NCBI GenBank assembly: GCA_031268175.1
Contig: JAIRXR010000011.1
Span: forward strand, 27,908-91,907
DNA length: 64,000 nucleotides
DNA from: Puniceicoccales bacterium
GTDB taxonomy: Bacteria; Verrucomicrobiota; Verrucomicrobiia; Opitutales; JAIRKQ01
Direction: 5' to 3'
The position numbers and the translations under genes are program-made. Under the pieces are notes generated by a model. It made no database searches and was not told where the DNA came from. It saw nothing but the letters and a program-made list of their open reading frames with translations. Shown here piece after piece: positions 1 to 64,000 of the stretch (positions are counted from its first letter, which is position 1; every line of letters starts with the position of its first letter).

Positions 1-393
1 CGTGGAGCGGCACCCCTTCATCGTCCTCGCATAGCGAAACATCAAGACGTCCTGGCCGACACACGCCTTTTTCGCGTCGAATTCGCGAAATCCATTCGCC
101 AAAACCTCGTCGTCGCCATCCACGAACCACACGAATTCGCCGCTCACCTCTGCCAGACCGCGGTTTCGCGCCGCACCCGCTCCCATGTTCTTCGGCTGGC
201 GGATCAGCCGCAGCGTGGGAAATTTCTTCATCAGTTTTTCCACGGCCGCGGCAGTATTATCCGGCGAACCGTCGTCGACAACGACAACTTCGTTGCTCAT
301 ATCGCCCATCGCCTCGTAGAGCGACCTAACGCAGCGCCCTATCGTTTCTCCCGCATTGTAGGCGGGGATCACCACGCTGAGGAACGGGCTCAC
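1..393 (-). CDS. Glycosyltransferase family 2 (N-terminal part; gene runs off the window edge)
   Basis: Own minus-strand translation from GTG at 393 gives VSPFLSVVIPAYNAGETIGRCVRSLYEAMGDMSNEVVVVDDGSPDNT...LRLIRQPKNMGAGAARNRGLAEVSGEFVWFVDGDDEV. This shows the GT2 motifs (SVVIPxYN, DDGSxD, NxGxxxARN, DGDD). A GGGAGGG SD lies about 6 nt upstream. The ORF track omits it because it has no stop in the window. Confidence 0.8.
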   Translation of the reverse strand, partial: MSPFLSVVIPAYNAGETIGRCVRSLYEAMGDMSNEVVVVDDGSPDNTAAAVEKLMKKFPTLRLIRQPKNMGAGAARNRGLAEVSGEFVWFVDGDDEVLANGFREFDAKKACVGQDVLMFRYARTMKGCRST

Positions 394-554
394 CGGATTC
401 CCTCCCAGCCGTCGAGCTTCTAAAATCTTTAAACTACTAAATACATTTCCAAGTTCCATCAGTCCCTCCACCGGCCGGGAGTGTATCCCTCTTTCCCGTA
501 AAATCAACGATTTTTCGCATTAATTTTACTCGCATCGGTGATAATTCCAAAAGA

Positions 555-863
555 GTGCTCAGAGCAATTGCCATGGAAAATATAAGAACTTCGCCACTTG
601 AAGGCGTAGAATTTTTCCCAGAAGGATCCCGCTGCTATAGTTCTAGTTCCATCCAGCTAAAGCCTCCGGACGAGGCATTACAAAGCCTGCGGGATCAAGG
701 AATAGTTTTAGGAGCTAGACTTGACATTGATCCGGCAACGGGATTGGGAGAGAAAAATCTTTTCCTGCAGTTTAAATACGAAGATACAGGCAGAGTATGG
801 TCCTACCGCGTACGCAACTTCCGACAGCCTGAAATCGCAAAAATAGAAGTCGTGGAAGAATAG
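555..863 (+). CDS. Hypothetical protein (102 aa; alternative ATG at 573)
   Basis: ORF track only. It is AT-rich, has no recognisable motif and does not overlap a better gene. Confidence 0.35.
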   Translation: MLRAIAMENIRTSPLEGVEFFPEGSRCYSSSSIQLKPPDEALQSLRDQGIVLGARLDIDPATGLGEKNLFLQFKYEDTGRVWSYRVRNFRQPEIAKIEVVEE

Positions 864-948
864 CGTAGAGAGTTTTCCGTTTGCTAAATAGGTGCCCAAT
901 TACGCGATGGCAATCCAAGAAGTCGAATACGGCTGGTGGATTTTGCAC

Positions 949-1690
949 CTATTTATTCCGCCGCGTTCCAGGGGAGACACTGTGCCGCCTCAAAGCGCTC
1001 CTCGGAGCAGTGGACAAATCTTCAGACTTCAGTTCGCTAAATTTGCGGGAATTAACGCGCCTTAGCGTAACATTCCTTTTTTCCTCGTCGGAAAAATTAG
1101 TTATGATTATTTCCAGGTAAATTCCGTGTGAAGAGCCGTAAGACGTGTCTCCATAGCTTTTTTTAAACTCAGAAAGATCTTCCTCGGAAATAGATGTGCC
1201 CCAAGTGAGCTTCAAAGAGTCGCTCTTTTTAAGCTCAGAAATGTCCTCTTCGGAGATATAATTACGCTCAGGAAATGCCAGACAACTCAGCGCACAAAAC
1301 AAATTAAAGTGTTCCTCACTCTCCACAACATACCTGTGATTCATATATGATCCTATCACCACATTTCTAATCATGGAACGGATGAGAGCTCGGGTGAGAT
1401 ATTCGCGTTCGCTGTGGCTACCAGAAAGGTACTCGCCGTTCTCCGCGATAATTTTTTTGAAAACATCGGACTTCCGTACTTTTGCGGTCACACTGCGAGA
1501 AGATAAGTCCCTTTGCGGTATTTTTTTCAAGGTCAGTTTTCAGTTGTCCAATGCAATTATGGTATTCGTGTTCGTCCATTATTTGTCTACTCCACGCACA
1601 CTCAATGGCTTTCAGACGCTCCTTGACCTCCACGCTTATCCAAGGTTGTAGGCCTCGGGATACTCGGTAATAACACCAAAATCTGAACAA
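949..1690 (-). pseudogene. Hypothetical gene split by a frameshift in an A7 (T7 on + strand) homopolymer
   Basis: ORFs 1418..1690(-) and 949..1530(-) overlap in different frames. The upstream frame reads ...GQLKTDLEKNTAKG. The downstream frame starts at a TTG inside ctt gaa aaa aat acc. Deleting one A of the run at 1521..1527 joins them into ...KTDLEKIPQRDLSSRS..., about 246 aa. Confidence 0.4.
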
Positions 1691-1813
1691 TTACAACCGC
1701 ATCTGACGATATCACTCATGGTCCCCACTAGGGAAACACAAGCAAACATTTTTACAATAAAAATTGTTCAAAAAAGTAAAATTTTTACTCTAACTCTTCG
1801 ATGAAGATTGCGC

Positions 1814-2220
1814 TTATTTATGCCTATTGCAGCGAGCAATCACAGGAGAAAAATTGGTCGGTGTGACGACTAAAGACCGGGAAAAATAACACTCCACCAG
1901 CATTGAGGCATCGCCATTGACCCATGGTTTGATTACTCCATTTGATGAAAAAGCTAGATTTTTCATTGCAGGTGTTTCGCCACTGCCATCGCTGCCATGG
2001 GTCTTGCTTCCCAACCACTCGCAGAGAGCATCCTCGGGATATCGTATTATTCGCCTGATTTTAACGTAGGTGGCATGTCACCCTTTTCGTAGCGCCACTG
2101 GTTTAGACATTGCGCCGTTATTCCCATAACTTGTGCTGTCTCATCCTGGGAGAGAAGCTTTTGTTTATTGCTTATACCGCACACCGAAGGCCTAGAGCAA
2201 CGGCAGGATTTTATTATCAT
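1814..2220 (-). pseudogene. Excisionase/AlpA-type HTH gene, apparently frameshifted
   Basis: Own translation of 2220..2047 gives MIIKSCRCSRPSVCGISNKQKLLSQDETAQVMGITAQCLNQWRYEKGDMPPTLKSGE*. This has the HTH_17-like pattern 'LLSxxExAxxxGISxxxLxxW'. The expected continuation ...RRIIRYPEDALCEWLGSK... is present but shifted by one frame, and that frame runs on to 1814. Confidence 0.4.
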
Positions 2221-2249
2221 CCTGGATTTTTATCAGAACAATTTCCTAG

Positions 2250-2278
2250 TTGACAAAAGAAGAAAAAAATGCTAGAAT
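2250..2278 (+). promoter_or_regulatory. Sigma70-type promoter for the Josephin-like ORF
   Basis: TTGACA (2250-2255), a 17-nt spacer and TAGAAT (2273-2278). A GGGAGGGG SD and the GTG/ATG start at 2291/2294 follow. Confidence 0.6.
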
Positions 2279-2290
2279 ACGGCGGGAGGG

Positions 2291-5200
2291 GTGATGGAGA
2301 ATGACATTTTGAATGGAGGTAAGTTTTTTTCCGAAGCGAAAGCTTTATGCGAAAAAGAGGGAACTAACAACTCCGCAACATTCGATATCAGCAATAAAAG
2401 TTGTACGCTGAGTGTTTCAAAAATAGGAGGATTTGCGACAGCGAAATTGGAAGATAGAAATTGCACCGCGTTTAAGGAAACGCTAGATGCGGGCAAGGAT
2501 GCTTGGCAACCTATTTTGGAAAGTCATAGGCCCGATAACAAGGGAAACCCCAAGGAAGGTGCGAGCGATCTTGTGGAATCTGAGGCAAACTCTAAGCACA
2601 GTGAAATTTCCGAAGAAGGTGCGGGAAATATAAACGCACAAGAGGGTATTGACACGTGCTCTACTTTGAAAGAAGGAGCTAGCGTAAGTCTTGTGCGCAA
2701 GCCTTCAGATGGATCATTTCAGCTCATTGACCCAAATTCAGAGGTCCATAAGCATAGAATGGAGAAACCTATCGCGCCTTTCGCCAGAGGAAATAACTCT
2801 GCTCTGTGGATAGGGAAAAATGTTTGCCGTCGACACCTAAATGCCGAACTTTTCAAGAGAAAAAATCAATTTTTGCTAGGGGATAAATTTTTTGCAAAGG
2901 GAACTTTGGATCAAAAGTGGCGCACGAATGGTAGTGAAGTTGAAAAAACAGAGAACGCCTCCGAAAAAAAAGAATTGCACGACAAAATGGAGAATTTATG
3001 GCCTGGTACGAATTTTGCAGAATATGTGTTTGGTCAATATTCAGAAACTGAATCAGATATAAGGTACAACACAATTAGTGAAAAAGGTCGCAGACTTTTG
3101 GGAAATATCATTTCGGAAACTGAAAATTTGGAAAATGAACTGAAAAAATTGAACGACAAAAAAGAAGCATTATCATACGAAGAAGATGCTCGGAAAAAAC
3201 AGCTGGAAGACGGAATTACCAGTCTTAAAGTCATAGCTGGAAGCCATGGCAACACCTGTTCTGAAACGCTTACAATTCTTCTGCTACAAATGGCAGACAC
3301 TATTGATACGACGAATAATGTAACTCTTGCTCCAGATGGAATAGCGAACAAAATTTTAACGCAATATCGGACTAAACTTAGTAAAGAAGTAATAGATCCT
3401 CTAACAGGAACTCTACTTAACAGAAACCTTTCTGCTTTTATAGCAGGAGAAGTTGAATTTAAATTTGGCAGTGCGCCTTATATGAAAAGATTTAGAGAAG
3501 AATACGCTTTAGGTCTCAAATCCTTCATGGGAAAATTTTTAGGCTTGGATAATAGTCACGGCGTGATAGGAGATGTGAGCAGTGGTAGTATTTTGCTTAA
3601 GGAACCACTTGGTGATGTTGCAGAAAACGTAAGGTTGCTTCCAGAAAAAGAAGGTGGAAATTCCATTACTTCCGAGGCGGAAAATGTTTTTGATACGCTC
3701 AGCGAAGAAGCGTTCGACGAAACGATGAGTGAATTTTTAATGGCTCCAGTCACATTCGAGGAATTTTGCGCTATTCGTAGAAGCTCTGTTAAAGACCTTA
3801 GAGCTAGTTTTGCCGAAGCTATAACCAAAAGCAGCGATAGCAATGATCCGGGTGATAAGGCTGCTCTCGTGCTGCTGCGCTACTGGACGGACGGATTCGC
3901 TGCAGATATGTCCAGCCTCGGTGGAATTGACAAGCTCGAAAAAGAATTGCAGACGTCCATAAAAGAGAAAGAGCTAGAAATAGATAAATCGCAAAAAAAG
4001 ATCGATTCAAATATCTCTGTAGAAGGAGTGAACGCAAGAGATGCCGCCAAAAAGAATTTGCAGCTGCTGAAATACGCCGTAGATGCTCTTGAAAATCTAA
4101 AAAATCATACCAATGCAACTTCCCAAGAATTACAAAAAGAAGGCACAGCGGTCCCATTGGGCTTGATTCGTGAAATTTTGATTGGATTGGATAATTTCGA
4201 CCTCATTCCGGAATTTGCTAAAACAAGCAAAGAACAACGTAAAGTTATGGCAGAGTTGTACTTCCCGGCATACCTATATTCCACCGGGGCATTGATTCTC
4301 AAAAACAATGTGCAAATACCCGAAGAAAATCCTGCACTACCAAATCCATTTCCAAAAAGCTCAGACAAAAAGCTAAAGAAAAGAGAAAAAAATAAAGAAA
4401 TAGAAGCCTGGTACACTCCGGAAAATTTTACCTTAACTCCACAAAACGAAGAAGACCTATACTTCGAACGGCAAATAAATTCCATAAAAACTTGTGGAAT
4501 ACACGCTTTGAACCATTACGTTGGATACTCCGCTTTTGGAGCTGAGGATATGCGTATAAACCATGTGCTGTACCAGATAGCAACATCCCAAGATCAATTT
4601 AAGAATTGGGAGGATGATTTAAAAGAACTGTTGAATGATTTAAAAGGAAAAAAAATCGATCTCATAACGGCTGAAAATTGGATTAGCAAAGATGAGCAAA
4701 TTAGTACCCTCACCGAAAACATCGACGGCCTAATCGAAGATAGCGATGAAATTCATCAGGCTGTCTCGGAAATAGCCGAGCAAAGCGGACAAATTTTAAA
4801 CGGTGAAAAAACCAACAATCTCCCGGAAAAAGCGAAAATTATTTGCAACTATCTCGATAAAATTTCAAAGCTTACTATTCCAAGTGATGATCGATCCGAC
4901 CTAGAAAAGCAGATAGAAGGAATAAAACTGAAAATTTTACAAAAAATTGAAATATTTGACCCCCGCAAAGGTGCCCACGCAAGGGAGGTACAGAAGGCAA
5001 TTGAAGACAGATTTGAAGTAAAACTGCACTCCGAAAGTGGTAAGGGGGAAGACTTATCGGCTGGTAAAAAAGATGGCCCCTCCGACAATTCTGACTTCTC
5101 CAAAGCCATATCAGAAAACAAACTACCAAATGGCGTTGATCGGATGATTGTTGACATCGGTGACCATTTCACATGCCTTCGCAAACTGCCGGATGGGCAG

Positions 5201-5362
5201 TGGATTTTGTTGAATTCACTCGAAGCCGAACCAACTAAAGTGAGTAACATCAAGGATTATCTTAGCGGAATGGAGCGCTACGAAGTGCTATACTGTGAAT
5301 CTAGCGACGATCAGCAAAAAATTAATGCAGCCACTAACGCCACCATTGCCGAGCCCGCATAA
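2291..5362 (+). CDS. Large candidate effector protein with a C-terminal Josephin (MJD)-like cysteine protease domain
   Basis: A 1023-aa ORF with its own promoter and SD. The C-terminus carries ...FERQINSIKTCGIHALNHYVG... and ...GDHFTCLRKLPDGQWILLNSLEAEP..., which match the Cys box and the His/Asn box of the ataxin-3 Josephin domain. The remainder is E/K-rich and probably coiled-coil. Confidence 0.85.
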   Translation: MMENDILNGGKFFSEAKALCEKEGTNNSATFDISNKSCTLSVSKIGGFATAKLEDRNCTAFKETLDAGKDAWQPILESHRPDNKGNPKEGASDLVESEANSKHSEISEEGAGNINAQEGIDTCSTLKEGASVSLVRKPSDGSFQLIDPNSEVHKHRMEKPIAPFARGNNSALWIGKNVCRRHLNAELFKRKNQFLLGDKFFAKGTLDQKWRTNGSEVEKTENASEKKELHDKMENLWPGTNFAEYVFGQYSETESDIRYNTISEKGRRLLGNIISETENLENELKKLNDKKEALSYEEDARKKQLEDGITSLKVIAGSHGNTCSETLTILLLQMADTIDTTNNVTLAPDGIANKILTQYRTKLSKEVIDPLTGTLLNRNLSAFIAGEVEFKFGSAPYMKRFREEYALGLKSFMGKFLGLDNSHGVIGDVSSGSILLKEPLGDVAENVRLLPEKEGGNSITSEAENVFDTLSEEAFDETMSEFLMAPVTFEEFCAIRRSSVKDLRASFAEAITKSSDSNDPGDKAALVLLRYWTDGFAADMSSLGGIDKLEKELQTSIKEKELEIDKSQKKIDSNISVEGVNARDAAKKNLQLLKYAVDALENLKNHTNATSQELQKEGTAVPLGLIREILIGLDNFDLIPEFAKTSKEQRKVMAELYFPAYLYSTGALILKNNVQIPEENPALPNPFPKSSDKKLKKREKNKEIEAWYTPENFTLTPQNEEDLYFERQINSIKTCGIHALNHYVGYSAFGAEDMRINHVLYQIATSQDQFKNWEDDLKELLNDLKGKKIDLITAENWISKDEQISTLTENIDGLIEDSDEIHQAVSEIAEQSGQILNGEKTNNLPEKAKIICNYLDKISKLTIPSDDRSDLEKQIEGIKLKILQKIEIFDPRKGAHAREVQKAIEDRFEVKLHSESGKGEDLSAGKKDGPSDNSDFSKAISENKLPNGVDRMIVDIGDHFTCLRKLPDGQWILLNSLEAEPTKVSNIKDYLSGMERYEVLYCESSDDQQKINAATNATIAEPA

Positions 5363-5697
5363 GCCGGGAATATCACACAGGGACACCTGATTCGCTTCTC
5401 ATATTTTTACGGACGTCCAGGGTTTTTGCATGGTTCTTTAATTCCAATGCTTTGGCTCTATGGCGATGATTTTTAATCACCGATGCTGCCCCGTGGCGAA
5501 TGTTTTCAGATGTCCACTTGGACGGAGCCAGTATCACCGCAGATAGAAGCTTTTTCAAATATTCGTGCCCCATCGGCGGAGGATCGAAAAAATTCCAACG
5601 GCATGGAATCCAAATCGATCCACGATTCGACTTTTTCTTTTAACGCAAAGAAATGATATGCATTGACAAAATTCGCCTTTTCTTTTGACGTAGAGAA

Positions 5698-7485
5698 ATG
5701 ATACATATTGACAAAAATTTGCAAATTTTTACAATGGGGGCGGGAGAAGTAGATGTTAATTTACCATCTGTCACCGCTTGCAGTGAAAAATTTGATGGCC
5801 ACACACTGGCAGCTGAAAAATCTAAGCTCATCCAGACGCAATCACAAGTTACCGACGACGCACTAGGGACGCACCTCATGGTCGCGGCCCATGATTCTCC
5901 GGCAAACTTCTTCCCATCGGCGCCATCGCAACACACGAATTCAACGGCGGAGCAAATTACTTTGCCAGCGGCGGAAATCACCGCAGTGACCGGCGCAATT
6001 CCACGTCCTACGGAAGATCTGGGAAGGACCACGTTGGCCGTGACGGAAACTCCCGAGCGTGAAAAAGAAGATGCGCGCCAGCAGATTGTGGAGGGATTTC
6101 TCAAACTGAGACTCACCGACGATAAATCGAAGATTACCAAACTCCAACAGTTAATCGAAAAATTATGGGTCAAATCACCGCAAATGCTCGAACGAATTCT
6201 GAATAACTGCAAATGGTTATCTGGCAAGGCGCAGGATGATTTCATCTATGACGTCGCAGTGACAAGCATGGAAATGGAATTGGCCGATATTTTTGAGAAT
6301 GAAGCCAACGCATTTAGTGGAAGGCTGGAACCTGGACCAGCGATTGCAATAAACCACCCGCACAAATACAAACTATTTGCCGGCGCAGGTGACAGTGTGG
6401 TAAAAAACATGCAAGAAAGATTTAACGAATGGCTGAACACAAACAAAAATGCGCTCTTTGAAACTAGTTTTCCCAATACTACTCCCCAAAAGGAGTACCA
6501 AGACATGATAGGTAACTGGGTGACATCTGCATGGCTTTATCCGATCAGAAAAGCCGTAGAAAATAATGTGCTCGCACATCGCGTGATGCAGCGTCAATAT
6601 TATGAGGAGTATTTGAAAGAATGTCAAAATGCGGATAGGGCGTACTCTAAAGAACAGATAAACGAAGACCTACAATATGAGAAAGAATGCGTGGCAAAAG
6701 CTGGGAAGTTATTGGCGGTAAGTTATTCCCTTACTCAAATGGTGTACCGGCACATGGAAACACCTAGCTATGTCGAAGGATCGCCGCCAACGGTGCTGGC
6801 CGTTCGCAAAGTAAAGAAATGTGCACTGGACAAAATGGTCGGTAAAGCTCCTGCGCAAATCGATAACAACACGAGAAATAAGAAGTGGGAATGTTATTAC
6901 AATGCGGAAAATGCCAATCCTGCTGAATCGTGGGGCCAATTGGGCATCGCACTGTATCATGCCGGTGCCAATTGCGCAACAGGAACTAATGCGGCAATTT
7001 ATGGCGAAATTCCGGTGTATGAGCTGCTTTTGTCATGCTATGGTTCCCTTTTGGGACACGCGAGCGGAAGCCTAAAGGAAATTGTGCGAATACCATTTTC
7101 CGATGTTAAAGTCATCGCGGAAACTCTGCTTAATGAGTCAGCCTATTTGAAAAATATAGTACTCAAAACCATTGAAGCCCAGTATGGAAGTGATAATGAG
7201 ACATTGAAAGAAGCCAAAGCCATTGAAGCCCAGTATACAAGGAGGGATAATGAAGCTGAGAACTATGTAGATCCCATCGTGGAAGACTACGAGCCATCGC
7301 AATTTGAAGAATTTAAATTTGACTTCGCCCCCACTAGCGCTGGCATGTCATCGCACAACGAAGGCCCGTCGTTCAGTTTCGCGAAATTTGAAGAATTTAA
7401 ATTTGACTTCGCCCCAACTAGCGCTGGCATGTCATCGCACGACGAAGGCTCGTCGGGCAGTTTCGCGAAAATTGATGGAAACTAG
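5698..7485 (+). CDS. Hypothetical protein (595 aa) with a duplicated 28-aa C-terminal repeat
   Basis: Long ORF in the AT-rich block with no recognisable domain. The start is uncertain. The in-frame ATG at 5734 overlaps a TTGACA-N16-TACAAT promoter-like element, and the next in-frame ATG is at 5878. Confidence 0.7.
   Translation: MIHIDKNLQIFTMGAGEVDVNLPSVTACSEKFDGHTLAAEKSKLIQTQSQVTDDALGTHLMVAAHDSPANFFPSAPSQHTNSTAEQITLPAAEITAVTGAIPRPTEDLGRTTLAVTETPEREKEDARQQIVEGFLKLRLTDDKSKITKLQQLIEKLWVKSPQMLERILNNCKWLSGKAQDDFIYDVAVTSMEMELADIFENEANAFSGRLEPGPAIAINHPHKYKLFAGAGDSVVKNMQERFNEWLNTNKNALFETSFPNTTPQKEYQDMIGNWVTSAWLYPIRKAVENNVLAHRVMQRQYYEEYLKECQNADRAYSKEQINEDLQYEKECVAKAGKLLAVSYSLTQMVYRHMETPSYVEGSPPTVLAVRKVKKCALDKMVGKAPAQIDNNTRNKKWECYYNAENANPAESWGQLGIALYHAGANCATGTNAAIYGEIPVYELLLSCYGSLLGHASGSLKEIVRIPFSDVKVIAETLLNESAYLKNIVLKTIEAQYGSDNETLKEAKAIEAQYTRRDNEAENYVDPIVEDYEPSQFEEFKFDFAPTSAGMSSHNEGPSFSFAKFEEFKFDFAPTSAGMSSHDEGSSGSFAKIDGN
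7303..7470 (+). repeat. Perfect-phase 84-bp tandem duplication (2 copies) inside a CDS
   Basis: 7303-7386 and 7387-7470 encode FEEFKFDFAPTSAGMSSH(N/D)EG(P/S)S(F/G)SFAK. Only a few substitutions separate the copies. Confidence 0.95.
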
Positions 7486-7503
7486 AAAGGACAGTGGAAC
7501 GCT

Positions 7504-7914
7504 ATGGAAGTTGACTGTGGAATTAAAATTTTAGGAGCAAAATATGCATGGATTGACAGACAGACTCCAAGCGTTGAGCTGGATTTGGAATTTGATGCAA
7601 CTGCACCACAGCGAATCAGTGCCTTTATAGAGGAGGTTGGTCCTGTGCCATTTAGCCATGGCCTTGTGCAACTTCGCGGAAAATCGATGGCAGATTCGAA
7701 ATTGCTGGCTCAGCATCTGAGTCAAAAATTCATTCCCGGATATCCAAGTTTGCGCGTGCCACGCATGACCAACAGCCCGAAAATTGTCAAAATTGTCAAT
7801 CACCTCTTCGATGCCGGAAATTATCTCAACGGACAGCGCTTTGAGGAAGGAAAATCTTTACCAGAGGACTTGCTTGACAAACCGACGGATCACAGTGAAC
7901 AAGGCGAAATGTGA
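7504..7914 (+). CDS. Hypothetical protein (136 aa)
   Basis: ORF track. It starts 19 nt after the 595-aa ORF on the same strand. No motif recognised. Confidence 0.45.
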   Translation: MEVDCGIKILGAKYAWIDRQTPSVELDLEFDATAPQRISAFIEEVGPVPFSHGLVQLRGKSMADSKLLAQHLSQKFIPGYPSLRVPRMTNSPKIVKIVNHLFDAGNYLNGQRFEEGKSLPEDLLDKPTDHSEQGEM

Positions 7915-8089
7915 TTGCAGCGGCTTTCTACGCGAATTCCCTCCGCGTAGAAAGGAAACTTTTTCACAGAAAAATGGCAAAAGATCCGAATGCGCCAGAT
8001 AACGTAACATTTCTTTTTTGGGACGGGAACTTGGCAGCATAGAGGATATAAAGTGAGAGTTTGGCAGTGCAATCGGCCTAAGATACTCG

Positions 8090-8542
8090 GTGCGAGATTT
8101 GAACGACACATTCCTAGCAAATTTCGCACATGCCGTGTACAACGTGACACACAGGAGACGGCCAGAGAAACCAAATAAGCCATGCAGTGTAGAATACCTA
8201 AGACTAGATGATACTAGGGAGCAAAAGGATAGAAGGAATAAAAGTGAGTGTTGCTGCAGCCGGATGAAAGATGTTATGCGTGATGCGTCATTTGCTATGT
8301 CTTACAACTCACGACACGATGAAATCTACTTAGATAGTAGAGAAGGAGATGGCTTTCACTGGCATTTTGAATTTTGCCCATTCTGCGGGAAAGACATAGA
8401 AGGCAAAAGCGAGGTTTTAAGAAAAGTCATTGGTGAAGAATTCGGCATAAATACTGAACTCGACGACTTTGATTGGGATTTGTTAGATCAACTGCCACCA
8501 GAATTCCAAACCGACGAGTGGTGGAAGAAGCGGGGGCTATAA
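8090..8542 (+). CDS. Hypothetical small protein with a CxxC motif (probable shorter form starting at ATG 8264)
   Basis: ORF track. The sequence contains ...HWHFEFCPFCGKDIEG...LPPEFQTDEWWKKRGL. No family recognised. Confidence 0.4.
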   Translation: MRDLNDTFLANFAHAVYNVTHRRRPEKPNKPCSVEYLRLDDTREQKDRRNKSECCCSRMKDVMRDASFAMSYNSRHDEIYLDSREGDGFHWHFEFCPFCGKDIEGKSEVLRKVIGEEFGINTELDDFDWDLLDQLPPEFQTDEWWKKRGL

Positions 8543-8728
8543 GTGCTTCTAGCGAACTTACCATTTTCCAACGTCCCCACGGCAAACCCATCTCTCTGTT
8601 GCGTTTATTGCAAAAACAAAAACAATGTTTTGCAAAATTTTATTGATCTAAATAAAGTTTTTGCCATCAGCTTTGTTTGCGTAAAGAATCACGCAACTTT
8701 CTCTGGAAGAGAAATTATGGGCGGGCAT

Positions 8729-16595: not shown

Positions 16596-17468
16596 CTACT
16601 TTTTTACACCAGCGAGCACGGCGTACACCGTACTCGATATGATTAGCAGCGCCCCCAAAATTGTTGAAACACTCGGAATTTCACCGAAAATCGCAAAGCC
16701 AGCCACCGCCGTTAGAACAAACTCAAAATATCTGAGCGGCACAATTGCTGACATGTCAACTTTCTCAAATGCCCTTAGAGTGCAATACAAAAGCAAATTG
16801 GCTCCGCAGCCAAGCGCGGCGAACAGGCAGAGATCGCCCATCGACGGCCACACCCATTTCCACAGGGCAAACGGACACGATAGGAGCGAAGTTATGGTGG
16901 CCGTATGGAGTACCATCCGAAATACCCCCTCTCCGCCAACAAATTTCTTGTTTATCACGTCCAACGACGCAAACAATGCGGCGGAAAGCAATACCATCGC
17001 CGCTGCAAACGCCGTGAATTTCGCATTTCCCGGCTCAAAAACCACCAGAACTCCGACGGCTCCAACCATGGTGGCAATGATACTGCCTCCGGTTATTTTT
17101 TCCTTCAGGAATATGCGCGTAAAAATCAGCGTAAAAATCGGAATGATAAAATTCAGCGCCACAGCGGTGGCTATCGGCAACCTGTGCAGTGCCCAGCAAT
17201 ACAGCGTCATCGCCAGCAACAGTAATGCTGCGCGGATGAAGTGCAGTTTGGAAATGCGCCACAGCGCTGCCTCACCTTTTTTAGCCCTAGAAACTACCGG
17301 CAGAAGCGATGCGGTTGCGAAAACATAGCGCAGGAAAACGATTTGCGACGTTGGGTACGCCCGCCCGAAGAACTTCATGAGTACGTCGTTTGTGACTGAT
17401 ATCGCCGAACTCAGTAGAAACCACGCCACTCCGCACAGATAACTGTACTGCCACTTCCGCAAAGACAC
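16596..17468 (-). CDS. EamA/DMT-family permease
   Basis: A 290-aa protein with about 10 hydrophobic segments and the two-fold EamA architecture. The opposite-strand ORF 16567..17328 is its shadow. Confidence 0.8.
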   Translation of the reverse strand: MSLRKWQYSYLCGVAWFLLSSAISVTNDVLMKFFGRAYPTSQIVFLRYVFATASLLPVVSRAKKGEAALWRISKLHFIRAALLLLAMTLYCWALHRLPIATAVALNFIIPIFTLIFTRIFLKEKITGGSIIATMVGAVGVLVVFEPGNAKFTAFAAAMVLLSAALFASLDVINKKFVGGEGVFRMVLHTATITSLLSCPFALWKWVWPSMGDLCLFAALGCGANLLLYCTLRAFEKVDMSAIVPLRYFEFVLTAVAGFAIFGEIPSVSTILGALLIISSTVYAVLAGVKK

Positions 17469-17597
17469 CTACCCGGACACTGCCACGGCGCTGCAGCAAG
17501 TCAATCGATTTTTGGAAATTCCAAAATTTTGCAAAATTAGTCAAAATTTTCATTGCAAAGTAAAAATTTTGTTTTATCCTCCTCCGGAGGAGTTATT

Positions 17598-18197
17598 ATG
17601 AGCGCTAATTCGTGTTCTGACAACGCACTCCGCGCAAGCGAAGCCGCGAACGGTGAAAAATATCGCCTGATTGGGAAGTTGATCGAGCTCGAAGGATGGG
17701 GCGCGTACCACTACGGCTTGGAATGCAAAGACAACGTCTACCTCTTCGAAGAGGGTGTATTTCGCGTCGGAAATCCCGGTGCGCACATCGGAGAATGGTT
17801 CATCGCCTCGACCGCATCGGCTGATCATACTTTGAAAATGGAGCAATGTTTCCCACCGAAATCGCTCAATTTGAGGAATGTCCTATGCGAAAATCAGCCT
17901 TCGATGCCCACAAATTCCGATTCGCATAGATCTCTGCGCGTTTCCGCGCTGCCACACACCGACACGAACAGCGTCGACTGGACATCCTCGGATTCTGACG
18001 ATCCTTCCTGCATTCCAACGCCGTTTTCCATTGGATCGACTGGTCTCGATCGGACATACTCGGCGGCGAACATTTTACACGAAAATCAGAGAATACTTTA
18101 TCTAAAAGGCGATCCGCACAGTGATTGCACACAATCGAGTTTTCCCAGCCGAAGCTCATCCGCACCCGCACCATCAGCTGGCTGTGGCGGAAATTGA
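17598..18197 (+). CDS. Hypothetical protein (199 aa) with an S/P/T-rich tail
   Basis: ATG 17598 is preceded by GGAGGAG. No family recognised. Confidence 0.5.
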   Translation: MSANSCSDNALRASEAANGEKYRLIGKLIELEGWGAYHYGLECKDNVYLFEEGVFRVGNPGAHIGEWFIASTASADHTLKMEQCFPPKSLNLRNVLCENQPSMPTNSDSHRSLRVSALPHTDTNSVDWTSSDSDDPSCIPTPFSIGSTGLDRTYSAANILHENQRILYLKGDPHSDCTQSSFPSRSSSAPAPSAGCGGN

Positions 18198-18288
18198 GAG
18201 TAGTCGCCGCCTTTTTGGAAGCTTTTTCAAAAAACGCAGAAGCCCCCCCGTTTCCAAGCCGTTTTAGCCATGGGTTACAAGCTGCGGC

Positions 18289-18771
18289 CTAGCGCGACAT
18301 GAGCAGCACATTCGCGATTGCTGCGATTGCCTCTCCATTTCCGATTGCGCCGAATCCTTCGTTGGTCGTGGCTTTCAGCCCGATATTTTCAGCTTGCACG
18401 GCCAACACTTCTCCGATCGAACTTCGCATTTGCTGCAAATAGCCTGACAGCTTCGGCTCCTGCGCGATGATGACCGCATCAATGTTTGAAATGGTAAAAT
18501 TATGCTCACATATCTTTTCGCGCGCATAGTCCAAAATTACTCCCGAGGCGATGCCCTCTGTCCAGGCCTCCGTATCAGGAAAAACTTCCCCGATGTTTGG
18601 CAATCCGAGCGCCCCAAGTATGGCATCGGCAATGGCATGGCTCAGTGCATCGGCATCCGAATGGCCGACCAAACCTCTGGCATATTCGATTTCGACACCG
18701 CCAAGGATCAGCTTCCTCCCGAAATCCAACCGATGGATGTCATAGCCTATACCAATTTTGATCTTCACCAT
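18289..18771 (-). CDS. ispF: 2-C-methyl-D-erythritol 2,4-cyclodiphosphate synthase
   Basis: From ATG 18771 the protein reads MVKIKIGIGYDIHRLDFGRKLILGGVEIEYARGLVGHSDADALSHAIADAILGA, the canonical IspF DxH...HSDxD motifs. 160 aa. Confidence 0.92.
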   Translation of the reverse strand: MVKIKIGIGYDIHRLDFGRKLILGGVEIEYARGLVGHSDADALSHAIADAILGALGLPNIGEVFPDTEAWTEGIASGVILDYAREKICEHNFTISNIDAVIIAQEPKLSGYLQQMRSSIGEVLAVQAENIGLKATTNEGFGAIGNGEAIAAIANVLLMSR

Positions 18772-18920
18772 GGAGAAAGCATGGAAAAATTTTAAAATTG
18801 TGCCAATTCCAAAAGGCGGACAACGCCACTTTTTGGCGGAAGAGCGCGCCAATTTGGTAAAATTTTGCACTTTGCGTTTTTGCCATTGAATCGTGCATAA
18901 AACTTTGTACAGTTGATACT

Positions 18921-20165
18921 ATGCGATTTTTATTCAAGGCTGTTGGAGCAAACAACGAATTAGTTAGCTCAGATTTGGAAGCCAAGTCAAGGGACGAAGC
19001 GCTATTCGTTTTGAAAAGTAAAAATTTGCGCGTGATCAGTATTTTCGAAGAGTCGGCATCACCCGGAAAAACTTCATTTCTTTCTTCCACGTGGAAAAAG
19101 TTGTCCGCAAAAAGGCAACCACCGGTTCAAGTAACCGCCGACATAATGCTGCGATTATTTGAAAAGCTGCAAAAAATGGTAGCCTCTGGATTAACGCTCT
19201 CGGATTCGCTGTCATCCGTCAACAAAAGGACTAAAAATGCGGCCGAAAAAGTGCTAACTTCTTCATTGCTCACTGACATTCTCGGCGGACAGTCCATGTC
19301 CGATGCCATAAAAAAATTCGGCGCTAAAATCGACGGCAATGTCTACAGCATCATTTTGGTCGGGGAATCGAGCGGCAATCTCGCCACAGCCCTGGCTGAC
19401 ACAGTGAGACTGCTAAAATCGACGGCTGAAGTCAAAAAGAAGCTGAAGTCGTCGCTCATCTATCCAGCATTTCTCACCATGCTGGTGTTCGTGGTAATTT
19501 TGGTGTTCACATTCTTTCTGATGCCGCAAATGGAGAATTTCATAAAAACCCTCGGCGGTGAAATCCCACCAATGACGAAATTTCTAAAATCGCTAACCTC
19601 GGTGTTTATTTGGCTGGTTCCGGCTGTGGTGATTGCGGCCGTCGTGGCGTTGACATTGATTCCAAAGTTGCGGCAGACAAAGGTTGGCAGACACAAAACG
19701 GACGAACTCATACTGAAAATCAAGCCGTTCTCGACGATAATACTCCTATCGATGAGGGCGAACCTGTCAAATCTGATGGGCACGCTGCTGGCAAACGGCA
19801 TAAACACATCTGAAGCATTGGAACTGGCACAGTCTTCCATAGCGAATATGGTTTTGCGCAAAAGATTTTTGGATGCAAAAACCGACATATTGGACGGCAA
19901 AAGCGTCTGCGCGTCCTTCGAAAAACACAAAATATTTGATGGCGAAGCATGTGACTTTCTGGAGGTCGGCGAAAAAATTGGAAATTTGGGATCCTCCTTC
20001 GAAGATATCCACAATATATACGACGCAAATTTGAAAAACACGCTGAGGAAGGTAACGATCGCCGCGTCCGCCATCGCTATGATGACAGCGTTCTCACTGG
20101 TAGGCATACTGGCGCTCGGCATGGTGCAGGCCATCGCGGGAGCGACATCGGCCGCCGCTGCCTAG
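18921..20165 (+). CDS. Type II secretion / type IV pilus platform protein (GspF/PilC family), copy 1
   Basis: A 414-aa protein with two T2SSF repeats and three TM segments. It is collinear with the copy at 58345..59589. Confidence 0.85.
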   Translation: MRFLFKAVGANNELVSSDLEAKSRDEALFVLKSKNLRVISIFEESASPGKTSFLSSTWKKLSAKRQPPVQVTADIMLRLFEKLQKMVASGLTLSDSLSSVNKRTKNAAEKVLTSSLLTDILGGQSMSDAIKKFGAKIDGNVYSIILVGESSGNLATALADTVRLLKSTAEVKKKLKSSLIYPAFLTMLVFVVILVFTFFLMPQMENFIKTLGGEIPPMTKFLKSLTSVFIWLVPAVVIAAVVALTLIPKLRQTKVGRHKTDELILKIKPFSTIILLSMRANLSNLMGTLLANGINTSEALELAQSSIANMVLRKRFLDAKTDILDGKSVCASFEKHKIFDGEACDFLEVGEKIGNLGSSFEDIHNIYDANLKNTLRKVTIAASAIAMMTAFSLVGILALGMVQAIAGATSAAAA

Positions 20166-20229
20166 TTATGCTTCCCGTTCGCGCTGGAGGACTTGTTCTC
20201 CGGCGCGGCAAATTTTCGCTTCCAATGCG

Positions 20230-22686
20230 GTGCGGACTATGGCCAGTCGAAATTCACAATTCAATGGGCAAGTCAATCTCCTAGGCCCTAGCACCCTGCA
20301 AGTGGAATATTCCACCGACCTGGGCAGCGATTTTGACGCGGCCAAGCACATCGGAGGGATCCTTCTCAACGGAAAAAAGTCCATCGATTTTTCCGCCGAG
20401 GTCTTCGAAAATTTTTCCTTCGGCGAAAGATATTGCTATTTTTCCCACGGCGATTGCATAATTTTTATGGCGCCGATGCGGTGTATAGATTTCTCAGACG
20501 GGGCGAAGGAGATTTTTCTAGCGTGCAAAGAATCCGATTGGCGGAATGCAAACAAATCTGATCGGTGGAAACTGCGCGAGATGTCGGTGGATGGGCATGT
20601 CTTCGTTGGCCTGCGTATGCGCCGCGATGCTCTAAAGGCATCGTTCCCTTTCAAATTCATCTCGTCGGATGGCGAATGGCTATCGCCGGATGATGACTGC
20701 CCAAATTGCCAAATTTCATCCCTCGGGACGGCAAATTTTTTGTACAACCCAAATCTTACCGGCGGCAACGTTTTGCAGTATCACCTGTATGGAAAAATTT
20801 CACTGTGTGATGAGTTGGTTGTTGAGTTTTGCGGTACTCCTCCGGTCCGGGCAAATTTTTCGCGATGGATAGCATCGCTGCGCAGCGATGCCAGGTTGGG
20901 CGCAACGGCATCCGAAAATTCAACGATTTTTCGCGTCTTCGCACCGCGGGCTGCGAATGTGCGCGTGGCAATTTTCAGCAAGAAGGAAAAATGCCCGGCC
21001 TATTACTCGCTCGCACCGGCCCCGTGCGGAATTTGGCACGCCGAGGTCTGCAAAGATCTCCGCAGCCACTACTACTACTATCAATTTTTGTTTGGCAAAA
21101 GCGACAATTGGGCCACCGCCGCCACCGTTCTCGACCCATACGCAAAAGCAGCCACGTCCAGTGCAGGCCCCGGTATAATCCTGCCGCAAAAAAATTTCAC
21201 CAAACTGCGAGATAAATTCGCAACACCGAATTCAAAGGATCTGGTAATCCTTGAGATGCACCTGCGAGATGTCCTACAAAGGGCACCGCGGTCGATGTCG
21301 CCGGGCAAAAGGTTGAATTTTTGCGACCTGGAAAAATATTTAAAAAAGCGTGACTGCTATCTGCGCACGCTGGGAGTAAACTGCGTCGAGCTGCAGCCGA
21401 TCCAAGAATTTGACTACGTGAAAAAAGGTGAATATCACTGGGGATACATGCCAGCAAATTGGTTTTCCCCGGCGAGCGCCTATGCCAAGAGGCCGGAGAA
21501 CGCAACGCAGGTGTCCGAATTCAAAAAACTTGTGCGGGCATTCCATCGCGCCGGAATAGCAGTCATACTGGACGTGGTATACAACCACTTCGGTGATTCC
21601 GGACACCTGAAAAACATAGATGACGAGTACTATTTTAGGCATTCCGAAGGTGGAAATTTCACAAATTTCAGCGGATGCGGAAATGACTTCCGCACGGAGA
21701 GTTACATGGCCCGCAAGTTGGTAATCGACAGCCTTGAGCACCTGATAAAAACGTACAATGTTGATGGATTCAGATTCGATCTAGCCGAATTACTCGGAAT
21801 TGATTTTCTAAATGTTTTACAGAAAAGATTGAAAAACGTAAAAAAATCCGTTGTCTTGGTAACGGAGCCGTGGAGTTTCCGAGGAAATATCGGAGTTTCT
21901 ATGAAGCGATCCCAATATTCCGTCTGGAATGACGAATACAGGGACTTCGTTAGAAATTACGTGCTGGGAAACGGAAATTCCGACGCTATTAGATATTTTT
22001 TGTGTGGCGGTCTTGATTTTAGATCTGGATTTCCTGGGCAGAGCGTGAACTACGTAGCTTCACACGATGACCGTGGCTGGGTGGATAGCATCACAGAAAA
22101 TTCGCACAACGACGGTGGTGCGCCGACGGAAAACGACCGCCGGCGCACGCGATTGTCCGCGGCAATACTCATGATGTCCATCGGAGTTCCCATGCTCACA
22201 GCCGGTCAGGATTTCCTCGCATCCAAGCGCGGTGTCAGCAACACGTACAACCGCGGCGATTTGAACGCCCTTGACTACGACCTTCTGCGAAAACACCGCA
22301 CAACGCACGAGTATTTTAGACGGCTCATAGCGTTCAGACTATCCAAAAGCGGCGAAGTCTTGCGCCTCGAAAATGTGCCAGACAGGACCTATTTCCGCTT
22401 CTTTTCATCGCAGGCAAATTCCGCCTGCGCCCTCATGTACAACGCCAATGGCGCGCTGGGGCGGAACAAGTTTATCTTTGCCGTGAACCCACATCTGGAC
22501 GAGGCGACCGTAAATTTTAGAAATTTCGATTTGCGACGCTGCAGGGTTCTGGCAAACGGGGATAAATTTTTCACATTTTCTAGAAAATTTTACGATAGAT
22601 TCGCCAATGGCACGCTGGTCTTACCACCGCTGTCATGCAGAATATATGCAGCAAAGGGAGTTGGCTTTGATCTCGACATGGACTAA
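20230..22686 (+). CDS. GH13 pullulanase/glycogen-debranching-type alpha-1,6-glucosidase
   Basis: GH13 conserved regions are present: ILDVVYNHF, GFRFDLAELL, VTEPW and NYVASHDD. The N-terminal ~230 aa are unassigned. No obvious signal peptide. Confidence 0.85.
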   Translation: MRTMASRNSQFNGQVNLLGPSTLQVEYSTDLGSDFDAAKHIGGILLNGKKSIDFSAEVFENFSFGERYCYFSHGDCIIFMAPMRCIDFSDGAKEIFLACKESDWRNANKSDRWKLREMSVDGHVFVGLRMRRDALKASFPFKFISSDGEWLSPDDDCPNCQISSLGTANFLYNPNLTGGNVLQYHLYGKISLCDELVVEFCGTPPVRANFSRWIASLRSDARLGATASENSTIFRVFAPRAANVRVAIFSKKEKCPAYYSLAPAPCGIWHAEVCKDLRSHYYYYQFLFGKSDNWATAATVLDPYAKAATSSAGPGIILPQKNFTKLRDKFATPNSKDLVILEMHLRDVLQRAPRSMSPGKRLNFCDLEKYLKKRDCYLRTLGVNCVELQPIQEFDYVKKGEYHWGYMPANWFSPASAYAKRPENATQVSEFKKLVRAFHRAGIAVILDVVYNHFGDSGHLKNIDDEYYFRHSEGGNFTNFSGCGNDFRTESYMARKLVIDSLEHLIKTYNVDGFRFDLAELLGIDFLNVLQKRLKNVKKSVVLVTEPWSFRGNIGVSMKRSQYSVWNDEYRDFVRNYVLGNGNSDAIRYFLCGGLDFRSGFPGQSVNYVASHDDRGWVDSITENSHNDGGAPTENDRRRTRLSAAILMMSIGVPMLTAGQDFLASKRGVSNTYNRGDLNALDYDLLRKHRTTHEYFRRLIAFRLSKSGEVLRLENVPDRTYFRFFSSQANSACALMYNANGALGRNKFIFAVNPHLDEATVNFRNFDLRRCRVLANGDKFFTFSRKFYDRFANGTLVLPPLSCRIYAAKGVGFDLDMD

Positions 22687-22707
22687 CTCGACGGCGAAGA
22701 AGCCGCT

Positions 22708-24078
22708 ATGCAGATGCCTATGTGTGTCAGAGAGATAATCGAAAAAATGCACGGCTACGCCAGTTTCTTGCAAAAATTTCCGGCAAAAATACGCCAATTT
22801 TTCGCAAAGAGAAAATTGGAAATGGCCTCCAAAATCACCTTTGAAAAAATAAATACCCTATCGCCGTGGCAAAGGATAAGATTCGCCCTGTGCAAGAAAA
22901 CTTTGAAAAAGCTCTATGTCGTGCACCTGCAGAGGCTGCGCGGAGAAGCAAAGCGGCGAAAAATACGCGTCGCATTTCTAATAAATTCGACGAGTAAGTG
23001 GCACTGCGAATACCTCTACGATCTGTTCGACAAAAGCGATAATTTTGAGCCGCTGATGCTGGCTACGAAGGGGTCTCCAAAGGATAGCCTCGACGGATTT
23101 CATAGGGTACTGGCGGTTCTTGAAAGTTCTGGGAAGCGTTTCGCTCGCGCCTACGATCCGGTGAAAAGGAAATATTTGAGCCTAAAAATGTTTAACCCTG
23201 ACATCGTGTTTTACGAGCAACCGTGGGGGGTAGAATTTGAGCACCGCGTGCCATATGTGGCGAATTTCGCGCTAGCGTGCTACACTCCCTACTGCTTTCA
23301 TCTGCTGCACAGCGAATACAATTATTTGGAAAAATTTCATGGATTTCTGTGGAAATACTTCGTAGAGTCGACGCTGCACCTTGAATCCTATCGATCGAAG
23401 TTCAACGCGGACAACTGCGTGAGTGTTGGCAGCTTGCACCTGGATGGATATTTGTCCAAAAAAACGTTGGACGTGGCGCCATGGAAAGACAAATCGCCGC
23501 ATAGTAAGCGCATAATTTACGCGCCGCACTTTTCGATTGGCGTGAATCACAGAATGGCAACGTTTCACCAAAATGGGCAGTTTATGCTTAACCTTGCCGA
23601 CATGTACGCCGGCACCACATGGATCGTCAGACCACATCCGGATCTTAGAGAAAGGGCAATCGGCTGTGGCCTAATGACTGAACGGGAATTTGCAGATTAC
23701 TGGAGCGAATGGGAAAAATATGGAACTGTCTCCTGGGGCGGAGACTTCATCGATCTTTTCAAAACGTCGGATTGCCTAATAACGGATTGCATATCATTTC
23801 TAGCGGATTACTTTCCGACCGGCAAGCCAGTATTTCACCTAAGAAGTGGAGAGCAAGCGGCACGATTCAATGATTTCGCCGAATCCATAATTGAAACCTA
23901 TTACCAAATTCATAACAATGCTGAACTGGAAAGGCTATTTTCGCGCGTGATTATTGGCGGTGACGATTTTATGGCCGCTCGCAGGCGTGCGCAAGCGAAA
24001 ACTCTCGGCCTCATTGGCGAAGAAATGGCTAGCAAGCGCGTATTTGATTACATTAAATCGGAGTTGAACATCCAATGA
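22708..24078 (+). CDS. CDP-glycerol/ribitol-type polyol-phosphate transferase (TagB/TagF, Glyphos_transf-like)
   Basis: The motifs ...IIYAPHFSIG...TWIVRPHPDLRE...LFKTSDCLITDCISFLADYFPTGKPVFHL resemble the PF04464 pattern (YAPTxR, HP, D-liTDySS-fDy). The stop overlaps the next gene's start (ATGA at 24075). Confidence 0.65.
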   Translation: MQMPMCVREIIEKMHGYASFLQKFPAKIRQFFAKRKLEMASKITFEKINTLSPWQRIRFALCKKTLKKLYVVHLQRLRGEAKRRKIRVAFLINSTSKWHCEYLYDLFDKSDNFEPLMLATKGSPKDSLDGFHRVLAVLESSGKRFARAYDPVKRKYLSLKMFNPDIVFYEQPWGVEFEHRVPYVANFALACYTPYCFHLLHSEYNYLEKFHGFLWKYFVESTLHLESYRSKFNADNCVSVGSLHLDGYLSKKTLDVAPWKDKSPHSKRIIYAPHFSIGVNHRMATFHQNGQFMLNLADMYAGTTWIVRPHPDLRERAIGCGLMTEREFADYWSEWEKYGTVSWGGDFIDLFKTSDCLITDCISFLADYFPTGKPVFHLRSGEQAARFNDFAESIIETYYQIHNNAELERLFSRVIIGGDDFMAARRRAQAKTLGLIGEEMASKRVFDYIKSELNIQ

Positions 24079-25439
24079 AAGTCTATGCAATAGTATTAGC
24101 TTCCGGAATCGGAAAACGCGTTGGCATCGACATCCCAAAGCAATTTTTAAAAATTTCCGGTAAAACCGTCCTGGAGCATTCGATTGAAATTTTTGAAAAC
24201 AGTGACGCAATTGATGTGATCATTGCCGTTGTTCACGGCTCATTCGTGAATTTTTGCAAAAAAATTTTCCAGCGGAATAATTATAAAAAAATTCGTAAAA
24301 TTCTAATCGGTGGGGCAACGCGCCAGGAAAGCTCGCGCATCGGCATCGAAGCGATCGGAGAAAAGGAAGCAAAAATCCTAGTCCACGATGCCGTTCGGCC
24401 GTTGCTCTCGGACAAAATTGTAACCGCGTGCATCGCTGCGCTGGACAAATACGATGCCGTCGATGTCGCAATACCAACGGCAGACACGATAATAGAGGTC
24501 GATGAATCCATGGATGTCGCGGACATACCGGCACGCGAATTCCTCATGCGCGGACAGACGCCGCAGGCCTTCAAACTGAGCGTAATAAGGCACGCCCACG
24601 AATTCGCCATGAAAGCTCCGGACTTGCATGTGACCGACGACTGCGGACTGGTGAAAGCGTTCAACCTTGCCAAAATTCATGTCATTGAAGGTGATGAAAC
24701 AAACGTGAAAATCACCTATCCCATCGACATTTTCGCCGCTGACAAGTTGTTTCAACTGAAGCGTCTGCCCTCGTCCGACGCAAATCTGACGCAGCTTGCT
24801 GGGAAGGTTTTAGTAGTTTTCGGCGCAAGCAGTGGCATAGGAAAATCGATTCACCAATTGGCCAGAAAACACGGCGCTAGGGTATGCAATTTTTCCAGAT
24901 CGAGCGGCACGGATGTGCGAAAAAAGGCAGCCATCGGCAAAGCCCTGAAATCGGTTTGCGATAGCGAAGGGCGCATAGATTTCGTTGTAAACACAGCCGG
25001 CACGTTGAAACTCGGAGAACTACTCACCAGGAGCGAAGAAGACATACGCGCCGAGGTCGAAACGAATTACTTCGGGTGTGTAAATATCGCGCTGGAAAGT
25101 CACAGATATTTGAAGCAGACTGGTGGAATGCTACTATTTTTTACGTCGAGTTCCTACACGCGCGGCCGCGCACTCTACTCAATTTACTCGTCGACGAAGG
25201 CGGCCATCGTAAATTTGACGCAGGCGCTGGCTGAGGAATGGAGCGCCGACGGCATTCGCATAAATGTCATCAATCCGACGCGAACGGCAACACCAATGAG
25301 ATCGGCAAATTTCGGAGAAGAACCGAAAGAAAGTCTGCTGTCACCTGAATTCGTAGCGGAAAAATCCCTGGCAACGCTTTTGCAGGACTACACTGGGCAA
25401 GTCATAGACGTCAGTAAGCATTCGCAACCTCAAAAATAG
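24075..25439 (+). CDS. Bifunctional IspD/TarI-like cytidylyltransferase + SDR reductase (Bcs1/CDP-ribitol-synthase-like)
   Basis: The N-terminus MKVYAIVLASGIGKRVGIDIPKQFLKISGKTVLEHS fits a cytidylyltransferase. The C-terminus has VFGASSGIGKS (SDR glycine motif) and YSSTKAAIVNL (YxxxK). Confidence 0.8.
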   Translation: MKVYAIVLASGIGKRVGIDIPKQFLKISGKTVLEHSIEIFENSDAIDVIIAVVHGSFVNFCKKIFQRNNYKKIRKILIGGATRQESSRIGIEAIGEKEAKILVHDAVRPLLSDKIVTACIAALDKYDAVDVAIPTADTIIEVDESMDVADIPAREFLMRGQTPQAFKLSVIRHAHEFAMKAPDLHVTDDCGLVKAFNLAKIHVIEGDETNVKITYPIDIFAADKLFQLKRLPSSDANLTQLAGKVLVVFGASSGIGKSIHQLARKHGARVCNFSRSSGTDVRKKAAIGKALKSVCDSEGRIDFVVNTAGTLKLGELLTRSEEDIRAEVETNYFGCVNIALESHRYLKQTGGMLLFFTSSSYTRGRALYSIYSSTKAAIVNLTQALAEEWSADGIRINVINPTRTATPMRSANFGEEPKESLLSPEFVAEKSLATLLQDYTGQVIDVSKHSQPQK

Positions 25440-26464
25440 ACATCAGCCTCCAGATCGAGCGCCGAAATCACATGCGTTGGCGTAACTCCCTTCGTTGAAA
25501 ATAGCTCGTCCATGGCAGCGGTGGCAAATTTTCCAGCGGCGTCCCTGCTAATGCTTTCCGCTGAAATGCCCGTCAGTACGAGAATGCCCTCGATGGAGCA
25601 GTGGAGCGCTGCACTCGCATTTTTTGCGCCCAGAATATCCGTATCGATGGTATCACCGACCATCGCAATGCGCTTTTTATGGATGTCATCGAAGCCCTCT
25701 CCGGTCGTTTTGGCCAGCTTTTCTAGTGCGTAGCCGTATATCTGCGGAAATGGTTTCCCCGTGGCGAAAACCTCTCCGCCCATGGCGGCGTAGGCCTCCG
25801 CTATCAATCCCTGTTTGGCAATCGGCATCGTGACATACTCCGCGGCGTCCTGCGACGGCAAAACCGAGCACACGGCAAATTTATCGGGATTGGCAATGGC
25901 GAGCGGCTTTCCCTTTTCCAAAAAAATTTTCAAACTTGGAATGTACGGTTCAATCGACGTCGAATCCCAGGTTCTGTCGCCGCCATTGGTCCACGCGACG
26001 TACAGATGCTTCCTCATCGCATCTGGCATTGCCTCCCTCTCCTCGTCGGAAAACCTTGGAATTGACACGTAGACAAAATCCGCTCCATCCAAATCCTCCG
26101 TCCGCTCCACGCTGGAGCCGGCGAAAATTGCGTCATTCGATAATCCGAAAATAAAATATTTTTTCGAATTTTTGCCATTTGCAAACGCTAGTTCGCCGTT
26201 CAGAATTGCATCGCGCATCACGTCACCCGACGTGACGAAATTCGTGAAATGCGTACCCGCGCGGAGGCTTTCTCCGTCGTACTTTTTTATGATCTCCGAC
26301 GAAACGGAGGATGCATTTGATAGAATCACTACCTTTTTGCCAGCGGCATTAAGCTCCTCCAGCGCAGCCAGCGCTTTTGGGAAAGCGCACGCCCCGCTCC
26401 AAATTACACCATACAAATCAACCAGCAAAATGTCATAGGCAAACAACAATTCTCCGGAGACCAT
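25430..26464 (-). CDS. HAD-superfamily subfamily IIA hydrolase/phosphatase
   Basis: Motif I is ILLVDLYGVIWSG and the distal motif is MVGDTIDTDILGA. The gene converges on the previous gene with a 10-nt overlap. Confidence 0.75.
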   Translation of the reverse strand: MVSGELLFAYDILLVDLYGVIWSGACAFPKALAALEELNAAGKKVVILSNASSVSSEIIKKYDGESLRAGTHFTNFVTSGDVMRDAILNGELAFANGKNSKKYFIFGLSNDAIFAGSSVERTEDLDGADFVYVSIPRFSDEEREAMPDAMRKHLYVAWTNGGDRTWDSTSIEPYIPSLKIFLEKGKPLAIANPDKFAVCSVLPSQDAAEYVTMPIAKQGLIAEAYAAMGGEVFATGKPFPQIYGYALEKLAKTTGEGFDDIHKKRIAMVGDTIDTDILGAKNASAALHCSIEGILVLTGISAESISRDAAGKFATAAMDELFSTKGVTPTHVISALDLEADVYF

Positions 26465-26668
26465 TCGCCGCGGTTATGCGGATTGCACAGTCGCCAGTCA
26501 ATATAAAAATTCGCACCGGTTGTGAAATTCTCCGGCGAAAATTTGCCTTTGGGAAGCATACTCCGCGGAGGTGCCATGGGGGCCTTCGATCCCCTCTATG
26601 GGCGCAATCCACCTGCTCTGCTCGCCGCTTCGCCTTTGGCGGTTGCGCAAAAATTAACACGCTCACTT

Positions 26669-28813
26669 TCAGGTACAAGCGCTGCCAAATTTCAGCGGGG
26701 TGCGCATCCTGAATTCCGCCTGCTTGCCATCGTTCCACTGCTGAACCGGGCGCAAATAGCCAACGATGCGGGAATATACCTCGGTTTGCTTACCGCAATG
26801 AGGACAGCCCTTTTGCTCACCGGCCAGGTATCCATGCTCTGGGCATATGGAAAACGTTGGCGTGAGTGAGTAGTACGGCAATTTATAGTTTTCCGCGATT
26901 TTTCGAACGAGATTTTTGACGGTCTCCGTATCGGAAACTCTCTCTCCGAGGAACGCGTGGACAACCGTTCCGCCGGTAAACTTCGTCTGCAATTCGTCTT
27001 GGTGATCCAGCACGGCAAATAAATCATCGGTAAAATTAACAGGGACGTGGATGGAGTTCGTGTAGTATGGAACGTCATTTTTCTCCAGCTGGTTTTTCTC
27101 ATTGGCTGCCTTTATGTCCCTAAATTTTGATTTGTCTTTCCTCGCCAACCGAAAGGACGTGCCCTCAGCCGGCGTGGCCTCCAAATTATAGTGGTTACCG
27201 GTCTCCTTCTGGAACTCGATTATTCTTACGCGCATGAAATCCAAAACCTCGAGGGCGAAGGCCTTACCCTCATCGCTGGTTATTGTTTTGCCGAGGAAAT
27301 TTAGGCATGCCTCATTCATGCCGACCAACCCGATCGTTGAAAAATGATTTTTCCAAAACTTACCGAATCTCGCCTTGATGTCGCTCAAGTAGAACGTCGT
27401 GTATGGATACAGGTTCGAAGCCGTCAGTTTTTCCAACAGACTTCTTTTTATTTCCAGGCTTTCCTTGGCGGTCTCCATCAGCGAAGACAGGCGCGCCAAA
27501 AACTCTTCTTTCGTTCCGGTGAGATACCCTATTCTCGGCATGTTTATCGTGACAACGCCGACGCTACCGGTCAGCGGATTCGCTCCGAACAAACCACCAC
27601 CGCGCTTTTCCAGTTGCGTGTTGTCAATGCGCAGACGGCAGCACATGGAGCGCGTATCGTCCGGGTTCATGTCGGAATTTATGAAATTCGAAAAATATGG
27701 GATGCCATACTTGCCGGTCATTTCCCATAGGCCCTTCAAATTTTCATTGTCCCAGTCGAAATCCTTGGTGAGATTTATCGTCGGAATGGGGAATGTCATT
27801 ATGCGGCCGCGGGCATCACCCTCTGTCATAACCTCGAACAGCGCCCGGTTAAAGATGTCCATTTCCCTTTGAAATTCGGAGTACTTTTCCCGTCTGAATT
27901 CGCCGCCGATCATAACCGGCTCACTAGCAAAATGCTTGGGGCAAAACAGGTCGAGCGTAATGTTGGTGAACGGCGTTTGAAAACCAACGCGCGTTGGAAC
28001 ATTAATGTTGAATACGAACTCCTGCAGTGCCTGTTTCACACTTTCAAAGGTCAGATTGTCGTATCTGATGAACGGAGACATCAGCGTGTCGAAATTCGAA
28101 AATGCCTGTGCTCCGGCGGCCTCGCCCTGCAGAGTGTAGAAAAAATTGACAACCTGCCCCAGTGCCGTTCGAAAGTGCTTCGGCGGCTTTGCCTCCGTTT
28201 TTCCAGGAACACCGCAGAAGCCTTCCTTAAGCAGGGATGCCAGATCCCACCCGACGCAGTAGACGGACAGCTGATTCAAATCGTGGATATGAAATTCGCC
28301 GGATTCGTGGGCACCTTTTATGTGCTCTGGATAGACACTGTTCAGCCAATATGTTTGGCTGAGAGCCCCCGATAGGTAGTGGTTCAACCCCTGCAGAGAG
28401 TAGCACATATTGCTGTTTTCACGCACTTCCCAATCGAGGCGCGAAATGTACTGATTCACCCTGTCGACTTCCGCCAGCGTGGCAGAACCTTCGGCGCGGT
28501 TACGTCTGTCACGAGCCAAAATGAACGTTTTCGCCGTGTTTTTATATGGCGATGCCAGCAAAATTTGCTCGATGAAATTTTCTATTTCCGCAATGGGGAC
28601 AGTTTCCCCATTTGGATCTTCCCAAATTTTTGAAATCACAGCGCGAGACAAATCCCAGGCCGCCCTTTGGCCGTACTCACCGGTGGTTTTCCCAGCCTCC
28701 GTGAGGACCTGAAAAATTTGGTTGTGCAAAACCGCTTCGGATGCTACTTCAGCTGGCGCATTCACCGCCGTCTGTGGATTTAAATGCTTACTCATCGACA
28801 TCTTCTTTCTCAA
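26669..28813 (-). CDS. nrdD: Anaerobic ribonucleoside-triphosphate reductase (class III)
   Basis: A 714-aa protein with a C-terminal Zn ribbon CPEHG...CPHCG and the glycyl-radical motif SRIVGYLRPV. The ATP-cone-like N-terminus is typical of NrdD. Confidence 0.92.
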   Translation of the reverse strand: MRKKMSMSKHLNPQTAVNAPAEVASEAVLHNQIFQVLTEAGKTTGEYGQRAAWDLSRAVISKIWEDPNGETVPIAEIENFIEQILLASPYKNTAKTFILARDRRNRAEGSATLAEVDRVNQYISRLDWEVRENSNMCYSLQGLNHYLSGALSQTYWLNSVYPEHIKGAHESGEFHIHDLNQLSVYCVGWDLASLLKEGFCGVPGKTEAKPPKHFRTALGQVVNFFYTLQGEAAGAQAFSNFDTLMSPFIRYDNLTFESVKQALQEFVFNINVPTRVGFQTPFTNITLDLFCPKHFASEPVMIGGEFRREKYSEFQREMDIFNRALFEVMTEGDARGRIMTFPIPTINLTKDFDWDNENLKGLWEMTGKYGIPYFSNFINSDMNPDDTRSMCCRLRIDNTQLEKRGGGLFGANPLTGSVGVVTINMPRIGYLTGTKEEFLARLSSLMETAKESLEIKRSLLEKLTASNLYPYTTFYLSDIKARFGKFWKNHFSTIGLVGMNEACLNFLGKTITSDEGKAFALEVLDFMRVRIIEFQKETGNHYNLEATPAEGTSFRLARKDKSKFRDIKAANEKNQLEKNDVPYYTNSIHVPVNFTDDLFAVLDHQDELQTKFTGGTVVHAFLGERVSDTETVKNLVRKIAENYKLPYYSLTPTFSICPEHGYLAGEQKGCPHCGKQTEVYSRIVGYLRPVQQWNDGKQAEFRMRTPLKFGSACT

Positions 28814-28893
28814 CTAAAATCTAAATTAAAAGCACCTGGCAAATCAAAAAAATACTACATGCGGTGCACAAATTTGATTTTTGCTACTATATA

Positions 28894-28907
28894 TAGTAAA
28901 ATGCGTT
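28894..28907. promoter_or_regulatory. Putative NrdR box upstream of nrdD
   Basis: A perfect 14-bp palindrome TACTATATATAGTA lies 81 nt upstream of the nrdD start and resembles the NrdR-box core (acaCwAtATaTwGtgt). A weaker half-related site, ATACTACATGCGGTG, sits about 41 nt away. Confidence 0.45.
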
Positions 28908-29022
28908 TGTCATCAATTTTCTCAGAAATTTTTTCTGAATTCCGCTGGGCGCGGAGCCGATGAGCCGGAAAATCATAGACACACGGTGCCACGCAGGCTC
29001 GTAGTGCAAACGCAATAGACGA

Positions 29023-29766
29023 TCAGCGATTGCGCATGGCAAGCCTTGCCTCTTCAAGGTTCGCCGGAGTGTCGATGCCTATCGTAGGCGCATCTGCCAC
29101 GACCGTGTCTATGGTATATCCGTTATCCAAAAATCGCAGCTGCTCAAGCGATTCGGCCGCTTCGAGAGCGCTTTCGTGCAAGTTATTGTAATTTTCCAAA
29201 ACCGCGCGCCTATAGCCGTACACACCGATGTGACCAAAAAATTGAAAATTCTCCAGCCACTTTTTCTTGGCAACCCCACGCACAAACGGAATCGGGCTGC
29301 GGGAAAAGTACAGCGCCAGGCCATTGTGGCAAACCGCTACCTTGACGAGGGATGGATCGTCCATGTGCGATTCGTCAATTATTTTAAAAATTGGAGTTAT
29401 GATGTTGGCTGTGCTCGACCGCGCACGCTCGCTTAGAGCAACCAATATTCTGTGGTCCAGCAGCGGTTCGTCACCCTGCACGTTTATTATGAAGTCGCCG
29501 TCGATTTGGTCGAGAGCATGGACGATTCTCGCTGTTCCGCAATAGCACTCCGGCGGTGTCACTATGACATTTGGGCAAAATTCCCTCGCGACAGTCTCGA
29601 CTTCCTCCGAATCTACCAAAATGTAGATCGCATCCGCCACGCGTGCGCGCTCGGCAATTTCGTAAACCCACCGTATGACCGGCTTCCCACACAAATTCGC
29701 CAAAATTTTTCCGGGAAATCTCATGGACGCGAGGTGGGCTGGAATCGCTATGGCAGTCTTCATCAC
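29023..29766 (-). CDS. kdsB: 3-deoxy-manno-octulosonate cytidylyltransferase (CMP-Kdo synthetase)
   Basis: The sequence MMKTAIAIPAHLASMRFPGKILANLCGKPVIRWVYE...NVQGDEPLL...FGHIGVYGYR matches the KdsB signature. Confidence 0.9.
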   Translation of the reverse strand: MMKTAIAIPAHLASMRFPGKILANLCGKPVIRWVYEIAERARVADAIYILVDSEEVETVAREFCPNVIVTPPECYCGTARIVHALDQIDGDFIINVQGDEPLLDHRILVALSERARSSTANIITPIFKIIDESHMDDPSLVKVAVCHNGLALYFSRSPIPFVRGVAKKKWLENFQFFGHIGVYGYRRAVLENYNNLHESALEAAESLEQLRFLDNGYTIDTVVADAPTIGIDTPANLEEARLAMRNR

Positions 29767-29880
29767 CCACAGCTACTAAAGCTTCTCAAAAAATTTGACA
29801 GAAAAATTTTCAAATTTCCGCAAAAACTCGACCAGCCCAGCAGTTCATTCGCGCGTGCCATTCGATCCCGCGATTAAATT

Positions 29881-30421
29881 TTAGCATTTCCAGGCGCCAT
29901 TGCCAATCGACACATTTTCGCCGCTTCGGAGTGCCTTTCGGCCATGCGCAATGCATTTCCAGCGGAAGACTTTGCAAGTCTCTGTCCCATGGGATCGTTG
30001 GCCAGCATAAACGAGCTGACGGCACCAATGTACACCTCGCTCGCTTCGACATAGTCGCCCGCTTCCAGCAGTGATTGCGCTGCTAGCAGCGACGATGCCC
30101 CACGTACGCAAGTCGTTCACATCAAGCGACATATTGCCCCGCGATGCGGCCTCTGCTTTTCGCGTGGATGAATTCTCCTTCGCATCCGTCTACTTTTGCC
30201 AACTCGTCGCTGCCGCGCTCGAAACATTTTCTCGCCTGGTCCAATGCCTTTTCCACGAGAGAATCCCAGCCATTTTTGACCTTTCCGCAACGCTTAGTAA
30301 CTTTTTCGCCTTTTTCCACGCTGAGATGGCTAGGGATCTTAGCGAATGGCGCCTGTGCTGATCCCTCCATCTGCCACTTCGTCACCGCGGCTGATGGGAA
30401 GCGCGAAGTGGGTATGAGCAA
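29881..30421 (-). pseudogene. Possible decayed gene (helical-repeat/TPR-like remnant)
   Basis: ORF 30122..30421(-) stops at ...GQYVA*. A different frame then continues without a start codon as ...LLAAQSLLEAGDYVEASEVYIGAVSSFMLANDPMGQRLAKSSAGNALRMAERHSEAAKMCRLAMAPGNAKI*. No intact ORF spans the 790-bp gap between kdsB and the response regulator. Confidence 0.2.
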
Positions 30422-30557
30422 AGGGAGCTGATTTTTTTGGTACTCACAGCCATAAATCTAATTATAATCGTTAATCGTTAATATTTTTACGCCGGAAGCG
30501 TTATTTTTTCATTTTCGCGGCGTTTTTTGCCCAGGCGCTAGCGCAGGCAAGCGAACA

Positions 30558-31769
30558 TCACTGCGATTGCAAGCTCTCGCACAGGAATTTTTTATCCATG
30601 TCACCGACCCCAAGTTTCTGCCCGCCGTAGAAAACCACCGCCCCTTCGCAAAAATTTCTCAATTCTCGCACGTTGCCTGGCCATTTGTAGGACAGCAGCA
30701 GAGCCATTGCCTCCGGAGAAAAATCCACGGTGCCTGTGTCATTGACCTTTGCAAAAATCTTCGCGTAGTAATCCAGAAGCAGCGGGATGTCTCCGCGCCT
30801 GTCGCGCAGCGGAGGAATCTCGACCGAAACAACATTCAAGCGGTAGAGCAAATCCTCGCGGAACAGGCCCTGCGCCACAAGCCTCTGCAAATTTTTGTTG
30901 GTGGCGCACACTATGCGTACGTCCACGGAAATATTTTCCGAACTCCCCACTCTACTGAACGTCTTGGTTTCCAAAAAACGAAGCAGCTTGATTTGAGTCT
31001 GAACGTCGATCTCCCCTATCTCATCGAAAAAAATCGTACCACCATTGGCAGCTTCAAACAGGCCGATGCGCCTGCCTTCAGCGCCGGTGAAAGCCCCTTT
31101 TTCGTGGCCAAAAAGCTCACTTTCCAGCAAATTTTTCTGTAGGCTCGCGCAGTGAATCGGGACGAAGGGCCCGTTAGCGCGCCTGCTGAAATGGTGGACG
31201 GCATTGGCGAACAGCTCCTTTCCAGTGCCCGTTTCGCCCTCCAAGAGCACGGTGGCATTGGATTTGGCAACCCTCTCTATGCGGCCGATGGCATCGGCAA
31301 TCGCAGCGGACTTGCCGATTATCGCGTCCGGAGAAAAGCTGGACGATGGCGCAACTACCTTCTTCGCCGCAGCCGGCACTGTGGCCGATGCTTTCTCCTT
31401 GCGTTCTCTCCTAGTGGCAAGCGACCGCCGCATCAGCATTTCCAATTTTTCAAAATCCAGTGGCTTCGTCACGAAATCGTAGGCCCCATGCTTGATCGCT
31501 TCGACAGCGGTCTCAACGGAGCCGTAGGCGGACATCACTATGCATATGGGGTTATAGGGGCGGTGCAGCGCCTCCTCCACAACGAACATTCCATTTTTCC
31601 CGGCCATGCGCAGATCCGTCAATATGATGTCGAATTTTTCATTCCCCATCAGCGACAGCGCCTCGCCGAAATTTTTTGCCAAAAAAATCTCATATTCAGC
31701 GTTTAGCAGCTGCTCCAGCGCATCTCGAGTATTTTTTTCGTCGTCGACTATCAGCAGACTAGGAAGCAT
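30558..31769 (-). CDS. Sigma54-dependent response regulator (REC + AAA+), without a C-terminal HTH
   Basis: REC domain: [14 protein letters not shown]...[17 protein letters not shown]+ domain: [11 protein letters not shown] (Walker A), [10 protein letters not shown] (the GAFTGA sigma54 contact loop) and [10 protein letters not shown]. Only 32 aa follow, so there is no Fis-type HTH. Confidence 0.88.
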
Positions 31770-34700
31770 CCTCTCCCATGTCTCTAGCGAAAAACGGAAT
31801 TTTATCCAAGATTTTTTCCTGAAAATCTTCGAAGTACAGGAAAATTACCGGGAGAATAAATAGCGTTATTATCTGGGAAATTATCAATCCGCCGATCACA
31901 CATAGGCCAAGCGGGCGCCGCGAGGCACCATCCGCTCCCCATCCTGCAGCCAGCGGAATTTGCCCCATCAGAGCGGCCAGCGTGGTCATTATGATTGGGC
32001 GAAACCTTTCCATGCACGCCGTGTGAACCGCCTTTTCCTTGTCCATGCCCTCCTTTTGGCGAGCAATGGCAAAGTCGATCATGAGGATGCCGTTTTTCTT
32101 CACGATGCCAAGAAGCATGAACAACCCGATGAAACCGTACAGTGACAGCTCCATCCTGAAGACGAGCAGCGTCAAAAGGCCTCCGACCATGGCAACGGGC
32201 AGCGCCGACAGCACGGTGAGCGGATGCACGTAGCTTTCGTACATGATGCCAAGGATGATGTACATCACGAACACGGCGAGCACCAGCAATGTAGTAACAC
32301 TTGAAAGCGTTTCCTTGAAAGCCTGCGCCTCTCCCTGGAGTTCGCCTCCAATGTGCGGCGGAATAATTTCAGCGGCTTTTTTCTCTATGAACCCCGTGGC
32401 ATCTCCTATGGGATATCCGGGGTGCAGGTCGAAAAATATGGACACCGACGGCAGGTTGTCCGTGTGATTCACGGACGTTGGCCCCAGAGTTTCGCTCACC
32501 GTTGCGATGGTTTTAAACGGCAGCAAATTGCCGTCCTGCCCCCTAAAATACAGCGCATTCAAGTCATCGGGGTACTGACGAAAAACATCATCGCTCTCAA
32601 CGATAACCTTGTACTGGCGCGTCGGCGTTTTGATTTGATAGCAGAAATTTTCGGAAAACGCCTGCTTCAGCATATTTTCGATGGAGTAGACGCTCACGCC
32701 GTAGCTCGAGGCTTGGGATCGCAGGTAATCTATGGAAACCTGCGGGTTGCTTATGAACAAGTCCGTTGAAATGCTGCCGAACCCCGGATTTTGCCGCATG
32801 GCAGCGACCATCGCACCTGTGCATTTGTAAATTTCATCGGGTTCGACGCCGGATAGTGTATAGGCATACTTTCCCTGATTTGTGCTCACGGCTCCGGTGC
32901 TTATGGACAAATTAGGCATCGGGCGAAAAAATGCAAGTACCCCGGGAATGGCATACAAATCGCGAGCCAGCATCTGCGAAACCTTCTGAATGCTCGGACG
33001 ATTTCCAGTTTTTAGCACGCAAATTGCTATGCCCTGGTTCCCTGGCAGCATACCGGATAGCCCGCTCAGCGACATGGTTTTATCAACGTATGGATTTTTT
33101 CGCATGGCATCGTTGATTTGCATTTGATATTCCCTCATTTGCGCCGGAGAAGTCCCCTCCTGTGCGATGAAAACACCTGACATATTGCCACTATCGCCTT
33201 CCGGCAAAAACGCTTTCGGCAGCGCAACAAACGTTAGAAATGTTCCGACGAGGCTTAGTACCCAAACCACGATCGATAGCCCCTTGTGGACGATGCACCA
33301 GTCCAGTGCCTTGCTGTAAACCTCTAAAAATTTGTGCTCGAGGTTGTGCGATGCAATCTCCAGCCTCGTTTTGTTTTCCTTTTTTACCGGCTTCAGCATG
33401 CGGGCGCACATCATCGGAGTGACGGTCAATGACACAATTCCCGACGCCAAAATTGACACGACGATTGTTATTGAAAATTCCCTGAACACTCGACCTATCT
33501 GCCCCGGCATGAAAACGAGGGGAATGAAAACGGCGGCTAGGGACAGCGTCATGGACATGATTGAAAAGCTGATTTCTTTGGCTCCCTCGATGGACGCCTT
33601 CAGCGGACTTTCTCCAAAATCCTCCATGCGTCGTATCATGTTTTCCAGGAACACGATGGCATCGTCGACGAGAAATCCGATTGCCAGTGTGAGCGCCATG
33701 AGTGACAGGTTGTCGATGCTGTAATTCAGCGCGCGCATCACGACGAACGTTATCAGCAGCGAAAGTGGTAGTGCGACTATGGGGATAATGGTTTCCGTGA
33801 ATCGGCCTATGAACAAAAATATCACACCAACCACTAGAACAAATGCGATTACCAACGTCAGCTTCACGTCGTCTACGGATTCCGCTATTAGCTCCGCCCG
33901 ATCGTACATCTTGACCATGTTGATCGATCCTGGAATCTGCTTTCTAAGAATCGGGAGCAGCTCGTTTATTTTCTTCGACAGTTCCATGGAGTTGGCCCCA
34001 GCCGCACGGGAAATGGCAACCATCACCGATGAACTGTACGGCTCACTGCGGCTGCTTTCCCAGAAACTCATGAAGAAATCATCGGACTCCACCTTGTCGA
34101 CGCAGTCGGCAACGTCCTTTAGGTAAATTGGCGATCCATCCCTATGCGCAATTATCAAATTCAGATAGTCGCTCGCCCGATCCAGCTGACCATTCGGTTT
34201 TAGAACGAAATTTTTGGTTTCTCCTTTCAGCTGCCCCGTGGACAGGGAAACCGTTCCAGCCTGCACAGCCTTGGAGATATCGTCGATCGTTATCCCCTTG
34301 TTGTAAAGTTTTTCGTTGTTTACTAAAATTTTCACCGCTTTTTTGAGCCCGTAGACGGCTGCATCGGACACCCCTTCTATGGTTTTGATGCGCTGGGCGA
34401 TCTGATCGGAAGCGTAGTCGTAAAGATCCCCCCTCGCCATCGTATCGCTGGTTAAAGCGAGGTAGTAAATCGGCTGGCTGTTTGGGTCGGTCTTTTCGAA
34501 TGTCGGAGGAATCGGCATATCGGCCGGCAGCGAGCCAGCGACCCTGGAAATGGCGGCCTGCACATCCATCGCGGCACCGTCTATGTCCTTATCCAGCGCG
34601 AATTGCAAAATTATGCGCGTCGCCCCCTGGGTACTCGATGACGTGACCGTTTCCAGTCCAGAAATTTTCAAAAATTCCTTTTCCAATGGAGAGGCGATAT

Positions 34701-34887
34701 TGGCCGCCATCGCGGTCGGATCCATGCCCGGAAACATGCCCCGCACCTGGATAACGGGATAGTCCACTGCAGGCAAGTCACTGACGGGCATCGTCCGATA
34801 GGAAAATATCCCGGCGATTGCGAACATCAAAGTAAGCAAAACCGTCAGTACAGGCCGCCTAATAAATGGTTCTGATATGCTCTCCAT
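31759..34887 (-). CDS. RND efflux pump inner-membrane transporter (AcrB/HAE1-like)
   Basis: A 1042-aa protein beginning MESISEPFIRRPVLTVLLTL, with 12-TM architecture and two large periplasmic loops. Its stop overlaps the start of the downstream regulator. Confidence 0.93.
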   Translation of the reverse strand: MESISEPFIRRPVLTVLLTLMFAIAGIFSYRTMPVSDLPAVDYPVIQVRGMFPGMDPTAMAANIASPLEKEFLKISGLETVTSSSTQGATRIILQFALDKDIDGAAMDVQAAISRVAGSLPADMPIPPTFEKTDPNSQPIYYLALTSDTMARGDLYDYASDQIAQRIKTIEGVSDAAVYGLKKAVKILVNNEKLYNKGITIDDISKAVQAGTVSLSTGQLKGETKNFVLKPNGQLDRASDYLNLIIAHRDGSPIYLKDVADCVDKVESDDFFMSFWESSRSEPYSSSVMVAISRAAGANSMELSKKINELLPILRKQIPGSINMVKMYDRAELIAESVDDVKLTLVIAFVLVVGVIFLFIGRFTETIIPIVALPLSLLITFVVMRALNYSIDNLSLMALTLAIGFLVDDAIVFLENMIRRMEDFGESPLKASIEGAKEISFSIMSMTLSLAAVFIPLVFMPGQIGRVFREFSITIVVSILASGIVSLTVTPMMCARMLKPVKKENKTRLEIASHNLEHKFLEVYSKALDWCIVHKGLSIVVWVLSLVGTFLTFVALPKAFLPEGDSGNMSGVFIAQEGTSPAQMREYQMQINDAMRKNPYVDKTMSLSGLSGMLPGNQGIAICVLKTGNRPSIQKVSQMLARDLYAIPGVLAFFRPMPNLSISTGAVSTNQGKYAYTLSGVEPDEIYKCTGAMVAAMRQNPGFGSISTDLFISNPQVSIDYLRSQASSYGVSVYSIENMLKQAFSENFCYQIKTPTRQYKVIVESDDVFRQYPDDLNALYFRGQDGNLLPFKTIATVSETLGPTSVNHTDNLPSVSIFFDLHPGYPIGDATGFIEKKAAEIIPPHIGGELQGEAQAFKETLSSVTTLLVLAVFVMYIILGIMYESYVHPLTVLSALPVAMVGGLLTLLVFRMELSLYGFIGLFMLLGIVKKNGILMIDFAIARQKEGMDKEKAVHTACMERFRPIIMTTLAALMGQIPLAAGWGADGASRRPLGLCVIGGLIISQIITLFILPVIFLYFEDFQEKILDKIPFFARDMGEDAS

Positions 34888-34889
34888 CT

Positions 34890-36077
34890 TTACTTAGTGG
34901 TTGGATTTTTTTCGGCGATCTTCCTATTGTGCTCCAAACTTTGTTTGAACACCCCCGTCTGCTGGCTCGGCAATTCCACGACCTTCATCCCCGGTGCGAG
35001 CATCAGCTGGCCGCGCAGGACGACGGCCTCCCCGGCACTGAGCCCGTCTTTTATCAGCAGCATCTCGCCGTGGGTCTGCCCGATCTCGACCATGCGCAAT
35101 CCAACGGACTTGTCTTCACCTATGGTGAAAACGTAGCGGCCCTGCTGCCCGAGTTTAACCGCTTCGATTGGGATGAGGACGGCATCTTTCAGCGTCGCCA
35201 GCAAGACCCTAACGCGCACAGATTGCCCGGGCCAGAATTTGCGGTCCCCATTTGGCATCAGAGCTCTAAGCCTTAGGGACCCGGTCTTCGCGTTTATCGC
35301 ATTGTCGATGAATTTCACCGTCGCATTGCCGCGGACTGCCCCACCCGAAATTGGCGAGACCTCGGCGGACAGTTGGTTGCCACCGTCACCGAAGCACCGC
35401 TGCAAATCGTAGAAATCATTCTCGGAAATTGAAAATTCTACGTACAATTGGTCGACGTTTTCCACGGTTACAAGTGGCTTCCCGATAGACATCGCAACAA
35501 CCACATTCCCAACGTCGATTAGGTATGCCCCGGCCACGCCATCTATTGGTGAGTGGACATTGCAGTGCTCAAGATCTATTCTCGCCTGGTCGACCTGCGC
35601 CTTTGCCTCCTCGACCAGGGCAATATCCTGGGTGACCTGTGATTCGTAGGTTTCGAACTGCTGCTGCGAAACGTAGTTTCTGGAAATCAGCGCCTCCGAT
35701 CTCTCCATCTGCGCCGCATCGACGCGCATCTTCGCCTCCGCGACCTCTAATCTGGCCTCCGCCTTTTTCAAATTCGCCTCGTAGACTTGCGGATCGATCG
35801 CGTAGAGCTGGTCTCCGGCTTTTACGGCCTGCCCCTGCTCAAAGCTAACGGCTATGATCTGCCCGCTAACCTGTGGGACGACGGCGACGGACTCGCTGGA
35901 AACGCAACGACCGATCGTCTCTATGTACAGCGGGACGTCGGCGGAGATCGCTACGGTCGACACAACGGGAGTTGGAGGTCTGGCCATTTGCGCTTTCTTT
36001 CCGCAGCCCCCAGCGAACACCAGCGCCACTGCAACCATCGCAGTGCAAGCTATGTTTAAAATTTTCATATCCTTCAA
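34890..36077 (-). CDS. RND efflux periplasmic adaptor (MFP, HlyD_D23-like) lipoprotein
   Basis: Lipobox ALVFAGGC, a coiled-coil hairpin and beta-barrel regions. It lies 3 nt upstream of the RND gene. Confidence 0.9.
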   Translation of the reverse strand: MKDMKILNIACTAMVAVALVFAGGCGKKAQMARPPTPVVSTVAISADVPLYIETIGRCVSSESVAVVPQVSGQIIAVSFEQGQAVKAGDQLYAIDPQVYEANLKKAEARLEVAEAKMRVDAAQMERSEALISRNYVSQQQFETYESQVTQDIALVEEAKAQVDQARIDLEHCNVHSPIDGVAGAYLIDVGNVVVAMSIGKPLVTVENVDQLYVEFSISENDFYDLQRCFGDGGNQLSAEVSPISGGAVRGNATVKFIDNAINAKTGSLRLRALMPNGDRKFWPGQSVRVRVLLATLKDAVLIPIEAVKLGQQGRYVFTIGEDKSVGLRMVEIGQTHGEMLLIKDGLSAGEAVVLRGQLMLAPGMKVVELPSQQTGVFKQSLEHNRKIAEKNPTTK

Positions 36078-36084
36078 TATTGCA

Positions 36085-37578
36085 CTATTTTTTGTAATCG
36101 AAACTCATTATTCCAACCGCATAGGCCAGGTCAACCACAGTCATGGACAAATTATTTTTTGATTGTATAGTCTTCAACCTCGCCGACGCCAGTTGTGTCT
36201 GCGCAGCCATCAGGTCCACGAACGGCGAAAGCCCGTTGTCGTACGCTATGACAATTGAATCGAATGACTCTTGTGATACCTGCTCATAGTTCTTGGAAGC
36301 GTGGAGCTGCCTGAGTGCGGACTCGAACGCGTGATATTTCGACCAGACGTCGGAAGCAACGGCCAGCTCCAGCTTCCTAAGATCCTGCTCAGCCTGCTTT
36401 AATTTCTCCTTCGACTCCACTATGTCGTAGACATTGTTAAACCCATCGAACACGGTCCACCGCAGAGCGGCGTAGATGTTAAAATTGTTGAAGCTTCCCC
36501 TAATACCATCGTAGTACTTTTTGCTCCCAGATACGCCGAGCACCAACTCCGGGGCCAACTTTGAATAGCTAGTCCAAATGCTATTTTTCGCGGCTCTAAC
36601 CGCGGCATGCGCCGCCGAAACGTCCGGGCGAGTGAGAATAGTCTCCTCCACCAAATCGTGAATATTTACGCTGAGATCTTTGATGCTCTCATCGTTTCCA
36701 CTTCGCGCGATGCGCAGGCTGCTGGAAACGCGTACCCCAATGGCGTTTGCCAAGTCGGCACGAGCGATCTCGACGTGGGATTTGGCGTCCTCAAGCTCAG
36801 ATTCTGCCCGAGCCTTGTTCGCCTTCGCCTGAAGAAAATCCTGCACGTTGGAAAGGCCGGCTTGGTTACGTAGGAATGCCGCATCGTAGGCGACCAGCGC
36901 ATCTTCCAAGTTTCTCTGGCTTGCCTCGACGGCACATTCCGCCGAATCAAGCGCAAAATAGCACCGATGCACTCCGTTGGCAAGCGTTTGCAGCGCCCAG
37001 TTGTGCTGGTAATTCGCGGCATAGAGCAGTTGCTTCGCGGCATCGGCGGATTTCAAACGGCCACCGAATTGAAAAATTGAGTACTGCAGCTCGACGGCCG
37101 GGTAGAAATCTGTCGCTCTGCTGCTTGTCGCAGGAAGGTTTGACTCGGTTTTTTCGGCAACGCCGGAGATCGTAATTTTCGGGAAGAAGATACTCGACGC
37201 TTTCCCGCTTTGGGCGGCTGCTATGCGAGCCGCGTGCCAACTCTTCTTCGTGACTGGGCTATTTTCAAATGCTATGTCGAGCAGCATCGGCAAATCCAGC
37301 TCTTTGGTTGCATCGATCAAGGCTGCATCAAACGCCACGCTGGATTCGAGTTGCTTTCGCTGCGCAGCTGCCTCTCTCTCCGGCGGAATCCAGGGAACAC
37401 CAGCGGACTGCGACACACCCCTGTCGACGGATACGCACCCGCCAATTAGCGTGAAAAACACCGCAGCACCGGCTGCGGCTGGCACACAGCTTTGTAGAAA
37501 AAAAGACTTAATCCTATTCCGCACTTTGTCCGACGCCTCAGCACAGATAACTAAAAAATGGTTTACGTTCAAGCACAT
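36085..37578 (-). CDS. Outer-membrane efflux factor (TolC/OprM family) lipoprotein
   Basis: A 497-aa protein with a LIGGC lipobox and the two-repeat OEP architecture. It is the first gene of the tolC-mfp-rnd-regulator operon. The exact start is uncertain. Confidence 0.85.
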   Translation of the reverse strand: MCLNVNHFLVICAEASDKVRNRIKSFFLQSCVPAAAGAAVFFTLIGGCVSVDRGVSQSAGVPWIPPEREAAAQRKQLESSVAFDAALIDATKELDLPMLLDIAFENSPVTKKSWHAARIAAAQSGKASSIFFPKITISGVAEKTESNLPATSSRATDFYPAVELQYSIFQFGGRLKSADAAKQLLYAANYQHNWALQTLANGVHRCYFALDSAECAVEASQRNLEDALVAYDAAFLRNQAGLSNVQDFLQAKANKARAESELEDAKSHVEIARADLANAIGVRVSSSLRIARSGNDESIKDLSVNIHDLVEETILTRPDVSAAHAAVRAAKNSIWTSYSKLAPELVLGVSGSKKYYDGIRGSFNNFNIYAALRWTVFDGFNNVYDIVESKEKLKQAEQDLRKLELAVASDVWSKYHAFESALRQLHASKNYEQVSQESFDSIVIAYDNGLSPFVDLMAAQTQLASARLKTIQSKNNLSMTVVDLAYAVGIMSFDYKK

Positions 37579-37639
37579 TTATCTCGCGTCCAATTTATTA
37601 TTTTTTAAACGGAGTTTAATTTTTCAAATCGCATACAAA

Positions 37640-38614
37640 ATGTTTACAGCTGCTAGAAACCTGTTAGAAGCGGAAAGCGATGCAATAAAACTGTTTTCCA
37701 AGCGCTTGGATGCAAATTTTCAAAGGGTCGTCGAAATTCTACTAAATCACCGTGGAAAGACTATTGTCTGCGGCATGGGAAAGTCTGGGCACATTGCGAA
37801 AAAGATAGCGGCAACGTTCACGAGCATAGGGCAGCCATCAGTATTTTTACATCCCGCCGAAGGGGCACACGGGGATCTAGGCGTTTATTCCCCCGGGGAT
37901 CCAACGATTTTGCTCTCCAAAAGCGGGACGACCGATGAGATCATTTGCCTAATCCCAACGCTGCAAAAATTTCAGTCGAAAATAATTTCCATTCTCGGGA
38001 ATGTAAATTCCCCAATCGGCTATGCCTCGGACGTCATAATTGACATTTCCTTCGCCAAGGAAGCGGATCCGCTGAATATAGTTCCGACGACCAGTTCCAT
38101 CGTCAGCCTAGCCGTCGGCGATGCGCTCGCGGCCGAGTTGATGGCCCGGCGGTCATTTACCAAGCATGACTTCGCCACGTTTCACCCCGCCGGACAGCTC
38201 GGTAGAAATTTGTTGCTGCGAGTGCAGGACGTCATGTCCCACAAATCCGCCTGTGCGATCGTAAAACCCGAAAGTACGCTCAGGGAAATAGTGATAGCGA
38301 TGACGCAATTTCCACTCGGGGCGGCCATCGTCACAGGCAGTGGCGATACCATGGAGGGCCTCATAACTGAAGGCGACATTCGCAGATCCCTGAAGGATGA
38401 AAATTCCTTCAAAAGCGTCAAAGCAAAGGACATAATGACGAAAACTCCCAAATTCGTCCACGCAGATGACTATGTTGGAGAAGCCGTAAAAATCATGGAA
38501 AGCGGGGCGTCTCAAATTTACGTACTACCAGTCATAGACGATAATTCGGAGCCCGGGAAGCGCATAGCGCTCGGGCTGCTGCGCCTACACGACACCTATC
38601 GGCACGGAGCCTAG
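37640..38614 (+). CDS. kdsD: Arabinose-5-phosphate isomerase (KdsD/KpsF; SIS + 2xCBS)
   Basis: From ATG 37640 the protein reads MFTAARNLLEAESDAIKLFSKRLD...GKTIVCGMGKSGHIAKKIAATFTSIGQPSVFLHPAEGAHGDLG. The ORF-track start at 37223 is an artefactual extension overlapping tolC. Confidence 0.9.
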   Translation: MFTAARNLLEAESDAIKLFSKRLDANFQRVVEILLNHRGKTIVCGMGKSGHIAKKIAATFTSIGQPSVFLHPAEGAHGDLGVYSPGDPTILLSKSGTTDEIICLIPTLQKFQSKIISILGNVNSPIGYASDVIIDISFAKEADPLNIVPTTSSIVSLAVGDALAAELMARRSFTKHDFATFHPAGQLGRNLLLRVQDVMSHKSACAIVKPESTLREIVIAMTQFPLGAAIVTGSGDTMEGLITEGDIRRSLKDENSFKSVKAKDIMTKTPKFVHADDYVGEAVKIMESGASQIYVLPVIDDNSEPGKRIALGLLRLHDTYRHGA

Positions 38615-38646
38615 GGCGCTTCGCTTCCGCAGAGCACGCGCCGTCG

Positions 38647-39384
38647 TCACTTCGTGTCATCTGGCTGCAGTGCTAGGAAATGGTTCCCGTTTTCATGCAG
38701 CATGCCTATGGTTTTCTGGTTCCTCAGCAGTCCAATTAGTACATCGTAGACGGTGCCGCCGCGAACGTCGATGTCCGTCGCGAACCGCTGCAGCGCATCC
38801 AATATTTTTGGCAGTTCATCGCTCCGCATCGCGAGATATTCCTCCAGCCATTTGCCAAAGTTTTCCTTGAAGTTCAACCGCGTCAAGACCGCGTAGACAT
38901 CACCATAGGGAAAAACGAATTCAATTTGTCCAGAGTCATAGCTGATTATAACCACCGGCCGCCTGTAGTAATCAGCTATCTTTTGAATGTTTATCGCATC
39001 GAACATCTCCCCGACTGGAGTCCCAGTTTTCTGCCGCAAAGCCTTGACGTACGCGTTGGCATCGCCGTGGGCATGCCCACTGGGAGACAGCGCCTCGCCA
39101 CCGAAATTTTCCGCCTTTGTTTGCGACAGTATGGCATAAAATCCGCAATTGTTACCCATGCCTGACATGTCGCAAATAACCCTGTTGGCGGAGGAAAGCA
39201 TAGCCTGCATTTCCCTATCCGTCAACTGGCAATCACTTTCGCCTCTCCGCACCAGAAGATTGTCGTCCTTAAAAAATCGCCAGCGCCGACCATGGCACTC
39301 TGACGGCACTGAGATAGCACACAGCAGCACTAGCACAAAAAAATATCTAGGACATAAAAATTTACAGATCTTCATAGCAACCAC
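38647..39384 (-). CDS. Secreted minimal OTU-like cysteine protease paralog
   Basis: The N-terminal Sec-type signal is MVAMKICKFLCPRYFFVLVLLCAISVPSECHG. The catalytic motifs are DMSGMGNNCGFYAILSQ (Cys codon 39145-39147), EMFDAINIQKIADYYRRPVVIISYDSG and MLHENGNHFLALQ (His codon 38680-38682). Confidence 0.78.
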   Translation of the reverse strand: MVAMKICKFLCPRYFFVLVLLCAISVPSECHGRRWRFFKDDNLLVRRGESDCQLTDREMQAMLSSANRVICDMSGMGNNCGFYAILSQTKAENFGGEALSPSGHAHGDANAYVKALRQKTGTPVGEMFDAINIQKIADYYRRPVVIISYDSGQIEFVFPYGDVYAVLTRLNFKENFGKWLEEYLAMRSDELPKILDALQRFATDIDVRGGTVYDVLIGLLRNQKTIGMLHENGNHFLALQPDDTK

Positions 39385-39605
39385 CTATCACATCTCACCA
39401 ATTCGGCGGTGCCCGCGAAAGCCGCCGCCGCGCCGCACAGCATTGCAAGCCTTTCGCAAAAGTCAAGCCTTTCGCAAAACCAAAAGATTGCCCAAACTGT
39501 AATTTTTTAAAAATCTTACCGCAAAATATCAAGCAGTGCCAGCAAAGTTCAAATTTTCGAAAATTTTACTGTAGTTTTTGAAGAAAAGGTGCAGCATGCG
39601 GACGC

Positions 39606-40106
39606 ATGTTTCCTGTAAATAAGTCCATGTCGGTAGAATATTTGGTTGGTGCCTTTTCCCAGATGGCGGTTCCGTCGAATCCGGATGGCGAAGAAGTGAA
39701 AACCTTCGCCGGAATCGCCGCCGAATTCAGTCTGCTCTTTTCATCTTCCAGGGAAAATTTCGAATGGTCTGAAACGGACATGTTTACCAGTAAAAAAGCT
39801 GCAATTGACTACCTCTGGAAACTGAGTTCAGACGAGTGCACGGAAATATTGCTCACCCAAGTCCGTGGATTTTCAATCCTGCACGACATCATGTTTTCTC
39901 TGCCCAACCGCGACGATTGGCTATCTTTTTGCGATTTGCTCAGGACACTTACGAATAGGGACAAGCAATCGTGCCTGCAATTGGTCAAGTCCTCTGATTT
40001 TTACAGCAGCAGCTCCGGACGATGGCCCTCACACACGGCCATTGGAGAGGCATGCGACGCGCTCTCGTACAATTTCGACGGCGACTATTCCAATAGCAAC
40101 GGCTAG
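39606..40106 (+). CDS. Hypothetical protein, tandem paralog A (166 aa)
   Basis: It is collinear with the next ORF at roughly 40% identity by eye: MF.VNK, KKAAIDYLW, AEILL.QV.G, DW and SC. Confidence 0.6.
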   Translation: MFPVNKSMSVEYLVGAFSQMAVPSNPDGEEVKTFAGIAAEFSLLFSSSRENFEWSETDMFTSKKAAIDYLWKLSSDECTEILLTQVRGFSILHDIMFSLPNRDDWLSFCDLLRTLTNRDKQSCLQLVKSSDFYSSSSGRWPSHTAIGEACDALSYNFDGDYSNSNG

Positions 40107-40318
40107 TGTTGCCTCGAAGGCACGGCAACGTTTTCTCCACGGTACGCCTGCGGAAGCATGGCGAGTTGGGTATCGTCGACTACGCATGCCTGGGAAGTGA
40201 TTTCGAATTCACTATTTGCCTGTTGTCGCTGCTAAATCGCTACATGCGGTTCCACGTAGCTTAAATTTTTTGAAAATTTTACTGTAGTTTTTGCATAAAA
40301 GATGCAACATCTGTGTGC

Positions 40319-40792
40319 ATGTTTACTGTAAATAAACCTGCGTCGGACGGATATTTGGCCAACGCCTTCTTGCAGACGTCGCTTTTACCGAAAAATAGTG
40401 GTAAAGAAACGAAGGATCTAGCCGAAATCGCCGGAGAATTTCACCGACTTTTCACGGAACAGACAGAGGCAAACATGTTTGCCGGGAAAAAAGCTGCAAT
40501 CGACTATCTGTGGGAGATGAAATCGAGCAAGTGCGCAGAAATACTGCTCGCCCAAGTCAACGGCGTTCCGGTTTTGCACAGCATCATATTTTCGCAAATT
40601 GACGACGCTGATTGGGGTACTTTTACCTCAGTTCTTCGGGCGCTTCCGGTGGAAGATAGGCTATCCTGCCTTGGATCGTTCGCATGCAGCGATTTTTTCA
40701 AGAATGATTTTGAGTGGCCTCACGTCCCGCTAATAGGCGCATGCGAAGCACTTTTGCACGGCTTCGGAGGTGGTGTTAATTGGAATGATTAG
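40319..40792 (+). CDS. Hypothetical protein, tandem paralog B (157 aa)
   Basis: ATG 40319 is chosen by homology with paralog A (gcATGTTTaCTGTAAATAA). The ORF-track GTG 40313 lies two codons upstream. Confidence 0.6.
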   Translation: MFTVNKPASDGYLANAFLQTSLLPKNSGKETKDLAEIAGEFHRLFTEQTEANMFAGKKAAIDYLWEMKSSKCAEILLAQVNGVPVLHSIIFSQIDDADWGTFTSVLRALPVEDRLSCLGSFACSDFFKNDFEWPHVPLIGACEALLHGFGGGVNWND

Positions 40793-41976
40793 TGCACTCT
40801 CGAAAGCACAACAACGTTTTCGATGTGCCTAGTCTGTGGAAACATGTCAAAGGGCTGGATCGCTCCGACTGCGTATGCCTGGGAAATGATTTTGAGGTCC
40901 CGTGCCTGCGTGTCTGGAGAGCATGAAACGTAGACAATCTTCTCCGGGGCAAACTCCATCAATTGCCGGAGAAAATTCGCATCACACCCGGTACGCGGAG
41001 GGTCGATTATGACACTCGTTTCGCAGCCGGGAAATTCGACCGCGGCGAAAATTTGTTCCGCCGTGCCGACGGTAAATTCGACATTTGCCGCGCCGTTTTT
41101 GGCTGCATTCAATCGAGCAAAATTCACGGCCACTTCGCTCACTTCAATGCCGGCAACCCTTTCAAATTTTTCGGCAGCCACCACACCAAATACGCCCACG
41201 CCACAAAACGCGTCTATCAAATACTTTGGTCCGGCGGCCACTTCGCTAGCAAAATTAGCGAGCTCCGGTAGCATGTATGCGTTGTTTTGGAAAAATTCCC
41301 CAGCGCGAAATGAAAATTCGCGGATGCCAACGCTCTGCGAAACGGATGCCTTCGGGTCAGTCACGACATTCGTTCCGAGATCTCGCAGAAGCAACGTCCC
41401 TCCCTTCCTCAGCGAACCTTTCTCAGCAAAAATCTTTTCGCGAGCGGTCGGCAGTGCGCGATTTATGTTTTCCGTCGCTATGGGGCACTCCTCCACGTCG
41501 ACGATACGGCGGCGCCCGTTTTCCAGAAACCCGATCGGCGGAACGGACTTTTGGAAATGGGGTGTTATTTTTGATCGATAGTTGTAGTGACGATCGCTCC
41601 CAATGCACTCGTTGACCGGAAATTCCACGCCGCCGATGCGCTTCATAATTTCCACAATTTGGTTCCGCTTCGCTGATAACTGAGCGCCGTAAGCCATGTG
41701 CTGGTATTGGCATCCGCCGCACGTGCCAAATAGCGGACACTTCGGCTTAACTCTAGCATCCGCCGGGCGTACAATACTCACCAAATCTCCCAAGGAATAA
41801 TTTTTTAAATTTTTGTAAATTTTCACCGCGACAACTTCTCCGACGCAAACGTAGGGCACCATTACAACCCAATTGTTCACACGCCCAACTCCGAAACCAC
41901 CATTCGCCATATCCGAAATTTCGAGCTGAACCTCTTCGTGATATTTGAACGGGACATTCGTAAAATTTTCCATCAT
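40789..41976 (-). CDS. TRAM-domain 23S rRNA (uracil-5)-methyltransferase, RumA/RlmD family
   Basis: TRAM region: EVQLEISDMANGGFGVGRV. Fe-S cluster motif: CPLFGTCGGCQYQH. SAM fold: IDAFCGVGVFG. Catalytic C-terminus: YVSCSPDTQARD. The start is set at MMENF; the ORF-track start at 42054 is an extension. Confidence 0.85.
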   Translation of the reverse strand: MMENFTNVPFKYHEEVQLEISDMANGGFGVGRVNNWVVMVPYVCVGEVVAVKIYKNLKNYSLGDLVSIVRPADARVKPKCPLFGTCGGCQYQHMAYGAQLSAKRNQIVEIMKRIGGVEFPVNECIGSDRHYNYRSKITPHFQKSVPPIGFLENGRRRIVDVEECPIATENINRALPTAREKIFAEKGSLRKGGTLLLRDLGTNVVTDPKASVSQSVGIREFSFRAGEFFQNNAYMLPELANFASEVAAGPKYLIDAFCGVGVFGVVAAEKFERVAGIEVSEVAVNFARLNAAKNGAANVEFTVGTAEQIFAAVEFPGCETSVIIDPPRTGCDANFLRQLMEFAPEKIVYVSCSPDTQARDLKIISQAYAVGAIQPFDMFPQTRHIENVVVLSRVH

Positions 41977-42066
41977 CCAACGCCTAGCTAAGACAAACGC
42001 AGCGCATTGCAAGCACGCGCTTGCAGCCGCCAGCCTTAAAAATTTGAAGCACACGGGAAAAGTCGC

Positions 42067-43506
42067 TCACTTTTTGTCCGCAGAGAAGCGCCTGTCCTTT
42101 TCGGAAAATTCCAAGTTAATTGCGCAACCAGCCAGGTCAAAATTTGATCGCAGCACATTTAGCAGGTATTTTTTGTAATTTTCGATCAGCAGCGCAATTC
42201 TGTTGCAGAAAAATTTAAAAACAAACGGCATGTTTCCAGTCTGAACGGCGTAGTATACCTTGAAGCTGCGACCGCTTGCGGTGGATGGAGGATGCTTTTC
42301 CATTGCACTTTGGAGCACGCGATTTAGCTCACCGGTTCCAATTTTTGCGTTCATTCGCCCGTACAACTTTTCGGCGAGTGGGAGCAGCCGCTTTGTTCCG
42401 TATCCCGTTTTTGCGGCTATAAAAACGACGTCCACACCGGGAAATGCGCGCAATTCCTCTCGAACGGACCCAGCAAATGATTCTCGAAAGTCCCCAACGG
42501 TCTCAAAATTTTCCAATAGACCGTCGGCGTGTGACTTCTGTGCAATGTCCCATTTGTTAACAACGACGATCACACCCTTTCCGGCGGCGATTATGTTATC
42601 GGCTATTTTTTTATCCAATTTCGTGATTCCGCCCAGGGCATCGATGACGAGAAACACAACGTGGCAATCGAGTATGCTTTCCCTGGTGCGCAGCGACGAA
42701 AAGTAGTCTAGCGGCGTACTGATCCTGTTTTGCGGATGCAACCCAGCCGTGTCGAACAATTCGAAGGCGTGGCGAAGCGCTGCGATAGAATCATTCGGCA
42801 GCTTTACCCTTACCGATTCGCGCGTCGTTCCGGGGATGTCACTGACGATCACGCGCCGTTCACCAAAAAGGGCATTTGCAATCGACGATTTGCCAACATT
42901 CGGGCGTCCGATTAGGGCCAATTTTATGGGGCTGCGCTCTTCCTCTTTTTCCTGCTCCTCCGATTTTTTCCTGAAATCAGCAGTTTTTTCCGCTATCAGC
43001 TCTCTGATTTCCGCCTCTCCGATGCCATGTTCCGCCGATGATGCAAGCGGTAAACCAAAGCCAAACTCCGCAAACGCATCCGCCAGGTAGTATTTCTTCG
43101 AGCTGTCTATTTTATTCGCTATTACAACCACATTTGAAGCATTTTTTCGCAGTGTATCGGCAATGGTGTAGTCCATCGGCACGATGCCTTCCGTCGCGTC
43201 GACCACAAAAAATATTAAATCGGCCGCTCCAATCGCCAGGGCGACCTGCTCTTCGACGGCCGCAGCTATCTCGCCGATGCTATTTGCCCCGGACAGGCCG
43301 ATGCCGCCCGTATCCATCAAAATGATATTTTCGCCGATTTCATGGGCTATGACGTCGCGCGTGACGCCAGGAGCGTCGTGCACAACGGAAATGCGTTCGC
43401 GCGCCAGTCGATTGAACAGCCGGCTTTTGCCAACGTTTGGACGCCCGACAATCGCTATGCCATAGGAAGATCTCACGGTAGACGCACCTACTAAGGCTCG
43501 TGGCAA
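42067..43506 (-). CDS. der: Ribosome-biogenesis GTPase Der (EngA), double G-domain + KH
   Basis: Two P-loops are present, [14 protein letters not shown] and [14 protein letters not shown], with DTGG/DTAG and NKID/NKWD motifs. Confidence 0.92.
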
Positions 43507-43633
43507 AAATTTACAAGCCTAAATCGCCTAGCGGAGATATTTGTTGCATCGCGGCGAATCGCAATTCGCAGACCATGAAACTCTTCGCCGTTAGGCAATG
43601 GGCGCATTTATTGCAAAATATTTCGTAAATTAT

Positions 43634-43661
43634 TTGACAAAATTTCTCCATGTGATAGAAT
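43634..43661 (+). promoter_or_regulatory. Near-consensus extended -10 sigma70 promoter predicting a leaderless kinase mRNA
   Basis: TTGACA (43634-43639), a 16-nt spacer ending in TGa, and TAGAAT (43656-43661). The kinase ATG (43668) lies only 6 nt after the -10, with no room for an SD. Confidence 0.55.
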
Positions 43662-43667
43662 CTTGGC

Positions 43668-45308
43668 ATGTCGATACAACAAACAAATCAAGAAGATGTC
43701 CTCGACGCGAATGTCGGAAAAGAGGACAAAAAAGAAGCTACATTTTCGTCTGGAACCAAAACATACATGGTTTCGGAAGCGGATACAAAGTGGAATGAAA
43801 GCGTCCCGAAGATGGAAGAGCTTGGTATCACGCTAGGGAAACGCAACGCAGCACCTTCAGGAAAATATCCGTTATTCACCGCGCCTAAAGGGACAGTTCT
43901 TGGGCAGGGATCGTATGGACGCGTCACCGAATATAGAGTTCCTCCTACGCCTACGCCTGCAGTGGCGAAACAAGGCAATGTGGAAAATGCAATCGCCGCT
44001 GGAACTAAGCCGTCACTTGCAAGGACAAAAACCGAACGGGGAAAACAACAATCGACGACTGCATTCGGAAGTACCGTTTACCACAAACCAGCGGAAACAA
44101 AGCATCCCAAGCCGATCATCGCAAATCAGAAACAAGCGGCGGTGGATACGGCCACCACCAACCCGGAACCTACTAAGTTCTACGTTAAAAAAACATCCTT
44201 GCACGAAAATACCTCAAACATCGATTTTGAGCGGGAGATAAATAGTAAACTTTGCCGAAGTAGAAGTGAGATCAAAACCGACGCCACCAAGCAGTCATAT
44301 TTGATTCATGCGGCGAATACAACCAATGTTCCAATCATAATCAAGGCCGAAAAATCGAAAGACATTTATTTTGCAAAGGCACCCGGGGAAGATTTAGGAA
44401 AAATTTTAAAAAAAGGCACGCCCATTCCACAAGAGAAAAAATTGGCTATCTGTGCTGGTGTTGCAAATGGCCTCGCCGTTGCGCACGAAAGCGGCATCGT
44501 ACATCGCGACCTAAAGCCTGGAAATGTCAACGTGGACGTGGGAACCGGATCAACGAAGGTGCTGGACTTCGGATTGGCATTCGTCCCAGATCCAGCAGAG
44601 AGGGAAAAATTAAAAAATCAACCCCATTCACGTTGTATTACAAACTACTGCGGATCAATTGAACAGTATTGGTTTTTGCAAGCAATAAATGATCGTGAAA
44701 AAGCTCTCAAACACGAGCACAACAAGCAAAAACAAGGACGATTAATTGCGGAAATAAAAACTTTGGAGAAGGATCTGGCCGCAATAACAGTCCCGGCCAC
44801 CGACGTCTACGGCTTTGGAATGTTCATGGTGGCAGGATTGTTTGGCAAGTATGGCAACGAATTGTGGAAAGAGTGGTTTTGTAAATACGAACATGAAGAC
44901 GCCGGAGCAAACATAGCAATCAGAGAGTACTTCAGAGAGAATATAGATCGTATAGCCGTCGGACTGAATAGTGGACTGCCCTTAGACGAACAATATTCGG
45001 AAGAACAATTGTACTGGATAACGGAGCTGATGAGGAACTGCACGGATCCAAATCCGACGCATAGGCCGACGGCGGCGCAGGCAGGCGAAATTTTGGAGCT
45101 CATGGCTGCGAGATTCGACCCAGATCAACTGAAAAAGGAAAAGGAGGCTGCGGCGGACGCAAAAACAAAAAAAGCAAAAACTCCCAACGGCTCAATGACA
45201 TTTGACGAAGCCTGGAGTTTGGCTATCAAGGACAGGCAGATGCCCGACCACACCCCAGAATACATTGATAAGGCCTTTAAAGCGTACCAAAAATACGATC
45301 TTTTGTAA
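43668..45308 (+). CDS. Eukaryotic-like (Hanks-type) Ser/Thr protein kinase
   Basis: Motifs seen are the G-loop LGQGSYGRV, AVAK, the catalytic loop VHRDLKPGNVNVD, LDFGLA, YCGSIE, TDVYGFGMFM and NPTHRPTAAQ. Two hand-counted 60-nt lines give about 37-38% G+C. Confidence 0.85.
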   Translation: MSIQQTNQEDVLDANVGKEDKKEATFSSGTKTYMVSEADTKWNESVPKMEELGITLGKRNAAPSGKYPLFTAPKGTVLGQGSYGRVTEYRVPPTPTPAVAKQGNVENAIAAGTKPSLARTKTERGKQQSTTAFGSTVYHKPAETKHPKPIIANQKQAAVDTATTNPEPTKFYVKKTSLHENTSNIDFEREINSKLCRSRSEIKTDATKQSYLIHAANTTNVPIIIKAEKSKDIYFAKAPGEDLGKILKKGTPIPQEKKLAICAGVANGLAVAHESGIVHRDLKPGNVNVDVGTGSTKVLDFGLAFVPDPAEREKLKNQPHSRCITNYCGSIEQYWFLQAINDREKALKHEHNKQKQGRLIAEIKTLEKDLAAITVPATDVYGFGMFMVAGLFGKYGNELWKEWFCKYEHEDAGANIAIREYFRENIDRIAVGLNSGLPLDEQYSEEQLYWITELMRNCTDPNPTHRPTAAQAGEILELMAARFDPDQLKKEKEAAADAKTKKAKTPNGSMTFDEAWSLAIKDRQMPDHTPEYIDKAFKAYQKYDLL

Positions 45309-45341
45309 GGCGAGCTTTCCAAATTGGAACAGAAAACCCAC

Positions 45342-45378
45342 GGCGACCGCGCGGCAAAGCCCGCGGGAATCGGTCGCC
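45342..45378 (-). terminator. Possible stem-loop terminator between the convergent kinase and rpsI genes
   Basis: In GGCGACCgCGCGGcaaagcCCGCGggaatcGGTCGCC the outer 7-bp stem encloses an inner 5-bp stem. On the minus strand the hairpin is followed by gtgggTTTTctgtt. The T-tract is weak. Confidence 0.3.
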
Positions 45379-45531
45379 GAGATGTCACTAAAACATGACT
45401 TCTTTACCGGCAATTCGGTGGCAAACGGAAAGCAGTTTCGCAATCGACGCCACAAAAATCAATGAAATAGCACACTGCGCAGAAAAAACACCAAAAACCT
45501 GCAGCCATAGCATATTCCAGCCGAAGCGCGA

Positions 45532-45945
45532 CTACCTCTTGGAGAATTGGAAGCGCTTTCTGGCACCGGGGCGCCCGGGCTTTTTTCGCTCCCTAATCCT
45601 GCTGTCACGCGTAAGCAAGCCCTCTTTTTTCAATGGCGCGCGCAAATCGGGATCCATTTTTTCCAGCGACCGCGCAAGGCCCAGTGAAATTGCTCCAATT
45701 TGCCCGGAAATTCCACCGCCGGAGGTTTTTGCGGCGACGTCCACGCTGTCTATCTTACCGGCAGCTACCAGTGGTGCGAGGAGCCGCCGCTCCGCGTCAT
45801 CTAGCGAACAAAACTCGGCGAGAGCCCTGCCATTCACGTCAAATTTTCCCGTGCCACTGCAAATCACGACACTAGCAACGGCGCACTTCCTACGCCCAGT
45901 GCCGCAAAACACGGCGATGTTTTTGTCTTTTTCTCCTCGTGCCAT
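45532..45945 (-). CDS. rpsI: 30S ribosomal protein S9
   Basis: The sequence MARGEKDKNIAVFCGTGRRKCAVASV...RDSRIRERKKPGRPGARKRFQFSKR carries the canonical S9 C-terminus. Confidence 0.92.
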   Translation of the reverse strand: MARGEKDKNIAVFCGTGRRKCAVASVVICSGTGKFDVNGRALAEFCSLDDAERRLLAPLVAAGKIDSVDVAAKTSGGGISGQIGAISLGLARSLEKMDPDLRAPLKKEGLLTRDSRIRERKKPGRPGARKRFQFSKR

Positions 45946-45955
45946 CGTAAAAATC

Positions 45956-46393
45956 CTATTCCTTGGCCTTGACAATCACTGGCTGCTGCGCCGCGTGCGG
46001 ATGGCTACTCCCAGCGTACACCTTCAAATGCGTCATTAATTTCTCGGACAACACGTTCTTCGGCAACATTCCGCGCACTGCGTGCTCGATCAAAAATTCC
46101 GGCTTCTTGGCCCTCATCCTGGCCACGGGAATGTACTTCTCCCCGCCTTGGTACCCGGAGTAGAACATGTACTCCTTTTTTCCGTCCTTGCTGCCCGTCA
46201 GCTTGATCTTTTCCGCATTTATGACTATCACTACACCGCCCGCATCCATGTGCGGAGTATACAGCGGAAGATTTCTCCCGCGCAAAACATTGGCGATTTC
46301 GACCGCCAAACGGCCTAAAACCCTGCCGCCAGCGTCAAACAAATACCACTTCTTATTCGCAACGTCACTCACTGTCGCTAAAGTCGTCTTCAT
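45956..46393 (-). CDS. rplM: 50S ribosomal protein L13
   Basis: MKTTLATVSDVANKKWYLFDAGGRVLGRLAVEIANVLRGRNLPLYTPHMDAGGVVIVINAEKIKLTG. Confidence 0.92.
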   Translation of the reverse strand: MKTTLATVSDVANKKWYLFDAGGRVLGRLAVEIANVLRGRNLPLYTPHMDAGGVVIVINAEKIKLTGSKDGKKEYMFYSGYQGGEKYIPVARMRAKKPEFLIEHAVRGMLPKNVLSEKLMTHLKVYAGSSHPHAAQQPVIVKAKE

Positions 46394-46472
46394 CTCGTAT
46401 TCGAGCAAGCTAAACCCGCCTTTGCCTTTGTCAAATAATTTTTGCTATTTTTTGCAATCGCCTCCCGCGCCG

Positions 46473-47447
46473 CTAGTGCGAATGCACGAACGACAGCTCT
46501 CGCATCGGATGCGACGGAACAACTTCCCCAATTTTCACGGAAAATCCGTTGGCAAAATCCTTCGCTTGCAGCATCTTTCCTCCTGGCCTCTGCAGCTCGC
46601 AGATGATAAGCATGCCATCGCCGGTTGCGATTTTCATGCCATCCCTGGCAATGGCAACTATTTCTCCGCGTGCAAAGCGGGAACAATCCGCAGATTCAAC
46701 GGCAACTTTTCCAATCTTCAACGGCACACCGCCCAGGTAAATGACGCACCCGATGTGTGGCGTAAGGGCGCGAATGCGATTTTTCAATTTCGCCGCTGGT
46801 AGGGAAAAGTCAAGCAGTCCCTCTTCCTTCGAAAGCTTCCCCGCATAGGTCGCGTTTACAGCGTCCTGTTCCTCCCATTTAAGCGTGCCATCGCATATTT
46901 TTTGCAAATTCCTCCGCAGCAAAGTCGGGCAGAGCAGCGAAATTTTTTTCGCCACGTCCGCGTAGGTATCATCCGGTGCAATCGGAACGCTTTCCACGTC
47001 GGCAACGGCCCCCGCATCCATCGCCTCCACTATTTGCATGAGCGACACGCCTGTTTCGCTTTCGCCGTTCGCAATGGCGGCCTCTATGGGAGATGCACCG
47101 CGATACTTCGGCAAAATTGAAGCGTGAAAATTGTAGATGCCGAACAGCGGAACTTCCAGAATATTTTTCCTCAAAATATGGCCATAGGCCATGACTAAAA
47201 TGATATCGCAACCCATGCTTCGCATCTGCATCGCTAGGTTTTCATCCGGCTTCTGCGGCTTCAGAAGAGAAATGCCGTTCCTTTCGGCAAATGCAGAAAC
47301 AGCGGTTTGCTCCAATTTTTGGCCCCTCCCCGACGGCCTATCCGGTTGACTAACTATGCCGGCCAATCGTACGCAATCATTGCTTCGCAAAAAATCCAGC
47401 AGGGGCAGTGCTATGCGGTCGGACCCGAAAAATATCACGTTTTTCAT
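46473..47447 (-). CDS. fmt: Methionyl-tRNA formyltransferase
   Basis: The sequence MKNVIFFGSD...VSQPDRPSGRGQKL...ILVMAYGHIL...YNFHASILPKYRGASPIEAAI..GESETGVSLMQ is followed by the Fmt C-terminal domain. Confidence 0.88.
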   Translation of the reverse strand: MKNVIFFGSDRIALPLLDFLRSNDCVRLAGIVSQPDRPSGRGQKLEQTAVSAFAERNGISLLKPQKPDENLAMQMRSMGCDIILVMAYGHILRKNILEVPLFGIYNFHASILPKYRGASPIEAAIANGESETGVSLMQIVEAMDAGAVADVESVPIAPDDTYADVAKKISLLCPTLLRRNLQKICDGTLKWEEQDAVNATYAGKLSKEEGLLDFSLPAAKLKNRIRALTPHIGCVIYLGGVPLKIGKVAVESADCSRFARGEIVAIARDGMKIATGDGMLIICELQRPGGKMLQAKDFANGFSVKIGEVVPSHPMRELSFVHSH

Positions 47448-48563
47448 CTATCCGAAATTCAGAGCGTTTTTTAATGCCTTCGCAGCATATAGTATTTGAT
47501 GTGGCTCCAGCTCGGGATAGACAGGAAGACTCAAAACTTCGCTGGCGGCAATGGCGGCGTTTTTTGTCAAATTTTTTCCGTCGACGAGATCGACGAAGCA
47601 TTCCTGCGCATCCAAAGGCAAAGGGTAGTACACGCCACTTCCAACACCCTCCTTTTCAAGGGCTTGCTGAATTTCTCCGCGCCTACCGTTCAAGATCCGC
47701 ACGGTGAACTGGTTCCATGTGTGAAAATTTCCGTCTAGTTCCCGCGGAAGGACGATTCCCGGAAGTGCGGTCAATTCGTTCAGGTAAATTTCCGCGTTGC
47801 GCCTCCTATTTTCTATGTGGCCGTCGACGCTCGGCAACTTCAGTGTAAGCAAGGCCGATTGCACTTCGTCGATTCTGAAATTTCCACCGATATACCTGTG
47901 AAAATACCGCGGCTTCGCTCCGTGGACGCGCAAAATTTTGACCTTTTCCGCAAAGTCGTCGTCGTCGGTGCAAACGAGGCCGGCATCGCCGAACCCACCG
48001 AGATTTTTTGTCGGATAAAAACTAAAGCACCCTGCTATGCCGAAAGTACCACTCTGCCTATCCCTCCACTTGGCCCCGAACGATTGGGCGCAGTCCTCAA
48101 CGATTGGAATGTTAAATTCGCAACTGATCGCGGCGATGGCATCCATGTTCGCCGTCTGCCCAAACAGATGAACCGGTAAAATCGCCCTAGTTTTTTTCGT
48201 GATCTTTCGCCTAGCCGCGGCGGCGGAAATGTTGAAATCGTCCAAGTCTATGTCAACAAACACCGGTCTCGCACCGAGGCGGGCGACGCAACCGGCGGTG
48301 GCAAAAAATGTGAACGAAGGACAAATTACCTCATCGCCTTCGCCGACACCAATCGCCATCAGCGCAACCAAAATGGCATCCGTTCCGGACGAAACGCCGA
48401 TCGCGTGCTTGGCGCCCAGGTATTTCGCCACACTTTTTTCGAAAAATTCCGTCTCTCCTCCGAGGATAAATTCGCATGAGTCGAAAACCTTGGAAAATTT
48501 TTTGACCGCCAAATCCCTGATCCTAGAATTTTGAACTTTCAAGTCGAGTAGCGGGACTTTCAT
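47448..48563 (-). CDS. DegT/DnrJ/EryC1/StrS-family PLP-dependent sugar aminotransferase
   Basis: From MKVPLLDLKVQN... the protein shows GVSSGTDAILVAL, ...VHLFGQ... and ...FSFYPTKNLGGFGDAG (PLP-Lys motif). The ORF-track start at 48635 is an extension overlapping rdgB. Confidence 0.88.
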   Translation of the reverse strand: MKVPLLDLKVQNSRIRDLAVKKFSKVFDSCEFILGGETEFFEKSVAKYLGAKHAIGVSSGTDAILVALMAIGVGEGDEVICPSFTFFATAGCVARLGARPVFVDIDLDDFNISAAAARRKITKKTRAILPVHLFGQTANMDAIAAISCEFNIPIVEDCAQSFGAKWRDRQSGTFGIAGCFSFYPTKNLGGFGDAGLVCTDDDDFAEKVKILRVHGAKPRYFHRYIGGNFRIDEVQSALLTLKLPSVDGHIENRRRNAEIYLNELTALPGIVLPRELDGNFHTWNQFTVRILNGRRGEIQQALEKEGVGSGVYYPLPLDAQECFVDLVDGKNLTKNAAIAASEVLSLPVYPELEPHQILYAAKALKNALNFG

Positions 48564-48607
48564 GGACAGCAATGTCCACTTCGGTTCGCGTTTTTCAAGA
48601 AAAATAT

Positions 48608-49267
48608 CTATCCGCGAGGCGGAGAAGATTCCCACGCAGCACCAAACAGCTCCAGCCAGCGGATGAATTTTTTCACGGCCAACCCGCGGGGCGAAATTTT
48701 GTTCTTCTCCTCCATGGACATCTCTCCGAATGTCTTACTGTGGCCGTTTGCAATGAATATGGGACTATACCCAAACCCCTTGCCACGTCGCTCGCTGGCA
48801 ATCACCCCTTCGACGCTTTCTTCGAAAATATGGCGACTTCCATCGGGCGCTATCACGTGTAATACACACGAAAAGTGCGCACCCCTTTCGCCATCACCAA
48901 CCCAGCTAAGTTTTGCCAAAATCCTATCCATCGCCTTGGAATAATCTCCTTCGGCGTATCTCGACGAGTATATTCCTGGACCGCCGGACAGCGCATCGAT
49001 GCAAAGCCCAGAGTCATCGCCCATGGTGGCAACTTTCTTCGGAACGAGGAGCCTGGCCGCTTCCGCCTTTATTTTCGCATTTTCTAAAAACGTCTTGCCA
49101 GTTTCTTCCGCATCCGGCATGTCAATCGTGCCCATCGGCAAAATCCTCACGGCACAGTTTCGTAGCATTTGCTCAAATTCCGCCATTTTTCCGGAATTTT
49201 TGGTTGCAATGAATAGATTTTTACCTACTATCGAAACAAGTAAGCACGAATCGCACGGCGTTGTCAA
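48608..49267 (-). CDS. rdgB: Non-canonical purine NTP pyrophosphatase (RdgB/HAM1)
   Basis: Motifs ...LFIATKNSGKMAEFEQML...ETGKTFLENAKIKA...DDSGLCIDALSGGPGIYSSRY...FGYSPIF. The start may be an internal GTG (VGKNLFIATKN). Confidence 0.85.
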   Translation of the reverse strand: MTTPCDSCLLVSIVGKNLFIATKNSGKMAEFEQMLRNCAVRILPMGTIDMPDAEETGKTFLENAKIKAEAARLLVPKKVATMGDDSGLCIDALSGGPGIYSSRYAEGDYSKAMDRILAKLSWVGDGERGAHFSCVLHVIAPDGSRHIFEESVEGVIASERRGKGFGYSPIFIANGHSKTFGEMSMEEKNKISPRGLAVKKFIRWLELFGAAWESSPPRG

Positions 49268-49472
49268 CCGGAATCAACATTTTTTGAAAATAGTGGCAAG
49301 GCCGGATGCCGGCGCGGCGAATTCTTTTCCTGAAAGGTGGAAACCCCAAAAATCTTCATACAAAGCGCATTTTTTCACAAAAAAACACTTGCAATCAAAT
49401 TTTATCTCGTAACCATTGGCTTGCGTTGGTTGGTGGAGGAAGGATCGGCCAGTTTTTCAAAAGGAGAAAAAA

Positions 49473-49754
49473 ATGAATAGATCGAAACTAGTGGAAAAGA
49501 TCAAAGAATTGCTCGGTTCCGATTGTTCAAAGACATGCGCTGAGCGCTCCCTGAACGCGGTATTGCAGGCCATAGCTCACGGCCTAAAAACCACTAAGAG
49601 TGTGCAGATCATTGGCTTTGGGACATTTGCCGTTTCGAAGCGCGCCGCGCGCGTTGGTGTGAATCCTAAGACCAAGGCGAAGATCCAAATTCCAGCCTCA
49701 AAAACTGTTAAATTTAGACCTGGCACGAAACTTAAGGGATCCGTTGCCAAATAG
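49473..49754 (+). CDS. hup: Nucleoid-associated DNA-binding protein HU/IHF family
   Basis: An AAGGAG SD precedes ATG 49473. The protein reads MNRSKLVEKIKELLG...VQIIGFGTFAVSKRAARVGVNPKTKAKIQIPASKTVKFRPGTKLK. Confidence 0.9.
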   Translation: MNRSKLVEKIKELLGSDCSKTCAERSLNAVLQAIAHGLKTTKSVQIIGFGTFAVSKRAARVGVNPKTKAKIQIPASKTVKFRPGTKLKGSVAK

Positions 49755-50227
49755 TGGTTCGATTTTGGCGGATTGGGAAATGTAAGCGGCATGTTTGGAG
49801 TCTTGCTGCCGCGGTGAGGTTTCTTTTGCGATGTCTTGTGTGGAAGGCACGTGCGGGGAAGCGATGCCGTGTGAATCTCGGCAAAGTCGGAGAGGATTTG
49901 GCCGTTGATTTTTTGAGGGGGAAAAATTTCAAAATCCTGGCCAGGAATTGGACCTATGGCAAAGGCGAACTGGATGTGGTCGCCTTCGACGGAGCTTCAG
50001 CTGTTTTGGTTTTTATCGAGGTCAAGCTAAGGTCCGGTAGAGCTCTTGTCCCCGGCTATTTTGCCGTCGACGCGAAGAAGAAAAGTGTCCTGCGCAGGAC
50101 ATGCATGGGGTACCTGCGGGCGTTCACCAGCGATAGCGTTTCCTACAGGTTCGATGTGATCGAAGTGCGGATGGGCGGAGATGGAAAGCACGAGATATCC
50201 CACTACGAAAACGTGAAGCTGTTTTAA
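49754..50227 (+). CDS. yraN: YraN-family (UPF0102) predicted endonuclease
   Basis: The pattern GKVGEDLAVDFLRGKNFKILARNWTYGKGELDVVAFDG..LVFIEVKLR matches YraN. The start codon is uncertain. Confidence 0.75.
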   Translation: MVRFWRIGKCKRHVWSLAAAVRFLLRCLVWKARAGKRCRVNLGKVGEDLAVDFLRGKNFKILARNWTYGKGELDVVAFDGASAVLVFIEVKLRSGRALVPGYFAVDAKKKSVLRRTCMGYLRAFTSDSVSYRFDVIEVRMGGDGKHEISHYENVKLF

Positions 50228-50246
50228 GCGAACAGAATCGCGAAGA

Positions 50247-50990
50247 TTAGCCGATATCGATCGAATCGTCGATGTTGAAATTGGCGAAGACATTTTTCAC
50301 ATCGTCCAATTCTTCTAGCTTTTCCACCGTTTTCAAAATTTTCGCCGCCAGAGCTGCATCCGCTATGTGAACCAGCGAATTCGGAACGTAGGCAATCTCC
50401 GACGAAAGGCACTTGATTTTCGCATTTGCCATTGCCTGCTCCAGCGCGTAGTACGCTGAAATCGGACAGAGTACTTCGAAGCCTTCGTCGTCGACCCTTA
50501 TGTCATCCGCGCCGGCATCGAGGGCGATTTCCATCAACCTGTCCTCCGTAGTTTCACCCTTGGAAATAAAAAATTGGCCCATTCTTTGGAAATTGAACAT
50601 CAGCGCCCCAGTGCCCGCCAGGTTTCCACCGCACTTTGTCAGTGTGCTACGCACCTCGCTCGCCGCGCGATTCTTGTTGTCCGTAGTAACCTCTACTATC
50701 AACCCTACACCTCCAACGGCGTAGCCCTCGTACGTCAATTCCTCTATCGTCGCGCCTGGGAGCTCACCGGTTCCCTTTTGTATGGCTTTTTTGATATTTT
50801 CCGCGGGCATGTTCGCTTCTTTGGCCTTCTGGACAATAACCCGCAGCTTGGCGTTGAAATTTACGTCGCCACCGCCATCCCTCGCGGCCAGCGAAATATC
50901 CTTGCTCAGCGTGCTGAACATCTTGCCGCGCTTTGCGTCAATGACCGCCTTGTGCCGTTTCGTTGTCGCCCACTTGCTATGCCCAGACAT
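50247..50990 (-). CDS. yebC: YebC/PmpR-family transcriptional regulator
   Basis: MSGHSKWATTKRHKAVIDAKRGKMFSTLSKDISLAAR... is the canonical YebC N-terminus. Confidence 0.92.
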   Translation of the reverse strand: MSGHSKWATTKRHKAVIDAKRGKMFSTLSKDISLAARDGGGDVNFNAKLRVIVQKAKEANMPAENIKKAIQKGTGELPGATIEELTYEGYAVGGVGLIVEVTTDNKNRAASEVRSTLTKCGGNLAGTGALMFNFQRMGQFFISKGETTEDRLMEIALDAGADDIRVDDEGFEVLCPISAYYALEQAMANAKIKCLSSEIAYVPNSLVHIADAALAAKILKTVEKLEELDDVKNVFANFNIDDSIDIG

Positions 50991-50992
50991 CG

Positions 50993-52774
50993 CTACTTTC
51001 TCCGTTTGTTTATGCGCACCGCATGCCCATCACTCAGCTTTTTGCCGACGGATTTTGGAACCGCGATGGGCATATCGGATTGCGCTTCCGATTTCCGTGA
51101 CGTTGTAAACTGCTGCGCAATGGTCAATAAATTTTGTACGGTCCAGTACAAAACCAGCCCCGATGGAAAATTGTAGCAGCAGAATAAAAATATTGCCGGC
51201 ATCAGCTTAAACATCAATTTTTGCGATCCATCAACGGTTGGCATGGGAGCCATTCGCATTTGCCATAACATCGTCGCTCCCATAACCAGCGGCAAAATAT
51301 TTACGGGGAAAGCCCCGATGCGCGCAACGGTATCCGGCAGCGAAAGATCCCTTATCCACAAAAAATGTGCAAAGCGCAAATTCGATGACGTGCATAGCAT
51401 GTAGTACAGGCCGAAGAAAATCGGAATTTGTATGAAGATCGGCAGACATCCGGCCGCCGGATTTATCTGATTTTCCCTGAACAATTTCAAAGTTTCCGCC
51501 TGCAGTTTTTGCGGATTGTTTTTGAATTTTTCCTTGATCAATTTCAGCGGGGCCTGCACCGCCGCCATTTTCTTCGAAGATCGAACCTGGGCGTTGGTAA
51601 GTGGCCAGAGTAGAAGCTTGACTATGGTTGTGAGGACGATAATCGCCAGGCCCCAATTCGGCACCACAGCGTAGATTTTTAGCATCATCCGCAGAAGCAA
51701 TTCGCTGATTGCGCCAAAAAATCCGAACTGCATCACGTGGGACTGCTCCCTGTCGAAGGACGACAGGCGCGAAAAATCCTTAGGGCCGATGTAAAATTCA
51801 GAAGCAAAAACCTTTTCTCCACGGGCACCGACGATCCCGCAGTTGAACACCACAAGTGCAGCTATGCCATCCTTTCTTTCCCCGTTGCGTCTGCCTTCGA
51901 TGGAAGTCGGCCAGGCGATGTATCCGTCTCCGTCGGTTGCAGGCGTCAGTATGGCAGTAAAAAATTTATTTTTTATGGACCCCCACAAGATTTTCCCGGT
52001 GGAGAGAATTTGCCTGCGCTCCTGCCTCTTTCCAAGGCCAAAAAATCCACTACTTGCTTCGAAATCGCGCAGCTTAACAAAAGTGTCCTTCGTCCCGTTG
52101 TATGCGCCAAAATTCAAATAATCCCCCCTGCTGTCACTCTCCGAAGCCGGCATTACACCGAGGCAAAGCGACACATTGCCGACGTTTATCGGGATGTCGG
52201 TGCCGTTTTCCACGGTTGTTTTATGCTTCACGACATACCCGTCACTCCCATCGCCGTCCTTCGCCGCAACGGAATACTGCCGCGTCACAACGCACCCGTT
52301 GGCCAGCGTCTTCGACAATTTGATGCTGTTCTCCGTCGCCGAAATCACGGCAAAGCTTCCTCGCCCATAGGCGCGATCGAAATTCGCATCATCCGAAATC
52401 AGAGCCAATGCGTTCGCCGCACTACCATCGTTGAACATCACCGCACCCGGCTGATCCTGCAGTGCTCTGTATTTTTTCAATGCTGCGCACTTTATTGCCC
52501 CTCCAGCGTCCGAAATTGTAACATCTATGACATCGTTGCCTATGGTAAATAGCCGCTCTTCGCGCACTTCCTCAGCGGCAGCCGAAGCAATGGGCAAGCG
52601 CTGAACTGCGCCGCCAGTACCGCTCTCCGAGTCAATCGTCGCTGGCCGATCGCCCACGCGGCCGGCTTCCGCTATCGGCGCCTGCCCGGACTTGGTTTTG
52701 TGATCAATGGTGAACATCAATGCCATGGCGCAGGCTATCAGCAAAATTCCTATGAATTGACTTTTGTCTTTCAT
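50993..52774 (-). CDS. yidC: Membrane protein insertase YidC
   Basis: From ATG 52774 (GGAG SD) the protein has an N-terminal TM, a large periplasmic P1 domain and the conserved C-terminal core ...WGLAIIVLTTIVKLLLWPLT...GCLPIFIQIPIFFGLY...NFPSGLVLYWTVQNLL. Confidence 0.9.
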   Translation of the reverse strand: MKDKSQFIGILLIACAMALMFTIDHKTKSGQAPIAEAGRVGDRPATIDSESGTGGAVQRLPIASAAAEEVREERLFTIGNDVIDVTISDAGGAIKCAALKKYRALQDQPGAVMFNDGSAANALALISDDANFDRAYGRGSFAVISATENSIKLSKTLANGCVVTRQYSVAAKDGDGSDGYVVKHKTTVENGTDIPINVGNVSLCLGVMPASESDSRGDYLNFGAYNGTKDTFVKLRDFEASSGFFGLGKRQERRQILSTGKILWGSIKNKFFTAILTPATDGDGYIAWPTSIEGRRNGERKDGIAALVVFNCGIVGARGEKVFASEFYIGPKDFSRLSSFDREQSHVMQFGFFGAISELLLRMMLKIYAVVPNWGLAIIVLTTIVKLLLWPLTNAQVRSSKKMAAVQAPLKLIKEKFKNNPQKLQAETLKLFRENQINPAAGCLPIFIQIPIFFGLYYMLCTSSNLRFAHFLWIRDLSLPDTVARIGAFPVNILPLVMGATMLWQMRMAPMPTVDGSQKLMFKLMPAIFLFCCYNFPSGLVLYWTVQNLLTIAQQFTTSRKSEAQSDMPIAVPKSVGKKLSDGHAVRINKRRK

Positions 52775-52901
52775 TAACTCCACGGAAAGATCCCTAGGCA
52801 AGTTGAATTTGCAAGCGCAAAATGGGGACAATGTTTGGAGGAATCGTCGGTACGCGCGTGAGTATCTTCCGTCGCAATTTTTGTTGACAAATATTTTCCG
52901 C

Positions 52902-54029
52902 ATGCATACCGTACGCCGCGTGTTTTTTGTGCGTGTGGTAGTGTGCGTGTGCGCCGCACTACTAGTTGTGCCGCGGGCATTCGGTATCTATTCCAAGCAG
53001 GATCTGAATGAAATTGTTGGCCAGCTGATCGTCGTTTCCATGGGGGATGGCGGCCTGGAAACAACCAAGCGTCTACTCGAAGAGGGAAGAATTGGTGGCG
53101 TCATCATTCTGAGGGAGGACGTGGTAAGCGCGGAGAATCTGCGCAAAATTACCGACGAGATTCACAGCGTGAAATCAAAACATATTCCCTTCATCGCCGC
53201 CGACATGGAGGGAGGGCTGGTGGCGGCCTTGAACGCGACCAATGGCTTTGCGGAGTTCCCGAGCGCCTGTGAAATGGCAAAAAAGACGCCGGAAGAGGCT
53301 AGAGAAGTTTACGGCAAAATGGCCGATCTGCTGGCCGATTATCACTTCAACGTTAACTTCGCTCCCTGCGTCGATTTGGCCTCACGCCCTGACTCGATCA
53401 TAGCGATCAAGGGAAGGTCCTACGGAAGCGATGCCAATGATGTGTGCAAATTTGCACGCTCATTCATTGATGCCCATTCGACAAATGGAATCGCCACCTG
53501 CCTGAAGCATTTCCCAGGGCATGGCAGTGTTTCCGGTGACACGCACAACGGATTTGTCGATGCGACGAATAGCTGGATGTGGGCTGAGTTGGGGCCGTAT
53601 AGAAATTTGCTTAGCGAAAGCGATCAGTCCCCGGCGATGATGGTCATGGTTTCCCACGTATTCAACGGCAATTTCGATGACAAATACCCGGCATCACTGT
53701 CGCGGAATAGCGTAGAAGTGCTGCTGCGCAATGGAATTGGATTTGGCGGTGTGATCATTTCCGATTCGCTGACCATGTTAGCCATAAAAAATAATTTTCC
53801 GCTGGAAGAGACGGTTGTCACGAGCCTAAACGCCGGCGTTGACGTACTGCTATTCTCCAATGAAAAACCGTTCGATTCGGAAATTGTAAATAAGATTCAC
53901 GGAATCATAGGACGGGCGCTGGCTGATGGAAGACTGGACCGGCGCAAACTCGAAAGATCTTTTCGCAGAGTCGTTTCGCTGAAGAAGAAAATCGGTGGCA
54001 GCCGCACCCCAGCAGCAAAAGCGGAGTAG
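52902..54029 (+). CDS. nagZ: GH3 beta-N-acetylhexosaminidase (NagZ-like) with a signal peptide
   Basis: The signal peptide MHTVRRVFFVRVVVCVCAALLVVPRAFG is followed by ...IAADMEGG...CLKHFPGHGSVSGDTH...VMVSH...IISDSL. The start is moderately certain. Confidence 0.82.
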   Translation: MHTVRRVFFVRVVVCVCAALLVVPRAFGIYSKQDLNEIVGQLIVVSMGDGGLETTKRLLEEGRIGGVIILREDVVSAENLRKITDEIHSVKSKHIPFIAADMEGGLVAALNATNGFAEFPSACEMAKKTPEEAREVYGKMADLLADYHFNVNFAPCVDLASRPDSIIAIKGRSYGSDANDVCKFARSFIDAHSTNGIATCLKHFPGHGSVSGDTHNGFVDATNSWMWAELGPYRNLLSESDQSPAMMVMVSHVFNGNFDDKYPASLSRNSVEVLLRNGIGFGGVIISDSLTMLAIKNNFPLEETVVTSLNAGVDVLLFSNEKPFDSEIVNKIHGIIGRALADGRLDRRKLERSFRRVVSLKKKIGGSRTPAAKAE

Positions 54030-54051
54030 ATTCAGCGAATAGCCCGCGTAG

Positions 54052-54423
54052 TCAAATACCCCTGGAGTCGTCTTTGTCCTTGGCCACGTAGCCGCTTTCC
54101 TGTCTCCTGTGGTTTATGAGGTTTTTTTTGCAGTAAATCTCGTAGATGTCGCCCGCGGACATCCCGAGGACCTGCGCGATGGATATCAAAAAGTGGAACA
54201 TGTCAACGACTTCAACCCTGGCGTTTTGCTCATCGAATTTCTGGTACTTCGCCCACCACTTCCAGGGAACAGAATCGACCAATTCCGCCGTTTCCTGCTG
54301 TAGCGCACGGCTATAATTCAGCAGCCATTTTATCCTATCGGTTTCGTCCAAATTTACGGAACTGACACCTATTTTTTCGTTTAGTGCGGTCTGCATTTCA
54401 AAAATTTTATCCAGCTTATCCAT
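54052..54423 (-). CDS. Dimeric dUTPase / all-alpha NTP-pyrophosphohydrolase (dUTPase_2/MazG-like)
   Basis: MDKLDKIFEMQTALNEKIG...ALQQETAELVDSVPWKWWAK...ARVEVVDMFHFLISIAQ shows the ExxE...E..D metal motifs of the family. Confidence 0.6.
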   Translation of the reverse strand: MDKLDKIFEMQTALNEKIGVSSVNLDETDRIKWLLNYSRALQQETAELVDSVPWKWWAKYQKFDEQNARVEVVDMFHFLISIAQVLGMSAGDIYEIYCKKNLINHRRQESGYVAKDKDDSRGI

Positions 54424-54555
54424 GTTTCCCAGGCTCGAACCACCTAGCAAAAATTTGCAGCGACGCAAGCGATTAAGTTTAGTGCCGCAAAGCCACGGCC
54501 TCCGGCAGAAATATTGGAAAATTTTAAAAATGGACCGCCCGCGAGTAAAATCACA

Positions 54556-64000: not shown

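Follow-up and report, generated by a model that had tools for sequence, protein, structure and literature searches.

The question raised by this locus is whether a bacterium of the Puniceicoccales encodes a protease of the ataxin-3 type and, if it does, which protein such an enzyme would act on. The gene lies in a 64-kb window, by which the whole stretch of DNA analysed (64,000 nt) is meant, and its features are collected in Table 1. The public gene call for the ORF (P0001) begins at ATG 2294, one codon downstream of GTG 2291, and gives 1022 aa. The translation of nt 4454-5290 runs DLYFERQINSIKTCGIHALNHYVGYSAFGAED ... TCLRKLPDGQWILLNSLEAEPTKVSNIKDYL and is identical to the letters quoted in an earlier note on this DNA, which had placed a Josephin-type (ataxin-3-like) cysteine protease domain at the C-terminus and had taken it for an acquired or convergent effector aimed at host ubiquitin. 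An N-terminal hydrophobic signal sequence is absent from the 1023-aa protein, as judged from reading its sequence.

Table 1. Coordinates in the window (nt) of the putative protease gene, its parts and its surroundings.
Feature	Position	Strand	Description
Whole gene	2291..5362	+	1023 aa from GTG 2291; stop included in coordinates
Conserved N-terminal module	2678..4396	+	aa 130-702; alignment A3 (6 relatives)
Lys-rich linker KSSDKKLKKREKNKE	4355..4399	+	aa 689-703; 'NLS' of the earlier note
Josephin-like cysteine protease domain	4400..5359	+	aa 704-1023; profile, Pfam, AlphaFold, Foldseek
Cys box	4472..4495	+	Gln728 (nt 4472-4474) to predicted catalytic Cys735 (nt 4493-4495)
Enlarged helical arm	4541..5014	+	aa 751-908, model residues 48-205; eight predicted helices
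His/Asn box	5165..5215	+	His959 (5165-5167), Phe960, Trp971, Asn975 (5213-5215), Ser976
Sigma-70-like promoter match	2250..2278	+	TTGACA, 17 nt, TAGAAT; TG before second hexamer
Low-G+C tract	600..9250	.	36-46%; protease gene and four to five orphan ORFs
tRNA-Met (CAT)	9252..9327	-	right edge of low-G+C tract

The single query scored 21.3 bits (E 2.5e-4) against Pfam PF02099, under the gathering cut-off of 26 bits, and the match covered only the His box (profile positions 96-140 of 157); against the bacterial Josephin PaJOS the E-value was 1.2. A word-indexed search with the C-terminal domain alone retrieved no homologues, and with the family alignment it retrieved two proteins only; the family emerged from an exhaustive HMMER search, in which 22 relatives were found. 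The family profile was made from alignment A2, comprising 13 domain copies, and matched the PDB sequences of BpJOS (7.3e-8), PaJOS (1.9e-7), ataxin-3 (1.7e-6), ATXN3L (6.3e-6) and JOSD2 (2.1e-4). Its significant top matches in the PDB were Josephins only, save designed coiled coils, which matched the helical-arm part of the profile. BpJOS, PaJOS, ataxin-3 and ATXN3L were matched in two stretches each, these being the Cys box and the His box in the printed alignments (BpJOS, PaJOS and ataxin-3), and JOSD2 was matched in a single stretch, the Cys box only. Pfam Josephin was matched by 12 of the 13 family members at E <= 0.1, with a best E of 2.4e-7. The likeness to ataxin-3 that had been noticed by eye is marginal for the single sequence and becomes significant at family level and in the predicted structure. 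A convergent origin is unsupported because the sequence profiles detect homology to Josephins, scoring slightly higher for the bacterial than for the eukaryotic ones.

Josephins had been regarded in the earlier note as a eukaryotic family, a view which is outdated: bacterial members were described in 2023 from Simkania (PMC10643670) and in 2024-25 as a multi-phylum family with crystal structures (Hermanns et al., bioRxiv 10.1101/2024.07.24.604956), and one close relative already carries the NCBI name 'Josephin domain-containing protein'. Since bacterial Josephins were described in 2023-2025, the protein is not the first of its kind but an unusual new offshoot of an established family. The PDB entries of the bacterial enzymes are 9f5t, 9g7g and 9fn4/9fpa; BpJOS, PaJOS, PcJOS and SnJOS1/2 are among the enzymes, and the phyla reported are Pseudomonadota, Chlamydiota, Myxococcota, Acidobacteriota and Cyanobacteriota, among which the phylum of the query clade, Verrucomicrobiota, does not appear. 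Ubiquitin is cleaved by 14 of the 15 characterised bacterial Josephins, 11 of them clippases (UCC) and 3 conventional deubiquitinases; KrJOS is inactive in vitro and BpJOS also accepts NEDD8. In UCC the S1 ubiquitin lies in a 'clippase' orientation that leads to a cut between Arg74 and Gly75, and the published way to predict UCC is to model the complex with ubiquitin in AlphaFold and to compare it to BpJOS and PaJOS.

These bacterial Josephins are the best sequence-profile and structural matches of the query clade, with which they have in common the His-aromatic and (D/N)-S motifs and a patchy taxonomic distribution among bacteria, and like the query they hold the catalytic domain within a larger protein with lineage-specific extensions. 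The Gln-x6-Cys spacing of the query is that of BpJOS, with Gln 7 residues before Cys, whereas ataxin-3 has Gln 5 residues before Cys, that is, two residues fewer. With the eukaryotic Josephins (ataxin-3, ATXN3L, JOSD1/2; PF02099, MEROPS C86) the query shares the papain-like fold and the residues Gln/Cys/His/Asn, the third triad residue being Asn in ataxin-3 as well, and the similarity of the His box is clear (ataxin-3 HF.C.RKL..QW..LNSL, query HWFTVRKLGKQWFNLNSL). It differs from them in a much larger arm, in lacking UIMs and a polyQ tail and in its bacterial chromosomal context.

The predicted structure agrees with the profiles. The protease domain was modelled confidently by AlphaFold (pLDDT 87.2, pTM 0.84), and ranks 1-9 of the Foldseek comparison with the PDB were all Josephins (BpJOS, ATXN3L, ataxin-3, PaJOS and PcJOS; probability 0.99-1.00). 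For BpJOS the E-value was 3e-4 and the target-normalised TM-score 0.56; such scores are moderate (0.45-0.57) because of the large helical arm, and span 0.33-0.57 over the top nine Josephin matches. By profile and by model, the C-terminal ~320 residues form a papain-like cysteine protease of the Josephin fold, and the HMM match, the structural match and the papain-like arrangement, three points on which this reading was open to refutation, all favoured it. The triad picked out by the earlier note, Cys735 (TGT), His959 (CAT) and Asn975 (AAT), is supported, with each residue at the codon assigned to it and at a position conserved in the family; its list lacked the conserved Gln728, at the oxyanion-hole position. 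The catalytic Cys is present in all 13 domain copies and the Gln in 12. The catalytic His, likewise in 12 of 13, is followed by F, Y or I (aromatic in 12/13), and the third triad position is Asn or Asp throughout (D in 11 copies, N in 2) and always followed by Ser (13/13). In the model, Cys735 is at the N-terminus of helix 32-41, His959 opens strand 257-262 and Asn975 stands just past strand 268-271, the two strands being adjacent, so that the catalytic residues are predicted to occupy the canonical positions of the papain fold.

The spacing of 224 residues between Cys735 and His959 proved correct, and across all 13 domain copies it is 199-285 residues, compared with ~70-122 in the described bacterial Josephins. 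The segment is large and E/K-rich as had been claimed (I 11.5%, K 11.5%, E 10.5%, D 10.5%), but the idea of a foreign insertion gives way to a family-wide enlargement of the arm, seen in 13/13 copies. About 166 positions of the A2 profile align opposite ~40 BpJOS residues (90-129) in the alpha2-alpha4 region, and the arm helices of the AlphaFold model are mostly at pLDDT above 85. By alignment and model, the segment is the Josephin helical arm enlarged about fourfold into a helical bundle of ~160 residues, which takes the place of the alpha2-alpha4 ubiquitin-binding arm of the bacterial Josephins. In crystal structures of known Josephins the alpha2-alpha4 region binds the Ile44 patch of S1 ubiquitin, and the enlarged arm is probably what determines specificity for substrate, chain type or cleavage position.

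The reading we favour, with moderate confidence, is that of a large multidomain protein with an active C-terminal Josephin-fold protease, acting most likely on the ubiquitin of a eukaryotic host. Gln728 would provide the oxyanion hole and Cys735/His959/Asn975 the triad. Homology with the characterised bacterial Josephins suggests that the protease would bind the C-terminal tail of host ubiquitin or that of a closely similar ubiquitin-like modifier, with the enlarged arm as the presumed counterpart of the arm that positions S1-site ubiquitin in known Josephins, and ubiquitin would then be removed from host or bacterial-surface proteins. The cut would have one of two positions: after Gly76 if the enzyme is a conventional deubiquitinase, or, if it is a 'clippase', between Arg74 and Gly75, which would make removal irreversible. 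Targeting of host ubiquitin is plausible by analogy, from family membership and ecology, and the protein would probably be secreted and delivered into the host cell.

A protease of the same fold with a non-ubiquitin substrate, either a C39-like peptidase with a Gly-Gly site or a toxin or processing domain in bacterial competition, appears unlikely. Foldseek also gave weaker matches to the double-glycine-motif peptidase 6mpz (E 0.05-0.07), YopQ, UfSP and ZUFSP, PcJOS was itself deposited as 'Peptidase C39-like domain-containing protein', and neither a secretion system nor a eukaryote-specific partner was found in the locus. The small papain-like proteases as a class (C39, UfSP, ZUFSP and viral-tegument-like deubiquitinases; Foldseek E 0.02-0.1) share a minimal papain-like core and a Gly-Gly-type site preference, but they rank under every Josephin and are without a sequence-profile match. 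The C39-type matches are outranked in both sequence and structure, Pfam C39 is matched by none of the 13 family members, and no ABC transporter, bacteriocin or immunity gene adjoins the protease gene, while the aromatic 'gatekeeper' after the His, which is typical of deubiquitinases, is conserved. Less likely again is a protease re-targeted by its enlarged arm to another ubiquitin-like modifier (NEDD8, SUMO, ATG8, UFM1 or one specific to protists). Relative to every characterised Josephin the S1-binding arm has been rebuilt completely, NEDD8 is accepted by BpJOS, and UfSP and ZUFSP are among the weaker structural matches; however, ubiquitin is the target of every characterised Josephin with activity, whether eukaryotic or bacterial, and no sequence feature points to a specific alternative.

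Across sequences sharing just 18-41% identity the catalytic positions are conserved, which means that purifying selection has acted on the active site. Related genomes contain clusters of paralogues, proteins in which the domain occurs twice in tandem and remnants of genes, and the protease protein is 38% identical to its orthologue, compared with 59% for the neighbouring PntB. Remnants and split genes (L001 7062-7259; genes of 681 aa and 236 aa in L003), a tandem copy in the relative P0003 in which Cys replaces the catalytic His, and the inactivity of KrJOS would fit a pseudo-enzyme scaffold or a gene being lost. The query ORF is intact over 1023 codons with all four catalytic positions canonical, and together with the selection on the active site this makes inactivity or decay very improbable here.

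The gene is lower in G+C than its surroundings, though less extreme than the earlier figure of about 35%: the whole gene has 40.6%, single stretches of 600 nt reach 36.5-38%, and the rest of the window (beyond 11 kb) has 50.8%, a difference of ~10 points. It lies in a low-G+C tract adjoined on the left by a glycosyltransferase gene and on the right by the tRNA-Met. No integrase ORF was found at the tract, nor is the 3' end of the tRNA-Met directly repeated, so that the G+C dip and the adjoining tRNA do no more than suggest a genomic island. The other ORFs of the tract have no counterpart in the loci of the relatives, and the neighbouring orphan ORFs have no match in Pfam or NCBIfam. A 511-aa neighbour (9510-11045, minus strand) appeared OTU-like by eye, an impression that gained no support from Pfam, NCBIfam or the PDB. 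The promoter reported earlier does match the consensus at 11 of 12 positions, but such sites are no commoner than in shuffled sequence (10 in the region compared with 8.2 +/- 3.1), and since its second hexamer ends 15 nt upstream of ATG 2294 it is taken as a pattern match only. Low G+C, the adjacent tRNA, paralogues, tandem domains, remnants and an identity lower than that of PntB are together typical of effector gene families. No secretion-system gene or chaperone was identified adjoining the protease gene; the 64-kb window holds two T2SS-F/pilus-type genes only, far from it, and otherwise resembles an ordinary, non-reduced chromosome. Ubiquitin-like conjugation systems that include dedicated deconjugating proteases are known from bacteria, but that the protein serves such a system inside the bacterium, for example an anti-phage operon of the Bil- or Bub-type, is the least credible of the alternatives, its neighbours being orphans among which there is no E1, E2 or ubiquitin-like gene, with no such operon in the relatives' loci L001-L005 and no PADLOC match for the protease protein or any neighbour.

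Unlike the bacterial Josephins, the query has its protease domain joined to an N-terminal module of ~570 residues, which is conserved and without structural match. Alignment A3 (6 relatives) displays two conserved motifs in it, His-x3-Cys (H319/C323, nt 3245-3259) and TFEEFC (C493, nt 3767-3769). The module has no match in Pfam, NCBIfam or PDB sequences, and its AlphaFold model, all alpha-helical and of moderate confidence (pLDDT 68, pTM 0.66), gave no known fold, the best Foldseek match in the PDB being at E 0.4. It probably supplies targeting or a second function, and a second enzymatic domain would be speculation from the conserved His and Cys residues. The basic patch upstream of the protease domain, PKSSDKKLKKREKNKE at aa 688-703, is present as described, but it is not conserved in orthologues, and the DNA that encodes it is a 19-bp x2 A-rich tandem duplication at 4363-4400; the patch was therefore rejected as evidence, and the NLS reading of the Lys-rich linker is weak. 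A bolder proposal takes arm and module together as a new kind of Josephin, with novel specificity or cleavage position, joined to a second, N-terminal enzyme in a two-enzyme effector of bacteria that are endosymbionts of termite-gut flagellates. The novelty could lie in specificity for one chain type or for branched chains, in a protist-specific ubiquitin-like modifier or in a non-ubiquitin substrate; we regard this as rather doubtful, while giving it some weight.

All relatives with an organism given in the source are from Puniceicoccales (Verrucomicrobiota) genome bins. A scan of a genome collection returned the P0002 genome only, and two metagenome scans returned no family members. At least one of these bins is from a study of termite guts: the genome accession of the closest relative, JAIRYE, falls among those of the termite-gut bins in PMC11257099, which describes putatively endosymbiotic Opitutales, among them the endonuclear Ca. 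Nucleococcus. The favoured guess at the host is the flagellates of the termite gut.

Existing knowledge is not overturned by this locus, the fold assignment being what a specialist would at present expect. Bacterial Josephins are a recently recognised class whose clippases are under development as tools for studying ubiquitin, for which they are useful because their irreversible removal of ubiquitin leaves a Gly-Gly mark on the substrate. To the published list the present clade would add Verrucomicrobiota, and it would show that the ubiquitin-positioning arm, which decides between the conventional and the clippase cut, can grow about fourfold; if active, the enzymes would be a natural experiment in what determines the specificity of the Josephin fold. 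For the uncultured Puniceicoccales, whose effector biology is essentially unexplored, the finding is a molecular hint at manipulation of a eukaryotic host's ubiquitin system by these bacteria, of which at least some come from termite guts; gut flagellates are the probable host.

The C-terminal domain (aa 704-1023) of the 1023-aa protein resembles Josephin cysteine proteases only faintly when the sequence is searched on its own. Against Pfam PF02099 the single query gave a borderline match to the His box only (E 2.5e-4, 21.3 bits), which is sub-threshold at a gathering score of 26 bits, and phmmer against PDB sequences found PaJOS, a published bacterial Josephin, as sole match at E 1.2. A word-indexed homologue search returned one relative, P0002, with 39% identity over the full length, and an exhaustive HMMER search, for which the 323 C-terminal residues were the query, returned 22 cluster representatives (E <= 1e-10 for 14). 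Thirteen domain copies were excised and aligned (alignment A2), and the resulting profile was run against all PDB sequences. The top matches were the bacterial BpJOS (7.3e-8) and PaJOS (1.9e-7), three ataxin-3 entries (about 2e-6), ATXN3L (6.3e-6), JOSD2 (2.1e-4) and the bacterial PcJOS (3.3e-4). In BpJOS, PaJOS, ataxin-3 and ATXN3L the match fell into two stretches, one on the Cys box and one on the His box; JOSD2 was matched in a single stretch at the Cys box and PcJOS in a single stretch at the His box. Designed coiled coils, aligned to the helical middle part, accounted for the remaining low E-values. Pfam Josephin was also matched individually by 12 of the 13 members (best E 2.4e-7). These profile and Pfam matches argue that the resemblance is homology and overrule the convergence that the earlier note had offered as an option. 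Its identification of a Josephin domain was right and its refutation tests on HMM match, structural match and papain-like arrangement came out in its favour, the HMM match holding at family level with the single sequence below the PF02099 cut-off.

The AlphaFold2 model predicted from the 13-row alignment was confident (mean pLDDT 87.2, pTM 0.84), and ranks 1 to 9 of a Foldseek search against the PDB were all Josephins, with BpJOS (9f5t; E 3.1e-4, target-normalised TM-score 0.56) as best match and ATXN3L (3o65), ataxin-3 (1yzb), PaJOS (9g7g) and PcJOS (9fpa and 9fn4) among the others. Small papain-like ubiquitin and ubiquitin-like proteases and a double-glycine peptidase followed at E >= 0.02. 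Less well supported than the removal of ubiquitin are readings in which the domain acts on another ubiquitin-like modifier or, like a C39 peptidase, on a non-ubiquitin Gly-Gly substrate. By its predicted secondary structure, the proposed Cys-His-Asn triad would have the canonical placement of a papain fold. Conservation was counted over the 13 copies, whose identity to the query is 18-41%: Cys735 and Ser976 are found in all of them, as is Asp (11) or Asn (2) at position 975 and F, Y or I at position 960, the deubiquitinase 'gatekeeper' position, and 12 of 13 carry His959 and likewise Gln728, which aligns with the oxyanion-hole Gln of ataxin-3 and BpJOS. This Gln lies seven residues before the Cys in the query and in BpJOS, and five before it in ataxin-3. 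That the protein is a pseudo-enzyme finds less support than an active protease.

The earlier note had inferred an insertion within the fold from the Cys-His distance of 224 residues, which was confirmed. A large extra segment is present, modelled as eight helices (model residues 48-205, aa 751-908; pLDDT mostly >85), but it is not a foreign inserted domain, since it is common to all copies. All 13 have a Cys-His spacing of 199-285 residues, where BpJOS has about 70, ataxin-3 has 105, and PaJOS and PcJOS have about 121-122. In profile alignments approximately 166 arm positions face BpJOS residues 90-129, the alpha2-alpha4 region, which in crystal structures contacts the Ile44 patch of the S1 ubiquitin and whose shape determines conventional versus clippase cleavage (bioRxiv 10.1101/2024.07.24.604956). 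With such spacing in every copy and the helices opposite alpha2-alpha4, the extra segment is thus the Josephin helical arm itself, enlarged throughout the clade.

N-terminal to the domain, aa 130-702 are conserved in five other proteins (alignment A3). The AlphaFold model of this module is all-helical at moderate confidence (pLDDT 68); a structural search with it gave no significant match (best E 0.4), and the module had no family match and no PDB sequence match. Its His-x3-Cys motif and the invariant Cys of its TFEEFC motif could, judging from the alignment, belong to another catalytic centre or bind a metal. The Lys-rich patch PKSSDKKLKKREKNKE (aa 688-703) lies in the linker between module and Josephin-like domain. 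This basic patch exists as the earlier note described it, but as a nuclear localisation signal it was given no weight, being encoded by an A-rich tandem repeat and not conserved in orthologues.

At the level of the gene, the earlier peptide strings equal the translation of nt 4454-5290 and the catalytic codons lie where they had been placed. The public gene call P0001 starts one codon downstream of the GTG, at ATG 2294, giving 1022 aa. The gene has 40.6% G+C rather than the roughly 35% first estimated, about 10 points lower than the chromosome beyond 11 kb (50.8%). A consensus promoter claimed for it is present as a promoter-like site with 15 nt between the end of its second hexamer and the start codon, but this is a pattern match only, and such sites occur in the region no more often than in shuffled sequence.

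Coordinates of the features in the window
Feature	Position	Strand	Remarks
Promoter-like site TTGACA-17-TAGAAT	2250-2278		Pattern match only
Josephin-like gene	2291-5362	+	Intact ORF, GTG start, 1023 aa
His-x3-Cys motif GSHGNTCSE	3245-3259	+	H319/C323; in all five relatives covering the N-terminal module
TFEEFC motif, C493	3767-3769	+	Invariant Cys in A3
19-bp x2 repeat	4363-4400		Encodes Lys-rich patch
Cys735 (TGT)	4493-4495	+	Model residue 32, first of helix 32-41
His959 (CAT)	5165-5167	+	Model residue 256, opens strand 257-262
Asn975 (AAT)	5213-5215	+	Model residue 272, just after strand 268-271
Low-G+C tract	~600-9250		36-46% vs ~51%; Josephin gene and four to five orphan ORFs
45-bp x2 repeat	5625-5716		Intergenic region and annotated start of 595-aa ORF
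595-aa orphan ORF	5698-7485	+	Directly downstream of Josephin gene
Promoter-like site TTGACA-16-TACAAT	5708-5735		Near-consensus
84-bp x2.1 repeat	7301-7475		93% matches; 3' end of 595-aa ORF
150-aa ORF	8090-8542	+	DUF6980 (Pfam), sub-threshold
tRNA-Met (CAT)	9252-9327	-	Border of low-G+C tract
511-aa orphan ORF	9510-11045	-	Just past tRNA-Met
IspF (YgbB)	18289-18870	-	Separate gene
T2SS-F/type IV pilus platform	18921-20165	+	
IspD-type cytidylyltransferase	24075-25439	+	Fused to short-chain dehydrogenase domain
546-aa protein	43668-45308	+	Partial eukaryote-type kinase match
T2SS-F/type IV pilus platform	58345-59685	-	

In gene content the window is ordinary bacterial chromosome (MutS, Rho, YidC, RecD2, anaerobic NrdD, an RND efflux pump, Der, Fmt and others), and the low-G+C tract is bounded by a glycosyltransferase gene on one side and the tRNA-Met on the other. 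No integrase and no tRNA-end repeat or flanking direct repeat was found in the tract, and its other ORFs had no match in NCBIfam or PADLOC and no significant Pfam match, that of the 150-aa ORF (E 5.5e-5) reaching 23.8 bits against a cut-off of 27 and that of the 595-aa ORF being at chance level. A role in a bacterial ubiquitin-like defence system is likewise less well supported for the Josephin protein. The 595-aa ORF has no family match and no counterpart in related loci, and its 84-bp repeat encodes a 28-aa unit FEEFKFDFAPTSAGMSSH(N/D)EG.S.SFAK. The second promoter-like site overlaps the 45-bp repeat and lies downstream of the first ATG of this ORF, the true start of which is therefore uncertain. 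By eye, the C-terminal half of the 511-aa ORF gives the impression of an OTU-type deubiquitinase (PPCRCSLSAAVAF ... VVLYRIMDENHFAAV); nothing in Pfam, NCBIfam, PADLOC or the PDB sequences matched it. The kinase match of the 546-aa protein covers Pkinase profile positions 70-150 (E 3e-15), its N-terminal half being unmatched. No secretion-related genes were seen in the window besides the two platform genes, which lie far from the Josephin gene.

All relatives whose source names an organism are 'Puniceicoccales bacterium' genome bins. P0039 (MDR1255345.1; 90% cluster of P0011) is named 'Josephin domain-containing protein, partial [Puniceicoccales bacterium]' at NCBI and the other members 'hypothetical protein'. 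The genome of the closest relative (JAIRYE..., isolate Gsp477_bin29) falls inside the accession range JAIRJQ-JAITXW, deposited with a termite-gut metagenome study in which putatively endosymbiotic Opitutales, including the endonuclear Ca. Nucleococcus, are mentioned (PMC11257099). Both there and in the genome of the window pntB lies 6-9 kb from the Josephin gene, with 59% identity between the two genomes for PntB and 38% for the Josephin protein. The related contigs show turnover typical of effector families: a paralogue cluster, tandem-domain proteins and a remnant. The cluster (locus L003, 7048-11920, JGI 3300042590; noted with P0003, P0004 and P0017) has genes for 681 aa (N-terminal module and Cys box), 236 aa (a His-box fragment) and 639 aa (two tandem Josephin-like domains). 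P0003 and P0004 each have two tandem Josephin domains, the catalytic His position being Cys in the first copy of P0003. In the closest relative's genome (L001, 7062-7259), a stretch of 66 residues shares 52% identity with the C-terminal end of the Josephin domain; it lies about 3 kb upstream of the orthologue and is probably what is left of a second copy.

The novelty claimed in the earlier note was based on outdated knowledge, as bacterial Josephins had already been described, the earliest in Simkania in 2023 (PMC10643670) and then as a family with 15 characterised members in Pseudomonadota, Chlamydiota, Myxococcota, Acidobacteriota and Cyanobacteriota, one of them inactive, three acting as conventional deubiquitinases and most as ubiquitin C-terminal clippases with the cut between Arg74 and Gly75 (bioRxiv 10.1101/2024.07.24.604956). 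Verrucomicrobiota are not mentioned in the published account of bacterial Josephins. Compared with those described, the protein represents a phylum new to the family, its helical arm is about four times larger, and a conserved module without known fold match is joined to it; it is therefore a distinct variant within a recently described family. Most likely it would be delivered into a eukaryotic host cell and take ubiquitin off host or symbiont-associated proteins, cutting either after Gly76 or after Arg74. Its value lies in a remodelled specificity element in the Josephin fold and in an initial hint that Puniceicoccales may manipulate ubiquitin, the closest relative in this analysis being from a termite gut.
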